From positions 27,734 through 91,733 of IMG/VR virus record IMGVR_UViG_3300032319_000326: a stretch of 64,000 bases of DNA. The stretch is one strand, 5' to 3'. Below are positions 1 through 64,000 of the stretch, piece by piece. Position 1 is the stretch's first letter. Each line of letters begins with the position of its first letter. The DNA is from a virus. Lineage: Duplodnaviria > Caudoviricetes. Position numbers and translations under genes: made by a program. A model generated the notes under the pieces. The model was not told the origin of the DNA, ran no database searches, and was given only the letters and a program-made list of their open reading frames with translations.

Positions 1-1
1 T

Positions 2-1102
2 AATGACTTTTTGAAATCGATCAAATCCGATTTAGATAAAAATATTTCGTCTGGAACTTGGAAAAAAGAGAATGTTCCTGCTTGTTTTTTACCTGATCCA
101 GATCCAGCTTTACCAGGTCCGCCTACACAAACGATATCAGGAGTTGCTAATAAAGCTCCTGTAGTAGATAATCCTAACATAAAACTTCCAACACAAGAAG
201 TAAAGGGGTTAGATGCAAATGCAGCACAACAAGCAACCTCACAAGCGCAAGGCGCAGCATCTAATGCTGTGTCTCAAGTACAAAGTGCAGCCGGCGGGTT
301 AACATCACAAGTTCAAGGTGCAGTGGGTCAAGCACAAGGTGCATTAGAAGGAGCCGCTGTACAGGCACAAGGTGCAGTTAGTGGTGTTCAAGAATCCGCT
401 GGGGGAGTACTTAGTAATCTTTCATCAGGAGTTAAAGGTGCAATTGGCGGAGGGGCTTTAGGCGCGGGTATTGGAGCTTTAGCCGGTGGGGGAAAAGGTG
501 CATTAATTGGTGCAGGCGCTGGATTGATTACGGGTGGTATAGCTGGTAAAGTATTTGATAAACTCAATCCTAAAGGTATTAAACCAGATGGTTTGGGTAA
601 AGATTGGTCTCCTGATAAGTTTAGTCCTGAATCTATAGCTGGAAATGATAAATTTGTAAATGCTAAAACAGGTATGGTTGAATCCACATCTAATTTAGTT
701 AAAGGATTAAAAAATGGAATATTAGGTGGTGCTATTGGAGCCGGTGTGGGATCATTAGCTGGGGGTGGTAAAGGAGCATTAATAGGCGGATTAAGTGGTA
801 CCGCACTTGGTGCTGGATTGTCCGTTGGTGGTGTAACAGGAGCAGCGTTAGTCGGAGGTGGATTAGGAGCTGGAATAGGAGGAATAGTTGGGGGGGGAAA
901 AGGTGCTGCAATTGGGGCTGTTACTGGAGGAGCCGTTGGAGCTGCGGCAGCTAAATTGGCCAGTGTCCAAAAAGGAATGCCTAAGCCAAATATACCAAAA
1001 CCACCTAGTATGCCACGTATCAAAACTATCAAGATACCCAGACCATCTGATACAAAAGGCGCACAATCATTATTAAATTTACCTAAATCTAATTTGGGTT
1101 AA
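2..1102 (+). CDS. Partial (5'-truncated) virion/baseplate-associated protein with Gln/Ala-rich segment and repeated glycine-zipper motifs
   Basis: Frame is open from position 2. Repeats of GAGIGALAGGGKGALIGAG. Lies two genes upstream of the gp25-like gene. Confidence 0.5.
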   Translation, partial: NDFLKSIKSDLDKNISSGTWKKENVPACFLPDPDPALPGPPTQTISGVANKAPVVDNPNIKLPTQEVKGLDANAAQQATSQAQGAASNAVSQVQSAAGGLTSQVQGAVGQAQGALEGAAVQAQGAVSGVQESAGGVLSNLSSGVKGAIGGGALGAGIGALAGGGKGALIGAGAGLITGGIAGKVFDKLNPKGIKPDGLGKDWSPDKFSPESIAGNDKFVNAKTGMVESTSNLVKGLKNGILGGAIGAGVGSLAGGGKGALIGGLSGTALGAGLSVGGVTGAALVGGGLGAGIGGIVGGGKGAAIGAVTGGAVGAAAAKLASVQKGMPKPNIPKPPSMPRIKTIKIPRPSDTKGAQSLLNLPKSNLG

Positions 1103-1119
1103 TAATTATATATAATAAT

Positions 1120-1590
1120 ATGAAAATAGATATATTGAAAGAATTTATTAAGAAAACCGTACAACAAGAGGTACGAAGTGTAGTACAATCTGAACTTAAA
1201 CGTCAATTGGCAGAAATATTCTCTAAAGAAGTCATTCAAGCCAAGAAAAAATCATCAGATTCTGAGTTGGAACAACAAATTCTAAAAGAATTGGATGTGA
1301 TGAATGAATCAGATGTTGTTGAGGAACAAGTTAAGCCCACGAAGAAGTTTGTAAAATATACCAGTAACCCAATGTTGAATGATATTTTAAACCAAACCAC
1401 GGGTGGTGTGCCACAAGAAGGCAGTATGGTTAGTATGATGGGTGGATATGGAGGTGGTACACAAGAAGTTATTACAGAAACCAAAGTACCTGAAAATGCT
1501 CCTGAACCAGTTAAAAGCGTATACAATGCTATTAACAGAGATTATAGATCTCTAATGCAAGCGGTAAACAAGAAAAAAGGCGATAAATAA
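1120..1590 (+). CDS. Hypothetical phage protein
   Basis: 156-aa ORF tightly packed in the operon, with an AT-rich leader. Confidence 0.6.
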   Translation: MKIDILKEFIKKTVQQEVRSVVQSELKRQLAEIFSKEVIQAKKKSSDSELEQQILKELDVMNESDVVEEQVKPTKKFVKYTSNPMLNDILNQTTGGVPQEGSMVSMMGGYGGGTQEVITETKVPENAPEPVKSVYNAINRDYRSLMQAVNKKKGDK

Positions 1591-1598
1591 GGTGAATA

Positions 1599-2000
1599 AT
1601 GTCAACTCCTAAAAAAGCAATAGGTTTATCTTTACCAATACAACTTGGTAATGAGGGATATTTTGCAACCAATAAAGATACTATTTCTCAGATAGCTGAC
1701 AATATACAAAATTTATTATTGACCATGCCGGGCGAACGTAGATTTAATAATAGTTTTGGTTCCGGATTATATAATTTACTGTTTCAACCAATTGAAAGTG
1801 ACGTTACAAACGAAATGATTGTAGATGTAATACAACGGGATGTTGACAAGTATATTAATGGTACAACCATTCTGAATGTGGAATTATCTCCACAACAGCC
1901 TGAAAATAATGATAGAAATTCAATATTTGTAAGTATTACATTTAGATACAACAACACTATAAGTAAAACTGAGCTCAATTTGGAAGGTAATAGAATATAA
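1599..2000 (+). CDS. Baseplate wedge protein, T4 gp25-like
   Basis: QIADNIQNLLLTMPGERRFNNSFGSGL matches the gp25/GPW motif (NLLLT..GER....FG). Confidence 0.85.
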   Translation: MSTPKKAIGLSLPIQLGNEGYFATNKDTISQIADNIQNLLLTMPGERRFNNSFGSGLYNLLFQPIESDVTNEMIVDVIQRDVDKYINGTTILNVELSPQQPENNDRNSIFVSITFRYNNTISKTELNLEGNRI

Positions 2001-3979
2001 TGTCAAAATTAATTAATAAAACGTTTAATGCAAATACAAAAGATATTAATTATCTTAATAGAGATTTCGCATCTTTACGTCAACAACTAATCGACTTTAC
2101 TAAACAATATTACCCACAAAGTTATAAAGATTTTAGTGAAAGTTCACCTGGTCAAATTTTTATTGAACAAGCTGCCTATGTTGGTGACGTACTTTCGTAT
2201 TATACGGATCAACAGTTTTTTGAAAGTTTTTTACAATTTGCACAAGATCGTAGAAATATTATAAACGGAGCTAAATCTTTAGGTTATAAACCAAAAGTAT
2301 CGTCTGCTTCTTCTACTATGGTAGATGTATTTCAGTTGTTACCAGCTACCCGTTCAAACGATAATGTATATAGTCCAGATGAACGATATTGTTTGATATT
2401 AAAACCATTTACACAATTAACGAGTGTATCAGGCGTTAACTTTATTATAGAAGAAAGTATTGATTTTAGCCAAGACACAAAGTTTTCGCCTAGAGAAATA
2501 ACAGTTTATAGTCGCGATAATACAGGAGCTCCTCAGTTTTATTTGATTAAAAAATCAACAAAAGCTTATTCTGGTACCTTAATTGTAAGACAATTTTCGG
2601 TCAATGAACAAATTCCGTTTTACAGTATAAAATTAGATGAAACCAATGTTCTAAAAATTGTTAGTGTAACAGATCTAAATAATATAAACTATTATGAAGT
2701 GGATTATTTAGCACAAGATACAATTCCAATCGAATTGGATAACGTACCTTTAAATAATCAAACACTTTCACAATATCGAAATGAAACTCCGAAGGTTTTG
2801 AAATATTTAAGAACTGAAAAAAGATTTGTAACTACAATTGATGAAAATAATCAAACAACTATTCAGTTCGGTGCTAATACGGAAAATTATGATAATACCA
2901 TTATAATTCCAAATCCGACTAACATCGGAGTATCTCTTTCGAACTTAAAGAATTTAAATATTTCTTTAGATAACACAAATATATTAAAGGCAAATTCATA
3001 CGGAGTTTCTCCATCTAATACTACATTGACAGTTGTATATATAATTGGTGGGGGATTAAGTTCTAATGTTAACTCAGGTGAAATTAAGAGTATAATTGCA
3101 TCATCTTACTTAAACGACGTTACATCACTAACCGACAGTGAAGTTACGTTATTAAATACAATTAAAAACTCATTACGAGTTAACAACGTAGAATCTTCAA
3201 CTGGTGGAGATGATGCTGAGTCAGATGAAGAAATCAGACAGAATGCAATATTGAATTTTTCTACACAAAATCGTATGGTTACTGAAGACGATTTCTTATT
3301 GAGAGTATATGCGTTACCTCCACAACTGGGAAATATTGCAAAAGCATATATACAAAGCAATTTAACAAGAGAAGTACAATATAATGGATTTATTACAGGC
3401 GTAGTGAATACAAACAACAATTCTACTGTTGATTTAACACCTTTAAATCCATTAGATAGAAGAAAATTTTTACAATCGAATAACCCATTTACAAATAATT
3501 TGTATTTGTTGGGATACAATTCAAATAAAAATCTAACACAAATTAATCCAGCTACACTTCAAAATTTAATTACATATTTACAGAACTATAAGATCTTGAC
3601 TGATAAGATTAACATAATAGATGGTTATATTATCAATATAGGAGTACGATTTAAAATCACTGTATTTAAAGGATTTAATAAATCAGAAGTATTAAACAAT
3701 TGTATTCAATCTGTGAAGAGCTTTTTTTCTATCGATAACTGGAGTTTTAATCAACCGATTAATCTTAGCCAAATCAATTTTGAAATAATGCAAAATGAAG
3801 GTGTACAATCGGTAAGTGAGATTATAATCAACAATTTAACTATTGACGATGGTAGTTATTCATCCGTTGCATATGATATAAACATTGCAACACAAAATAA
3901 TATCATATATCCACCAAAAGATCCAGCTATATTTGAAGTTAAATATATTGACTCTGACATTAAAGGACTTGTAGTATAA
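2000..3979 (+). CDS. Baseplate wedge protein, T4 gp6-like (baseplate J family)
   Basis: RDFASLRQQLIDF, DFSESSPG, AYVGDVLSYY, STGGDDAESDEEIR, QNRMVTEDDF. Follows gp25. Confidence 0.85.
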   Translation: MSKLINKTFNANTKDINYLNRDFASLRQQLIDFTKQYYPQSYKDFSESSPGQIFIEQAAYVGDVLSYYTDQQFFESFLQFAQDRRNIINGAKSLGYKPKVSSASSTMVDVFQLLPATRSNDNVYSPDERYCLILKPFTQLTSVSGVNFIIEESIDFSQDTKFSPREITVYSRDNTGAPQFYLIKKSTKAYSGTLIVRQFSVNEQIPFYSIKLDETNVLKIVSVTDLNNINYYEVDYLAQDTIPIELDNVPLNNQTLSQYRNETPKVLKYLRTEKRFVTTIDENNQTTIQFGANTENYDNTIIIPNPTNIGVSLSNLKNLNISLDNTNILKANSYGVSPSNTTLTVVYIIGGGLSSNVNSGEIKSIIASSYLNDVTSLTDSEVTLLNTIKNSLRVNNVESSTGGDDAESDEEIRQNAILNFSTQNRMVTEDDFLLRVYALPPQLGNIAKAYIQSNLTREVQYNGFITGVVNTNNNSTVDLTPLNPLDRRKFLQSNNPFTNNLYLLGYNSNKNLTQINPATLQNLITYLQNYKILTDKINIIDGYIINIGVRFKITVFKGFNKSEVLNNCIQSVKSFFSIDNWSFNQPINLSQINFEIMQNEGVQSVSEIIINNLTIDDGSYSSVAYDINIATQNNIIYPPKDPAIFEVKYIDSDIKGLVV

Positions 3980-3980
3980 T

Positions 3981-5873
3981 ATGCATACATTTATTTATCC
4001 ATCACATGACACCTACATAAATAATTCTTCGGAATTTATCGATAAAAATTTTGGAATCGATGAGATCTTAGAAATTTATGCCTCTAATAAAGGCACAACG
4101 ACCGAATATACAGATCCAAACTGGCATACAGCTCCAGTAACGGCCTCGTCATATGGTAACGAAGGTTGGTTAGCTTATACCACCTCGTCATTATGTATAT
4201 ATTCAGGAAGCAAATGGTATGCGTTTTCTTTGAATTCATCTGTAATACCAAATACAGCGTTTATTGCTAATTTTACAGGCAGATTATCTAATGTAACATC
4301 CAATCCAAAAAAACCACTTTATATTTCTGGATCTGCCAATTATGCATCTGGATCATTTACTGGTAGTATGAATATAACAAGTTATTCGTTTTTTACAGGT
4401 AGTTGGAGTACAGGTAGTTTTTCTGGATCTGTAAGAGTCGGTAGCTTTTTTACAAAATTAAAAGTAAACAAACGGACATATACAACAAGTCCATTAACAG
4501 CATCTTTGACAGGTACAGGCAGCTTTAAAAATTTAAGAGGTAAACTATTAGGTAAATCAAATACAGGCATACCGTGTAGCTCCAGTTTTTATTCTCCGGT
4601 AAGAGCTTTTAATTCAGGATCGTTTACAGGAAGTTTTAGTGGTTCAAATTCTAAGTTATATATAGAAACTTTAACGTCCAGTAAATTATCATATACAGAT
4701 GTTAGAAATTTTATTGGGTATTTCAAAGGCCAATACAGTGGATCTTTTACTCAACCGTCTACAGCAACATATTTGAACTATCCTGAGTTTTCTAGAACAC
4801 TTGTTAAGTTTGATATAACTGAATTGAGTAAATCTATCTCAAATAATAATATTAGTGGATCCAATATAAAATTTACATTAAACTTAAAGTCTTGTGGTGC
4901 TAGAAACTTACCGTTAAATTATAAAATTTATGCTTATCCGATAAGTCAAAGTTGGAATAATGGTAATGGTAGATATGCGGATGATGGTTCACAGTTAGGT
5001 GTGAGTTGGAACTATAAAAACTATGATGGCGATGGTATCTGGTATGGAAGTCAAATTACAAACGAGTATCAACAGATAGATTACTTATTAACATCGTCGT
5101 ATTCAAGTGCTAGTTTTGAAAATCAAGGAGGTACTTGGTTTTATAAAGTTCCTGCTTCATACACAAACAAACCAAAGTGGATTTGTAATTCTACAAAATA
5201 TCCATCGTTAGTTAATGCAAGTTTAATTTGTAGTCAATCATTTAGTTACGGTAATCAAAGTGATGTTGCAATGGATATAACCAGAATTGTTAGAGGTTGG
5301 TTATGTGGATGTATACCTAATCAAGGATTGATTTTAGTAAGTTCGTTGGAGCTTTCAACTCCACCGTTACAACAAACAAACGGATTGTTACAGTTCTTTA
5401 GTAAAGATACAAATACAATTTACAGTCCTTATGTTGATGTAGCTTGGGACGACAGTGTATTTAGTACAGGAAGTTTAGACCCCGTTACAGGATCTATTCA
5501 GAATTTAATTACACTAAACTATTTAAAGGATGCTTATAAAGCGGGTAGTTTACCTAAGATCTATGTATTCGCAAGAGATAGATATCCTTTAAAGAACTTC
5601 CAAAAATCATATCAACAACCATCAATGGTTACTCCAAAATATCTTCCTACGAGTTCCTATTATATGATTAAGGACGCAGAATCCGAAGAAGTTTTGATTG
5701 GATTTGATCAATATACAAAGTTAAGTTGTGAACCTAATAACGGAAATTATTTCAAGTTACAAACAACAGGATTGCCACAAGAACGATATTTGAAAATATT
5801 TATTAAGACAGAGTATATCGACGGAACTATAGATATAACAGATACTCAAAAAGTATTTAAAATAACAAGATAA
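3981..5873 (+). CDS. Virion structural protein (baseplate-associated), SGS/TGS-rich
   Basis: DTYI..NFG.DEILE, SRTLVKFD, SQSW..G.G and FFSKDT motifs typical of structural genes following gp6 in large phages. Confidence 0.6.
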   Translation: MHTFIYPSHDTYINNSSEFIDKNFGIDEILEIYASNKGTTTEYTDPNWHTAPVTASSYGNEGWLAYTTSSLCIYSGSKWYAFSLNSSVIPNTAFIANFTGRLSNVTSNPKKPLYISGSANYASGSFTGSMNITSYSFFTGSWSTGSFSGSVRVGSFFTKLKVNKRTYTTSPLTASLTGTGSFKNLRGKLLGKSNTGIPCSSSFYSPVRAFNSGSFTGSFSGSNSKLYIETLTSSKLSYTDVRNFIGYFKGQYSGSFTQPSTATYLNYPEFSRTLVKFDITELSKSISNNNISGSNIKFTLNLKSCGARNLPLNYKIYAYPISQSWNNGNGRYADDGSQLGVSWNYKNYDGDGIWYGSQITNEYQQIDYLLTSSYSSASFENQGGTWFYKVPASYTNKPKWICNSTKYPSLVNASLICSQSFSYGNQSDVAMDITRIVRGWLCGCIPNQGLILVSSLELSTPPLQQTNGLLQFFSKDTNTIYSPYVDVAWDDSVFSTGSLDPVTGSIQNLITLNYLKDAYKAGSLPKIYVFARDRYPLKNFQKSYQQPSMVTPKYLPTSSYYMIKDAESEEVLIGFDQYTKLSCEPNNGNYFKLQTTGLPQERYLKIFIKTEYIDGTIDITDTQKVFKITR

Positions 5874-5874
5874 T

Positions 5875-6348
5875 ATGGCAAATATCCCATTAAATTACGA
5901 TGTAGCCGTTGATGAAGTTGATAATTTCAAGAGTTTCGGTACTTTCACTAATAATACAGATTCATTCGGAAATCTACAGTTGGTATATTCAGTTGCACAA
6001 TCTGTTAATGCAAACGTTAGTTATGTAAAAATACCATTAAAAACGTTTGTTTATAATGAAAATAAAATTGTAGATTCCAATACCTCGGATTTTACGGAAT
6101 TACAAACACCTGAAATACAACAAAAACGCAACGTTAATGAAATATTGCAACAATATAATGAACTGTTAGCAGAAAATCGAATTTTGAACGAAACTGTTAA
6201 TAGTCTTGTTGAGAAATATGAAAATAACGATGATAAACAAGTAATCAACGCACAGAAAACCACAATACTAAATTTAAGAATACAACTTGGCCAAGGAAAT
6301 GTTCCTTCAGATTTCTCCGACGATTTTCCGTTTTTACCACTAGTATAA
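5875..6348 (+). CDS. Hypothetical coiled-coil structural protein
   Basis: 157-aa ORF in the baseplate operon with a C-terminal heptad-like segment. Confidence 0.55.
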   Translation: MANIPLNYDVAVDEVDNFKSFGTFTNNTDSFGNLQLVYSVAQSVNANVSYVKIPLKTFVYNENKIVDSNTSDFTELQTPEIQQKRNVNEILQQYNELLAENRILNETVNSLVEKYENNDDKQVINAQKTTILNLRIQLGQGNVPSDFSDDFPFLPLV

Positions 6349-6349
6349 T

Positions 6350-9300
6350 ATGCCTTACGATTATTTAACAATCAACGAACAAGATTTACCTTACGGTATA
6401 GTAAGTGCTTCATATTTAACTACCGATTTACAATCGTTGTATGAACAACAAATTTTGAATTCCGAATCTTTCTTTGGAGATTCAAACGACGATATTATTG
6501 AATTAAGTATTTATAATAGCAATCAACAACCAATTTTATTTAATAGAATAATTCCCACTACGACATATAGTATTGTTGAATCAAAGTATCGAGACATTAA
6601 TAATGTACAGAGATCATATAGAGTAGCAAATCCATTTACAAATTATGCGTTATATGAAAATGAATTATTATTACATACACAATTTGATTTAAGAGTAAAC
6701 GAATTAAGTCCTGGTCTATATTACACTTTGTATAACCCAGTAAAAAACATTGCTGGTAATTTAATCAATCGATTATTCATTAAAGAAATCTCTCCTAGCA
6801 GAACGGAAATTCGTTTGTCTTTTGCTTTTAATACAACTTTAAATGAAAGTGCTAGATTAGATTCGGTTAAAATTTCATCGTTCGCTGATAAAAAGTATGT
6901 ATTCTTACAGATTGTAGATGAAATAATTCCTATAATTAATAAAAATCCAATCGATAATAATTTCAATTTGGAACGTGACAATTTTAATTATTTTAAATAC
7001 GCACAATTACTAGGTTTTAAATCTGTCGCTGAGTTACAAGAATATATCAACTTGATTTATATTGGATATGATAAAACTATAAATTTATCAGTTGATCCAG
7101 ATTCAACCATAAATCAAAATGTTAAGTTTGTTGGTATATCAGATCAATTAAAAAACTTTGTTTACCAATATAATGATGTAGAATTTAGTCAAGATGAAAT
7201 TCTAAGTGCTTTTCAAATAATTGTAACTAAAGTAAGTCAAGATGCAATCCTTCAAAGAACCACATTAACAAATGTTGATTTACAAGAAATATTAAATGTA
7301 TTTGTAACAATAATTTTTAACGATTGGATATCTCTAAAAACAACTGAGTTATTGACAAATTACTATGATAAGTTTTATGGATTCTTTAAGAATGCTTTAA
7401 ATTTTGACAATGGTAATTTAGTTAAAATTTTAAATCACAGCAGTTATTTAAATCCTGTAGATGGCAGAATTAATATCCAAATTAAACTTGATCAGCCACT
7501 TCCGTCTCAGTATACTTTAAAAGATACATGTTGGATATCTAATATATCGTTGTCGCCAATATACTTTAAAACTAATTTATATACATCTCCTATTTCTAGA
7601 AAAGTATATTTGAACGGAGTTAATTTTAGCGTTGTTGTACCAACTGTAAATCCTACAAATGATGTATTTACAGATAATAAACCAAATACCATATTTGCAG
7701 CAGAGTCTCGCTTACAACAAAAAATAAATGATTTGTTGATAAACTATAATAATTTTGATAATTTTATTAATTTTTCCTCTGCTGAGTTAAGAACCAAAAT
7801 TGCTAAAAGTAAATTAGTTACATATCAATCGTATAATTCTACGAAAAATACTCTTAAAATTAATGCGGCAGCAACAACGAATCTATCAATATCAGCTTCG
7901 TATTCACAAGATTTGAATATTGTTATCAAAGAACAAATTTCTCTATTGGATAGTTTTGATGAATACGAATCGTATTTATTTTATTATACGGGAAGCATTG
8001 ATGATAAACTTACGGATGGTGTAACTTACGATAAAAATAATTTTAATAGTTTATTTTATCAATTACCAGATTATATTAAAAGTGAATCTGTATATGGTGA
8101 TTACGTAAAATTCACAGCAATGGTAGGTCACTTCTTTGATAATATTTTGGTGTTTATCAAAAAGTTTCCCAAATCATATCCAATTGATTATAATGATAAC
8201 AATCATTATCCAAAGAATTATATAGAAGAATTATTAAATAATTTTAATTGGGACGTTACAAATGTTAAGTTTAATAAAAGTAATATTAGTCAGTTATTAT
8301 TTAACCAAACACAATTAACAGGAAGTTTATCGTCTTCATATTTTAATTATGCAAAATCAATTTTCAATCGTATAACAAACAACCTACCTTACATTTATAA
8401 AACAAAAGGTACATCCGATTCATTTAATTTGATTAGAAGTATATTTGGCATTTCTTCAGATCTAATCAATGTTGTTGAATATACAAGTCCTGACGTTTTG
8501 ACTAATAGAACTGCATTTTATGACTTTGATGACGTAATATATGCTACTGAATTTGATAACAACCAATACATTAAATTTAACTTTACCGGTAGCGAATATA
8601 AATTGTTTGCTGGTCAGAAATTTTACAGTGGAAGTACATTTAATCAATTGACACAATCCGTTGTAGAAAGATTTACAGGTGTATCTACAGTAGAATGTAC
8701 ATTTAGATCAAATAATCCTACGGTATATAATTTCAGAGATAGAATTCCTGTAATTAAAAAGTTAAGAAATAAAAAGGTTGATTGGCAAGTTTATTTGTAT
8801 AAAACAAAACAAGAACAATCTGCTAAATTGGTGTTTGAGTTTACTCCTAAAGAATCACATACAACATCCAGTATTTCCAGCATTGAAATGCCATATTTAA
8901 ATGGCGATTTCTATACATTCATGTTAAAAAAACAACCAAATGATACTATAGAATTTGATGCTCTTTATATAATTTCTCAATCAAATGCTTTTACACAGTC
9001 ATTAACATCATCAGCAGCTGATAAATATGTTCCTCATACATACACATTGCTGGTGAATCAATATTATGGTAGCCAATTAAATTTTACAGATACACAAAAG
9101 AAAACTATATTATATAATCAAAATCAATACTTTTCTTCCGGAAGTTATTATGTAGGAAATTTTTCTAGTTCTATAAATTTTCTTGGTAATATTGATAAAA
9201 TTAAAATTCAAAAGTATGCATTGAGTGATAGTGATTTTCAAGAACATTCATACAATCTAAACTCAATTTCAATACCAGAAAAATCGTTGATTTATGAGAA

Positions 9301-10792
9301 TATGTATTATTTATGGTCGTTTGATACGCCTGTGAATTTATATGGAAATCCGGCTATTATTCCGAATCAGAATAATAGATATAATACGCAATTTTACACG
9401 TATAATTTTCAAAGAAATTCTGTAATATCTGGAGCTCCTATTTGTGATACCATATTAACAGATATTTTTCCATACCAATTTGAAAAATTTAATGTTAAAC
9501 AAGCGATCAATTCAAATAGATACGGGCCAAATTATAAAGCTAATGCAAATATTACTAAGATTAGCCAATCTGTAAATTCTAATTTGGTACCGTATGAATA
9601 CACTACATATACAACTGACATTTTGGGAAGTGATTCTAATTTGGTCGGGTATTATATATCACCATATAGTTATTTAAATAACAAGATAGAAGACTTTTTA
9701 GGTAAGGAAGGCATCAGTGATATAATCGGAGATCCTAAGTATCTCACATCAAGAAACTATCCAGAACTAAAATTGCGACAGAAGGAATTTTCCGCAGCTA
9801 ACATCAAGTATACGTATCCACAAGAGTATTATAGTACATATAGATTTTATATCGACTTCTCTATATTTGATTTTATTAAAAAACTAACACCTGCTCGTAG
9901 TACTTTGAAGACAGGTCTATTATTAGAACCTTCAATATTTGAACGTGTAAAATTTAATTATAAGGATGCTATATTTTCTCCATTGGATCCAAATACAACA
10001 TCAAGTCTAATATCGTTCAATATCAATCCTAAATTCACTTCATCGTTGTTAGATACAAATGATACATCCAGTTATTCTATAATAGATATCACCGGTATAA
10101 ACACTCTCAAACGTGATAATGATACTTATAATTTCTCTTTGTTTGAAGTTAAAGACGTTGTTGATGATAGAGATTTTATTTTTTCTAAATTTGGCAAAAA
10201 TGTATATGTAAATTCTAACGGTTACAATTTACGAGATGTGATTAAATATCCTACACACGACTATTATTTATCAACAAATAATACAGGATCATCAACTGTA
10301 ATATTTACGTCTAGTTATGATTTAATTCAATCAATTGGATCTGGATCCGGTAAACTAACAAATCAAATAACAGGTAGCAATTCTTTTAAGAACCTTTATA
10401 GTGGTTCATCTGGTAATGGTTATTCAGAAAGACATTTGAGTAAATTTGTAAGAGTCGGTACACGTGTCAAAAAACAAGCAGTATCAGGTTCATTCTACAA
10501 AATTATAAATGGTATCAAACTAGTATCTGCCGGCGCATTAACTTATTATACATACATAAAAGGTAGAAATGACATATCTACGACGGTAAATCGTAAGGGA
10601 TTGCCAAATGGAAGTTCTCCTATTATTACAATACCGGGCTTCTTAAGCGTAGATATTGAAAGTGATAATTTTCCTAAGTATGGTACATTAACGGGTTCGG
10701 TCGGCGATCCAAATAGTTTGTTTGTACAACAACCACTAACATGTTCCACATGTGCGAGTGCTAGTATGAACAATTATATTATGAATTTATAA
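6350..10792 (+). CDS. Large baseplate structural protein (gp7-like position)
   Basis: 1480 aa. EISPSRTEIR, F.NFSSAE.R, MVGHFFD, NNLPYIYKTKGT motifs; operon context. Confidence 0.6.
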   Translation: MPYDYLTINEQDLPYGIVSASYLTTDLQSLYEQQILNSESFFGDSNDDIIELSIYNSNQQPILFNRIIPTTTYSIVESKYRDINNVQRSYRVANPFTNYALYENELLLHTQFDLRVNELSPGLYYTLYNPVKNIAGNLINRLFIKEISPSRTEIRLSFAFNTTLNESARLDSVKISSFADKKYVFLQIVDEIIPIINKNPIDNNFNLERDNFNYFKYAQLLGFKSVAELQEYINLIYIGYDKTINLSVDPDSTINQNVKFVGISDQLKNFVYQYNDVEFSQDEILSAFQIIVTKVSQDAILQRTTLTNVDLQEILNVFVTIIFNDWISLKTTELLTNYYDKFYGFFKNALNFDNGNLVKILNHSSYLNPVDGRINIQIKLDQPLPSQYTLKDTCWISNISLSPIYFKTNLYTSPISRKVYLNGVNFSVVVPTVNPTNDVFTDNKPNTIFAAESRLQQKINDLLINYNNFDNFINFSSAELRTKIAKSKLVTYQSYNSTKNTLKINAAATTNLSISASYSQDLNIVIKEQISLLDSFDEYESYLFYYTGSIDDKLTDGVTYDKNNFNSLFYQLPDYIKSESVYGDYVKFTAMVGHFFDNILVFIKKFPKSYPIDYNDNNHYPKNYIEELLNNFNWDVTNVKFNKSNISQLLFNQTQLTGSLSSSYFNYAKSIFNRITNNLPYIYKTKGTSDSFNLIRSIFGISSDLINVVEYTSPDVLTNRTAFYDFDDVIYATEFDNNQYIKFNFTGSEYKLFAGQKFYSGSTFNQLTQSVVERFTGVSTVECTFRSNNPTVYNFRDRIPVIKKLRNKKVDWQVYLYKTKQEQSAKLVFEFTPKESHTTSSISSIEMPYLNGDFYTFMLKKQPNDTIEFDALYIISQSNAFTQSLTSSAADKYVPHTYTLLVNQYYGSQLNFTDTQKKTILYNQNQYFSSGSYYVGNFSSSINFLGNIDKIKIQKYALSDSDFQEHSYNLNSISIPEKSLIYENMYYLWSFDTPVNLYGNPAIIPNQNNRYNTQFYTYNFQRNSVISGAPICDTILTDIFPYQFEKFNVKQAINSNRYGPNYKANANITKISQSVNSNLVPYEYTTYTTDILGSDSNLVGYYISPYSYLNNKIEDFLGKEGISDIIGDPKYLTSRNYPELKLRQKEFSAANIKYTYPQEYYSTYRFYIDFSIFDFIKKLTPARSTLKTGLLLEPSIFERVKFNYKDAIFSPLDPNTTSSLISFNINPKFTSSLLDTNDTSSYSIIDITGINTLKRDNDTYNFSLFEVKDVVDDRDFIFSKFGKNVYVNSNGYNLRDVIKYPTHDYYLSTNNTGSSTVIFTSSYDLIQSIGSGSGKLTNQITGSNSFKNLYSGSSGNGYSERHLSKFVRVGTRVKKQAVSGSFYKIINGIKLVSAGALTYYTYIKGRNDISTTVNRKGLPNGSSPIITIPGFLSVDIESDNFPKYGTLTGSVGDPNSLFVQQPLTCSTCASASMNNYIMNL

Positions 10793-10841
10793 TACAATTT
10801 TTGATTAAAAACAGAAAACGATTGATAATTATTTAATATAT

Positions 10842-11483
10842 ATGGCATACCTTAATAACAACGTTCTTACAGTCAACGCGATTTTGACAAAAAAGGGTCG
10901 TGAAGTATTGGCAAAGACAGGCGGATTAAACATTACAGCCTTCGCTTTAGCCGACGACGAAATAGATTATACACAGTTTAATCCAACTCACCCTATGGGA
11001 AGTGCATACTTTGATATTGCAATTCGTAATACTCCAATTATGGAGCCGGTTACAGATGAAACGCAAACTATGAAGTATAAGTTAGTAACATTAAATGACG
11101 GCGTTACTTCAGTACCAACTATCAGTATAGCACCACCTGTAATTTCAGTACCACGTACTTATACAGCTGCAATTGATATTGTTCCAAATACAAACCCAGT
11201 TTACAATGTAACATTGGGTTATACCGCAATTTTGGCAAATAAAAATGTAGGTACGCTCGTAGTAACTGAAACGAATAGTTTGAATTCTGCTACAGCAACC
11301 ATTCCTACATTTGCAGGCGATCTAGCTTCACAAGCTTCACAGGTTGTTGTTGGTAATAAATTCCGATTTATACCAAATAGTTCATTGTCAAAGACAACTA
11401 CCACAAACATTACATTAATTGGTAACGAAAGTGGTGGTAGTGCTTCAATCAACGTTACTGTAAGTGTACCAACTACGAACTAA
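10842..11483 (+). CDS. Baseplate/tail-collar structural protein
   Basis: VNAILTKKGREVLA...ITAFALADDEIDY resembles the N-terminal half of tail-collar/fibre attachment (P2 gpH N-terminal-like) domains. Confidence 0.55.
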   Translation: MAYLNNNVLTVNAILTKKGREVLAKTGGLNITAFALADDEIDYTQFNPTHPMGSAYFDIAIRNTPIMEPVTDETQTMKYKLVTLNDGVTSVPTISIAPPVISVPRTYTAAIDIVPNTNPVYNVTLGYTAILANKNVGTLVVTETNSLNSATATIPTFAGDLASQASQVVVGNKFRFIPNSSLSKTTTTNITLIGNESGGSASINVTVSVPTTN

Positions 11484-11489
11484 TAAATT

Positions 11490-12611
11490 ATGATATTTAC
11501 TCCCTTTACTCAAGACGATGTAGTAGCCGGTAGAATTAACCAAGTGTCCTCAGGTATGTTTGGTACCGGTAGTTTGACTGTTGCACAATCTACATTCATA
11601 TCCGCCTCTGCCCAAGCCAACGTAGTAACAGGATCAGGTCCGTTTGACGTTAAAAACGGACAATATTACATAGACATGTATAGTGGTGGAGATCAATATT
11701 TCTCTGTAGCATACGGCGACTTTTATAATTCAGGCAGTAGTTATTTTGATTATTCAGGACAAAGTATAGCTAAAGTATTTACAAACGAAACTAAAGTTAT
11801 TTATACACAGTATAAGAACACGTTGTTACAACCAGGCGACACATATTTTAGCTTTGCGTCTAGTAGTGTGGACTCACCAACTGATAGTTCTGCAATTTTT
11901 GTGATTAATTATGTTGCTGATAAATTCCAAGATCAAATTGATCCAGGACAAATTCAAGTAAATTTTAGTGGATCCCGTGGCCAATATTCTTACATCGATG
12001 ATTCCCAAGTTGTAAATACACAACAAAATGTGTATAATTTGATTTCAGGATCAATTATCAATGGCGTACCAACTCCATTTACTAAAGGCAGCACAGTATC
12101 GGCTGTTTACGAGGGAATTGGTTTATTTTATCCGACAACAGGCATTGTTGTATTAAATGCAATCAAGTTGGATGCAAAGGTCGGTATTACACCTACGAGT
12201 CCTAGCGGCAGTCCACAAATTACATCTACACGACCATCTAACGCTACATCTACTCAGTTTAAAAATTATTGGAGAGATTGGATTCGTAAATTCTATAATT
12301 CTTTAAGAAAATCTACCCGTAATATGGCTGTAAGAAAAAGTGAGTTTGTACCTTCTACAAATTACTTCATACGAGTCAAAAATAAAGAATTTAACTATAG
12401 TAACAATCCAACGTTTGTTTCTGACGGTAGTGACGGTCAGACAAAGGGTACAATTATTTATCCACAGTTAATAAGTAATCCGCGCACTTATATTACTACG
12501 ATTGGTTTATATGACACCAACAATGAACTGTTGGCAGTAGGCAAACTAAGCAAACCTACACAGAAATCGTTTGATAACGAATTGTTGATTAAGTGTAGAA
12601 TTGATTTTTAA
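11490..12611 (+). CDS. Baseplate/tail structural protein
   Basis: C-terminal EFNYSNNP...YITTIGLYD.NNELLAVGKLSKP motif. Confidence 0.6.
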   Translation: MIFTPFTQDDVVAGRINQVSSGMFGTGSLTVAQSTFISASAQANVVTGSGPFDVKNGQYYIDMYSGGDQYFSVAYGDFYNSGSSYFDYSGQSIAKVFTNETKVIYTQYKNTLLQPGDTYFSFASSSVDSPTDSSAIFVINYVADKFQDQIDPGQIQVNFSGSRGQYSYIDDSQVVNTQQNVYNLISGSIINGVPTPFTKGSTVSAVYEGIGLFYPTTGIVVLNAIKLDAKVGITPTSPSGSPQITSTRPSNATSTQFKNYWRDWIRKFYNSLRKSTRNMAVRKSEFVPSTNYFIRVKNKEFNYSNNPTFVSDGSDGQTKGTIIYPQLISNPRTYITTIGLYDTNNELLAVGKLSKPTQKSFDNELLIKCRIDF

Positions 12612-12646
12612 TTTAAATAAGTTTAATTTTTCCTATTTATATTGGG

Positions 12647-13372
12647 ATGATTAAATTTCTTAAAAATCAAGATATACAGACTACTACATTTGCTGTAGCG
12701 AAGAAAAATGTCGCGAATAATATATTTAACGACCTTATTCTTGCTAGTGACGGAACGTATGATTTTCCATTAATTATTCCTATACAACAATGTGATTATA
12801 ACTATAACAGTTTACAAACAGGATCATTTGCTTCGTTAAATTATAACTGTGTCGGAAGTGTATATAATACAAATGGATTTTTAGCTAGCTCTCAATTTAC
12901 AGATCAAAACAATCCATCTTTTAGATTGGGTTTAAAAGTACCATCAAGTTCAGTTTTTTATCCTATAGGAGATCCAAACTACAATCAACTCGTTAATCCT
13001 ACGAACTTAGACGGTACATATCAAGGACAGGTTTATAATACGGTTAAAAATATGTATTATAATAATTACAATAATGCATATCAACAATTTGGATTTGATG
13101 GATATGATACTTCTTTAACCGAGTTAAACCTAGATGATAAGTTTATAAGTTACACACTTAATATTACTCAAAGTGGTGATAGAATTAGACCAAAAAGCGT
13201 TTTGATAAATAATCAAACCGGAGATATAGTTGCATACATAGTAGACGACGGAAATCATAACTTATATTTGTCAGGTTCATATTTTGTAAATGGGTTTGAA
13301 TTGAACACCAACAATACAGCATCAACTGTTAATTATTGTTATCAAGGAATTGGTAGATATCTGTGTAGTTGA
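12647..13372 (+). CDS. Hypothetical structural protein
   Basis: 241 aa. IRPKSV...DDGNHNLY motif; TATTTATA element at 12634. Confidence 0.55.
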   Translation: MIKFLKNQDIQTTTFAVAKKNVANNIFNDLILASDGTYDFPLIIPIQQCDYNYNSLQTGSFASLNYNCVGSVYNTNGFLASSQFTDQNNPSFRLGLKVPSSSVFYPIGDPNYNQLVNPTNLDGTYQGQVYNTVKNMYYNNYNNAYQQFGFDGYDTSLTELNLDDKFISYTLNITQSGDRIRPKSVLINNQTGDIVAYIVDDGNHNLYLSGSYFVNGFELNTNNTASTVNYCYQGIGRYLCS

Positions 13373-13438
13373 AAATATAAAAAATGTCGGTCAAATTTAA
13401 GTAGTTAATAATCACAGAAACAAATATTTATATACATA

Positions 13439-16078
13439 ATGTCTACTTTAGAAAACATATATAATCAGAACTATGGCACAGTCGTTTGTACCAATGGTGA
13501 TTATGTTGCTGTTGGAAATCCAGTCGATCAAAACTACGAAAATTGTCAAGGATATGGTAAAATTGGTCAGGTATTGCTTTATAGAAAAGATAATTACTTA
13601 AATCAGTATAAGCTTTCAAACATTATTACTAACAAGACATATAGTAATAATGGAACTTTGTTAACATATTATACTGAACAAAGTAGCAGTGCTGTATTTA
13701 CAGCTTCTTTTATTAAAGACGACGGTACTCTTAACAGTGTAGCTACAACTTGTAGTTATCTAGTTGTAGAATCGGATACTGAAGATATTTATCAATCAAA
13801 ATATGGATACTCACTTGATTTATCTACATATTTCTTGGCGGTGGGAGATTACGGATCGATTAATAGTTATTATTCAGGATTAACATCTTCAAAAGCATCT
13901 GTATCAGTATATGAAATTAATCCAAACTACACATATGACGTTACTTCCAGCGTCACAGCTGTGCAAACGTCTGATTATCAAAGTTTGGAGACATACGTAG
14001 TCAATGAAATTCCTATATGCGTAATTACAGGATCTTCAAACATTCAATTTGGTAAGAGTTTAATCATTTCAAATAATTATTTGGCAGTAGGTGCGCCGTT
14101 ATTTAACGGTGGACGAGGTGCTGTGTATATATACAAATACACGGATTCGGATTGTAGATATTCTCTTCAAAAAATATTAAGTTGTAGTGTTGGTTCTTAT
14201 CCATATCAATACGGATTTGGATTTTCTATTAGTATAGATAAGAAGAATGAGAACACATTGGTAATTGGTAGTAATCAATTATCACAATCAAATGTTTATT
14301 TGTATCAAACATCATCTACTGATTGGAAGTTAACACAAGTATTTTCTCAAAACACAAGTTCACAATATTATAAATTACAAGGAGCTACATTTGAATTATT
14401 TCCAAGCGGCAGCCAAATTAATACACGATTTGGATATTCGGTTTCGATGTATGATACCGTATTGGCAATCGGTTCTCCAAATGATTTGATATATTGGGAA
14501 TATTCCGGATCGAACGTATTACGACAACGTGGTAGTGTTTATGTTTATCAAAATCAACAATGTGCAGCTGATACAAACAGTGGATTTCAATTACTAACCA
14601 AATTATACGGAGATGACGTAACATTTAAAGATAATTTATTTGGTTATTCTGTATCTGTACATAACAAAAAGTTATTGATTGGGTCTCCAAAACCATATTT
14701 TCCATTTAGTTCACTCTTTGTTTCAAGTTCAATAAATTATTATGATTTAACATTCGATCAATATGATTTTGGTGAATCTACATATTGTGGTCAGAGTTTG
14801 TTGTATTATGTAACAGGATCTGTAATTAATCAGCTTACTACAGATCCAATTTCAAAAAGAAAAGAAATTGGCAAACCATTTAACTCGTTTGGTTATAGCG
14901 TTTCGGTTTCAGATCAAAATGTTGTAATCGGAGCTCCTATACCTCTTAATGATGATTTTTATTTGTCAGGAATACTAATTACAGAATCTGGTAGTAGAAG
15001 TAATTTAACTTATTTACTAACATCTTCATATCAAAGTGAAGATTGTAATACCACTTCAAGTTTTGTGTATCTTCAGATGGAAGATTGTATAAGTTGTGAT
15101 CCGAGTGGACCGATAAGCGGTGCTTTAAGTGGTGCTCTAAGCGGTGCTTGTAATAATATAATCGTATTTGTCGATGAACAGGGTGATACTGAATTTGCAG
15201 CAAATTCTATTTTTGGTAAAACGTACATATATAATTTAACGGATTTACAAAAAAATTATAATGTCGGAAATATATTTTATAATACCAACACATTAATCAT
15301 TAACAATTCCGGAAGTTTATTGAAGAATTTGACGTTAGATCCTACAAATGATAAAAATACATATTTGTACATGGAATATCAAAGTCAAATTTCTTTACAT
15401 GAAAAACAGTATATTTGTACTATAGAACCAGGCGAGTTCAATGTATCTACAAATCCTACATCGTTAACTGCTTCTTTATTCGATTATGGTGTAATTAATA
15501 CTAAGACATTTGATTTTGATAATCTAGATATTATTTTACGTTATATTAATTATAGAATCTCAATTGATGGATCTGAAAAATGGTGGAATAATTTTGTAGG
15601 AGGAAATATTGACGAATCAATATTTAATTTTTATAGTTCTTCGTATTTTAACTATGAAGAAAATCGATTAACGGAAGCCCTGAAAGTTAAATGTAGTTCA
15701 CTTGATTTTGACGTAAATGGAGACGGTATTGCTAACAGTCAAGATGGATCTGCAATTTGGAAGTATTTTATTCAAGATTTCACAATAAACAATTATCAGA
15801 ATTATACGAACCAACGATCAAATCGTAAAAATTATGATGATATGTTTAGTTTTTTAAATAAAAAGACAGGCAAATTTAGTACCTCTACAATAAAGACGGA
15901 TTTCTTTAGTTATAATTTAAGTTCCTCATATGATCCAACAGGATCGTATTTAGCACCTTATATAACTACCGTAGGTCTATATAGTGGTGCAGAATTGGTT
16001 GCTATAGCAAAGTTAGCCGCTCCAATTAAAAATACAGGCGAGATTCCTATTAATATTGTTATTAAATGGGACACTTAA
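13439..16078 (+). CDS. FG-GAP/beta-propeller repeat virion protein with dockerin-like EF-hand and C-terminal baseplate-attachment motif
   Basis: Repeated FGYSVS....L.IGAP/GSP and G.VY.Y, DVNGDG, and C-terminal YITTVGLY..ELVAIAKLAAP. Confidence 0.7.
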   Translation: MSTLENIYNQNYGTVVCTNGDYVAVGNPVDQNYENCQGYGKIGQVLLYRKDNYLNQYKLSNIITNKTYSNNGTLLTYYTEQSSSAVFTASFIKDDGTLNSVATTCSYLVVESDTEDIYQSKYGYSLDLSTYFLAVGDYGSINSYYSGLTSSKASVSVYEINPNYTYDVTSSVTAVQTSDYQSLETYVVNEIPICVITGSSNIQFGKSLIISNNYLAVGAPLFNGGRGAVYIYKYTDSDCRYSLQKILSCSVGSYPYQYGFGFSISIDKKNENTLVIGSNQLSQSNVYLYQTSSTDWKLTQVFSQNTSSQYYKLQGATFELFPSGSQINTRFGYSVSMYDTVLAIGSPNDLIYWEYSGSNVLRQRGSVYVYQNQQCAADTNSGFQLLTKLYGDDVTFKDNLFGYSVSVHNKKLLIGSPKPYFPFSSLFVSSSINYYDLTFDQYDFGESTYCGQSLLYYVTGSVINQLTTDPISKRKEIGKPFNSFGYSVSVSDQNVVIGAPIPLNDDFYLSGILITESGSRSNLTYLLTSSYQSEDCNTTSSFVYLQMEDCISCDPSGPISGALSGALSGACNNIIVFVDEQGDTEFAANSIFGKTYIYNLTDLQKNYNVGNIFYNTNTLIINNSGSLLKNLTLDPTNDKNTYLYMEYQSQISLHEKQYICTIEPGEFNVSTNPTSLTASLFDYGVINTKTFDFDNLDIILRYINYRISIDGSEKWWNNFVGGNIDESIFNFYSSSYFNYEENRLTEALKVKCSSLDFDVNGDGIANSQDGSAIWKYFIQDFTINNYQNYTNQRSNRKNYDDMFSFLNKKTGKFSTSTIKTDFFSYNLSSSYDPTGSYLAPYITTVGLYSGAELVAIAKLAAPIKNTGEIPINIVIKWDT

Positions 16079-16104
16079 TTATATTTATTATAAAATAGAC
16101 ATTT

Positions 16105-16599
16105 ATGGCAACAATCGCTTCAGATACTTCAAAAATCAACCGTACATCCTTAGCTAAGGGACTCGGAGATCTTTATCTTTCAAAGTCTCCAGCCGGAGGA
16201 GCTTTTTCGGCATATGATGCTGGTAATAACACAATGATTCAAGGTGTAAGTACACCATATGGATTTACTCAAAAATCAAGAGAATACACGGTTACCCCAG
16301 GGTTTAAAGTCGGTGCAACTACCGGTACAGAAAACTTTAATGGTAAGGCTCTGAACTACAGCGATAACACGAATAACGGTCCTGTATTAACTTCAGGTGT
16401 AAATAAGATTTCTACAAATTGGAATGGTCAAGCATCTTTGCAAGATGCTCTTTATACTAAAGACCCAGGATTTAGATTAAAAACTACGTTCGGATCTAGT
16501 CAATTCAAAGATATATCAGGTCAACGATCACTTGAACTTTCACGTTATGTTAAAGGGTTTAATAGTAACAAATATACTAACGGTTCATTCGGTCGGTAA
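16105..16599 (+). CDS. Hypothetical protein
   Basis: 164-aa ORF preceded by TATTTATT at 16082. Confidence 0.55.
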   Translation: MATIASDTSKINRTSLAKGLGDLYLSKSPAGGAFSAYDAGNNTMIQGVSTPYGFTQKSREYTVTPGFKVGATTGTENFNGKALNYSDNTNNGPVLTSGVNKISTNWNGQASLQDALYTKDPGFRLKTTFGSSQFKDISGQRSLELSRYVKGFNSNKYTNGSFGR

Positions 16600-16611
16600 T
16601 ATATATTGTAA

Positions 16612-16651
16612 ATGGTTATATTAGGATTAGATTCATCTACATCAGTAACAG
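16612..16651 (+). pseudogene. Orphaned original 5' end of the RuvC gene (MVILGLDSSTSVT)
   Basis: ATG GTT ATA TTA GGA TTA GAT TCA TCT ACA TCA GTA ACA encodes the RuvC first catalytic strand (ILGLD), then runs into AT-rich sequence. Confidence 0.75.
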
Positions 16652-16709
16652 TTATAGTTTTGTACAAAAATTTGTATTTTTTTGTATATAATATGATATT
16701 TATTATTAT

Positions 16710-16841
16710 ATGAAACAAAAAGATTTAAAAACAGTAAGAATTCCACTTGAAATTTATAATTTATTAAAATTACATTGTGACAAAAAAGGATATAAAATAT
16801 ATAAATTTTTATCTGAATTAATAACTCAAAACGTAAAATAA
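16710..16841 (+). CDS. Small ribbon-helix-helix-like DNA-binding protein (43 aa; below ORF-track cutoff)
   Basis: MKQKDLKTVRIPLEIYNLLKLHCDKKGYKIYKFLSELITQNVK has an RHH-like pattern. TATTTATT upstream. Confidence 0.6.
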   Translation: MKQKDLKTVRIPLEIYNLLKLHCDKKGYKIYKFLSELITQNVK

Positions 16842-16847
16842 ATTGTT

Positions 16848-16977
16848 ATGCACTGCGATTTTTATGTTTATTGTTTAATTGATCCTGATGATAACATTCC
16901 GTTCTATGTTAAGAATATATAGAGGTGATAGAAAAACCTATAAAGGATATAAAAAATATGAATGTATTGGGAATTGA
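16848..16977 (+). pseudogene. Internally deleted GIY-YIG homing endonuclease remnant
   Basis: MHCDFYVYCLIDPDDNIPFYV (GIY-YIG N-terminus) is joined out of frame to RGDRKTYKGY (NUMOD-type C-terminus), which overlaps the RuvC start. Confidence 0.65.
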
Positions 16978-17452
16978 TTTATCATCTAGAATTTGCGGAT
17001 ATGCTATTTCTGAAAATGGTAAAATTATAGATGCTGGATTTATTGATATTTCAAAATATGATGCTTATAAAGATAAGTCAAACGCAATTATTAATATATT
17101 AAAAAACAAATCATTTGATAAAATTCAAGTAGAGGAAACATTAGCTAATTTTTCTTTTGGAAGAACCAGTCAACAAACCATACTAAAACTAGCTATGAAT
17201 AAAGCAGTTATATGTTATATATTAGAAGAAGAATTTAAAATCAAAATATCATCTATAAATGTTAATACCATGCGAAAACAATTATTTGGTAAATGTAGAA
17301 TAAAAGGAATCAAATCAAAAGATTTTGTTAGACAAGAACTTGAATTGCTTATGCCTGATGTTATAAAGTTTACTACACAAAATAAAAAAGGAAATTGGGA
17401 CGAACGTAATGGTGATATGTACGACGCTATCGTTGCATCTCTTTTCAAATAA
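16958..17452 (+). CDS. ruvC: Holliday junction resolvase, RuvC family
   Basis: MNVLGIDLSS, VEE and DMYDAI acidic catalytic motifs. ATG 16958 preferred over GTG 16925. Confidence 0.85.
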   Translation: MNVLGIDLSSRICGYAISENGKIIDAGFIDISKYDAYKDKSNAIINILKNKSFDKIQVEETLANFSFGRTSQQTILKLAMNKAVICYILEEEFKIKISSINVNTMRKQLFGKCRIKGIKSKDFVRQELELLMPDVIKFTTQNKKGNWDERNGDMYDAIVASLFK

Positions 17453-17456
17453 ATTG

Positions 17457-17480
17457 CATTTTTATCGTACGATAAAAATG
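17457..17480. repeat. Perfect 24-bp palindrome
   Basis: CATTTTTATCGT|ACGATAAAAATG immediately after the ruvC stop. Confidence 0.9.
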
Positions 17481-17558
17481 AGAGAGAATTGCTCATTAAT
17501 ATTTGTTGTATGATAATGGATGTTCCCGGATTAAAGTGGAAAGAAAAAAATAAATGTC

Positions 17559-17587
17559 TTGATTTAATTTAATTCATCTGTTACTAT
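17559..17587 (+). promoter_or_regulatory. Sigma70-like promoter for the primase-sbcD-sbcC operon
   Basis: TTGATT-N17-TACTAT with extended -10 TG, 8 nt before the primase ATG. Confidence 0.55.
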
Positions 17588-17595
17588 AGAATGAG

Positions 17596-18516
17596 ATGAT
17601 TAATAGTTCGGTTATAGAAACACTTTCAAAGTTGTTTAAGCAAAAACCTCAAATCCAAAAAGGCGGAGTTGAGATATTAGTGTTTTGTCCGAATTGCAAT
17701 CACCATAAAAGAAAACTAAATATCAATACTACAACAGGTTTTTATCAATGTTGGATAGGATGTGGATTTAGCGGAAAAAGTTTTCATAGTCTTCTAAAAA
17801 AAGTAAAAGCGACCAGAGATTTTTATGAAATCCTATGTAAGGATAGACCGCGAGTTTTAGATAAAATTAAAAAAGATGAAGTAAGACTTGAACTTCCACA
17901 TGAATTTCATCCTCTATATAAATCTTCTTCTGATCCGGCATACAAACACGCATTAAATTATTGTTTGAAAAGAAATCTTAGTATACACGAAATCGTTCGT
18001 TATAATATTGGTTATTGTACAGAAGGTCCATTTGCAAATAAAGTTATTGTTCCGTCATACGATAAAGAAGGAAATTTAAATTTTTATTGTGGTCGAGATT
18101 TTTATGGAGGTAAGTTTAAATATCGACTGTGTGATGGTAGCAAAGATATAATCGGATTTGAATTATTTACGGATTTCAATCAACCAATTACAATCGTCGA
18201 AGGACCATTTGATGCTTTATCTGTTAAATATAATGTAGTTCCATTATTTGGTAAAACGTTATCAAAAAAGCTTAAGTTGAAGTTGACGGAAAATAAACCA
18301 CCAAGGGTTAATGTCCTACTGGATAATGATGCTCTAACATCGAGTCTGAAAATATGTGAATTTTTAGTTTCTAACAATGTAGAAACACACTTAATTTTAT
18401 TGGACGGTAAAGATCCAAGTGACATTGGTCACGAAAAAACTTGGCAAACCATCAGCTGTGGTGTTAGAATGGATGAAAGTGTATTATACAGATATAAATT
18501 AATAAATAAACTATGA
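17596..18516 (+). CDS. DNA primase (Zn finger + TOPRIM)
   Basis: CPNC...CWIGC Zn-binding, VEGPFDA and LDNDA TOPRIM motifs. Confidence 0.85.
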   Translation: MINSSVIETLSKLFKQKPQIQKGGVEILVFCPNCNHHKRKLNINTTTGFYQCWIGCGFSGKSFHSLLKKVKATRDFYEILCKDRPRVLDKIKKDEVRLELPHEFHPLYKSSSDPAYKHALNYCLKRNLSIHEIVRYNIGYCTEGPFANKVIVPSYDKEGNLNFYCGRDFYGGKFKYRLCDGSKDIIGFELFTDFNQPITIVEGPFDALSVKYNVVPLFGKTLSKKLKLKLTENKPPRVNVLLDNDALTSSLKICEFLVSNNVETHLILLDGKDPSDIGHEKTWQTISCGVRMDESVLYRYKLINKL

Positions 18517-19223
18517 TCGTATTAAAAAATACCGACGATAAAATCAATTGTGTGATGCATGTTGCGGATATTCACATTCGTTTGACAAAACGACACGATG
18601 AGTATACATCTGTATTTGAAAGATTTTATAATGCATTAGACAAAGCTAAGACTTTAAATGCAATCTTAGTTATTGCAGGCGATGTTTTTCACAATAAATC
18701 CGATTTGAGTCCCGAGTGCGTTAAAATCGGAAGTGATTTTCTAAGAAATTGCGCAGATCGTGTGCCTGTAATTCTAACCGCTGGCAATCACGATGCTACA
18801 TTAGCAAATAAATCTAGACTTGACTGTTTAACCCCAATTGTACAAGCACTAAATCACCCTAATTTGTATTATCTCAAAAATACAGAGGTATTTCGCTTTG
18901 AAAATATATTGTTTAATAATTTCAGTGTATTTGATGATCCAGATAAGTACATAAGATACGAGGATATTCCGTCTAAATACCGTGTAGAGACGGATCATCA
19001 CATTGCATTATTCCATGGGCCAGTAAACAATGCTGTTACCGATGTAGGATATACTGTAAGCAATCGTGCTATTACAAATGAACTATTTGATGGCCATCAC
19101 ATTGCTATGTTGGGTGACATTCACAAACATCAAGTAATTCCAAATCCCGAAATAGTTGTATCTGAAGAGGAATTGATGAAATTAGACTTAAATGAATGGG
19201 AAATTGTGGAAGAAATTCCATAG
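18513..19223 (+). CDS. sbcD: Mre11/SbcD (T4 gp47-like) nuclease, N-terminal fragment
   Basis: DIH, GDVFH, GNHD, FHG and GDIH metallophosphoesterase motifs. The final motif is missing and is found in the next ORF. Confidence 0.85.
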   Translation: MIVLKNTDDKINCVMHVADIHIRLTKRHDEYTSVFERFYNALDKAKTLNAILVIAGDVFHNKSDLSPECVKIGSDFLRNCADRVPVILTAGNHDATLANKSRLDCLTPIVQALNHPNLYYLKNTEVFRFENILFNNFSVFDDPDKYIRYEDIPSKYRVETDHHIALFHGPVNNAVTDVGYTVSNRAITNELFDGHHIAMLGDIHKHQVIPNPEIVVSEEELMKLDLNEWEIVEEIP

Positions 19224-19307
19224 TTTTGTACAGAATTATGGAAAAGAGAGATAAAAAAATCCGATTTTGAAGTTGAGTTTTTAAAACATTTAGGCGATAA
19301 AATATGA
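19220..19307 (+). pseudogene. Remnant of a deleted endonuclease cassette between the two SbcD halves
   Basis: Begins with ATAGTTTTGTACA (also at 16654). Residual frame ELWKREIKKSDFEVEFLKHLGDKI* resembles a Vsr/DUF559-type C-terminus and overlaps the next start (ATGA). Confidence 0.5.
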
Positions 19308-21865
19308 AAAAATATGTAGTTAGAAAAAAGTATCCAGTGATTGCATACGCATCCAGTATGATTCAACAAAATCATGGCGAAGAACTTAAAGGTCATGGAT
19401 TTTTGATGTGGGATCTAAAGAGAAAAGTTTATAAACACTATGAACTAAAAAATGATTATGGCTTTTATACAATTGAAATAAATAAAGGTAAGTTAACAAC
19501 TGATATTAGTGACATCCCAAAGAAAGTTCGTATTCGTACACTTTGTTTCGAATCTATTCCATCTCAGGTAAAAGAGATTATTAATGAAGTAAAGAATAAG
19601 TGTGACATCATTGAAACTACATTCAATCGAATTGACGAACCATCAACGGATTTGACTTTAAAATCTGGCCAGATATTTGAAATTCACAACATTTTTGATG
19701 TGGATTATCAAAATAAATTAATTGAGGAAAATCTTTTATCTAAGAATGTTTCTTCCGATCTTGTCTATAAAGTCAAAGAGTTGAATAAAACTATTAATTT
19801 AGAAATACCAAAAGATAAAGCTCCAAAGAATATTCGTTGGAAACCAAAGATGTTTGAATTTGACAATATGTTTAGTTACGGAGAAGGAAACGTAATTGAC
19901 TTTACCAAATTAAAAGGCACAATTGGATTATTTGCTCCAAATGCAAGTGGCAAGTCTAGTATTATGGACGCTTTGGCATTTTGTGTATTCGATAAGTTTA
20001 GCAAAGGATATAAAGCCGTTCATGTATTGAATACTCAAAAAATGAGTTTTCGTTGTAAGTTTAATTTTGAAGTAAATGGAGTAGATTATTTCATTGAACG
20101 GGATGGTAAAGCTGATAAAAAAGGAAATGTCAAGGTTGACGTTAAGTTTTATAAGATCGAAAATGACAATGAAGTACCATTAAACGGAGAAGCTCGTCGT
20201 AGTACTAATGACATCATCAGAGATTATGTTGGTACTTACGAAGACTTTATTCTTACTGTATTAAGCATACAAAACAGTAAAGCCGGATCATTTATTGATT
20301 TGGGTCAAACAGAACGTAAAGATTTGTTGTGCCAATTTATGGGTTTAACTGTATTTGATCAGTTATATACAATTGCAAATGATAAGTTCAAAGAAACTAA
20401 CACATTACTTAAGAATATTAGTAAAGATCAGTTAATTGAGGAGTTGCAGAACGTATCTGGTAGTATAGATTTAAATAATATTAAAATATCAGAGTGCAAT
20501 GATAAAATCAAAGAGTACGAAGCTTCAAAAGAAACGTATAATAATAACTTATTAGAGTTATCTAATGACATTGTAAAAACTGCATCATTTGATTTGGATA
20601 TAACCATATTAGAATCAGAAAAGGTAAATCTTGATAACAGTATTTCTTCTTGTCAAATCGATATTGATCTTAAAAAGACTAAGTTTTCTGAAATAGAACT
20701 ACAGTTGACTGATTTGTCATCATCATTAAAAGCTTGTGAGAACATCGATGATGAATATGAACAATATAAGTCTTACAAAGATGAAGAAGTTAAAAAATCA
20801 TCCGAGATAGAAAAACTTAAAGTTGTTGTTAAGAATAAAATTGACAAACTTAAAAAGCTGGAAGATCATAAATACGATCCAAATTGTACTTATTGTACTA
20901 ATAACGTATTCGTAAAAGATGCAATCAAAACAAAAGAAGAGATTGAATCTGACAAAAACAAAGGAAAAATTTTGGTAGATGAATACAATTCTATCAAAAA
21001 GAAATTAGAATCATTTGGAGACATAGATCTTCGTTATAAAGAATGTCAGCGTGTTAATTCCGAAAAAGTTAAATTAGAAAAATCAAGAGAGATTTTATCT
21101 ACTGCAATATTGCGCGATGAAAATGTTTTGATTACTCGTCAGAACAAGTTAAAGACGGTGACAGACAATATTGATATTTTTTATAAAAACAAAGACATCA
21201 TTGAAAATAACTCCAAATTATTAAAAGAAATAAACGATGTTAAAAATATTATAAAATCAATCGAATCAGATATTAAAACTATTAATAGTCGATTGTTTTC
21301 AACTTCTACTGAAAAAGGAAAGTTGGAGCTTCAATACAAGAATACTACTGATCAACTAAATAAAGTAAAAGAGTTGGAAGATTCGTATGAGGCTTATAAG
21401 TTGTATACTAATATTATCAGTAGAGATGGTATTCCATATGAAATCATCACTAAAACTTTGCCTGAAATAGAAAAACAAGTTAATAATATTTTGCAACAAA
21501 TCGTTGAATTCTCTATCACTTTACAAACAGATGGCAAGAATATTATGACTAATATTGTTTATGACGATAAACGTTGGCCATTAGAAATGGCTAGTGGTAT
21601 GGAGAAGTTTGTTAGTGGTTTGGCTATCAGAGTAGCGTTAATCAATATTAGCAATTTACCAAGACCTAACATTATCTGCATAGACGAGGGATTTGGATGT
21701 GCTGATAGCGATCATTTGGGTCAAATGGGAGCGTTGTTTAGTTATTTGAAACATCAATTTGATTTTATTTGGATAATTAGCCATTTGGATCAGATGAGAG
21801 ATATGGTAGACGAACAAGTAGAAATAAAAAAAGAAAATGGTTTCAGTAAAGTAGTATATATTTGA
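19304..21865 (+). CDS. sbcC: SbcD C-terminal part fused to Rad50/SbcC (T4 gp46-like) ATPase
   Basis: IAYASSMIQQNHGE (SbcD late motif), Walker A APNASGKS, Zn hook CTYC, signature ASGME, Walker B ICIDEGF. Confidence 0.88.
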   Translation: MKKYVVRKKYPVIAYASSMIQQNHGEELKGHGFLMWDLKRKVYKHYELKNDYGFYTIEINKGKLTTDISDIPKKVRIRTLCFESIPSQVKEIINEVKNKCDIIETTFNRIDEPSTDLTLKSGQIFEIHNIFDVDYQNKLIEENLLSKNVSSDLVYKVKELNKTINLEIPKDKAPKNIRWKPKMFEFDNMFSYGEGNVIDFTKLKGTIGLFAPNASGKSSIMDALAFCVFDKFSKGYKAVHVLNTQKMSFRCKFNFEVNGVDYFIERDGKADKKGNVKVDVKFYKIENDNEVPLNGEARRSTNDIIRDYVGTYEDFILTVLSIQNSKAGSFIDLGQTERKDLLCQFMGLTVFDQLYTIANDKFKETNTLLKNISKDQLIEELQNVSGSIDLNNIKISECNDKIKEYEASKETYNNNLLELSNDIVKTASFDLDITILESEKVNLDNSISSCQIDIDLKKTKFSEIELQLTDLSSSLKACENIDDEYEQYKSYKDEEVKKSSEIEKLKVVVKNKIDKLKKLEDHKYDPNCTYCTNNVFVKDAIKTKEEIESDKNKGKILVDEYNSIKKKLESFGDIDLRYKECQRVNSEKVKLEKSREILSTAILRDENVLITRQNKLKTVTDNIDIFYKNKDIIENNSKLLKEINDVKNIIKSIESDIKTINSRLFSTSTEKGKLELQYKNTTDQLNKVKELEDSYEAYKLYTNIISRDGIPYEIITKTLPEIEKQVNNILQQIVEFSITLQTDGKNIMTNIVYDDKRWPLEMASGMEKFVSGLAIRVALINISNLPRPNIICIDEGFGCADSDHLGQMGALFSYLKHQFDFIWIISHLDQMRDMVDEQVEIKKENGFSKVVYI

Positions 21866-21869
21866 TATC

Positions 21870-24521
21870 ATGAAAATATTGTTTATAACACCACATTTAT
21901 CTACGGGGGGAGCTCCTCAATATCTTTTAAGAAAAATTTTAGAATTGAAGGATGCTCACGATGTATATTGTATAGAATATTCTAACATTACAGGAGGTGT
22001 ACTTGTTGTACAAAGAACTCAAATTCAAGATTTATTGGGAGATAAGCTCATAACATTATCAGACGACAAAAATGAACTAATAAATTATATAAAAACTATA
22101 AATCCGGACATTGTTCATTTAGAAGAATTACCGGAATATTTCTGTGATAGAGAGGTTTCTAAAAAACTATATTCAATAGACAGAAAATATAAAATTATAG
22201 AAACCTCACACGACAGCAGTTTTGACGTTTCTCAAAAACAATTTTTTCCGGACAGATTTGTTTTTGTGAGCCAATATCAAAAAAATTTATTTTCGTCGTT
22301 ATCAATACCATCTGATGTAATTGAATATCCAATTTTGTACAAAATAAAGTCTGATCGTGAAACTTCGTTGTCTGTTTTAGGATTAGATCCAAACAAAAGA
22401 CATTTTTTAAACGTTGGTCTATTTACTTCTAGAAAAAATCAGTCTGAAATTATAGACTATGCTAAAACGTTAATTGATGAAAATGTACAGTTTCATTTTG
22501 TAGGAAATCAGGCAGATAACTTTAAAAGTTATTGGGAGCCTTTAATGAAAAATTTTCCTTCTAATTGTAAATTCTGGGGGGAAAGAAAAGATGTAGATGT
22601 TTTTTACAATGCGATGGATGTTTTTCTTTTTACATCTAGAGGTCATAATAACGATAAAGAAACTAGTCCATTAGTTTTACGGGAGGCTATAGGGTGGAAT
22701 ATGCCTATATTGATGTATAATCTTCCTGTATATAGTGGGATGTATAATACGTATAAAAATATCACTTGGTTGACAGAAAATTATGATAATAACATTTCAC
22801 TTATAAAAAACTTTATTACAAAATTAGACGATTCTACTATAAAATCACCGATTGTAGAATCCACAAATAATATATGCGATAAGTTTGACATTTATTTTGA
22901 AAAATCAAATAAAATTGTTTTTAAATACTTAGACGATAAAACCGTAATACATTGTCATATTGTTATAAAAGATATAGATTCAAACATTCCAATTTACCAT
23001 TTCAAAAATGTATTTTGTAATAAATCTGTTTATTGGACTGTTCCGATTCCACAATATATTTGTGATTTTGAATTAGACAATTCGTTTAGAGGATTTTTAA
23101 TAGAATTTTACGATTTAGATAAAAAAATCGTAATGTCTAAAGAGCTCTTTATTAAAAAAGATCAGAAAAATGTAAAATATAAACTTAATATAGATAATCC
23201 ATTCGATTTGCTATTTCATAACTATTTGGAAATGTTTGTTAAAAAAAATTACGATTGTTATAATATTAATAATTTATCTACCGTTATAGATATAGGCGCA
23301 AATTCAGGATTATTTTCTAAACTATGTGTTGATAAAAATGTAAACCATGTATATGCTATAGAACCGAACTCAGAGTGTATGGTTAATCTTAATAGTATAT
23401 TTAAAAATGAACCACGTGTTACTATTATTAATAAAGCAATATCAAATGTTGAAGGAGACGTAGAACTTTTTACAAGTAAAGAATGTACAACTCTTGGTTC
23501 TTTAGATAAAAATCATTCAAATACAAACACAATAATACAAACGGTAAAATGTACTACATTGGAAAAAATAGTGACTGAGTTTAATATAACCTCGATTTCA
23601 TTATTAAAATTAGACGTTGAAGGAGCAGAATATTCTATACTTGAAAATTTAAGCAATAAAGTTTACGACATTACAGATTCTATTTTATTGGAATATCACG
23701 ACAATACAAATGGAAAAATTAAAAAGTTGGTAGATATTTTATCTTCTCACGGATTTAACATAACACAAGTACGTAATCATAGTAAAAATAATGAAGATAT
23801 CTCTTCTAATTATATTGATGTAGATAATGCTACAATTTATGCTACCAAACTCAAACATACGAATGTGAAGGACATTTTAAAGATTTACGATTTAGCGTAT
23901 CTTAAAAAGAATGAATTTTCTGATATTAGGGGGGTATGCCACGTAGGTTCACATTTAGGATCCGAGGTAACAGAATATGTTGAAAATGATGTGAATACAA
24001 TGATATGGGTAGAAGCCAATTATTTGATATTAAATAAGTTAATTAAAAATACATCTAAATTTGGCAAAAATCAATATTGGTTACCTTTTACATTGTATAA
24101 TAAAGACGATGTGATTAAAACGTTCAATATATCAAACAACGAAGAAAGTTCTTCGGTTTTAGATTTAGGTGAAGAACATAAAAAACAATATCCACACATT
24201 CATTATTCGAATAAAATATCAGTAATAACAAAACGATTTGATACGTATGTTAAAAACCAATCAGATTTTGATTGGTCTGATATTAATATGTTAGTAACAG
24301 ATTGTCAAGGGGCTGATTTACAAGTATTGGAAGGCTTCGGCGACTTGTTAAACTCACCTTCCTTAAAAATAATAAAAACCGAAGTAAATATTGGTGAGAT
24401 GTATAAGAATGGATCAACAAAGAATGACATAGCTAATTATTTATCAAAGTATAATTTTTATGAAAAGTATTATATGTATACGGACTACAGTTGGGGTGAT
24501 GTAATTTGGATTCGAAAATAA
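21870..24521 (+). CDS. GT-B (GT4-like) glycosyltransferase fused to two FkbM-like methyltransferase domains
   Basis: PHLSTGGAPQ, NVGLF..RKNQ, ETSPLVLREA; IDIGANSG...LKLDVEGAE; HVGSH.G.E...DCQGADL. Confidence 0.8.
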   Translation: MKILFITPHLSTGGAPQYLLRKILELKDAHDVYCIEYSNITGGVLVVQRTQIQDLLGDKLITLSDDKNELINYIKTINPDIVHLEELPEYFCDREVSKKLYSIDRKYKIIETSHDSSFDVSQKQFFPDRFVFVSQYQKNLFSSLSIPSDVIEYPILYKIKSDRETSLSVLGLDPNKRHFLNVGLFTSRKNQSEIIDYAKTLIDENVQFHFVGNQADNFKSYWEPLMKNFPSNCKFWGERKDVDVFYNAMDVFLFTSRGHNNDKETSPLVLREAIGWNMPILMYNLPVYSGMYNTYKNITWLTENYDNNISLIKNFITKLDDSTIKSPIVESTNNICDKFDIYFEKSNKIVFKYLDDKTVIHCHIVIKDIDSNIPIYHFKNVFCNKSVYWTVPIPQYICDFELDNSFRGFLIEFYDLDKKIVMSKELFIKKDQKNVKYKLNIDNPFDLLFHNYLEMFVKKNYDCYNINNLSTVIDIGANSGLFSKLCVDKNVNHVYAIEPNSECMVNLNSIFKNEPRVTIINKAISNVEGDVELFTSKECTTLGSLDKNHSNTNTIIQTVKCTTLEKIVTEFNITSISLLKLDVEGAEYSILENLSNKVYDITDSILLEYHDNTNGKIKKLVDILSSHGFNITQVRNHSKNNEDISSNYIDVDNATIYATKLKHTNVKDILKIYDLAYLKKNEFSDIRGVCHVGSHLGSEVTEYVENDVNTMIWVEANYLILNKLIKNTSKFGKNQYWLPFTLYNKDDVIKTFNISNNEESSSVLDLGEEHKKQYPHIHYSNKISVITKRFDTYVKNQSDFDWSDINMLVTDCQGADLQVLEGFGDLLNSPSLKIIKTEVNIGEMYKNGSTKNDIANYLSKYNFYEKYYMYTDYSWGDVIWIRK

Positions 24522-24525
24522 TGTT

Positions 24526-26250
24526 ATGAAATTAAGTGTTATAATACCGTGTTACAATTTTTGCGATTATATAGAAGAATGTATAAATTCTGTATTAAAC
24601 CAGATCGTAAATTTTGAGTACGAAATAATCATTAGAGACGACGGTTCAAAAGATAATACCGAACATATCGTTAAAGAAAAATTTTCTCATTTAAAAAACC
24701 TGCGATTGTTAGATTCTTCAATAAATTACGGAGTTTCACACAATCCTTTAATTCTAAATAAAGAATGTGTTGGAGAATATGTTTTTTATATAGATGGAGA
24801 TGATTACTTGCTAGATCGTGATTATTTACAACGAGCTGTTGATTTTCTTGATAATAATAAAAATTATGTGGTATACTCGTCTGGATGTAAATATAAAGAA
24901 AATGACACGATATATCCCGAGACACAGTGGGTATGTAGTGCACTTAACATCGTCACTTTAAAAGATCTATTAATAACAAATTATATTTGTTTTGGTAGAG
25001 TATACAGAAAATTACAAATAGAATCATTTGATAAATTTATAAACTTCCCATATCCCGACTGGATTTTTAATTTCGAATTATTAAAAAATGGAGATGGTTA
25101 TTGTGATAATAGTAGATGGGTGGGAATATATAGATTCAGAGATGGGAGTGTGTTCAGTAAAAAAACGCCGGAAGAAAAGTATTTAAATAATGAAATAATA
25201 AAAAGAGAATTAGAGCGTCGTTATGTTAAACATACATCTAAAATACTAACCATAATTGATAGTTTTGTTCACAATGAATCTATTAAAAATAAACTAAAAA
25301 ATACACTAAATTGGATGCGTGAAGATGAACATGAAGTTTTGCTTATATCTAATACTCAGATTGACAAAAATATAATAGAAAACGTAAATTATTACATATA
25401 CGACAGTAATAATAGATTGTTTACAAACACATATACTAATTTACCATATTTAGATTCTTGGAAATTAATAGGCGATATGTATCTACACGATATATCGTTC
25501 AGTCTTCAAAAACATGGATTATCCGTTTTAGTTAATTTGTTCAATGTTCTCGCATACGCTAAATCTTTGGGTTATACACATTTTCAACGATTCGAAGTGG
25601 ATGATCTTTATGGACCCGAATCACGAAAGTATATAAAAAATGTTCCTGTGGAATGTTTTTTACAGAACAAACGGGGGTTGTTTTATTATAACGATTCTAA
25701 CTTTCCACCTGATATATCATTTCACTATTTTTATTGTGATATAGATTATTTTTTGTCAAAAATTCATAAAATAACATGTGAATCAGATTATAAAAAATAT
25801 CTATTAGAATTCTACAATAATCAAGATTTTAAAATCGTAGAAGTTTTTATATACGATTGTTTAAAAAAGAATTTGGACGACGAGATTTTAAAAAAATCCG
25901 GAGGGCAACAAATGTTGATTGATTTTAACGATACTGTCTGGAATACAGAAACTTCTATTTCTAATTATCATTCCAAATATAAAGGATGCACTACTAAACT
26001 TTATAAATACAATGACGATTATATACTATTAACACACAATTATACAAATCAAGAAATTCAGAGATCCATACGTGTAGAATATGTGGATAATAGTTCTACA
26101 AACATTATTCACACAGTATTGTGTATAAACGCTTGGAATTTTAACCATTTGCCTAAAAATATAAAAAATATATCTGTGTATCAAGATGGAACTTTAATGT
26201 ATACTGAAAACGTAAATGACGTTCATAGTTACATAACTAGAAAAAATTAA
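24526..26250 (+). CDS. GT2-family glycosyltransferase with additional C-terminal domain
   Basis: SVIIPCYN, DDGSKD and IDGDD motifs. Confidence 0.8.
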   Translation: MKLSVIIPCYNFCDYIEECINSVLNQIVNFEYEIIIRDDGSKDNTEHIVKEKFSHLKNLRLLDSSINYGVSHNPLILNKECVGEYVFYIDGDDYLLDRDYLQRAVDFLDNNKNYVVYSSGCKYKENDTIYPETQWVCSALNIVTLKDLLITNYICFGRVYRKLQIESFDKFINFPYPDWIFNFELLKNGDGYCDNSRWVGIYRFRDGSVFSKKTPEEKYLNNEIIKRELERRYVKHTSKILTIIDSFVHNESIKNKLKNTLNWMREDEHEVLLISNTQIDKNIIENVNYYIYDSNNRLFTNTYTNLPYLDSWKLIGDMYLHDISFSLQKHGLSVLVNLFNVLAYAKSLGYTHFQRFEVDDLYGPESRKYIKNVPVECFLQNKRGLFYYNDSNFPPDISFHYFYCDIDYFLSKIHKITCESDYKKYLLEFYNNQDFKIVEVFIYDCLKKNLDDEILKKSGGQQMLIDFNDTVWNTETSISNYHSKYKGCTTKLYKYNDDYILLTHNYTNQEIQRSIRVEYVDNSSTNIIHTVLCINAWNFNHLPKNIKNISVYQDGTLMYTENVNDVHSYITRKN

Positions 26251-26252
26251 TA

Positions 26253-28367
26253 ATGAATATTGTACAAGTACATCCTGGACTGTTGCCGATTCCACCAAAC
26301 GGATGGGGTGCCGTGGAAAAAATAATATGGGAATATAAAACATCGTTTGAAAAATTAGGTCACACGTGTGATATTTTGTATCTTAATGATATCGACTTTT
26401 CAAAATATGACGTTGTTCATGTTCATGTAGCTAATTTGGCAATCATGATTAGAGATAAAAATATTCCTTATTATTTTACGTGTCATGATCATCACGCTTA
26501 TTTATATGGTAAAGAAAGTGATGTTTTTAAAGAAAATTATGAAGCCGCTAAATTTTCTTTAAAAACTTTTGTTCCTGCTAAATATTTAGTTGATTATTTT
26601 GATTTGAAAAATGTTTTTTATTTAAGTCATGGGGTCAACAACTCTTTTTTTAAACCCAGTGATCGTTCTATAGATAATCATAAGTTGTTATGTGTAGCTA
26701 ATAACGGTATATCACACGATAACTCGTATGATCGAAAAGGATTTTCGTATGCAATAAAAGCAGCTGAATTCTTAAAATTACCAATTACAATAGTTGGTCC
26801 TGATAATAACCGACATTTCTTTGATAAATTTAACAGTGATTACGATAAATTAACCATAAAATATAATTTAAATGAAACTGATTTATTAAAAGAATATCAT
26901 TCACATAGTATATTTTTACATCTATCAGATTTAGAAGCCGGACATCCAAATCTGACATTGTTAGAAGCGATTGGATGTGGATTACCAATAGTAGGTACTT
27001 TTGAAAATAATAATGTACTGGGCGGATTATATCCAGTAGACAGAAATATGTCTGATGTAGTAAACGGAATAAATTATGTTATTTCTAATTATGAAGAATT
27101 CAAAAACCAATGTTTATCTTCAGCTAAAGTTAAAAACTGGGATAATATAATCATAAATTTATTAAATCTGTACAGTGAAAATATGATGTCTTGTAAGTTA
27201 ATAAATTTATACAACAAAACAAATATAACTTATAAATCTTCAGTTGATCCTAAAAACAGATTTATTTTTAATTTTAATAACGGTCCCAAAGTTGAAATCT
27301 TGGGTGAGAATTCAAAACACTACAATGTTAAAATGATAGATTTAAATTCGAATCAAATCATGTATGACACAAATATTACAAATAACATGTGGTGTACGAC
27401 AAATAAAAAATATTATATACCATGGCAAATTGAAATAACTCAATTAGACACAGATGAAAAATTTGTTTATAAATTGAATTTAAAAGATGTCAGAGTTAAG
27501 ATAATTAACGAATCGCCTTCTTTGGGAGATTATATATCTTGGATTTCATACATCGATAAATTTCAAAAAGAGCACGGATGTATAGTTGATTTTTTCACTC
27601 CAAATAAAAACTTGTTTAAAACGTCGTATAAAAATTTAAACTTTTATAATTACAACGAATCTTCTAACGTAACATATTTCGCTACCTATAGAATAGGATG
27701 TTTTGAACCAACAAATAGAGACTTGTCTCCCACAGATTATAGAGAACAAAATTTACAACAAATTGCAGCGAACATACTAGGATTCAAATATGTTGAAATA
27801 GTTCCTAATATTGATGTAGTCTATACTGACAGAAAGTTAAAAGAAAAATATGTTTGTATTTCAACCGCCTCAACGTCAGGATGTAAACATTGGCATCATG
27901 AAAATGGATGGCAAAAAGTAGTAGATTATTTAAATCAAATGGGATTTAAAGTAGTGGTGATACAAAAAGAACCTTTAAATTATATGGATTTAAATGATTT
28001 ACATAACGTTATACATCCGAAAACAGAAAACGTCGATGATGCAATTAATTGGTTGATTAATTGTGAATTTTTTATAGGTTTAAGTTCCGGTATAAGTTGG
28101 TTAGCGTGGGCTTTAAAAAAACCAGTCATAATGATAAGTGGATTTACAAAAACGTTTAATGAATTTAATACTCCTTATAGATTAACAAACGAATCGGTTT
28201 GTAATGGTTGTTGGAATAATTCGTTGTATAAATTAGACGGGGGAGATTGGAATTGGTGTCCTGTAAACAAAAATAATGATGATCGATTTATTTGTAGTAA
28301 ATCTATTACTGCTGATAAAGTTTTAAAAACTATAGATAAATTGGTTTTAGAAAAAAATATTGGTTAA
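26253..28367 (+). CDS. GT4-like glycosyltransferase fused to autotransporter O-heptosyltransferase-like (Aah/TibC) domain
   Basis: IPPNGWGAVEK, EAGHPNLTLLEA; SLGD..W, FIGLSSGISWLAWA, ISGF, CNGCWN...WCP...C.K.IT. Confidence 0.75.
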   Translation: MNIVQVHPGLLPIPPNGWGAVEKIIWEYKTSFEKLGHTCDILYLNDIDFSKYDVVHVHVANLAIMIRDKNIPYYFTCHDHHAYLYGKESDVFKENYEAAKFSLKTFVPAKYLVDYFDLKNVFYLSHGVNNSFFKPSDRSIDNHKLLCVANNGISHDNSYDRKGFSYAIKAAEFLKLPITIVGPDNNRHFFDKFNSDYDKLTIKYNLNETDLLKEYHSHSIFLHLSDLEAGHPNLTLLEAIGCGLPIVGTFENNNVLGGLYPVDRNMSDVVNGINYVISNYEEFKNQCLSSAKVKNWDNIIINLLNLYSENMMSCKLINLYNKTNITYKSSVDPKNRFIFNFNNGPKVEILGENSKHYNVKMIDLNSNQIMYDTNITNNMWCTTNKKYYIPWQIEITQLDTDEKFVYKLNLKDVRVKIINESPSLGDYISWISYIDKFQKEHGCIVDFFTPNKNLFKTSYKNLNFYNYNESSNVTYFATYRIGCFEPTNRDLSPTDYREQNLQQIAANILGFKYVEIVPNIDVVYTDRKLKEKYVCISTASTSGCKHWHHENGWQKVVDYLNQMGFKVVVIQKEPLNYMDLNDLHNVIHPKTENVDDAINWLINCEFFIGLSSGISWLAWALKKPVIMISGFTKTFNEFNTPYRLTNESVCNGCWNNSLYKLDGGDWNWCPVNKNNDDRFICSKSITADKVLKTIDKLVLEKNIG

Positions 28368-28415
28368 AATTTAAAAAGATATAATAAATAGTTTAATCTT
28401 GACTTTTTTCTGTTA

Positions 28416-28423
28416 TATTTATT
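28416..28423 (+). promoter_or_regulatory. Putative phage late-promoter element TATTTAT(A/T) (representative copy)
   Basis: Same motif upstream of many genes: 12634, 13425, 16082, 32505, 34419, 37126, 44827, 50152, 51679, 57606, 59864. Confidence 0.6.
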
Positions 28424-28456
28424 GATTAAATATAACTTTGAAAGGATATTAATATT

Positions 28457-31400
28457 ATGCCAATACAAGAAGGCGGTACATTCGCCCCAACACAAAATAT
28501 AGTAAGTCCAGGAGTTTTCACAAGAGAAAATGACCTGTCAGGTTTAGCACAAGGAGTAGCCAATATCGGCGGAGCTATAGTGGCTCCGTTCGCCGATGGT
28601 CCAGCATTCTTCCCAGCAACAATTACCGACGTAGCCACTTTGGAAAGTCGTTTCGGTGTAGCCGATGGAGTGTATTATGGTCCATATACCGCAAAAGAAT
28701 ATCTACAACAACAAGGTATCGTTACAATTGTTCGTGTAGGTGGTCTAACTGGTTATTGGCAAAAGAATCCATTACTTGTTTATGCTCAACCAGGTGAATG
28801 GTTAAGAAATGGTGATGTAGGTGCAATTACAACTGCATCTTTCATGTATCTAGACAGTAATAGTTATACTACAAATATTAACTATCAACAAAGTAGTTCT
28901 GTTCTATTATCATCTGGTAGTAAGGCAGGATCCGCTGAGTTTAGAAACGTCACAAACTATTTCAGTGTAACTAAAGCTACTAACAGTCAAATTTTAAGTT
29001 TTGTATCTCAAATTTCAAGTTTACCAAATGCTTTAACACTATCAGCATCGTTAGCAAATTCTGCTAGTAAGGGTAAAGTATTGAAAATTACAACCAGTCG
29101 ATATAACTCTCTATTCACAGGATCCGCTGTTAGAAGAGGTAAGACTGTAAGCGATACTTCGGGATATACACTAGCAGCATTTGACTTTGCAAAGTCAAGA
29201 TTGTCTGGATCTTTGTCATCGAGTTATACCGTTAGATCCGAATCTGTACTAAAATTTGATACAGCAACTTTTGCTTCTACAGGAGGCAGTCAAAATGCAG
29301 CTCCAACTCCACCACAATCTTATTTCAGTTATTTAACAGCATCATATACACTGTCAGGCGCTAACATTGTATATGGATTAGTATTTGGTAAAAATTCATT
29401 AGCAGCATCTAACAATGTAAACTTTAGTTCTGTTACTTATAATTTAAATCTATCTACCGGAAGTTATTGTTTTAGATATGATAACTCCAGACTGTATTTA
29501 AGTGGTTCATCAAATATCACATTTGGTCCAAAAACAGCAACCAGTGCTATAGACGCAAATGCGGTTGATGGTGTAAATGGTCCTACTGGTTCCGGATTAA
29601 GTGGTAGTATTTTATATGCTGGTCAAAAATTGAATATTGGTGGAATTGGTCCTATATTATTTACACGTAAAAATGTAGATAACAGTGTTTATCCATATTA
29701 TTATTTGACTTCAAGTGTACAAGGACAAGCTATAAGTGAAGAAACAGCAATCTCTACAGCATTTGCAGAAAGTACAACTACAACCGCATTAGTATCCAGT
29801 TCTTACTTCGGCAATACTACTGGAAACGTAGTTGTTAATTATAATCCGACTGTAATTAATGTAGGTTCTACCGGATTAAAATATGTGAGTGGTAGTTTCG
29901 CCTCTATCAGAAAAGTAGGTACATGTGTTGCCGGTCTACAACTTAAAGGTGTAATTAGTGGTGCTTTCGGTAAATATAATGGAAGTTTCCAAAACCAAGA
30001 TAATCCAGGTAATGATCCGTGTAACCCAAATACAGCCGGTCGTCAAAAGATGATTTTGGCAGTATTGGCTAACACACAAAATGCTTCAACACAATTTAGT
30101 AACGATTATGAAGTATACGGATTCAACACTTCTACAATGTCACAATTAACAAGTAGTGTTTATCCATACAACGGATTAATCAATCCTAACGAAAACGTTT
30201 ATAACTTGGCATTGAAGTATAACTTCTCAAATACAAATGGTAGTATAAGTGCTGGTACATATGGTTATTATGATTTCAGCTTGAATGAAAATGATAATAA
30301 CTACATCAAGGACGTATTCGGAATTGATCCTACAGTAGGTAATCCTAACAAGCAAATCGCCGGTCAAAAGGTCGAAGCTGCTTACAACTACGTTCTATTC
30401 GAAGATAGTATTAAGAAGTTCGTAGCTGAAAAGACAAGTACTCTTGGTTGGAGATTGTTGGTAGGTACCAGTACTCTATCCGGCAGTTCAGTTATCGGCG
30501 AACCTCTAAAGTTTGTTGATCAGTACAGTACAAATCTAAGTGCTGGAGATAGTCAATTTGGTATTACAAATGCTTATACACCTTACATTTATAGTCAACA
30601 AATTGCTCCGTTCAGAAGTAGTGCGAATGAAGCTGCTGTCCCAACTAAGTTCCAATTGTTCAAAGTACATACTTTAAGCGACGGTAGTTTGAGTAACAAA
30701 AAATTCAAGATTGAAATTAGCAATGTTAAGTTAGCCGGTACAGTTCCAGGCAGTGATTGGGGTACATTCACCGTAGCAGTACGTGATTATAGTGATACGG
30801 ATAAGAAGCCAAAATATTTGGAAATCTTCCAAAATTGTAACTTAGATCCCGATTCCGCTAACTTCGTAGCCCGTAAAATTGGTAATAGATATGCTTACAT
30901 CACGTTTGCAGGTAAGATTATCCAATTTGGCGATTATGTTAATTTGAGTAAATATATTAGAATTGAAATGGCAGATGGATCTTATCCAGTTTCTTCTGTA
31001 CCATACGGATTCGAAGCATATAATACACCAATTGATAGTACTGCAAGTACATATATTCCTTATATTCAATATAGCAAGGCAAGTATTTATGGTTTAGCAC
31101 CAGGCAAGTATCCATCAGGTACTGTATTTGGTGCTGTACCACAAAGTGATGATGAAATTCTATCTCTATATCCAACCTCTTCGTTTGGTGTAGGTGTAGA
31201 AAATAATACTCAACAATACTTCAAACCACTACCATACTTTGGTAGTACAGATGCAAACGGTCAAAATATTGACTTCGATCTTGAAGATAAAGTTTGGGGT
31301 ACAAGTACAGCTAAATATTACGCGCAAGGCGTTCCAGCAAGTACTGGTTCACTACTAGCTCCAAGTTTGAGTGGTAGTATCCCAAGTACATATGATGCTG

Positions 31401-32425
31401 TAAATGAATCTACATATGTTAAGTTACGTAAATTCGTAATCGGATTCCAGGGTGGATTTGAAGGTCAGTGGCCAGCAATTCCAATCAATGTAGGTAGTAG
31501 CATTACAGCCGGTAATACACAGGGCCTAGATTGTACAAGTATCAATAGTCCTGGTAGTATCGGTTACAAACAATGTATTGCTGCTCTAAGTAATGCGGAT
31601 GAATTCGATATCAACTTGATCGTGTTGCCTGGTATCTTCCGTGAAGTACACAGTTATGTTACCGAATTGGTAATCAATATGTGTGAAACTCGTCAAGATT
31701 GTTTCTACATTATGGATAACGTAGTGTTCCCAGCAAGCAATCAAACTGTAGGATTGATTGATGCAGCAATTAACAGTGTTGCTACAATCGACAGTAATTA
31801 TGTAGGTACTTATTATCCTTGGGTTAAGATCCTAGATACTAATACCAACAAGATCATCAGTGTTCCTCCTTCAGTGGTATTACCAGCAGTTTACGCTGCT
31901 AACGATAACTCCGCTGCTGAATGGTATGCTCCCGCGGGTTTAAACCGTGGTGGTATTCCAACAGCTGTACAAGTACTTGATAGAGTAAATCACAGTGAAC
32001 GTGATACCTTGTACGAAGGTCGTGTAAATCCAATCGCAGCATTTCCTGGTCAAGGTATCTGTGTATGGGGTCAAAAGACTCTACAAATCGCCCCAAGCGC
32101 TTTGGATCGTATCAATGTACGTCGCTTGTTGATCAACTTGAAGAAGTTTATCGCAAGTTCAAGCAACTACTTGGTATTTGAACAAAATGTTGCTTCTACA
32201 AGAAATCGTTTCTTGAGTATTGTAACTCCATACTTGGAATCAGTACAACAACGTAACGGTATCTACGCATTCCAAGTCAAGATGGATGCTGAAAACAATA
32301 CTCCTGACCTAATTGATAGAAATATCCTATATGGTCAAATCTTTATCCAACCAACTCGCACAGCTGAGTTCATTATACTTGATTTCAACATACTCCCATC
32401 GGGCGGCGCCAGCTTTAGTGCTTAA
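28457..32425 (+). CDS. Contractile tail sheath protein (T4 gp18-like) with large Ser/Thr-rich insertions
   Basis: SPGVFTRENDLS, YYPWV, WYAPAGLNRG, WGQKTLQ, LDRINVRRLL, QPTRTAEFI. Confidence 0.95.
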   Translation: MPIQEGGTFAPTQNIVSPGVFTRENDLSGLAQGVANIGGAIVAPFADGPAFFPATITDVATLESRFGVADGVYYGPYTAKEYLQQQGIVTIVRVGGLTGYWQKNPLLVYAQPGEWLRNGDVGAITTASFMYLDSNSYTTNINYQQSSSVLLSSGSKAGSAEFRNVTNYFSVTKATNSQILSFVSQISSLPNALTLSASLANSASKGKVLKITTSRYNSLFTGSAVRRGKTVSDTSGYTLAAFDFAKSRLSGSLSSSYTVRSESVLKFDTATFASTGGSQNAAPTPPQSYFSYLTASYTLSGANIVYGLVFGKNSLAASNNVNFSSVTYNLNLSTGSYCFRYDNSRLYLSGSSNITFGPKTATSAIDANAVDGVNGPTGSGLSGSILYAGQKLNIGGIGPILFTRKNVDNSVYPYYYLTSSVQGQAISEETAISTAFAESTTTTALVSSSYFGNTTGNVVVNYNPTVINVGSTGLKYVSGSFASIRKVGTCVAGLQLKGVISGAFGKYNGSFQNQDNPGNDPCNPNTAGRQKMILAVLANTQNASTQFSNDYEVYGFNTSTMSQLTSSVYPYNGLINPNENVYNLALKYNFSNTNGSISAGTYGYYDFSLNENDNNYIKDVFGIDPTVGNPNKQIAGQKVEAAYNYVLFEDSIKKFVAEKTSTLGWRLLVGTSTLSGSSVIGEPLKFVDQYSTNLSAGDSQFGITNAYTPYIYSQQIAPFRSSANEAAVPTKFQLFKVHTLSDGSLSNKKFKIEISNVKLAGTVPGSDWGTFTVAVRDYSDTDKKPKYLEIFQNCNLDPDSANFVARKIGNRYAYITFAGKIIQFGDYVNLSKYIRIEMADGSYPVSSVPYGFEAYNTPIDSTASTYIPYIQYSKASIYGLAPGKYPSGTVFGAVPQSDDEILSLYPTSSFGVGVENNTQQYFKPLPYFGSTDANGQNIDFDLEDKVWGTSTAKYYAQGVPASTGSLLAPSLSGSIPSTYDAVNESTYVKLRKFVIGFQGGFEGQWPAIPINVGSSITAGNTQGLDCTSINSPGSIGYKQCIAALSNADEFDINLIVLPGIFREVHSYVTELVINMCETRQDCFYIMDNVVFPASNQTVGLIDAAINSVATIDSNYVGTYYPWVKILDTNTNKIISVPPSVVLPAVYAANDNSAAEWYAPAGLNRGGIPTAVQVLDRVNHSERDTLYEGRVNPIAAFPGQGICVWGQKTLQIAPSALDRINVRRLLINLKKFIASSSNYLVFEQNVASTRNRFLSIVTPYLESVQQRNGIYAFQVKMDAENNTPDLIDRNILYGQIFIQPTRTAEFIILDFNILPSGGASFSA

Positions 32426-32434
32426 TTAAACACA

Positions 32435-32467
32435 AAAACCCCATCGTAATTGATGGGGTTTTATTTT
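32435..32467 (+). terminator. Intrinsic terminator after sheath
   Basis: AAAACCCCATC-gtaatt-GATGGGGTTTT followed by a T-rich tract. Confidence 0.85.
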
Positions 32468-32515
32468 ATTTATTAGGATTTTAACTTTTTACCCACTCAT
32501 ATACTATTTATTAAT

Positions 32516-32866
32516 ATGAAGGATATTAAAAGAATTTGTGAATGGACCGGTCAAGAATTTTATGTCGATTTTAAACATAGAAACCAAAGATTTATAGATA
32601 AAAATGCAATGTATTCGTGGAGAAAAAATCAAAATAGAGAAATGATTAAATGTTTAAAGTGTGGAAAAGACTTTGAAAGATATAAAAATATATTACATCC
32701 GACGAGCGGAAAGCCTACTCAGTACTGTTCAAATGATTGTAATAGAACTTCTATTGAAAAACGAGAAAAATTAAAAAACTGGGCAAATTCAAACAAGAAT
32801 CATTGGTTTAATAAAAAATGTCAATCAAAAGTAAAAACAACAAATTTTCTTTTTTTGACTTTTTGA
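32516..32866 (+). pseudogene. Truncated homing endonuclease N-terminus (treble-clef Zn fingers)
   Basis: CLKC...YCSNDC Zn motif. Ends abruptly at KVKTT, where a KYG repeat would start. Confidence 0.55.
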
Positions 32867-32908
32867 AGTTTGGTGTAATATTTATCTATTAGATAAGGAG
32901 TATTGTAT

Positions 32909-34414
32909 ATGACTGAACGAGGTAAAAAAATAAGAGAAGCATTTTTCAAAAAGTATGGTGTTTATCATCCGTCTCAATTGCCTGAAGTTAAAGCTAAAAT
33001 AAAGCAAAAGAGAGACAGTGGTGCGTATGACAATATGGTAAAAAAGATGAAGGATACTCTAAAAGAAAAATATGGAGATGAAAACTATAACAATGTAGAG
33101 AAGGGAAAACGCACCAAATTGGAGAAATATGGAGATGAAAACTATAATAACAGAGATAAAATGACGCAGACCAACAATAAGAAATATGGAATGAATGTTT
33201 CACCTAACACTCTTAAAAGAACTCAAGAACGTGCATCTAATGGAGATATTGGTTTTAAATCTGATCAGTTTAAACAATATCTTGAAGATAATAATATAAA
33301 AAATGTGTCTCAATTATCGTGCGTTAAAGAAAAAAAGAGACAGGAGAAGATCAATTGTATGGTTGCAAATATTTTTGACGGCGGGCGTCTTAATAACGTT
33401 GTGTTACCTATTTTTCGACGAGAAGAATATACGGGGTGTGATTATGATAAAATGTATAAGTTTAAATGTTGTAAATGCAACAATGAATTTCAAGATAACT
33501 TATACTCTGGAAATATTCCACGTTGTTTGAATTGTTATCCTCACAATAGGTTTAAGTCATCAATAGAAACGGAGATTTTAGATTTCTTACATTCGTATAA
33601 CATAGAAACAAAACATCATGATAGAACTATTTTAAATGGATACGAAATTGATATATCAATACCATCACGCAATTTTGCAATTGAATGTGATGGAGTTTAT
33701 TGGCATAGTGAAATTGCTGGTAACAAGAACAAACATTATCATCTTAACAAAACTTTAAAGTGTAATCAGCAAAATATTCAATTGATGCACATATGGGATT
33801 GGGAATGGTGGTGTAAACAAGATATAATAAAAAGTATTTTATTAAGTAAGCTTGGTAAGTCCAAAAGAATATTTGCACGTAAATGTGAAATAAAACAAGT
33901 GATTAATGACGAAAAAGCTGCATTTTTGACCGATAACCATATACAGGGAAATGATACATCATCTATCAGATTGGGATTATATCACAACGATGTTTTGGTC
34001 TCACTAATGACGTTTGTTAAATCTAGATATGACAAAAAATATCAATATGAGTTATCTAGATATTGTAATATATTAAACACAAATGTAATAGGGGGTGCAT
34101 CTAAACTATTCAGTTATTTTGTAAAAAATCACGATGTAAATTCGATTGTAACGTATAGTGATAGAAGATTGTTTACTGGTAATTTATATAAACAAATTGG
34201 TATGTCATTTGTAGATAACACTCCGTCTGGATATCACTATTTTCATAAAAACAAAGGGGTACCAATTGAAAGAACACATTTTCAAAAACATAAATTGAAA
34301 GAAAAGCTTGAAAAATTTGATATTAGTTTAAGTGAATGGCAAAATATGCAAATTAATGGTTATGATAGAATTTGGGATTGTGGACATATGAAATTTAGTT
34401 GGAATCGTAAATGA
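32909..34414 (+). CDS. Free-standing homing endonuclease (Hef-like): KYG repeats, Zn ribbon, Vsr/EDxHD-type nuclease, C-terminal Mom/GNAT-like domain
   Basis: EIDI...AIECDGVYWH, HIWDWEW, FARKC, NHIQG, ELSRYC, GGASKL, TYSDRR, GYDRIWDCG. AAGGAG upstream. Confidence 0.8.
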   Translation: MTERGKKIREAFFKKYGVYHPSQLPEVKAKIKQKRDSGAYDNMVKKMKDTLKEKYGDENYNNVEKGKRTKLEKYGDENYNNRDKMTQTNNKKYGMNVSPNTLKRTQERASNGDIGFKSDQFKQYLEDNNIKNVSQLSCVKEKKRQEKINCMVANIFDGGRLNNVVLPIFRREEYTGCDYDKMYKFKCCKCNNEFQDNLYSGNIPRCLNCYPHNRFKSSIETEILDFLHSYNIETKHHDRTILNGYEIDISIPSRNFAIECDGVYWHSEIAGNKNKHYHLNKTLKCNQQNIQLMHIWDWEWWCKQDIIKSILLSKLGKSKRIFARKCEIKQVINDEKAAFLTDNHIQGNDTSSIRLGLYHNDVLVSLMTFVKSRYDKKYQYELSRYCNILNTNVIGGASKLFSYFVKNHDVNSIVTYSDRRLFTGNLYKQIGMSFVDNTPSGYHYFHKNKGVPIERTHFQKHKLKEKLEKFDISLSEWQNMQINGYDRIWDCGHMKFSWNRK

Positions 34415-34430
34415 TCACTATTTATATATT

Positions 34431-34721
34431 ATGATACGATTGACTCAAATTATTGAAGATTTAACCAAACCACAGATTAAAGAAGCTGTAGATCCATCTC
34501 TTTTAAAGTTAATTGACGAAGTAATTAATGACACAAATGTTTTGGTAGTTAATAATTTAAAGATGGTAAAAGACATTCTTTCAAAAGAACCAATTGATAA
34601 AGCTAGATTAGACGTGGCTCTAAGCAACTATAAACGTTATTTTAATAGAGACAACGGTGGCACGCCTGAAGTTATTCGTGGTATGACAATGCAAAATAAA
34701 CTAGACAAGTTATCAAAATGA
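34431..34721 (+). CDS. Hypothetical protein with N-terminal MIRL..I.E motif
   Basis: 96 aa; TATTTATA at 34419. Confidence 0.55.
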   Translation: MIRLTQIIEDLTKPQIKEAVDPSLLKLIDEVINDTNVLVVNNLKMVKDILSKEPIDKARLDVALSNYKRYFNRDNGGTPEVIRGMTMQNKLDKLSK

Positions 34722-35503
34722 TTAGTTTAACCGATCTATTGTTAGAAGCTAAACTTCCTCAAAGCGAGCAAGATATGGATCTTTATGCTCGTAAATACAA
34801 GAAAACAATAGATTATTTACGTACCAAGAATAAAGTATTGTTGCTTACAACCAGTAATAGATGGAGTCAACACAAAGACGATGTTCCCAAGAGTACTCAA
34901 TTAGCAATCAAAATACAAGAACTATTAGGTAAAGAGAAAGTAACATTAATTGAAGTACCCAGTTTAAATATAGTTCCATGTGAAGGCAATGTAAGTAGTA
35001 ATTTGAAATACGATGGTAATCACTGTGGCGCAGTAAAAGCACTATTAAAAGATAAAGATAAAAATCCAAGCGGTAACCATTGTTGTTGGGCAAGTATCAA
35101 TGAAAAAGGAGACGAACTTTGGAAGATTACCAAAGAATTATTTCAGAGTGATTGTGTTGTATTTTTTGCAAGTGTTAGGTGGGGCCAAGCCAATGGTTAT
35201 TATCAGAAACTAATTGAAAGATTAACTTGGATTGAGAACAGACATTCTACACTCGGAGAAAAGAATGTTGTAAAAGACATTGAAGCTGGATTTATTGCGG
35301 TTGGCCAAAACTGGCACGGTAAACAAGTTGTAGAAACACAAAGAGCTGTGTTGGGAGATTATTATAAATTTAAAACATCAGATCAATTGTTCTGGAATTG
35401 GCAATTTACACAAGATGACACTGACGAAACAAATCGTTCCTACAACAAAGCTATTACAACATTTGACAAAACATTTTTAAAACCATATGATAAGACTAAA
35501 TAA
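34718..35503 (+). CDS. Flavodoxin-fold protein (NADPH-dependent FMN reductase / iron-sulfur flavoprotein-like)
   Basis: LLLTTSNR, PCEGNVS..C..CWAS, SDCVVFFASVRWG, KLIERL. Confidence 0.65.
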   Translation: MISLTDLLLEAKLPQSEQDMDLYARKYKKTIDYLRTKNKVLLLTTSNRWSQHKDDVPKSTQLAIKIQELLGKEKVTLIEVPSLNIVPCEGNVSSNLKYDGNHCGAVKALLKDKDKNPSGNHCCWASINEKGDELWKITKELFQSDCVVFFASVRWGQANGYYQKLIERLTWIENRHSTLGEKNVVKDIEAGFIAVGQNWHGKQVVETQRAVLGDYYKFKTSDQLFWNWQFTQDDTDETNRSYNKAITTFDKTFLKPYDKTK

Positions 35504-36539
35504 CATTTTAAGTGAAGTAATACAAGAAGGCGGCGCAGGTGGACATATGGCACATCCATTTGATTTTGTAAATACTGGTGCTAAATTAGTAGATGTATTT
35601 GCGAAATCAGTAAAGTCTTTGAAGCAAGGTGCCGGTAGTGTAAAGATTGACGGTGTTAATGCAAGTATCCGTATGGTAAACGGCCAATTTGTGATGGATC
35701 GTGGATCAGCAAAGCCACTTGATATTAAAGGAATGAGACCTGAAGATCTAACTGCTAGATTTTTACCAAATCCAGAGACTGGGGTTGCCCACGGATTTAT
35801 TAAGATTGGTTCTACGGTAATTCAGATATTTGACGACGCAATTTCATCTACACAATCTGAGTTAAAGACATTGGGGTTATTAGACAATCCGAATATACTA
35901 TTCAACATTGAATATGTAGAGGGACAAACGAATGTACTTGGATATGGAGAAATAGGAAACTTTTTAGCTATTCATGGATTAAAAGAAATTAAACCAAAAA
36001 CTTTTGGTAAAGATGGAAGTGTTAAATCAAGAGAAGCTGTTGAAATACCATATGACAAAATAGCAATGCAGTCTTATATAAACAAATTAAATGTAGTTGC
36101 TATGAAACGTGGTTTTAAGGTATTGGGTAGTGTTGATACTACTTTCAAATCAAAACCAAACCTAGCGAATGTTTTGACACAATCAGTTACATTGTATCCT
36201 ACGGGAGAAGCTGTAACTAAGTCTTTGAAAGACTGGTTAAAAGGATTAAAGTTTACTACTCCACTAATTACGAGAGAACAATTTTTAAAAGCGGTTGATA
36301 GTAAGAATATTAGTCAAGATTTAGTCGGACAAGATGTAAATAAAATAGTTAATGATACCATCGTTTATTTAACAACAATTAAATTAGGCGACGAGATATT
36401 AAAAAATACCACAAGTGAAATTGGCGATTTAGATAAACACGAAGGTATAGTTATAAGAGATACAAGCATTTATAGTGATCCTTTCAAAATTACAGGAAGT
36501 TTTATTATAAAAGGTCTTGGAAGTAAGTTTAAGAAATAA
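35487..36539 (+). CDS. Conserved phage protein with ligase-type nucleotidyltransferase motifs
   Basis: EGGAGGHMAHPFD, KIDG (motif I-like), HEGIV (motif IV-like), FKITG (motif V-like). Confidence 0.5.
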   Translation: MIRLNNILSEVIQEGGAGGHMAHPFDFVNTGAKLVDVFAKSVKSLKQGAGSVKIDGVNASIRMVNGQFVMDRGSAKPLDIKGMRPEDLTARFLPNPETGVAHGFIKIGSTVIQIFDDAISSTQSELKTLGLLDNPNILFNIEYVEGQTNVLGYGEIGNFLAIHGLKEIKPKTFGKDGSVKSREAVEIPYDKIAMQSYINKLNVVAMKRGFKVLGSVDTTFKSKPNLANVLTQSVTLYPTGEAVTKSLKDWLKGLKFTTPLITREQFLKAVDSKNISQDLVGQDVNKIVNDTIVYLTTIKLGDEILKNTTSEIGDLDKHEGIVIRDTSIYSDPFKITGSFIIKGLGSKFKK

Positions 36540-36559
36540 ATTAAATACGTATTTGTTAT

Positions 36560-37084
36560 ATGCATATATCGGCAAAACTAAATTGTGATAAATTTTATAA
36601 CACATATTGTAGACATTTAAATGAATCTTCTTATATTATAGATTTTGGATCTTGTGATGTAAATGGAACATTAAAGCCCATTTTTAATAAACACAAATAT
36701 ATCGGTATTGATTTTTCTCCCGGACCAAATGTTGATATCGTTTGTAAAAATGAAGATGTCCCATTTAAAGATAATTTTTTTGATATAGTTGTTTCATCTT
36801 CTTGTTTTGAACACGACGATTTTTTTTGGTTAACATTTTTAGAAATGTGCCGATTAGTGAAGTCAGGTGGATACATTTATATAAACGTTCCTTCCAGTGG
36901 ACCTTACCACGCACATCCGACTGATAATTGGAGGTTTTATTTAGATAGTTGGAAAGCTTTGCAAAAATGGGCAATTAAAAGTGGATATAACATTGAATTG
37001 GTTGAACATTATATAGACACGATAAGTGCAGATTCAGATTCAACTCAGTGGAAAGACTCAATTGGAATTTTTAAAAAGTTATGA
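36560..37084 (+). CDS. Class I SAM-dependent methyltransferase
   Basis: IDFGSCDVNG, FDIVVSSSCFEH, KSGG, YHAHPTDNWRF. Confidence 0.8.
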   Translation: MHISAKLNCDKFYNTYCRHLNESSYIIDFGSCDVNGTLKPIFNKHKYIGIDFSPGPNVDIVCKNEDVPFKDNFFDIVVSSSCFEHDDFFWLTFLEMCRLVKSGGYIYINVPSSGPYHAHPTDNWRFYLDSWKALQKWAIKSGYNIELVEHYIDTISADSDSTQWKDSIGIFKKL

Positions 37085-37122
37085 AAAAAGCATCAGGTAA
37101 AAGCAATTTTTTATTTTTTTAA
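37081..37122 (+). pseudogene. Orphaned original 5' end (MKKASGKSN) of the 37931 gene
   Basis: ATGA overlap with the upstream stop. GKSN is repeated in the downstream gene (TGKSNL). Confidence 0.65.
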
Positions 37123-37137
37123 TCATATTTATTCTAT

Positions 37138-37941
37138 ATGAATGAAAGGTCTATGTCTAATACCGGAATATATAAAATAAGAAATATCATCAACGATGAC
37201 TGTTATATTGGAAGTGCATCATATACTTTTAATAAACGATGGAATACACATAAACATCAATTAAAAAATAATAAACATCATTCTATTATTCTTCAAAGAT
37301 CGTGGAATAAATACGGAGAAAACAATTTTATTTTTGAAATCATAGAATGTTGTGAACCATCTGAATGTTTAATAAAAGAACAACATTATTTGGATAATTT
37401 AAAACCAAAATATAATATAAATCCTAATGCTGAAAGTCCACTTGGCAGAAAACTTAAACCAGAAGACTGTAAAAAAATATCAGATAGAACAAGTGGTATA
37501 AAAAATCCATTTTTTGGAAAACATCACACAGAAGAAACTAAAAAATTACTTTCGGAGAAATTGAAAGGAAAAAATAAAGGAAAATTTTTGGCAGAAAAAA
37601 ACCCAATGTATAAAAAAACACATTCTGATGAAAATAAAAAAATAATGTCTATATCTAGTAATCAATTTTGGAATAGTGAAATGGGAATAAAATTAAAAGA
37701 AATCAAATCAAAAGAAAAATTAGGAAAAACTAATCAATTTGCAAAAAAAGGAACAGAACATCCGAATTTTGTTTCCACAACATACAAATTTTTAAATAAA
37801 CAATTAAATGAAGAATTCATTGGAACTATGTTTGATTTTAGAAAAAAATATAAACTGTGTTCAGATGTTTACTATCTATTAGATGGGAAAAAGAAAAAGT
37901 ATAAACAATACAAAGGATGGGTTGTAAGTTATGAAAACTAA
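37138..37941 (+). CDS. GIY-YIG homing endonuclease with NUMOD3 repeats (Seg-like)
   Basis: GIYKIRNIIN..CYIGSA, RW..H, EQHYLD, NPFFGKHHTEETKK, NPMYKKTHSDE. Confidence 0.9.
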   Translation: MNERSMSNTGIYKIRNIINDDCYIGSASYTFNKRWNTHKHQLKNNKHHSIILQRSWNKYGENNFIFEIIECCEPSECLIKEQHYLDNLKPKYNINPNAESPLGRKLKPEDCKKISDRTSGIKNPFFGKHHTEETKKLLSEKLKGKNKGKFLAEKNPMYKKTHSDENKKIMSISSNQFWNSEMGIKLKEIKSKEKLGKTNQFAKKGTEHPNFVSTTYKFLNKQLNEEFIGTMFDFRKKYKLCSDVYYLLDGKKKKYKQYKGWVVSYEN

Positions 37942-38596
37942 TACTGGTAAAAATATAAAACTAAAAACGGGTAAATCTAATTTAGATATAGTTAGAAGTT
38001 ATTTAAACGGAGAAAAGGCATTCGTACAAGTTGGCTACGATGCCAATTTGGAGAATAATAAACGCAAAGAAGGTGAAGAATGGGAGGATAGTCAAGGACA
38101 CAAATGGGTTTGGAAGAATAAAAGTAAACGTAGAGTTTCAAAGCGTGCTACGATCATTAATGAAAAACGATGTAAATGTTGTAATATGGATGTTCGTTGG
38201 GGCAATTATTTAGATGATCGTGTTTGGCCTAAAACAACGATGTGTTATGATTGTTTTACAAAATTTCAAACAGATCTTAAACTGATGGGTGTGTTTGATG
38301 TCTATAATGAACTACAGGATTTAAAAAATGAACGTAGTATTCTAGAAGAATATAAAAGAAAATTTGAAGAAAGTCAAAAATTTTGTCATGAAAATCAAGG
38401 TAAGCCTGTTGAATTTTTAGAAGAAGACGGTTCGTTTGAAAGATGGGAAGGTGTCCAAGATTATACTAAAATATTAGAAGACGTGACTAATGATTTGGTA
38501 AAAATTAATGACGGGTTACTAGACATTAATACTAAAATAAAAGAATACGAAGAATTGTATGAGTCAGCCAAGTCTAAGAGAAATAATAAAACGTGA
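37931..38596 (+). CDS. Conserved protein upstream of terminase (CxxC Zn motifs, coiled coil)
   Basis: RKEGEEW, CKCC...CYDC. Overlaps the terminase start. Confidence 0.55.
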   Translation: MKTNTGKNIKLKTGKSNLDIVRSYLNGEKAFVQVGYDANLENNKRKEGEEWEDSQGHKWVWKNKSKRRVSKRATIINEKRCKCCNMDVRWGNYLDDRVWPKTTMCYDCFTKFQTDLKLMGVFDVYNELQDLKNERSILEEYKRKFEESQKFCHENQGKPVEFLEEDGSFERWEGVQDYTKILEDVTNDLVKINDGLLDINTKIKEYEELYESAKSKRNNKT

Positions 38597-39395
38597 GTAT
38601 AAGAAGTGTATAGAAGATCCTATATACTTCATGAAAAAATATGTTAAGATTCAACATCCTATAAGAGGTACGGTTGGATTCGAACTATATCCATTTCAAG
38701 AAGATGCTTTACAAAACTTCGTTGATAATCAATTAAACATTGTTCTTAAGAGTCGTCAGATGGGTATCAGTACTCTTACAGCAGCTTATAGTTTGTGGTT
38801 AATGACATTTCATAATGATAAGAACATTCTTTGTATTAGTATTACCCAAGAAACAGCGAAAGAAATTGTCACTAAGGTAAGATTTGCAAATGACAATCTT
38901 CCAAGTTGGTTAAAAGTTCCATGTGTAGAAGATAATAGATTATCATTGCGATTGAAGAACGGATCTCAAATCAAAGCGGTTTCATCTGCTGGTACAGCAG
39001 GTCGTTCATCAGCACTCTCATTATTAATCATTGACGAAGCTGCATTTATCGATGGCATTGAGGAAATTTGGTTATCTGCTCAATATACATTATCCACTGG
39101 TGGTAGAGCTATCATATTAAGTACGCCAAACGGCGTAGGTAACTTCTTTCATAAAACGTGGGTTGAAGCCGAGGAAGGTAAGAACAAAGACTTCAAGACT
39201 ATTAGATTGCCATGGCATTTACATCCAGAAAGAGATCAATCATGGAGAGATAAACAAACTGAATTATCCGGTGTAAAAGGCGCCGCCCAAGAATGCGACT
39301 GTCTATGGGGAGAGTCTACGATTAGAGTCAGAGATAAAACATCAGGAAAAGAATTTGATATTTCTTTAGAAAAATTGTATTCCGGAGAATTGTAA
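38559..39395 (+). CDS. terL: Terminase large subunit, N-terminal (ATPase) part + 31-aa split intein N-fragment
   Basis: KSRQMGIST Walker A, IIDEAAF Walker B, STPNG. Ends QECD|CLWGEST...LYSGEL. Confidence 0.92.
   Translation: MSQPSLREIIKREYKKCIEDPIYFMKKYVKIQHPIRGTVGFELYPFQEDALQNFVDNQLNIVLKSRQMGISTLTAAYSLWLMTFHNDKNILCISITQETAKEIVTKVRFANDNLPSWLKVPCVEDNRLSLRLKNGSQIKAVSSAGTAGRSSALSLLIIDEAAFIDGIEEIWLSAQYTLSTGGRAIILSTPNGVGNFFHKTWVEAEEGKNKDFKTIRLPWHLHPERDQSWRDKQTELSGVKGAAQECDCLWGESTIRVRDKTSGKEFDISLEKLYSGEL
39300..39392 (+). mobile_element. Atypically split intein, IntN (31 aa)
   Basis: CLWGESTIRVRDKTSGKEFDISLEKLYSGEL: block A starting with Cys, then stop. Confidence 0.85.
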
Positions 39396-39431
39396 TCATA
39401 TGTATTATACAAGAATGTGATTGCGACCCAT

Positions 39432-39485
39432 ATGTGTGTACCTAAAAATTTGTTAGGGTGCAAACTATTTACAATAGACATATGA
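39432..39485 (+). pseudogene. Probable remnant of an endonuclease gene between the split intein halves
   Basis: MCVPKNLLGCKLFTIDI* with ATGA overlap onto the IntC start, preceded by promoter-like TATGTATTA. Confidence 0.45.
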
Positions 39486-40675
39486 TCGATTCAAATGTTA
39501 AACTAAATACCAAGTTTCAAATTTTGACTCCAACAGGTTACCAAGATTTTTTTGGAATCAGAAAAATAAAAAAGGATTGTTACTATAAAATATTATTGAG
39601 TAATGGCAAAATAATAAAATGTTCGGACAATCATCCTTTTATATATAAAAATTCAGAACTGCGATCTCACGATATCAAAATCGGATCAAAAATATCGGGA
39701 GCAAATGGTGTAGATGTAGTTGTCATAACGATAGAAAAATTCGAAAATCTCATTGATTTATATGATATAGTAAACGTCTCCGGCGGTAATGTTTTTAATG
39801 TAGACGGAATTGTTTCACATAATTGTGATTTTAGTACATCTGGTAATCAAGTGGTAAGTGTAGAAGTTCTTGAATTTTATAGACAAACTCATCTAAAAGA
39901 TCCCGTGGAAAAACGGGGTAACAATCAAGATCTATGGATCTGGGATTATCCAAATTATAGTAAAAACTACATATTAACAGCAGACTGTGCTAGAGGAGAT
40001 GGCGGAGATTTTAGTGCGTTTCACGTTTTAGATATTGAAACGATGGAACAGGTTGCTGAATATAAGGGGCAATTAACTACAAAAGATTATGGCAATTTAC
40101 TAGTGAGTGTGGCGACAGAGTACAATAACGCATTGTTGGTTGTAGAAAATAATAATATAGGATGGGCTACATTACAACAGATCATAGACAGAAATTATCA
40201 AAATACATTTTATAGCGCAACTGATTTAACCGTTGTAGACGTGGAAAGATCATATTCCAATAAGTTAAATTCAGCCGATAAAAAATTAGTTGCTGGATTT
40301 ACTACAACTAGTAAAAATAGACCGATGATTATAAGTAATTTAGAATTATTTTTTAGACAAAAACAAATAATTATGAAGTCTAAAAGGTTATATGAAGAGT
40401 TAAATGTTTTCATTTGGAACGGTCATAAAGCCGAAGCTATGAGAGGTTACAACGACGATTTAGTAATGTCTATAGGTATTGGTTTGTGGGTTCGTGAAAC
40501 TGCTTTGAAACTTAGAAACGATCAAATTGCTTATAACAAGGCTATGATTTCTAATATCTCTAAGGTTTCCAGTCAAATAATACTACCTAAAGAAGTAAGT
40601 GCAGTACCAGATCATCATAAAACTATGGAATTTACAGTTAAAGATAAAAAAGAAAGTTTAACTTGGTTAATGTAA
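39482..40675 (+). CDS. terL: Split intein C-fragment (114 aa, 39482-39823) + terminase large subunit nuclease domain
   Basis: ILTPTGYQDF.GI.K, CSDNH (block B), YDI (block F), VSHN|CDF; then ADCARGDG.D and NDDLVM. Confidence 0.9.
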   Translation: MIDSNVKLNTKFQILTPTGYQDFFGIRKIKKDCYYKILLSNGKIIKCSDNHPFIYKNSELRSHDIKIGSKISGANGVDVVVITIEKFENLIDLYDIVNVSGGNVFNVDGIVSHNCDFSTSGNQVVSVEVLEFYRQTHLKDPVEKRGNNQDLWIWDYPNYSKNYILTADCARGDGGDFSAFHVLDIETMEQVAEYKGQLTTKDYGNLLVSVATEYNNALLVVENNNIGWATLQQIIDRNYQNTFYSATDLTVVDVERSYSNKLNSADKKLVAGFTTTSKNRPMIISNLELFFRQKQIIMKSKRLYEELNVFIWNGHKAEAMRGYNDDLVMSIGIGLWVRETALKLRNDQIAYNKAMISNISKVSSQIILPKEVSAVPDHHKTMEFTVKDKKESLTWLM

Positions 40676-40698
40676 ATACTTATATACTAGAATAATAT

Positions 40699-43600
40699 AT
40701 GGCAGATCAATCATTTCAGGAATTAAGAAATCGTTCATTATTTGCACGTTTGAAACGTTTGTTTTCAAACGATGTAATCGTTCGTAATATCGGAGGTAAA
40801 AAGTTAAAGGTTATTGATACGGATGAAATTCAGTATGCTACGGATCGTAATAGTTTAAGAGATCGATTTAATAGATTGCGTACAAGTTCATATAATCAAT
40901 ATACCAGAGATTTTAATTTATCATATCAAAGCAGTCGTGTAGAACTATTTCGTGATTATGACTGTGTTGGTCCTGATACAATCATACCTCTACCAGATGG
41001 TACTAAACCAACTATAGCTGAACTAACGGAGAGATATAAAGATAAACCCCAAGAAAGATTTTATGTATTTTCATACGATCACGAAACTGACAGTATAAAA
41101 TTAGGTAAAGCATTTCATCCACGTAAAAAGGCAGGTAAACGTCAGGGATACAAAGTTACATTTGATAACGGACAGTATGTAGTTGGAAGTTTGAAACATC
41201 CGTTTATGATGCGAGATGGTTCATATAAACGAATTTTTGAACTAAGAGTCGGTGATTCAGTGATGCCATTTTATGAACATGAATATGGTTATAAAAAGAA
41301 TGGAATTAAACCTTATAGACGAGTTTATAATTTTTCTAAAGGTTATCAATCAATACATAAAATGGTTGTGGAACAATTTCAGAGAAAGTTGAATGGTGAT
41401 GAAGTAATTCATCATAGAGATTTTAACGGGTTTAATAATTCTCCAGAAAATTTACAAATAATGGACCGAAAAAATCACTATGAATTTCATGCTAACCATA
41501 GTAAAAATGTAATATGGAGTGATGAAAATTATGAAAACCAACTCAACAAATTAAAATCACATCCAAATTATATTAACCGTGAGTTTCATCATTGGGATGG
41601 AGAACGAAATGGTGAGAATAACCCGTTTTATGGAAAAGAACATTCTAATGAATCGAATGAAAAGCGTTCAGAGACTCTTAAATCTGTATTTGTTAATAGA
41701 GATCAAACCGGAGAAAAAAATCCAAAATATAGAGGTGATGTAACATTTGATAATGTTAAAGAAAAAGCATACGAATATTACAAAGAATATTCAAAAATCA
41801 ATTTGTGGGATTTCATTAAACATATAAAGTGTGATCATTCTACTCTTCAAAATCGTCTCAAAAAAGAGAAGCATGACTGGAAATCTTTTAAACAAGAAGT
41901 AGAAACTACATTAAATCATAAAATCGTATCTATTGAGATGGTGGGTGAAACAGATGTATATGATGTCACAGTTGAGGAGTATCATAACTTTGCGACTGAT
42001 AGTTGTTTCGTGAAAAATACAATGGATATGGATCCAATTCTAGCATCTGCATTGGACATTTACTCGGATGAATGTACAACCAGAAATGAAATGGGAGAAA
42101 TTCTACAAATCAAATCCACAAACGATGAAATCAAGAATATATTACATAATTTGTTCTACGATATTCTAAATATTGAATTCAATCTTTGGAGTTGGACTCG
42201 TTGTATGGTTAAGTACGGAGATTTCTATCTTCGTCTGCATATTAGTCCTGAATACGGAGTCTACATGGTAGAACCTCTGAGTACCTATTATGTTACCCGT
42301 GTAGAAAATGCTGTGTTGACAAACAAGAACTTTGTTAAGTTTCAAGTCAATCTTCCATATGGAAACAAAATGGAAGATTTAGAAAATTATCAAATTGCAC
42401 ATTTCCGTTTATTGAGCGACAGTAACTTTTTGCCATATGGAAAATGTTTAGTCGGTGAAACTCACGTTGATACCGAATTTGGTTCTAAATATATAAAAGA
42501 TCTACTCATTGGAGAAAAAATATGGTCTTTCAATACAAATAACAAATTGTTCGAATTAACCAGTGTAAAAAACAAAATCAACTCTGGTGTAAAAGAGACT
42601 ATCAAAATTAGAACTCAACACAATTTTATAGAATCTAGCAAAACCCATCCTATTTTAACTTTTAATAAAGTTACAAATGAATTGGAATACAAACAAACGT
42701 CTGATGTCAAGATTGGAGATTTGTTGTTAATAAACGCCAATGAAAACAAAAAATCAAAAATTTGTTATATTAACACAGATTTGGTCGGTTTTAACAAAAA
42801 CGGATGGAAAAATAATGTTATCAACTTACCTAACAACATAGACTGCGAGTTTTCTGAATTAATGGGATTTATGATTGGCGATGGGTGGTTGAGTGGAGAA
42901 AATACTAGAGTGAATTTTGCTATAGGGACAGATGATATACAAAACAAACATTATGCGTCTATTTTAGAAAAATATTCGGGGAAAATCGGAAATTGGTTGT
43001 CTCCCAAGAAAAATTCAGGCGGACAATTTTATGTTGATAACAAAATGTTGGCAACTGTATTGTTTAATAATGGGTTGATTGGAAAAGCAAAAACTAAAAG
43101 AATACCAACGTGGGTGTTTGAATCAAGTGAAGACATACAATTAGCTTTCATTAAAGGATTGACAAACGCCGATGCGTGGAGTTTTGATGATGGATTTGCC
43201 AACAGATATACAATTTCATTATGCAATAAAGATTTGATATATGATTTCAAACGTCTTTTACAATTTAATAATATAAAATCGTCAATACCAACTGAAGATG
43301 ATACCGTTTCAGAGGTGACTATTTGTGGAGTTGATTGTATTAAACATGGGGAATATTCAATAAATTATTATTTGGAAGGCAACAAAAAACAACAACTCAA
43401 AAAATATAATCACTTAGACAATTCTAATATATTGTTGGAACCAGTTGTTAATATTGAGTTTACAGGAGAAAAAGAAACGTGGGATATTCAAGTTGAATCG
43501 GAAAATTCAAATTTTGTAGCAAATGGCGTCGTCGTTCATAATTCGATGTTGGAAGGCGCACGACGTGTTTGGAAACAATTAAGTTTGATGGAAGACGCAA

Positions 43601-44793
43601 TGTTAATTCATCGTATCATGCGTGCACCTGAAAAACGTATTTTCAAAGTTGATATTGGTAGTATACCTCCAAATGAAGTTGATAATCATATGGAACGTAT
43701 TATGAACCAAATGAAAAAGACTCCTTATTTGGATCAACAAACAGGAGACTATAACTTACGTTTCAATCTACAAAACATGGTTGAAGACTTTTTCTTACCT
43801 GTTCGTGGTAGTGATAGTGGTACTAGTATTGATAATTTACCAGGTCTTGAATGGACAGGAACCGATGATATCGAATATTTACGTAACAAGATGATGGCGG
43901 CACTCAAAATTCCTAAGGCATTTTTAGGTTATGATGAATCTCTATCTGGTAAAGCTACATTAGCAGCTGAAGATATTCGTTTTGCTCGTACAATTCAACG
44001 AGTTCAAAGAATTATTGTTAGTGAATTGAATAAGATCGCCGTTATTCATTTATATTCACAGGGATACCGTGACGAATCGTTGGTGGATTTCAGCCTTGAA
44101 CTTACTAATCCATCCACTATATTTGAAAAAGAAAAGATTGATGTTTGGAAGAGTAAGGTTGATGTTAGCAAAGACATGCAAGAAAATAAATTCTTCAGTA
44201 AAAAGTGGATTTATGAAAATGTATTTAGTCTTACAGATCAAGACATGATCGAATTACAAAAACAACTTATCGACGATGCTAAGGGAAATTATAGATTTAA
44301 ACAAATCGAAGAAGAAGGAAATGACCCAGCTATTAAGTTCTTAAAATCAATCGACTCTGATAAAGAAGAAGGTGGTGGTCCGGATGGAGGAACTGCGGAT
44401 GAAACCGATAGTGGATTGACCGGTGGAGATTCGGGCGGTACACCGCCAACCGAACCGCCAACCGAACCGCCAACTGAACCAACGCCTGTAGAACCAGCAG
44501 CTGCTAGTGGTGGCGAAACTAAAGCTCCTACTCCTGCCAAGTTATCTGAACGTGATCAAACTGGCAGAAAAAATGCAAGAAAATATCCATTTGGCGAAGA
44601 TCCACTTGGTACATTAGAAAACAATAGACGTAGTGATTTATCAGTAACTCACAAGTATAAAAACAAATCTCCGTTATCATTAGAATCTCTCAAAGGACTG
44701 ACTAATATGTTAAATACAGTTGAAGAGGAAAAGAAAATTTTAAGAGAAGGAGAAGAAAAATCCTACATGGATGAAAGAAATATAAAAGAATAA
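40699..44793 (+). CDS. Portal protein (T4 gp20-like) with two inteins; ~646 aa after splicing
   Basis: ALDIYSDE, KYGDFYL, PYGK|SMLE, EDAMLIHRIMRAPEKR, EDFFLPVRG, ALKIPK. Confidence 0.93.
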   Translation: MADQSFQELRNRSLFARLKRLFSNDVIVRNIGGKKLKVIDTDEIQYATDRNSLRDRFNRLRTSSYNQYTRDFNLSYQSSRVELFRDYDCVGPDTIIPLPDGTKPTIAELTERYKDKPQERFYVFSYDHETDSIKLGKAFHPRKKAGKRQGYKVTFDNGQYVVGSLKHPFMMRDGSYKRIFELRVGDSVMPFYEHEYGYKKNGIKPYRRVYNFSKGYQSIHKMVVEQFQRKLNGDEVIHHRDFNGFNNSPENLQIMDRKNHYEFHANHSKNVIWSDENYENQLNKLKSHPNYINREFHHWDGERNGENNPFYGKEHSNESNEKRSETLKSVFVNRDQTGEKNPKYRGDVTFDNVKEKAYEYYKEYSKINLWDFIKHIKCDHSTLQNRLKKEKHDWKSFKQEVETTLNHKIVSIEMVGETDVYDVTVEEYHNFATDSCFVKNTMDMDPILASALDIYSDECTTRNEMGEILQIKSTNDEIKNILHNLFYDILNIEFNLWSWTRCMVKYGDFYLRLHISPEYGVYMVEPLSTYYVTRVENAVLTNKNFVKFQVNLPYGNKMEDLENYQIAHFRLLSDSNFLPYGKCLVGETHVDTEFGSKYIKDLLIGEKIWSFNTNNKLFELTSVKNKINSGVKETIKIRTQHNFIESSKTHPILTFNKVTNELEYKQTSDVKIGDLLLINANENKKSKICYINTDLVGFNKNGWKNNVINLPNNIDCEFSELMGFMIGDGWLSGENTRVNFAIGTDDIQNKHYASILEKYSGKIGNWLSPKKNSGGQFYVDNKMLATVLFNNGLIGKAKTKRIPTWVFESSEDIQLAFIKGLTNADAWSFDDGFANRYTISLCNKDLIYDFKRLLQFNNIKSSIPTEDDTVSEVTICGVDCIKHGEYSINYYLEGNKKQQLKKYNHLDNSNILLEPVVNIEFTGEKETWDIQVESENSNFVANGVVVHNSMLEGARRVWKQLSLMEDAMLIHRIMRAPEKRIFKVDIGSIPPNEVDNHMERIMNQMKKTPYLDQQTGDYNLRFNLQNMVEDFFLPVRGSDSGTSIDNLPGLEWTGTDDIEYLRNKMMAALKIPKAFLGYDESLSGKATLAAEDIRFARTIQRVQRIIVSELNKIAVIHLYSQGYRDESLVDFSLELTNPSTIFEKEKIDVWKSKVDVSKDMQENKFFSKKWIYENVFSLTDQDMIELQKQLIDDAKGNYRFKQIEEEGNDPAIKFLKSIDSDKEEGGGPDGGTADETDSGLTGGDSGGTPPTEPPTEPPTEPTPVEPAAASGGETKAPTPAKLSERDQTGRKNARKYPFGEDPLGTLENNRRSDLSVTHKYKNKSPLSLESLKGLTNMLNTVEEEKKILREGEEKSYMDERNIKE
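40963..42018 (+). mobile_element. Portal intein 1 (352 aa) with HNH endonuclease and NUMOD3
   Basis: DYD|CVGPDT ... HPF ... IHHRDFNGFNNSPENL ... NPFYGKEHS ... VYDVTV..HNF...CFVKN|T. Confidence 0.88.
42445..43542 (+). mobile_element. Portal intein 2 (366 aa) with LAGLIDADG endonuclease
   Basis: PYGK|CLVGET ... THP ... LMGFMIGDG ... FIKGLTNADA ... TWDIQV...NFVANGVVVHN|S. Confidence 0.9.
44443..44481 (+). repeat. 12-bp tandem repeat encoding PPTE x3 in portal C-terminal tail
   Basis: ccgccaaccgaa repeated. Confidence 0.8.
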
Positions 44794-44843
44794 ACACAAA
44801 TCCTATATATTTAAGGAGTTCAGATATATTTATAATTAATATT

Positions 44844-45728
44844 ATGCATAAGAAAGCAAAACATTCAAAATTCAAGAATGCCGGAATATTATTTGAACTT
44901 CTTACGCGTCAAATAACTGCGGATATTTTGGCGGGTAGAGATGAGTCGTTTACCAAAAATTTGATGTTTAAGTACTTCCACGAAAGTAAGGAACTTGGCA
45001 AAGAAGCACAGTTATACAATTTTGTAATACAACAAACCAGCAAAGACGAAAACGCAGCTGATCGTATTTTAAATGTAGTACTACAAACTCGTTCAAAGTT
45101 AGACGAACTTGAATTGAATAAACAAAAATATAACGTAATTAAAGAGATAAAAGAAAAATATAACATTGACGAATTTTTAAAGAATAAAATTCCAAATTAT
45201 AAATTATATGCTTCAATTTATAAATTGTTTGAAACCCAATCAGATTCGAACGTTAAGTTTGATATTACGGAATTAATAGAATCCAGAGAATATATAGTTG
45301 AGAACTTAACTAAGGAAAAGAAGAGTGATGAAGAAAGTTTGGACGTTTACGGATGTCAAAGTGCTGAAGTAAGATTGTTAGCTTATAAGTTTTTAATAGA
45401 AAATTTCAATACCAAGTATAGTAATTTATTACCGGCTCAAAAGAAGTTACTTAAAGAGTATATTACAAACATCAGCAATTCGAGCAAATTCACCAAATTT
45501 GTAAACGAAGAATATAAGAGAGTCAGTGTCATTCTAAAAGACAATCTTCAAACAATTAAATCTGATATAGTAAAGATTAAAATTACAGAGATAGTTAGTC
45601 AGTTTTCCACTAAAAATGTTATTGGTGTAGTCCGAGAAAATCAATTAACTTCATTGTTGAACGCTTACGAATTGGTTGAAGAAATTGAAAAGTTAAAGAA
45701 TGAAACCACACCTAAAACACAAGATTAA
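44844..45728 (+). CDS. Conserved head-cluster protein
   Basis: KHSKFKNAGILFELLTRQI; lies between portal and protease. Confidence 0.6.
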   Translation: MHKKAKHSKFKNAGILFELLTRQITADILAGRDESFTKNLMFKYFHESKELGKEAQLYNFVIQQTSKDENAADRILNVVLQTRSKLDELELNKQKYNVIKEIKEKYNIDEFLKNKIPNYKLYASIYKLFETQSDSNVKFDITELIESREYIVENLTKEKKSDEESLDVYGCQSAEVRLLAYKFLIENFNTKYSNLLPAQKKLLKEYITNISNSSKFTKFVNEEYKRVSVILKDNLQTIKSDIVKIKITEIVSQFSTKNVIGVVRENQLTSLLNAYELVEEIEKLKNETTPKTQD

Positions 45729-46683
45729 GAAACTCTTAAGTAAATTAAGAGCTAAAAATGAGGCTAGTACCACAGGTACAGGTCCAGTTGCTTCTGGTCC
45801 TGTTGCTGTAGGAGGAGATGCTGCTAGAACACCGTTTGCGTTCTCAAAGAGGGGAGCTAGACCAGATACTTATACACAATTAGGTTATACGTTAGCTAAA
45901 CCGATCAACCGAAGTGCTAATTACAAATTAGAAAATCAAGTATATAGTCAACCAGCATATGCAACTCCTGCTTTTAATATAGAACCAGCAGACACATATA
46001 CAGATGAAAATGGTTTGGTTCAACACAACGATCCTGATATGGATCCTAATTTAATTGGATATAAACAAGGTAGTTTACCATGTACCGAAGGTTTTAATGG
46101 GATGAAATATGAACAAGAAGGTCAACCTCAAACTCCTCAACAAAATCCCTCTGTACCCGTTCAACCAACTGTTCAACCAGTTAAATCACAAACACAACCG
46201 TCTGTAGATGTAAAAACCTACGATGTATTACCCGACTTTACTAAATTTGATACTAAATTAAAAAGTGGTACGGAATCATTAAAAAACAATTTACAAAAAA
46301 CTATACAAGATAAAATTTTAGGCAAAAAGATTGTTGTGAGAGCTAGTAAAGGATATAAACAGCCAGAAACTGATTATACCATAAACGTTACAGGAGTAAC
46401 AATTGATTATTATTATGATAGATATGTAATTATCATAAACGGACGTGAAGAAAATAAACAAAAAGTTGCTAAATTCTTCATTAAACCAGGATTTTCTATT
46501 AAGATATTAGGCTCTGCAGAATTAAAACCAAAAGATCGATATCAAGTTGCTAAATCCCAAGCACTTGTTAATCCTCAGCAATCAGCAACGCCTACAAATA
46601 CGGTAACATCAGATGAAGAAAACTCTCCACCTGAACCAAAATCCGATACCAAAGAACAACCTTCTACACAACCCAAAGTATAA
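45700..46683 (+). CDS. Hypothetical head-cluster protein
   Basis: 327 aa with NEASTTG...TPFAF motif and low-complexity linkers. Confidence 0.55.
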   Translation: MKPHLKHKIKKLLSKLRAKNEASTTGTGPVASGPVAVGGDAARTPFAFSKRGARPDTYTQLGYTLAKPINRSANYKLENQVYSQPAYATPAFNIEPADTYTDENGLVQHNDPDMDPNLIGYKQGSLPCTEGFNGMKYEQEGQPQTPQQNPSVPVQPTVQPVKSQTQPSVDVKTYDVLPDFTKFDTKLKSGTESLKNNLQKTIQDKILGKKIVVRASKGYKQPETDYTINVTGVTIDYYYDRYVIIINGREENKQKVAKFFIKPGFSIKILGSAELKPKDRYQVAKSQALVNPQQSATPTNTVTSDEENSPPEPKSDTKEQPSTQPKV

Positions 46684-46684
46684 T

Positions 46685-48394
46685 ATGAAACAAGTATTGA
46701 TTGATGTAATGCCATTTGAATTTAAGAGATCCGCCTTAAATGAATCGCTTAAGGACGGAAAACTACTAGTTAGTGGTGTATTACAACGTGCTGATGCAAA
46801 AAACCAAAATAATCGACTTTATCCCGAAGATGTACTAAAAAGAGAATCTGAAAAGTACATGCAAAATTTTGTAAAACAACGTCGAGCTATGGGGGAACTA
46901 GATCACCCGGAATGTCACCGAGCTAGTGCTCAAGCATTGACTATTGATGGGTGGAAATATATTGAAGATATTGTTGTTAATGAAAAAATCGCAACTTTAA
47001 ATACAAAAACAAATTCTATAGAATACCAACACGCCTTAAGAGTTATTAATGAACCATATAAAGGTAAAATGATATCTATTAAAGGTAAAAATATAGATTT
47101 ATTGGTTACGCCGAATCATAGGTTTGTCTTAAATACAAGAAATGGTGAATTTATAGAAAAAACTGCGCAAGAAATATTTGAAATTTCAAAGATTAACAAG
47201 TATCCACATTTATCTATTCCGACCGTGGCAGATAATTGGGATGGTATAAAATATGATATTTTCAAAATAGATGCTGTCAAAGTCGAAGATATTGCTAATA
47301 ATCAATCGTTGGATTATACTATCAAACAGACCACCTCTTTAGATTTAAATGCCAGTGCTTGGTTTTCATTTTTAGGTTTTTATTTGGCTGAAGGTCATTG
47401 TGTAGATAGAAATACTTCTACTGGATATGGCATATTTATCACTCAAAACAAAGGTGAAATCGCTGATGAATTCAGAGAAATATTAAAGCAGTTAAGTCCC
47501 GAACTAAAATGGAACGAATGGGACAAAGGAGATGGTGGAACTGTGTTTAACACATCTGACGTGCGGTTATGGACTTATCTTTCCAAATTGGGGAATAAAT
47601 ATAATAAATATATACCTCAAGAAATAAAAGATGCTTCACAAGACCTTCTTCAAAATTTATATGATTGGTATTTAAATGGAGATGGAACAGTTGTGGGGGA
47701 TTATGAAAGATCATCGATATTTTCGGTATCTAAAGAATTAATAGAAGATCTTTATGAAATTATATTAAAACTCGGAATGACCGGGGTTATTAAAGAACAA
47801 GTAACAACCGATGATTATATGTTTGCTGGAAGGTTAATCGAAGCAAAAAATAAAGTTCCGTTATATAGACTATGGATTAAAGAATCTAAAGCTATACATC
47901 TAGATTTTAGATTTATAAAAATAAAAGAAGTTGATTATGACGATAGGGTTTATTGTTTAACAGTTGATAACGGTGTATTTTATTGTAGAGATTTAAACAA
48001 ATGTTTTTGGTCTGGAAATTCATCGGTGGTAAATTTAAAAAATGTCAGTCACAACATTGTAGATATGGGTTGGGATGGTAAAGATTTAGTTGGTACAATA
48101 GAAATTCTTCCTACACCAAGTGGTAATATCTTAAGAGACCTGTTACAATCAGGTATTCTTTTGGGTATCAGTAGTCGTGGATTGGGAAGTGTTAAAAAAG
48201 ATATGCGTGAAAATGCAGATGTTGTACAAGATGACTTTGACTTAATTGCTTTCGACTTCGTAAGCAATCCAAGTACACAAGGAGCTTTTATGTATCCACA
48301 GGGAAAAATCAATGAAAGCGTTGAACAAAAAATAATAGTTAATCCGTATAGTAATGTTGAAAGAATTATTCACAACATTCTATCAGAGTTATAA
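46685..48394 (+). CDS. Prohead protease (T4 gp21-like) with intein; ~200 aa after splicing
   Basis: QRADAKNQNNRLYP, GELDHPE|...|SSVVNLKNVSH, GISSRGLGS, FDFVSNPST. Start reassigned to ATG 46685. Confidence 0.92.
   Translation: MKQVLIDVMPFEFKRSALNESLKDGKLLVSGVLQRADAKNQNNRLYPEDVLKRESEKYMQNFVKQRRAMGELDHPECHRASAQALTIDGWKYIEDIVVNEKIATLNTKTNSIEYQHALRVINEPYKGKMISIKGKNIDLLVTPNHRFVLNTRNGEFIEKTAQEIFEISKINKYPHLSIPTVADNWDGIKYDIFKIDAVKVEDIANNQSLDYTIKQTTSLDLNASAWFSFLGFYLAEGHCVDRNTSTGYGIFITQNKGEIADEFREILKQLSPELKWNEWDKGDGGTVFNTSDVRLWTYLSKLGNKYNKYIPQEIKDASQDLLQNLYDWYLNGDGTVVGDYERSSIFSVSKELIEDLYEIILKLGMTGVIKEQVTTDDYMFAGRLIEAKNKVPLYRLWIKESKAIHLDFRFIKIKEVDYDDRVYCLTVDNGVFYCRDLNKCFWSGNSSVVNLKNVSHNIVDMGWDGKDLVGTIEILPTPSGNILRDLLQSGILLGISSRGLGSVKKDMRENADVVQDDFDLIAFDFVSNPSTQGAFMYPQGKINESVEQKIIVNPYSNVERIIHNILSEL
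46913..48019 (+). mobile_element. Prohead protease intein (369 aa), LAGLIDADG, ends in GN
   Basis: HPE|CHRAS..LTIDGW, VTPNH, FLGFYLAEG, YLNGDG, VYCLTV...WSGN|S. Confidence 0.88.
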
Positions 48395-48473
48395 TTTTAT
48401 AAACACATCAATTTTTTAATTGTTGTGTTTTTTAATAATTCGGTTTATAATTATATACCAAGACAAACGCTGT

Positions 48474-50147
48474 ATGATTAAAAACTGGATAGAGAATAAT
48501 TTAATTTCAAATAAAAAACTTGTATCTAAAAGATGTAAAAAAGAATGGTTTATTAAAAATAAACATATTGATGTGTATAATGAAATCTTATTACAAACTA
48601 ATTTTTTAAATGAATCAACATTTCCGCAAAAAATATGGCATATAGTAAATGAAAAATTTAGTTTGTATAAGTGCAATAATCCTAATTGTAACAATGTACC
48701 TAATTTTTTAACATATACAAGTGGATATTCAAGAACATGTAGTAATGTATGTGCTCAATTTGATCCACAAACTGTAAGCAAAATAAAACAGACCAATTAT
48801 AAAAAATACGGTGTTGAATATGGATTGAGCAATAAAGATATAATTGAAAAACGAAAATTTACATGTGTTAAAAATTATGGAGTTGATAATCCAACCAAAT
48901 CAAAAATTATTTTAGATAAAATTGCAAGTTCAAACAAAGAAAAATATGGTGTTGAATGGATTTTACAAGATCTGCCTAAAAAAGAATTGGGTATGGTTAA
49001 AAAATATGGTGTAAAAAATGCTCAACACAGTGAAGACATAAAACTGAGAACATCGATAACTCGCCGTTCTATATTTTATGATACATTATTTTCTACAGAT
49101 AGATTAAAGAATAAAGTTGTTCCGTTATTTACAAAAGAAGAATATATTATTGGTGGATATTATTCAAATTTTGAATTTATATGTTTAACGTGTAACACTG
49201 AATTTTTTGATTGTTTGGAGGATGGTGATGTTCCTAGATGTACAAACTGTTATAAACATTCTTCGATTTTTGAAGAAGAAGTATTTAATTTTATACAAAG
49301 TTTAGTTACAGTTGATATCATACGAAATGATAAAACTATATTGAACACATTAGAATTGGATGTATATATACCCAAATTAAAATTAGCATTTGAATGTAAT
49401 GGTTTGTATTGGCACGGTGAAATTAATGGTGGTAAAAATAAAAAATATCATATAAATAAAACAGCCGAGTGTAAAAATAAAGGAATACGATTGATTCATA
49501 TATTTGAAGACGAGTGGTTATTTAAAAAAGAAATAGTTAAAAGTAGAATAAAAGATTTGTTAACCAAAACAGAAAATAAAATATTTGCTAGAAAGTGTAT
49601 TATAAAATCGATAAGTTCAAAAGAAAGCAATTTATTTTTAGAAAGTAACCATTTACAAGGAAAAGATAATTCATCTATCAAATACGGATTATATTTTAAT
49701 AACGAATTAGTGTCTTTAATGACATTTGGCAAACTTCGAAGTGCTCTTGGTAATAAAAATATACAGATTGATTGTTGGGAATTGTATAGATTTTGTTCTA
49801 AGTTAAATACAACAATCACAGGCGGAGCTAGCAAATTGTTAAATTACTTTGTTAATAATCACAATCCCCAAAAAATAATAAGTTATGCAGATAAAAGATG
49901 GAGTGTGGGTAATTTGTATGAATCTATAGGATTTAAATTGATTTCCGAAGGAGTTCCTAATTATTGGTACTATGGTCGAGGTAATTCATATAAAAGATAT
50001 CATAGATATGGGTTCGCAAAACATACATTACATACTAAGTTAAATAACTATGATGATAAATTAAGTGAATGGGAAAATATGAAAAACAATGGTTATGATA
50101 GAATTTGGGATTGTGGTAGCATTAAATTTGAATTAATTTTAAATTGA
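48474..50147 (+). CDS. Free-standing homing endonuclease (Hef-like), paralogous to 32909
   Basis: Zn motifs, KYG repeats, ELDVY..LAFECNGLYWH, HIFEDEW, FARKC, GGASKL, SYADKR, GYDRIWDCG. Start reassigned to ATG 48474. Confidence 0.8.
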   Translation: MIKNWIENNLISNKKLVSKRCKKEWFIKNKHIDVYNEILLQTNFLNESTFPQKIWHIVNEKFSLYKCNNPNCNNVPNFLTYTSGYSRTCSNVCAQFDPQTVSKIKQTNYKKYGVEYGLSNKDIIEKRKFTCVKNYGVDNPTKSKIILDKIASSNKEKYGVEWILQDLPKKELGMVKKYGVKNAQHSEDIKLRTSITRRSIFYDTLFSTDRLKNKVVPLFTKEEYIIGGYYSNFEFICLTCNTEFFDCLEDGDVPRCTNCYKHSSIFEEEVFNFIQSLVTVDIIRNDKTILNTLELDVYIPKLKLAFECNGLYWHGEINGGKNKKYHINKTAECKNKGIRLIHIFEDEWLFKKEIVKSRIKDLLTKTENKIFARKCIIKSISSKESNLFLESNHLQGKDNSSIKYGLYFNNELVSLMTFGKLRSALGNKNIQIDCWELYRFCSKLNTTITGGASKLLNYFVNNHNPQKIISYADKRWSVGNLYESIGFKLISEGVPNYWYYGRGNSYKRYHRYGFAKHTLHTKLNNYDDKLSEWENMKNNGYDRIWDCGSIKFELILN

Positions 50148-50172
50148 TGTATATTTATATAGTATATCAGAT

Positions 50173-50601
50173 ATGAAATTAAAACATTTACTAGAAAACT
50201 CTACCGAACACGCATATACTCCTCTCACAGTATATGAAAAGAAAAATATGGTGGAAACGATAAAATCATACAATGAATATCGTAAAGGTTTAAAAGCTGA
50301 TAATGTGTATGAAACCGCCCATAAAATAATGGAAGCTGTTAATTTGGCAGAACGTTATGCTATTAAAGAATGTAACGAATGGATGGAAGCTAAAATGGTA
50401 GAACGTGATATGAAAGAAATCAAACGTGATGCCGCTAAGATGTACGAAGAAGCACAAAAGATGAAAGCTATTGAAAAACAACTTGAAATGTTGTATGAAG
50501 AAGTAGGTCGTCGTTTAGAGAGATACTTCGAAATTGCAGATGTGGTTCGACCAACTGATGTAGTTAATTCTTCACCCACGTCATCGGAATTGAATCAATA
50601 A
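50173..50601 (+). CDS. Conserved head-cluster protein with MKL..LLE N-terminus
   Basis: LYEEVGRRLERYFEI C-terminal motif; TATTTATA at 50152. Confidence 0.6.
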   Translation: MKLKHLLENSTEHAYTPLTVYEKKNMVETIKSYNEYRKGLKADNVYETAHKIMEAVNLAERYAIKECNEWMEAKMVERDMKEIKRDAAKMYEEAQKMKAIEKQLEMLYEEVGRRLERYFEIADVVRPTDVVNSSPTSSELNQ

Positions 50602-51037
50602 ACTCTAACATTTTATTGAACGTTTCAAAAACGTATCGTCTGTTAGCTTCAAGAACATAACCTTCGTCAGTTTTATAGACGAAGGTTTTTATTTTCTCAT
50701 TTTGCATTTTAATAGATGGTACTTCAATTTCACTATACATTTTGTAGTCGTCATCAATCCGAAAGTCCATTTCACCTAACATATCAATTTCTTTGAAATC
50801 CCAACCATTTGGATGATCTATATCTTCTAACTTGTACATTTTGACATCCTCATCAAACTCGTCGTTATTTAAAAAGTTTACTAACTTGGGACTTTTATAA
50901 TTGTTATAATTATTATTCATTGCACGAACATCTGGATTTGAGTACGGAGTTTCATCTCCGGTTCGTTTTATGTTTTTATAATTATCCTTGGGTTGATTCA
51001 TGTGTTTGTTAAAATTTGGATTGAAATTGTATGACAT
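50564..51037 (-). CDS. Hypothetical protein
   Basis: 157-aa ORF in tandem with 51039-51632. Confidence 0.55.
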   Translation of the reverse strand: MSYNFNPNFNKHMNQPKDNYKNIKRTGDETPYSNPDVRAMNNNYNNYKSPKLVNFLNNDEFDEDVKMYKLEDIDHPNGWDFKEIDMLGEMDFRIDDDYKMYSEIEVPSIKMQNEKIKTFVYKTDEGYVLEANRRYVFETFNKMLEFIDSIPMTWVKN

Positions 51038-51038
51038 A

Positions 51039-51632
51039 TTAAATAGATCCTAATGTTGTATTAATACGTTCAATGAAGTCTGCTAATGTTTTAGTTTTTT
51101 CCGCTACATCTTTACTATCAAAACTGTTACTTAATAAGTCTAAAATTTCTTTTTCTTGTGTATCTAAGAATGATCGTTGTATAAAACAAGCATACTTGTA
51201 TGTACCATCGTTAACATCTATTAATTTTTTGAATACAAACTTTTTATTCGTATTATTACTACTTACGTCTGTATAAATTTCGTTATTTATTTTATCGTTC
51301 TTAAATGTAGTTTTTCCAAATCCAGCAAATCCATTCTGTTTATTCTGAAAAGTCTCAAGTTCCTTTTTATCAAACGGTATACCAACTTGTTTCATTAAGT
51401 GTTGTTTGAAACTAACACCTGTTACCTTTTTTATTTTACTCAAACTATATTCGTTTTCTTTTAGTTGTTTAAGAATTTCTTTTAACTTTGTAAAATGCTT
51501 TACGTTACTCGGACTGATGGTACGAGCCATCTTACGAATTTGTGGAGATACTTCTTTAGTTTTAATTTTACCTTTTTGGAAGGCTCTTACGAGTCTAAAA
51601 AGTCTTGCTTGTTTTTCTGATTTAGCAGGCAT
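51039..51632 (-). CDS. Hypothetical protein with DUF3008-like N-terminus
   Basis: MPAKSEKQARLF..V.A.QKG...MAR.IS...VKHF. TATTTATT on the minus strand upstream. Confidence 0.55.
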   Translation of the reverse strand: MPAKSEKQARLFRLVRAFQKGKIKTKEVSPQIRKMARTISPSNVKHFTKLKEILKQLKENEYSLSKIKKVTGVSFKQHLMKQVGIPFDKKELETFQNKQNGFAGFGKTTFKNDKINNEIYTDVSSNNTNKKFVFKKLIDVNDGTYKYACFIQRSFLDTQEKEILDLLSNSFDSKDVAEKTKTLADFIERINTTLGSI

Positions 51633-51787
51633 ATATCAATAAATATAAAATATTTTGATATATTTACGTTTTATATTATATTTATTATTCAAATACATCA
51701 TTCTTTGATGTCATATCATTTTATCTTCTTTGGAGTTCTTCAATAACTCCACAACCAAATAACAATAAGAAAGACAGAAATATAATT

Positions 51788-52861
51788 ATGAGCGATCTAT
51801 TAAAAGAAAGTATTGCGGACGCAAAGGCAGTTCGTGAAACAGCATTAGCAAATGCAAAAACTTTCCTTGAAGAAAACTTTGCTGCAAGCATGAAAGAAAT
51901 GTTCGCAGACAAACTCAAGGAAGAAATGGCCGAAGAAGCCGACTCCAAAGAAGACACAATGGAAGAAACACTTGGATCTTCTAACATCGGTAAAGATGAC
52001 GGTCTTACAGCTAAGACTACAAAACCAGTAAAACCATCAACTGTTGCTAACAAAAACACAACTGCTGCTGGTAAACAAGAATTCGACGCAAAACTTGACG
52101 AAGATGCTGATGTCGAAGAAGGCGCTGAAGTAACAAGTGAAGAGTTGGATGAAATTCTAGCTGAACTTGGAAGTGAAGTGGATGATAGTTCTTCTGATCA
52201 AATGGGAATGGACAGTACTAATACAGAAGAACCAGTTAGCGACGACGTAGATGAAGAAATCAGTCTCGACGAACTTCTTGCTGAATTAGAAGCAGAAGAA
52301 ACATCCCCAGCTCCGACTGTTCCTGTAGCTGCAGCGCCAGTTGCTCCAGTTCCAGCTCCAGTACCAACACCAGTCGTCGGACAAGTTCCTTCTCCTGTAT
52401 CAGAAGAAGATAACGTAACTGCCGATGAAATGGCAGAAGCATTGATTGCTATCAATGAAGAAAACGAATCTCTTAAGCAACATTTATCAGAAGCCTTAAG
52501 TACGGTTAAATTCATGAAGAATGTTCTAGCAGAAACCAACCTATTGAATGCTAAGTTGCTTTATACCAACAAGTTGTTCAAAGGTAAGAGTTTAACCGAA
52601 GATCAAAAACTTAAGATCATTAACACTTTCGACTTGACCAAGAATATTCGTGAAGTCAAGTTGGCATATACAGTTTTAGCCGAATCATTTAATTCCGGTG
52701 TATCAGTTGTCAAGAAAAAAATTAATACAACTGCTCAAACTATCACCGAAGGTTTGGCAAGCAAACAAGTATCATCAACACGGCCCGTGTCTACTATTGT
52801 AGAACCACATGCTGACGAGATGACTTCAAGATTCCAAAAACTCGCAGGAATCAAGAAGTAA
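51788..52861 (+). CDS. Prohead scaffold/core protein (T4 gp22-like)
   Basis: Acidic. LLKESIADAKAVRETA, ETNLLNAKLLY, RFQKLAGI; directly upstream of MCP. Confidence 0.8.
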   Translation: MSDLLKESIADAKAVRETALANAKTFLEENFAASMKEMFADKLKEEMAEEADSKEDTMEETLGSSNIGKDDGLTAKTTKPVKPSTVANKNTTAAGKQEFDAKLDEDADVEEGAEVTSEELDEILAELGSEVDDSSSDQMGMDSTNTEEPVSDDVDEEISLDELLAELEAEETSPAPTVPVAAAPVAPVPAPVPTPVVGQVPSPVSEEDNVTADEMAEALIAINEENESLKQHLSEALSTVKFMKNVLAETNLLNAKLLYTNKLFKGKSLTEDQKLKIINTFDLTKNIREVKLAYTVLAESFNSGVSVVKKKINTTAQTITEGLASKQVSSTRPVSTIVEPHADEMTSRFQKLAGIKK

Positions 52862-52915
52862 AATTAGTTTGCGAGTAAAAAACCTAACAGTAATTAAATA
52901 AAGAAAGATACAAAT

Positions 52916-54745
52916 ATGAGTATGGATATTAAAAGTCTATTGACAAACAATATGAATCCACAGGCCAAATTAATGGCAGAAACACGTGGACTACAAGGCA
53001 AATGGGAAAAGACAGGCCTCCTAGAAGGTTGCAAAGGTGTTGAAAAAGCACACATGTCAATCCTATTAGAAAATCAAGCAAAACAATTGCTAGACGAAGC
53101 AACCACAACTGGTACCTCCACCAGTTCAGAACAATGGGCTGGCGTAGCTCTTCCATTGGTTCGTCGTGTGTTTGCTGAAATCGCTGCGAAGGAATTCGTA
53201 AGCGTTCAACCAATGAATCTACCATCCGGTCTAATCTTCTATCTAGACTTCAAGTATGGTACAAACGCTCCCGGACAAGATTTGCGTAACTTGAACAACG
53301 GTAGTTCTGTAACTACCCGTGGTGGTAAGCAATTGAACGATAGTTTGTTCGGTGGTACAGGTAAGAAGTTGGGTTCAACTGATAGCACAGTACGTGGTCT
53401 ATACGGTCAAGGTGCTTATGCTTATTCAATCCGTCCAGTAAGTAGTTCCGTTGTTACTCTAGCTAAAAGTGCAACCGCAACTTCAATCGGTAACACAATT
53501 CAAACAGCTTCATGGAACGACGTGCAATTTGATGCTGATTTGAGTTCATCCGTAGTAGCTAAGAAGTTGTTCAAAGTAACCTTGAATCACAGCGATAACG
53601 TAACTACTGGTATTGCTGCCAATGGTTATATGTACAACGTTGACTTGAATGCAGTACGTTCATTCAACTTAATCTCAGGTTCAACCACTCCAACATCTCT
53701 AAGAAGTAATGGTTTGGTATTGAATACATATTCTAGAGCAATTAATACTGGTAGTTTAAATACACCATTCTATCAATCAGTATATATCATATCTGCTTCT
53801 AACAGTGCATTGGGTGGTGTAGCAAGTAAGGTTAAATTGGTCTATAGTTTACAACCTACCGATAACCTACGTGGTGACTTTGAAGCTGGTAAGACAGCTG
53901 GTGAAGGTTCTGGTCAACAAGGTAACGTTGCTACACAAAGCATCGATACTGATATTAGTATCCCAGAAGTTAACTTGGTACTAAACAGCGAACCAATCGT
54001 TGCTAAGACCCGTAAGTTGAAGGCAGTCTGGACCCCAGAATTGGCTCAAGACTTGAACGCATATCATTCTATCGATGCAGAAGCAGAATTGACTGCTCTA
54101 TTGAGTGAATATGTATCTATGGAAATTGATCTTGAAATCCTAGACATGTTGAACGAATCCGTTGAAGGTATAACAACCGAAGCTTGGTCCGCCCAAATCG
54201 GTGTTGAATTCAGCAAGACATTGAATGCAAATACTGGTGAAGCATTCTTCACACGTAATGCAAACAGTTCACCAAATCGTACTGCTTACGTAAAGAGCAC
54301 TTGGTTCCAAACTCTTGGTAACAAGATTCAAAAGGTATCTAACACAATCCAAAAATTGACCCTACGTGGTGGTGCTAACTTCTTGGTCGTAAGTCCAGAC
54401 GTAGCAACCATCTTGGAATCAATCCCAGGATATGTAGTAAACACCGACGGTGACAGTGCTAAGTTCGCAATGGGTGTTGCAAGAGTTGGTAGCTTCGCAA
54501 GTCGCTTCCAAGTTTACAAGAACCCATATATGACCGATAATATCGTATTGGTTGGTTTCCGTGGAAATAACTTCCTAGAAACAGGCGCAGTGTATGCTCC
54601 ATACATCCCACTAATCCAAACTCCATTGGTCTATGATCCAGTGAACTTCACTCCACGTAGAGGTGTAATGACCCGCTACGCTAAGAAAGTCGTACGCCCT
54701 GAATTCTATGGAAAAGTTATTATCGGTGATCTCGATACCGTATAA
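52916..54745 (+). CDS. Major capsid protein (T4 gp23-like)
   Basis: LPLVRR, VQPMNLPSGLIF, AKTRKLKA.WTPELAQDL, EIDLEI, YAPYIPL, GVMTRY. Confidence 0.97.
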   Translation: MSMDIKSLLTNNMNPQAKLMAETRGLQGKWEKTGLLEGCKGVEKAHMSILLENQAKQLLDEATTTGTSTSSEQWAGVALPLVRRVFAEIAAKEFVSVQPMNLPSGLIFYLDFKYGTNAPGQDLRNLNNGSSVTTRGGKQLNDSLFGGTGKKLGSTDSTVRGLYGQGAYAYSIRPVSSSVVTLAKSATATSIGNTIQTASWNDVQFDADLSSSVVAKKLFKVTLNHSDNVTTGIAANGYMYNVDLNAVRSFNLISGSTTPTSLRSNGLVLNTYSRAINTGSLNTPFYQSVYIISASNSALGGVASKVKLVYSLQPTDNLRGDFEAGKTAGEGSGQQGNVATQSIDTDISIPEVNLVLNSEPIVAKTRKLKAVWTPELAQDLNAYHSIDAEAELTALLSEYVSMEIDLEILDMLNESVEGITTEAWSAQIGVEFSKTLNANTGEAFFTRNANSSPNRTAYVKSTWFQTLGNKIQKVSNTIQKLTLRGGANFLVVSPDVATILESIPGYVVNTDGDSAKFAMGVARVGSFASRFQVYKNPYMTDNIVLVGFRGNNFLETGAVYAPYIPLIQTPLVYDPVNFTPRRGVMTRYAKKVVRPEFYGKVIIGDLDTV

Positions 54746-54774
54746 TATTTGATTTAAAACCTCAATAAACACAG

Positions 54775-54802
54775 GGCTTTCATGAAAATGAAAGCCTTTT
54801 TT
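54775..54802 (+). terminator. Intrinsic terminator after MCP
   Basis: GGCTTTCAT-GAAA-ATGAAAGCC-TTTTTT. Confidence 0.9.
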
Positions 54803-54890
54803 ATTATATACACGATTAGTTTCAAAAAAATTACAACGGTCTCTAGGAAATTAGTTGTATTTTTGTTATAGTATTATATACTTATTGTAT

Positions 54891-56714
54891 ATGAATAAAA
54901 ACGGAAATGAGATAACTATAACAGAAGAAGAATCTAAGACGTGTAAAGTTTGTGATATTCGGTTTGACTCTCCTAGAAAAAGAATGTGGCATATCAAAAA
55001 AGAACATAAACTTGATTTTGAAGAATATGTAATAAAGTTTTATTATGATGGGGTAGTTCCTACATGTTTAAAAACAGGAAAATCTTTGAGTTTTAAAGCG
55101 AACCAACTTGGTCCTTGGTTTAAAAATTATACAAAAAATTGTTTTCCACGAAACCCACATTCACAACAAACAAAAAATAAGATAAGAGATGGGTGTGAAA
55201 AAAATTCAATTAAAAAATATGGAGTAAAAAATATATTTCAATCTGATTGGTGTAAAGAAAAAATTAAAAATACAATGATTGAAAGATACGGTGTAAGAAA
55301 CATAATGGAAAATTGTGATATAAAAGCAAAAGTCTTATCTTCTTTCTTTGAAACTATAAGAAACAGACCAAAAAAAATATATGATGTTACAGATTACGAC
55401 CCAAATAAACCATCATCATTGGAGAATGATTTAAAAAATAAATTAACCGATTTAAATATTGAATTTGAATCTCCGTTTATATTTCAAGGAAAACGGTATG
55501 ATTTTTATATTCCTATAATAAATGTCGTTATAGAATTAGATGGAAACGCTTTTCACAAAGAAACTTTGGAAGAATTAAGTTTAATGACATTAAATAATAG
55601 CATAAATGATTATAATAAAAACAATTTAATTAAAGATACTAAATATAATTTTTACAGAATTAGATATGACACCAATAAATTTATATTTGATGAAAATGAT
55701 GATTTATTTAATAAAATTAAACAATTTGAATATTCCCCAAGTTATTCTATAAAATATAAACAAAAAATTATATCTAAAGAATATTTCTCAAGATATATTG
55801 AGAATAAAGGAAAGGATAAATTAAAATCTTATAGTAAATTATTATTAAAATTTATTAGATTATTTCAACCTAGACTACCGAGATATGAATTGGAGGAGGA
55901 TATAAAAGATGTTATGTCGAAGATTTCACTACAGGATTTTTCCAAAGTTTATTTTGATGGAACATTTCACAACAATATATCTACAACTGGACATAATTAT
56001 TTAAAATATTATTTTGAGTCATATTGGAAATCCGCTTATAAAGGAAACAAATCTCCTGTTGATTGTTGGTTGGATGATGAATTGATGCAAAAAATTATTG
56101 AATATCGAATTGGTTGTAATAATTCGGATGAGGTTTATGATTTTAGTTTGTATCAAATGGTGAAAGGGTTGTCGGCGAACAGAAAAACAGTTTCATTTTT
56201 TAAGCCTACATTAGCTGCTGGAATATATAAACATTATTTAAAAAACAACAATTCTCCGTTTGTTTTAGATCCGTGTTGTGGTTTCGGTGGAAGATTATTA
56301 GGATTTAAATCTGTCTATCCGAATGGAAAATATATAGGTTGTGAACCTAATGTTGAAACTTACAATGAATTGATACAAATGATTGACCGTGAGAAATTTA
56401 CGGATGTTAAAATTTATAATTGTAAGTTTGAGGATTACAATGATACAAAAGATGTCGATTTTACATTTACAAGCATTCCTTATTTTGATTTGGAATCATA
56501 TTCTAATGTAGTAAATTATGATGATTTTAATCATTGGAAAAATACATTTATAAAATCTATAGAATCGTGTCATAATTGTTATATAAATACATCCATCCAA
56601 TTGGCAAAAGAATTGAATTGGAATGTTGTGGATTCGTATATTGTATCAAACGGTTCACATTTTGATAAAAAGAATGGAATGTCTACAAAAACGGAATTGA
56701 TTGTAAAAATATAA
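54891..56714 (+). CDS. C2H2 Zn finger + Vsr/EDxHD-type endonuclease fused to amino-DNA-methyltransferase-like domain
   Basis: CKVC..HIKKEH, KYG repeats, YDFY..VIELDGNAFH; DPCCGFGGRL (motif I) and FTSIPYF (motif IV-like). Start reassigned to ATG 54891. Confidence 0.75.
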   Translation: MNKNGNEITITEEESKTCKVCDIRFDSPRKRMWHIKKEHKLDFEEYVIKFYYDGVVPTCLKTGKSLSFKANQLGPWFKNYTKNCFPRNPHSQQTKNKIRDGCEKNSIKKYGVKNIFQSDWCKEKIKNTMIERYGVRNIMENCDIKAKVLSSFFETIRNRPKKIYDVTDYDPNKPSSLENDLKNKLTDLNIEFESPFIFQGKRYDFYIPIINVVIELDGNAFHKETLEELSLMTLNNSINDYNKNNLIKDTKYNFYRIRYDTNKFIFDENDDLFNKIKQFEYSPSYSIKYKQKIISKEYFSRYIENKGKDKLKSYSKLLLKFIRLFQPRLPRYELEEDIKDVMSKISLQDFSKVYFDGTFHNNISTTGHNYLKYYFESYWKSAYKGNKSPVDCWLDDELMQKIIEYRIGCNNSDEVYDFSLYQMVKGLSANRKTVSFFKPTLAAGIYKHYLKNNNSPFVLDPCCGFGGRLLGFKSVYPNGKYIGCEPNVETYNELIQMIDREKFTDVKIYNCKFEDYNDTKDVDFTFTSIPYFDLESYSNVVNYDDFNHWKNTFIKSIESCHNCYINTSIQLAKELNWNVVDSYIVSNGSHFDKKNGMSTKTELIVKI

Positions 56715-56746
56715 AATTTTTAAACCATAATAAATTTTAATAAAAC

Positions 56747-56773
56747 AAACCCCAACTTTCGTTGGGGTTTTTT
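56747..56773. terminator. Bidirectional terminator between convergent genes
   Basis: AAACCCCAAC-tttc-GTTGGGGTTT flanked by A/T tracts. Confidence 0.85.
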
Positions 56774-56779
56774 CTTGCA

Positions 56780-57553
56780 CTATTCGAAAAATTCGTTTGT
56801 AGAATTTACAACTATTTCTTGCACTTCTTCTTTGAACGAAGTATCTTTGGGGTAACTACGAACTTTATGTTTTAGAGATTTAACCAGTTTCTTATTTTCT
56901 ATCTTGTTGCTTATAAACTTGATATAACGATGTTTACCGCTTTCACGTTTGCGCCAAAATGTTCTACCAATACGTTCTTTTAATTTATCTACACTGTGTG
57001 TTTTCCAACGTGCATATACACTTCTACTATGTATCCAATCATATTCAGTGGGGCCAATCAAACTAACACTATAGTTAGGCATCAGTGCAATATCCACATA
57101 GTTATCACCTTGATATACAAATCCAGTTGCTTGATATATTGTACCAACGTGACCAGCTTCACTATCTGCATAACTCAAAATACATTTTATTTGTGGATAG
57201 TCTATATTTAATAATCTAAAACTTTCAGCTATACAATAACTTTCTATATTTTTACCATAACCATCTGCAATCCACAGTCGTGTTAATTCCAACACATTGT
57301 TATTAGTAAGTAGAGGAGATATGCTGGTACTTGCATTTCTACCCACGGCATTTCCATATACTAATACACCTATTAGGCGTTCGTTAAAACCACCAAAGAA
57401 CGTGCTTTCAATAAACTCTTTATAATAAACTCCATACGCTACAGTACAAAGAGACCATTTGTGTGTATAATGGTTTTTTTCAATAAGAGTTTTTGCAACA
57501 TTCTTATTGATGTTTTTTAGATAAAGTAATGTAGGGTCAAAATACTCCGACAT
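56780..57553 (-). CDS. Mom-like DNA modification protein (GNAT fold)
   Basis: KNHY, GVLVYG, LELTRLW, ESY.I, SYADSEAGHVGTIYQATGF. Confidence 0.75.
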   Translation of the reverse strand: MSEYFDPTLLYLKNINKNVAKTLIEKNHYTHKWSLCTVAYGVYYKEFIESTFFGGFNERLIGVLVYGNAVGRNASTSISPLLTNNNVLELTRLWIADGYGKNIESYCIAESFRLLNIDYPQIKCILSYADSEAGHVGTIYQATGFVYQGDNYVDIALMPNYSVSLIGPTEYDWIHSRSVYARWKTHSVDKLKERIGRTFWRKRESGKHRYIKFISNKIENKKLVKSLKHKVRSYPKDTSFKEEVQEIVVNSTNEFFE

Positions 57554-57559
57554 ATTATT

Positions 57560-57587
57560 ATCCTATCACACTAAATTCAAATGACAA
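57560..57587 (-). promoter_or_regulatory. Sigma70-like promoter for the mom-like gene
   Basis: TTGTCA-N16-TAGGAT with extended TG on the minus strand. Confidence 0.45.
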
Positions 57588-57617
57588 GTTTTTATAATTT
57601 TGATATATTTATAAGAT

Positions 57618-58544
57618 ATGAGAAACCATTTATTATTATTTTTAATATTTACAATATTTTTATGCGGTTGTGAAACCACGTATTTTGATAAAGTTCAAAA
57701 GACTAAAGATGGTTTGTCTGAAACCAGAGTTAAAAAATCAAAAAACGATGAAGAAAAACTCAAAACGGTTTCTACTTTAGCTGCCGGCACTGAGTATTCA
57801 TTACAGTCTGTTAGTAATCCGCCTGTTCAAGTTAAAACAGCTTTGGATTATAACGCTAGAATTATAAATGTAGCCGGTAATCCAAATATTGATGAATTAA
57901 ACAAAATAAAAGACATAACTGATTTATTGAATAGTCGCGTAGAAAAAGAAAAAGAAAAGGGTTTGACGTTATTAAAAACAAAAGACGGAGAGATTTTAGA
58001 TTTACAAAATCGACAGACAGAAATAGAAGATGTATACGAACAACAAATAAAAAATTTAGAAGTTCAAGCATCTCAAGTAGCTAAAAACGCTGATAAGTTA
58101 CAAGGTACCGTGGATGAAGTTAATAGTTGGATGGGATTGGGAGGAGTAATGTATGGTTTAAAAAGGTTTGTAACAATTGGTGTGACGGGTATATTGATAT
58201 TTTTAGTGTGTTTTATAATTTTAAGACTTTTAGCTGCTACAAATCCTATAGCGGGTGCTATATTTTCTATAGTGGAACACATTGTGGGTATGTTTATTAA
58301 TATTTTAAAGGGAATAACTCCTAAAGCTATACAGTTTAGTAATCACATAGAATTACCTATATTTAACAAATATAAAGATACATTAGATACTGTTGTGGAT
58401 ACACTTGAAAATCTAAGAACTATTCAAAAAAGATCTGATGCACAGATAACACTTAGTGATGTATTTGTTGAATTGGATAAGAATCTAGATTCAAAAGAAA
58501 AGATTTTGGTCGGAGAATTAAAATCAATTAATAAATACGGATAA
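57618..58544 (+). CDS. Lipoprotein with coiled coil and C-proximal transmembrane segment (unimolecular-spanin-like)
   Basis: Signal peptide with lipobox LCGC, helical periplasmic stretch, hydrophobic FVTIGVTGILIFLVCFIIL. Confidence 0.55.
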   Translation: MRNHLLLFLIFTIFLCGCETTYFDKVQKTKDGLSETRVKKSKNDEEKLKTVSTLAAGTEYSLQSVSNPPVQVKTALDYNARIINVAGNPNIDELNKIKDITDLLNSRVEKEKEKGLTLLKTKDGEILDLQNRQTEIEDVYEQQIKNLEVQASQVAKNADKLQGTVDEVNSWMGLGGVMYGLKRFVTIGVTGILIFLVCFIILRLLAATNPIAGAIFSIVEHIVGMFINILKGITPKAIQFSNHIELPIFNKYKDTLDTVVDTLENLRTIQKRSDAQITLSDVFVELDKNLDSKEKILVGELKSINKYG

Positions 58545-58681
58545 TATTTATAGATATCATCAAGTTAAATTAGATAATAATCTACCACAATTACTTACAG
58601 ACACTATATTTATATCCAAAGAAACATATCACCGTGTAATAAAAGTCACAGGTAGTTTAAAGTAAAAATATCAAAACACAT

Positions 58682-59836
58682 ATGAAATTAATTGATTTGC
58701 TAGCCGAAATTAAAATGTACGAAGGCATGGGTCTACCTGCCGATAGTATTATCCCACTTTCACAATTTATATCGGCTGAATTAGATGAAGCGGATATGTT
58801 GGGTGCTACAACCAGAATTTTACCTCCTGATGAATTACAAGCATATCTCCAAAGAACAGGTGCTGGAGAAAAGGAGAAATTAGACAAATATAAGATGCCT
58901 TATGTACACAGAGGCAACATTGAAATTAAAGATGAAAATGATCGTACATATGATCTAAACAAATTAAAAGCAGCAATTACAGCCCGACCAGAAAAAATCT
59001 TAAAACAAAACGAAAAGATTACACATAGTGGTGGAGGTAGCACTATTTACTTTAATATTGGTTTACCAGCATTAAAAGGACTAGCTGTTAATGAAAAAAC
59101 AGGCGACTTTGTAGTAGTAGATACATGTCCGGGCGCAGGTGCGTGTAAAGTTTATTGTTATGCTAAAAAAGGTGGTTATGTTCAATGGAAAGCAAGTTCA
59201 TTATCTCAAACCAGACAATTGAATTTCTTGTTAAACGATCCATCAGGATATAAAGCCAAATTGGAGTCCGAATTAAGCGCTGCCGAATCAAAGTTTGGTA
59301 AAAAAGGTACCAAAGTAGTAGTTCGTTGGCACGACGCTGGAGATTTCTTTTCACCTGATTATTTGGGATTAGCATACAGTGTTGCTAACGATTTTCCCAA
59401 CGTTGATTTTTATGCTTATACAAAGATGGCAGGTGTAGCACAAGGTAGTAAACCGTCTAATTTTAAGATCAATTTTAGTGCGGGTGCAGATGTAAGTCAA
59501 GAAAAACAAGTAAATTTTCAAACAACTAAACATTCAACCGTGGTACCTAAACAAATGTTTGCTGATTTAGTAGATAGAGTTGAAGTAGATGATTCGGATA
59601 AACCAGGTAAAAAGATCAAAAAAATGGTGTTTAAATCCCCATCAGATCTTCAAACATTGAAACAAAAACTAGCAGTAAAATATGGATTCCCGGTTGATAC
59701 AGTTATTACCTATGACGAAATGATGAAAATTCCTGTGGGAGATAAACCAAAGTGGAATGTTATAGTTAAACCAGGTGATGGAGATGATAGTGCAAATAGA
59801 TCAGATGTAGTAGGTACTTGGTTATTAATCCACTAA
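58682..59836 (+). CDS. Gp88-like (radical-SAM-related) phage protein
   Basis: TCPGAGACKVYCYA, VRWHDAGDF, FYAYTK, INFS. Confidence 0.7.
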   Translation: MKLIDLLAEIKMYEGMGLPADSIIPLSQFISAELDEADMLGATTRILPPDELQAYLQRTGAGEKEKLDKYKMPYVHRGNIEIKDENDRTYDLNKLKAAITARPEKILKQNEKITHSGGGSTIYFNIGLPALKGLAVNEKTGDFVVVDTCPGAGACKVYCYAKKGGYVQWKASSLSQTRQLNFLLNDPSGYKAKLESELSAAESKFGKKGTKVVVRWHDAGDFFSPDYLGLAYSVANDFPNVDFYAYTKMAGVAQGSKPSNFKINFSAGADVSQEKQVNFQTTKHSTVVPKQMFADLVDRVEVDDSDKPGKKIKKMVFKSPSDLQTLKQKLAVKYGFPVDTVITYDEMMKIPVGDKPKWNVIVKPGDGDDSANRSDVVGTWLLIH

Positions 59837-59903
59837 TTTAGTTGTATTATCTCACTCCAGAGATATTTATAGTTAATGATTGATACTGTTAATGGACTAA
59901 AAT

Positions 59904-61190
59904 ATGAGTGCTAATCTTGATGCCGATAGGGTAAGATGGCCCGGGAGTGGTAGTAGTGTTAATCTAAACACTGTGCCATTTGGCTATTATCTAAACGAAA
60001 GTTGCGTTGGAGCTGAAACCACATTTGTTAATGATTGTAGTAGCAGCGCGATGTGGGCAGCGAAACGTTTGGGATATCCAATCGTTGATATAGAAATGAT
60101 CGACGTTAATTTCTACGCATGTTTTGAAGAATCCGTACTAGAATATAACCGTGTAATAAACGAGTTTAACATCGTAAACAATTTGGTTTCATTAGTTGGC
60201 TTACCTCAATCTAAATATAACAATTTAACCGGTCTTGGTATGAAGAGTACTGGTTTGCCATTTGTTGTACAATTAAGCAAACAATACGGAGCCGAAGCGC
60301 TTGTTGGTGGAGAATATGAAGTAAAAAGAAATTACATTGCAATAACGGGTAGTGCCGCTCCTGCAAATACAAATCAAGTTTACGATTTAAATGTATTAAT
60401 CGGAAAAGATATTGAACATTTAACAGGTTCTCGTATTGAAGTAAAGAGAGTATTTCACCATCGGCCGCCTGCTATCGCTCGTATTTACGATCCATTTAGT
60501 ATGACAGGTATGAGTTATAGCAACGTATTACAAGAAATGGGATTTAGTTCTTATAGTCCAGCAACTCAGTTCTTGATGACTCCTATCTTTGAAGATTTGG
60601 AACGTGTTCAAGCTATTGAGTTTAATGATATGGTTCGTAAAAGTAGTTATAGTTTTGAAATTCTTGGTAATAATAAGTTGAGAATTTTCCCAATTCCAAC
60701 CGACAGTTTCAAAGTTTATATAGATTATATCGTTGAAAGTGAACGTGACATTACAAATTTCTTTAGCGGATCTCGTTATCAATATATTAGTGATCCAAGT
60801 GATGTTCCGTATGAATATTGTACATATTGTAAAATAAATCAACCAGGTAAACAATGGATTAAAAAGTATTTCTTGGCATTATGTAAAGAAACACTGGGTC
60901 GTATTCTTCAAAAGTATACAACCGTGCCAATTCCTGGCGGCGAAGTAACTCTTGATGGCGCTGAATTACGTTCTGAAGCCAAAGAAGAAAAAGATTCGTT
61001 ACTCGAAAAATTGAGAGATATGTTAGAAAAGACATTGCGTGTAAATCAAATGGAAAATAAAGGTAAAGAAAGTGACGAAATGCATAAAATTTTGTCTCGT
61101 ATACCTTTACATATTTACATTGGGGTTTGGGCATTTTTACTAATATATATTAATATATGGACAAACATCAATGTGGTATCTGTGGTTTAA
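59904..61190 (+). CDS. Neck protein (T4 gp13-like)
   Basis: KRLGYPIVDIE, WIKKY.LAL.KE.LG, PIPGGEVTLDG, IPLHIYIG. Confidence 0.8.
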   Translation: MSANLDADRVRWPGSGSSVNLNTVPFGYYLNESCVGAETTFVNDCSSSAMWAAKRLGYPIVDIEMIDVNFYACFEESVLEYNRVINEFNIVNNLVSLVGLPQSKYNNLTGLGMKSTGLPFVVQLSKQYGAEALVGGEYEVKRNYIAITGSAAPANTNQVYDLNVLIGKDIEHLTGSRIEVKRVFHHRPPAIARIYDPFSMTGMSYSNVLQEMGFSSYSPATQFLMTPIFEDLERVQAIEFNDMVRKSSYSFEILGNNKLRIFPIPTDSFKVYIDYIVESERDITNFFSGSRYQYISDPSDVPYEYCTYCKINQPGKQWIKKYFLALCKETLGRILQKYTTVPIPGGEVTLDGAELRSEAKEEKDSLLEKLRDMLEKTLRVNQMENKGKESDEMHKILSRIPLHIYIGVWAFLLIYINIWTNINVVSVV

Positions 61191-61351
61191 AATATAAAAG
61201 TACCAGATCTTTATCAATTCATATAAAATCTTCACATAAAACATCAACTGAAGAATAAATCGAGATCGATGGTATATTTTGGCATCCAAAATCGTTGGAT
61301 GAGTGTAAATATGAATTTCCAGATTCAATCATTAACATTATAAATGAATAA
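61157..61351 (+). pseudogene. Degenerate C2H2 + EDxHD-type homing endonuclease
   Basis: MDKHQCGICGLKYKSTRSLSIHIKSSH..TEE* followed in frame by IEIDGIFWHPK. Confidence 0.75.
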
Positions 61352-61379
61352 TATAAATATATTTATATTTATATAACAT

Positions 61380-61952
61380 ATGGCAGCACCTGTATCTCCA
61401 CAATATCCTAAACAAAATCCAGCGTTTCCACAATATTGGACCAATGGACGAAAGGATATTGGTATATATAATCCGAATTATTCGCCTGGTAGATATTTTT
61501 CACCGAGAGATCTCAATATGATAGGTTCTCTTAATGCTGAATTGATGGGGGATATTATCGAAAATGTCGTGCAGATATTTAAAATTGCTACGTATGAAAC
61601 TACAGTTAACATTTACGACGAAAGTAGTAGTGAAAAAGGTAAAGTATTTTATCCAGGTATTAATCTTACAGCTTTGATTCAACGGGAAGATATAACAACA
61701 GATGGATCGCAAGGATATGGTCCTGATAGAAAACAAGATATTGTTTATAGATTCAGAGAACGTGATTGTATTATCACTAACTTTTTCCCTGAAATTGGAG
61801 ATTTGGTGTTGTATAATGAACGATATTATGAAATTGATAACGTAGTTCAAGAACAATTTGCAGGCGGACATCCAGACAAGTCTTTAAGTTTAATTGTTAA
61901 TACTCACTATACAAGACTAAGCAAACTAAATCTAGTAGAAAGACAAACATAA
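61380..61952 (+). CDS. Head closure/neck protein (T4 gp14-like)
   Basis: NIYDES, PEIGDLV.Y.ERYYEI; follows gp13. Confidence 0.7.
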   Translation: MAAPVSPQYPKQNPAFPQYWTNGRKDIGIYNPNYSPGRYFSPRDLNMIGSLNAELMGDIIENVVQIFKIATYETTVNIYDESSSEKGKVFYPGINLTALIQREDITTDGSQGYGPDRKQDIVYRFRERDCIITNFFPEIGDLVLYNERYYEIDNVVQEQFAGGHPDKSLSLIVNTHYTRLSKLNLVERQT

Positions 61953-61955
61953 TTT

Positions 61956-63443
61956 ATGCCGTGGGGACCAAACAACGTTGGTGATCCTAATAATGCTCCA
62001 AATCCGATTGAGAAAGGCATGTCTCAATCGGATGTTAAAAAGTATTATAATAGAGCAGATGCCGTGCGTCGTGATACAGACAAAGAAAAAAATGTCACAA
62101 TCACTTTGTTAGACATTGATTCAGCAATAATTAGTACACTAGATTCTCAGTTGAAGTTGCAAGTTAATGATAACGGAGAAACTATCAAAGTACCGGTTAT
62201 ATATGGCAATCCAGAAAGATGGGTTGCTATGAAAAAGTACGGGGGTATTAGAGATAATCAAGGTAAACTGTTGTTGCCTGCTATAATGATTCGTAGAAAA
62301 AGTGTGGAAAATAACAAGGATTTAGCCACGTTTAATCGTTATTTATCATATCAAACTATACAATCATACAGTGAAAAAAATAAGTATGATCGGTTTGATT
62401 TAGTTAATACCGACATTTTTAAGAGCAAACCAACCAGACAAATTTATAGTGTTTCGTTACCAGTACACGTAAATATTACATACGAATGCATGATCTGGAC
62501 GGATTATGTAGATCAAAATAATAAGTTATTGGAACAAATAAACTACGCGGCTAAGGATTATTGGGGAGACCGTGAAAGATTTAAATTTAGAGCCAGAGTA
62601 GATAATTACAGTATCGATCAAGAAATCGCTGACGGTGAGGATCGTAATGTCAAGACTGCTTTTGATTTAAATGTTAACGCATATCTATTAAATGACAGTT
62701 ATATAACAAGTATGGGTGGTATAAAAAATACTACTTCAAAGGTATTCACTGTACGTAAAATACGATTACAGGAAAATGATATCGTTTCATCATCCGAAAT
62801 GGAATCAATTAAACGGAATATACAAATTGTACAAAAACAAGATACAAGTAATCTAAGAGACAAAAACGGTGACTATATCGATATAACCGGCAATGGTACA
62901 TTAGAAATTAGGCCAAATATTGTTACTAATAACGACGGGTATAACAAAATTGTACCTGGAAATATTCGCAAAACAATATTCCATCCAGCCCCTAAATCGG
63001 TATTGGAGTATGGCGAAAATGGTTGGTTAGCATATGATAGTACGTATATTTACGTATACCAATATCCAACTGGGTGGTTAAAAAGAGAAATTGCTACATT
63101 TGATTATGATTATAGTAGCCAAACATATATTAGTGGATATGATTGTAACGGAAATCCGATTTACACGACTGCGAATAGAAGACCTATAAATACAGCATTT
63201 AGAATCTTTCAACGATTTCCCGATAAATTCTATCATCAAGTACCATATCAGTCATCTGATTATGGACAAGATGGATGGATAAGTTACGACGGTAGTTATT
63301 TTTATATATATAGCCAAAACGAATGGAGAAGAGTTCCGATCAATACATTCTCGCCTATCGCGGTCGATAACACATATCTACGTCCAGACGGCATTTCTTT
63401 TTATCTAAGACCAGATGGAACTTCTATTTATTTAAGACCATAA
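61956..63443 (+). CDS. Tail terminator/completion protein (T4 gp15-like) with C-terminal repeats
   Basis: KVPVIYGNPERW, LLPAI, V.ITYE..IWT....QNN.LLEQI; two YG..GW..YD..Y.Y.Y repeats. Confidence 0.7.
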   Translation: MPWGPNNVGDPNNAPNPIEKGMSQSDVKKYYNRADAVRRDTDKEKNVTITLLDIDSAIISTLDSQLKLQVNDNGETIKVPVIYGNPERWVAMKKYGGIRDNQGKLLLPAIMIRRKSVENNKDLATFNRYLSYQTIQSYSEKNKYDRFDLVNTDIFKSKPTRQIYSVSLPVHVNITYECMIWTDYVDQNNKLLEQINYAAKDYWGDRERFKFRARVDNYSIDQEIADGEDRNVKTAFDLNVNAYLLNDSYITSMGGIKNTTSKVFTVRKIRLQENDIVSSSEMESIKRNIQIVQKQDTSNLRDKNGDYIDITGNGTLEIRPNIVTNNDGYNKIVPGNIRKTIFHPAPKSVLEYGENGWLAYDSTYIYVYQYPTGWLKREIATFDYDYSSQTYISGYDCNGNPIYTTANRRPINTAFRIFQRFPDKFYHQVPYQSSDYGQDGWISYDGSYFYIYSQNEWRRVPINTFSPIAVDNTYLRPDGISFYLRPDGTSIYLRP

Positions 63444-63452
63444 TTATAATTT

Positions 63453-64000
63453 ATGCCAAATTTAACAGTCTCCTCAACAATTGACACGTTTATGCAGTCT
63501 GCCACACAAGCAGACGCACGTACAGCCATAGGTATATCAAGTATAGTTGGTAGTTCCGGATCATCAGGAACTTCAGGATCTAGTGGATCAAGTGGACAAA
63601 CAGGATCAAGTGGTACAGCCGGTACAAGCGGATCAAGTGGCACAAGTGGACAAACAGGATCAAACGGATCAAGTGGATCAAGTGGTACAAGTGGAAGTAA
63701 TGGATCAAGTGGTTCAAGTGGATCTAGTGGTACAAGTGGTACAAGTGGATCAAGTGGTACAAGTGGATCAAGTGGTACAAGTGGTACAAGTGGATCTAGT
63801 GGTACAAGTGGATCTAGTGGTACAAGTGGTACAAGTGGTACAAGTGGACAAACAGGATCTAGTGGTACAAGTGGACAAAACGGTTCAAGTGGATCTAGTG
63901 GTACAAGTGGTACAAGTGGTACAAGTGGACAAACAGGATCTAGTGGTACAAGTGGACAAAACGGTTCAAGTGGATCTAGTGGTACAAGTGGTACAAGTGG
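63453..64000 (+). CDS. Collagen-like (Gly-Ser/Thr-Ser)n repeat protein, 3'-truncated by window
   Basis: ATG 63453, then continuous 9-bp units such as ggtacaagt/ggatcaagt/ggatctagt to the window end with no stop. Confidence 0.8.
   Translation, partial: MPNLTVSSTIDTFMQSATQADARTAIGISSIVGSSGSSGTSGSSGSSGQTGSSGTAGTSGSSGTSGQTGSNGSSGSSGTSGSNGSSGSSGSSGTSGTSGSSGTSGSSGTSGTSGSSGTSGSSGTSGTSGTSGQTGSSGTSGQNGSSGSSGTSGTSGTSGQTGSSGTSGQNGSSGSSGTSGTS

Follow-up and report, generated by a model that had tools for sequence, protein, structure and literature searches.

Look-alikes of a capsid-gene codon word at the promoter of a phage nuclease-methyltransferase gene as probable target-mimic operators

The promoter of a nuclease-methyltransferase gene situated directly behind the major capsid protein (MCP) gene of a phage carries two inverted, tandem look-alikes of a codon word of that capsid gene. 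The initial annotation of this DNA had interpreted the look-alikes as operators that mimic the target of the nuclease in rival capsid genes, and had assumed that the capsid allele of the phage itself is recoded. Comparison with related loci supports the first part of this proposal, in that the look-alikes of the NFLETG word form a conserved, tandem, promoter-abutting arrangement that appears to be specific to the nuclease subfamily, but the assumed recoding of the own allele did not hold at the motif. We consider it probable, if well short of certain, that the two units are autoregulatory operators of the I-TevI type which imitate the homing target, and that the nuclease binds them with the module that reads the MCP word and thereby probably represses its own promoter.

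The DNA analysed here (the window) comprises 64,000 nt of a 91.7-kb IMG/VR viral contig. Labels of the form L### denote comparison loci from other viral and metagenome contigs, and HEG designates a P0001-type nuclease gene behind the MCP gene. The locus contains the following features.

52916..54745, plus strand: MCP gene, T4 gp23-like, 609 aa (Pfam Gp23, E=6.6e-73)
54569..54586, plus strand: MCP site A, AAC TTC CTA GAA ACA GGC (N-F-L-E-T-G), the word imitated by the units
54671..54691, plus strand: MCP site B, ACC CGC TAC GCT AAG AAA GTC (T-R-Y-A-K-K-V), imitated at the promoters of subfamily 2 in other phages
54751..56735, plus strand: putative mobile cassette of ~2 kb, limits approximate, with its own terminator, operators, promoter and nuclease-methyltransferase gene
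54773..54798, plus strand: cassette-borne intrinsic terminator, a hairpin followed by a T run (terminator scan)
54815..54832, minus strand: putative distal operator unit, reverse complement AAT TTT TTT GAA ACT AAT, a degenerate copy with all 8 invariant positions AAnTTnnTnGAnA
54835..54852, minus strand: putative proximal operator unit, reverse complement AAT TTC CTA GAG ACC GTT, 18.9-19.0 bits with the MCP-site matrix
54855..54882, plus strand: sigma-70-like promoter of the nuclease gene, TTGTAT-16 nt-TATACT (read from the sequence)
54855-60 and 54877-82, plus strand: promoter hexamers, -35 TTGTAT and -10 TATACT (read from the sequence)
54891..56714, plus strand: nuclease-methyltransferase gene P0001, 607 aa (Pfam DUF7487; PHROG 'homing endonuclease')
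56747..56770, no strand assigned: ancestral bidirectional terminator, common to HEG-free relatives
56780..57553, minus strand: Mom-family DNA-modification gene, convergent (Pfam Mom, E=1.2e-43)

The reverse complement of 54837-54855 (ACTAATTTCCTAGAGACCG) is identical to MCP positions 54566-54584 (AATAACTTCCTAGAAACAG) at 15 of 19 positions, as stated in the initial annotation, and the sequences quoted there are correct. The second, degenerate unit (reverse complement AAT TTT TTT GAA ACT) is likewise present and the tandem pair is real, with an offset between the two 18-nt units of exactly 20 nt that is found in other lineages, too. Both units are located, as had been reported, between the terminator and the promoter of the nuclease gene. 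The -35 hexamer begins 2 nt past the end of the proximal unit; as only three of the six bases of this hexamer match, the promoter does not reach the threshold of the consensus scan. On reading the sequence, no second MCP site was seen 20 nt from site A that would mirror the tandem units. Several simple readings were discarded: a small minus-strand ORF for an NFLETG-like peptide has no start codon and a TAA 7 codons upstream in frame, the 20-nt spacing puts the two units out of frame with each other and thus speaks against a coding function, and a general promoter element is at odds with the lack of any other strong copy of the units in 64 kb. Beside another endonuclease gene of the window, positions 48455-48473 and 48245-48263 agree at ~12 of 19 positions by hand count.

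The nearest isolates to the window MCP, Microcystis phage Mel-JY01 and Flavobacterium phages, share ~50% aa identity with it, and a megablast search with the region yielded no match among isolated phages. In the closest MCP relatives (89-94% aa; L003-L011, L029), the MCP gene is followed by 65 bp with a CCCCAAC hairpin and then by Mom, and P0001 is missing. The same hairpin recurs in the window after P0001 (56747-56770), indicating that a cassette of ~2 kb (roughly 54751-56735) was inserted a few bases past the MCP stop codon, between this codon and the ancestral terminator. By this comparison, MCP was originally flanked on its right by the Mom gene, which lies ~65 bp past MCP in the HEG-free relatives. 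The stem of the ancestral terminator, CCCCAAC/GTTGGGG, is shared between the window (56747-56770) and L004:5850-5875; its 4-nt loop reads TTTC in the window and GAAA in the relatives, as though flipped. The cassette-borne hairpin at 54773-54798, at which MCP transcription of the window phage is predicted to be terminated, is homologous to the hairpin of L082, from which its stem differs by paired changes; it is not a homologue of the CCCCAAC hairpin found in the clade of the window.

Among the contigs found with P0001, nearly all of those with enough upstream sequence have the homologue directly after MCP (the exceptions are L068, L132, L134 and L143), and their MCP identity to the window spans 39-86%. 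The window and L082 share 88% identity in the nuclease and 66% in MCP; with L027, the window shares 86% identity in MCP and 41% in the nuclease. Such a distribution is the signature of what appears to be a free-standing gene of the homing type that has specialised in the capsid locus. A different gene was observed in the same MCP-Mom spacer of L002, L003, L006, L013 and L022-L025, namely a GIY-YIG endonuclease gene (MKSGIYKITN...) with a TTGACA-17-TATACT promoter just past the MCP terminator, making this spacer a hotspot for different homing genes.

The protein P0001 consists of an N-terminal Zn-finger-like and DUF7487 region, a Vsr-like core (aa 175-263) and a SAM-dependent N-methyltransferase (aa ~300-607). 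The Pfam match to DUF7487 reaches 29.6 bits at a cut-off of 27, and L085 and L087 lack conservation of the Zn-finger-like CxxC...HxxxxH motif. A weak profile match (E=0.007) links residues 175-263 to the catalytic domain of I-Bth0305I (PDB 3r3p_A); D204, E215, D217 and H222 align to its catalytic positions and are invariant in six homologues. I-Bth0305I is the founder of the EDxHD/Vsr-like family of homing endonucleases (PMC3239194). A faint match of the nuclease region to the Mom structure 8bv8 (E=0.084) was also noted. The full-length model from a six-sequence alignment attained a pLDDT of 45 and is used for no claim, whereas the C-terminal ~300 aa were modelled at a pLDDT of 87 as a class I SAM N-methyltransferase fold. 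Methyltransferase motif I (DPCCGFGG) is clear; motif IV is a variant SIPY in place of the expected (D/N/S)PP(Y/F).

The inverted look-alikes and the position of the cassette can be combined into the following mechanism. The MCP word is situated ~160-180 nt before the MCP stop codon and ~180 nt from the insertion point of the cassette, and codon positions 1 and 2 of site A, the putative recognition target of the nuclease, are near-invariant across ~50 distinct MCP alleles. The putative N-terminal DNA-binding region of P0001 would recognise the MCP word AAC TTC CTN GAA ACN GGN. In a co-infecting phage without the cassette, binding at this word would lead to a break, and repair from the cassette-bearing genome would copy the cassette in. 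The same protein would bind both inverted copies on one face of the helix, as suggested by the 20-bp spacing, in a position abutting its own -35 hexamer, and operator binding would limit its own transcription in the way known for I-TevI. We infer the identity of the binding protein, repression as the result of binding, the role of the MCP word as the site that directs cleavage, and the escape of the carrier from cutting. Activation instead of repression is possible as well, because the units, apart from those of L130 and subfamily 2, are located upstream of the -35 hexamer and do not cover the core promoter.

The assumption that the own capsid allele is recoded was contradicted at the motif by the HEG-free relatives. 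Over site A and the 25 nt flanking it on either hand, the window does not differ at any base from the HEG-free loci L004, L008, L010 and L029, all of which share the core AAT AAC TTC CTA GAA ACA GGC GCA with the window. A comparison of the codons at this motif between MCP genes with and without the downstream nuclease, as proposed in the initial annotation, likewise showed that carriers in general keep high-scoring sites. The CTA codon is found in 1 of 10 carriers in comparison to 31 of 57 loci without the nuclease (Fisher p=0.014, uncorrected for phylogeny), a depletion that is suggestive but is given no weight here, and the window itself has CTA. The mismatches between unit and MCP that look synonymous are due to operator variation at wobble columns and not to changes in the capsid gene. 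One carrier, L087:3697-3714, is an exception with AAC TTC TTT GAG TGT GGT (N-F-F-E-C-G), which scores 12 bits in comparison to 24-32 in the other carriers; it represents a single case of an altered-looking carrier target, amino-acid changes included.

Over the last 252 nt of MCP, the window differs from the HEG-free loci L008, L010 and L029 at only seven positions (54592, 54601, 54604, 54688, 54694, 54700 and 54703), all of them synonymous. These differences fall into two patches, one 6-18 nt 3' of site A and the other at the 3' edge of site B; the clustering has a permutation p=0.003-0.012 in a post-hoc test, and four of the seven positions show the state of L082. The two patches may be short conversion patches or resistance changes beside the binding words. 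No long co-conversion tract from an L082-like donor was found in the last 175 nt of the window MCP.

Given that the site of the carrier equals that of HEG-free phages, self-cutting is expected if the word is the full target, unless the carrier is otherwise protected. The unchanged carrier site makes the fused methyltransferase the obvious candidate for protecting the carrier genome from cutting. It is also known that recognition sites located in the promoters of some restriction-modification systems set promoter activity. An explanation in these terms would regard the units and the MCP word as substrates of the fused methyltransferase, whose modification marks self and sets the activity of the promoter. 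We regard this methylation switch as unlikely, while noting that it overlaps with the operator reading and does not exclude it. Apart from the need for a protection that is not encoded in the sequence of the carrier target, it is in agreement with the finding that conservation within the protein is highest in the methyltransferase domain, where the motifs LDPCCGFGGRLLGFKS and FTSIPY are invariant, and with the class I N-methyltransferase fold and its kinship to DNA methyltransferases: among proteins of known structure, the DNA adenine methyltransferase M.BseCI is the best match by sequence (E=1e-4), and some distant homologues carry Pfam N6_N4_Mtase, Eco57I and N6_Mtase matches. On the other hand, the fold matches also include tRNA and small-molecule N-methyltransferases, and the SIPY version of motif IV is unusual.

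Returning to the operator reading, the similarity between the units and the MCP word had to be separated from chance in AT-rich intergenic DNA, for which a shuffle test had been suggested in the initial annotation. In terms of plain identity the match is at the level of chance, since at least one 15/19 match somewhere in MCP was obtained in 49% of the dinucleotide shuffles of the 145-nt spacer. This test, which weights wobble and invariant positions equally, is kept as a caution and is superseded by position-weighted and all-window tests. A weight matrix was built from 24 unique 21-mers of MCP alleles of phages without a downstream nuclease gene and applied to both strands of the window (128,000 positions). 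The MCP site itself ranked first with 35.3 bits and 54832-54852 on the minus strand ranked second with 19.0 bits, while the third rank reached only 6.2 bits. In an unbiased scan with matrices for every 21-nt window of a codon alignment of 57 nuclease-free MCP genes, the NFLETG window was the best MCP match to the spacer upstream of the nuclease in five of six lineages (the window, L082, L085, L087 and L095). When all 1,649 matrices were run over the whole 64 kb, about six distinct loci reached the same score, corresponding to p ~0.01 for any one 145-nt block for the window alone. As to the distal unit, the pattern AAnTTnnTnGAnA of the eight positions that are invariant in the other lineages, all of which it matches, occurs only 16 times in 128,000 positions, so that p is ~1e-4 for meeting it at precisely this 20-nt offset. 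The doubt left by these tests is removed by the cross-lineage comparison.

Viral and metagenome contigs were searched with MCP and with P0001, which yielded more than 150 loci. Ten lineages, with nucleases that share 45-88% identity with P0001, keep the minus-strand unit; these lineages share ancestry, and their operators are therefore non-independent draws. The unit starts 55-56 nt before the ATG of the nuclease in the window, L082, L085, L087, L080, L095 and L145; in L130, where it overlaps the -35 region, the distance is 35 nt. This places the unit within 35-56 nt of the nuclease start in eight of the ten lineages. The units of L124 and L129 precede an intervening HNH-like ORF. The unit of L145 is a perfect 18/18 match (AAC TTC CTT GAA ACC GGT, 29.6 bits), and that of L080 scores a weak 9.9 bits. 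A second unit exactly 20 nt away is clear in five lineages (the window together with L082, L095, L145, L124 and L129). The shared layout is a unit, 2 nt, a unit, 2 nt, the -35 hexamer, 16-17 nt and the -10 hexamer; the 2-nt gap between the proximal unit and the -35 hexamer was found in nine lineages, and promoters at the corresponding position read TTGACA-17-TATAAT in L087 and TTGAAC-17-TATAGT in L080.

An Endo VII/HNH-like ORF (...CQDCNRGLGNFHDD...) is located between the tandem operators and the P0001 homologue in L124:960-1329 and L129:1130-1500, where the operators would govern a two-nuclease operon. In L080:5790-5822, the mimic of site A is followed in the same orientation by a half resembling site B (TAT GCC AAA AAG ATA), giving an element that looks like a composite of both MCP words.

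The variation among the units follows the codons of the capsid gene. Set in the MCP frame, the fourteen units have the invariant positions AAnTTnnTnGAnA in common; variation is found at the wobble columns and at the first base of the Leu codon, while the first and second codon bases are otherwise invariant. On average, codon positions 1/2/3 carry an information of 1.75/1.56/0.74. Column by column, the information of the units follows that of the MCP alleles (r=0.67, p=0.0009 by permutation of columns). A tolerance of wobble positions in a coding target has been described for the homing endonuclease I-AniI (PMC3943268), and by analogy the pattern agrees with a protein whose evolution was shaped by a coding target and which tolerates the synonymous variation of this target. 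The units do not track the MCP allele of their own genome, which they match at 19 of 54 wobble positions in comparison to a permuted mean of 23.9, and this argues against both RNA pairing and gene conversion.

More distant P0001 subfamilies lack the NFLETG mimic. The unbiased scan of all MCP windows revealed that subfamily 2 (L108, L102, L137, L141) instead carries a promoter mimic of another conserved MCP word, ACN CGN TAY GCN AAG AAR (T-R-Y-A-K-K). The mimic starts 27-33 nt upstream of the nuclease ATG within the promoter region; L108 attains a score of 26.9 bits, whereas the scores of L102, L141 and L137 are 12-13 bits. The spacer upstream of the window's own nuclease is without a mimic of site B. 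Two subfamilies, two capsid words and two matching promoter mimics make a coincidence very unlikely, and this pattern would be the expected product of a retargeting of the nuclease in which the operator followed. In L108:2590-2661, the TRYAKK mimic was read from the sequence as an inverted repeat flanking the -35 hexamer, GATACGCAAAAAA..TTGCAT..TTTTCTTAGCGTATC; L103 also carries the TRYAKK mimic.

It is conceivable that the units are non-functional relics, i.e. inverted scraps of MCP captured during break repair or insertion and carried along with the cassette. Their position at the 5' edge of a mobile cassette and the degenerate state of the distal copies would be in line with such scars. Nevertheless, we consider this origin quite improbable, given that the register to the -35 hexamer is fixed down to 45% protein identity, that the invariant positions are held while the wobble columns drift, and that a second subfamily possesses a different promoter mimic. 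Furthermore, the operator-promoter block 54818-54893 is identical between the window and L082 at 75 of 76 positions where the ORF is identical at ~87%. The evidence of purifying selection on the units likewise weighs against scars.

A likeness to MCP that arose by coincidence and was spread by descent, the units being in fact the binding site of another phage or host factor, would be compatible with the chance-level raw identity and with the origin of all lineages from one ancestor. An unrelated regulator of this kind is very improbable in view of the absence of another copy in 64 kb, the codon-like periodic variation in the MCP frame (p=0.0009) and the independent mimic of a different MCP word in subfamily 2. 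Finally, although the units could pair with the coding strand of MCP and are located downstream of it on the same strand, it is hardly credible that a read-through MCP transcript folds back and pairs with the NFLETG codons to affect mRNA stability or translation, because a strong terminator separates the MCP gene from the units, most lineages could pair at only 11-15 of 18 positions with their own MCP, co-variation with the own MCP at wobble columns is missing, and tandem units spaced by 20 nt at a promoter form a pattern at the level of DNA; RNA pairing with the own MCP was rejected on the wobble-column matches.

If the units are indeed target-mimic operators, they provide predicted recognition words, the NFLETG and TRYAKK capsid codons, for an uncharacterised family of nuclease-methyltransferases, and an indirect read-out of the base-by-base tolerance of this family. 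The unchanged target of the carrier and the conserved fused methyltransferase raise the question of how self-cutting is avoided, which bears on phage-phage competition at the capsid locus. A more far-reaching model unites these elements in one homing restriction-modification protein, in which one module reads the 18-bp capsid word, the Vsr-like domain cuts unmodified copies of rivals, the methyltransferase marks the own copy, which would account for its lack of change, the promoter copies sense occupancy or methylation, and subfamilies have been retargeted to TRYAKK with their operators switched. We put this model forward as speculative and rather doubtful. If it were true, the operators would record the specificity and the wobble tolerance of each nuclease in a form readable by comparative genomics alone.

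In single-chain restriction-modification systems of Type IIG/IIC, a nuclease and an amino-methyltransferase are joined in one polypeptide, and some restriction-modification promoters carry the recognition site of their own system. P0001 resembles them in its nuclease/methyltransferase fusion and in a promoter copy that could couple expression to occupancy or methylation. In contrast to these systems, the putative word of ~18 bp is unique to one gene, as is typical of homing, and not a short and frequent site, and P0001 revealed no domain comparable to the target-recognition domains of Type IIG enzymes.

With I-Bth0305I (PDB 3R3P) and the phage endonuclease Hef (PMC3239194), P0001 shares a Vsr-like core, the aligned Asp/Glu/His residues and, putatively, a separate region for DNA binding, and like other EDxHD/Vsr-like homing endonucleases it is phage-borne and mobile. 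The similarity to I-Bth0305I is weak (E=0.007). I-Bth0305I is encoded by an intron in recA, unlike P0001, and its nuclease is C-terminal and accompanied by NUMOD motifs, while the nuclease of P0001 is central and followed by an additional methyltransferase of ~300 aa. In phage T4, segD is located between genes 23 and 24, and SegF, SegG and MobE mediate intronless homing as free-standing endonucleases (PMC2988022). P0001 is comparable to the free-standing endonucleases of T4 in its own promoter, its position wedged between conserved genes, its sporadic occurrence and its putative targeting of the neighbouring gene, and to segD in its location right after a capsid gene. The T4 enzymes have a GIY-YIG or HNH fold, unlike P0001, and neither an operator mimic nor a fusion to a methyltransferase is described for their genes in PMC2988022.

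The closest functional parallel is I-TevI, whose operator is identical to its own homing site at 15 of 20 positions and mediates autorepression (PMC2988022). I-TevI is an intron-encoded GIY-YIG enzyme, whereas the P0001 gene is free-standing and encodes a Vsr-like nuclease together with a methyltransferase; the single operator of I-TevI overlaps a late promoter, whereas two inverted units 20 bp apart abut a sigma-70-like -35 hexamer in the window. Binding and repression are proven for I-TevI and predicted for the window. Common to both is a promoter sequence resembling the homing site (15/20 in I-TevI and 15/19 for the putative target in the window), so that one DNA-binding module could serve both homing and self-regulation. 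The operator reading would therefore extend a form of self-regulation shown so far for one intron-encoded GIY-YIG enzyme to free-standing nucleases of another fold, and its occurrence in ten lineages and for two mimicked sites suggests that phage homing genes may quite generally be designed with target-mimic operators.
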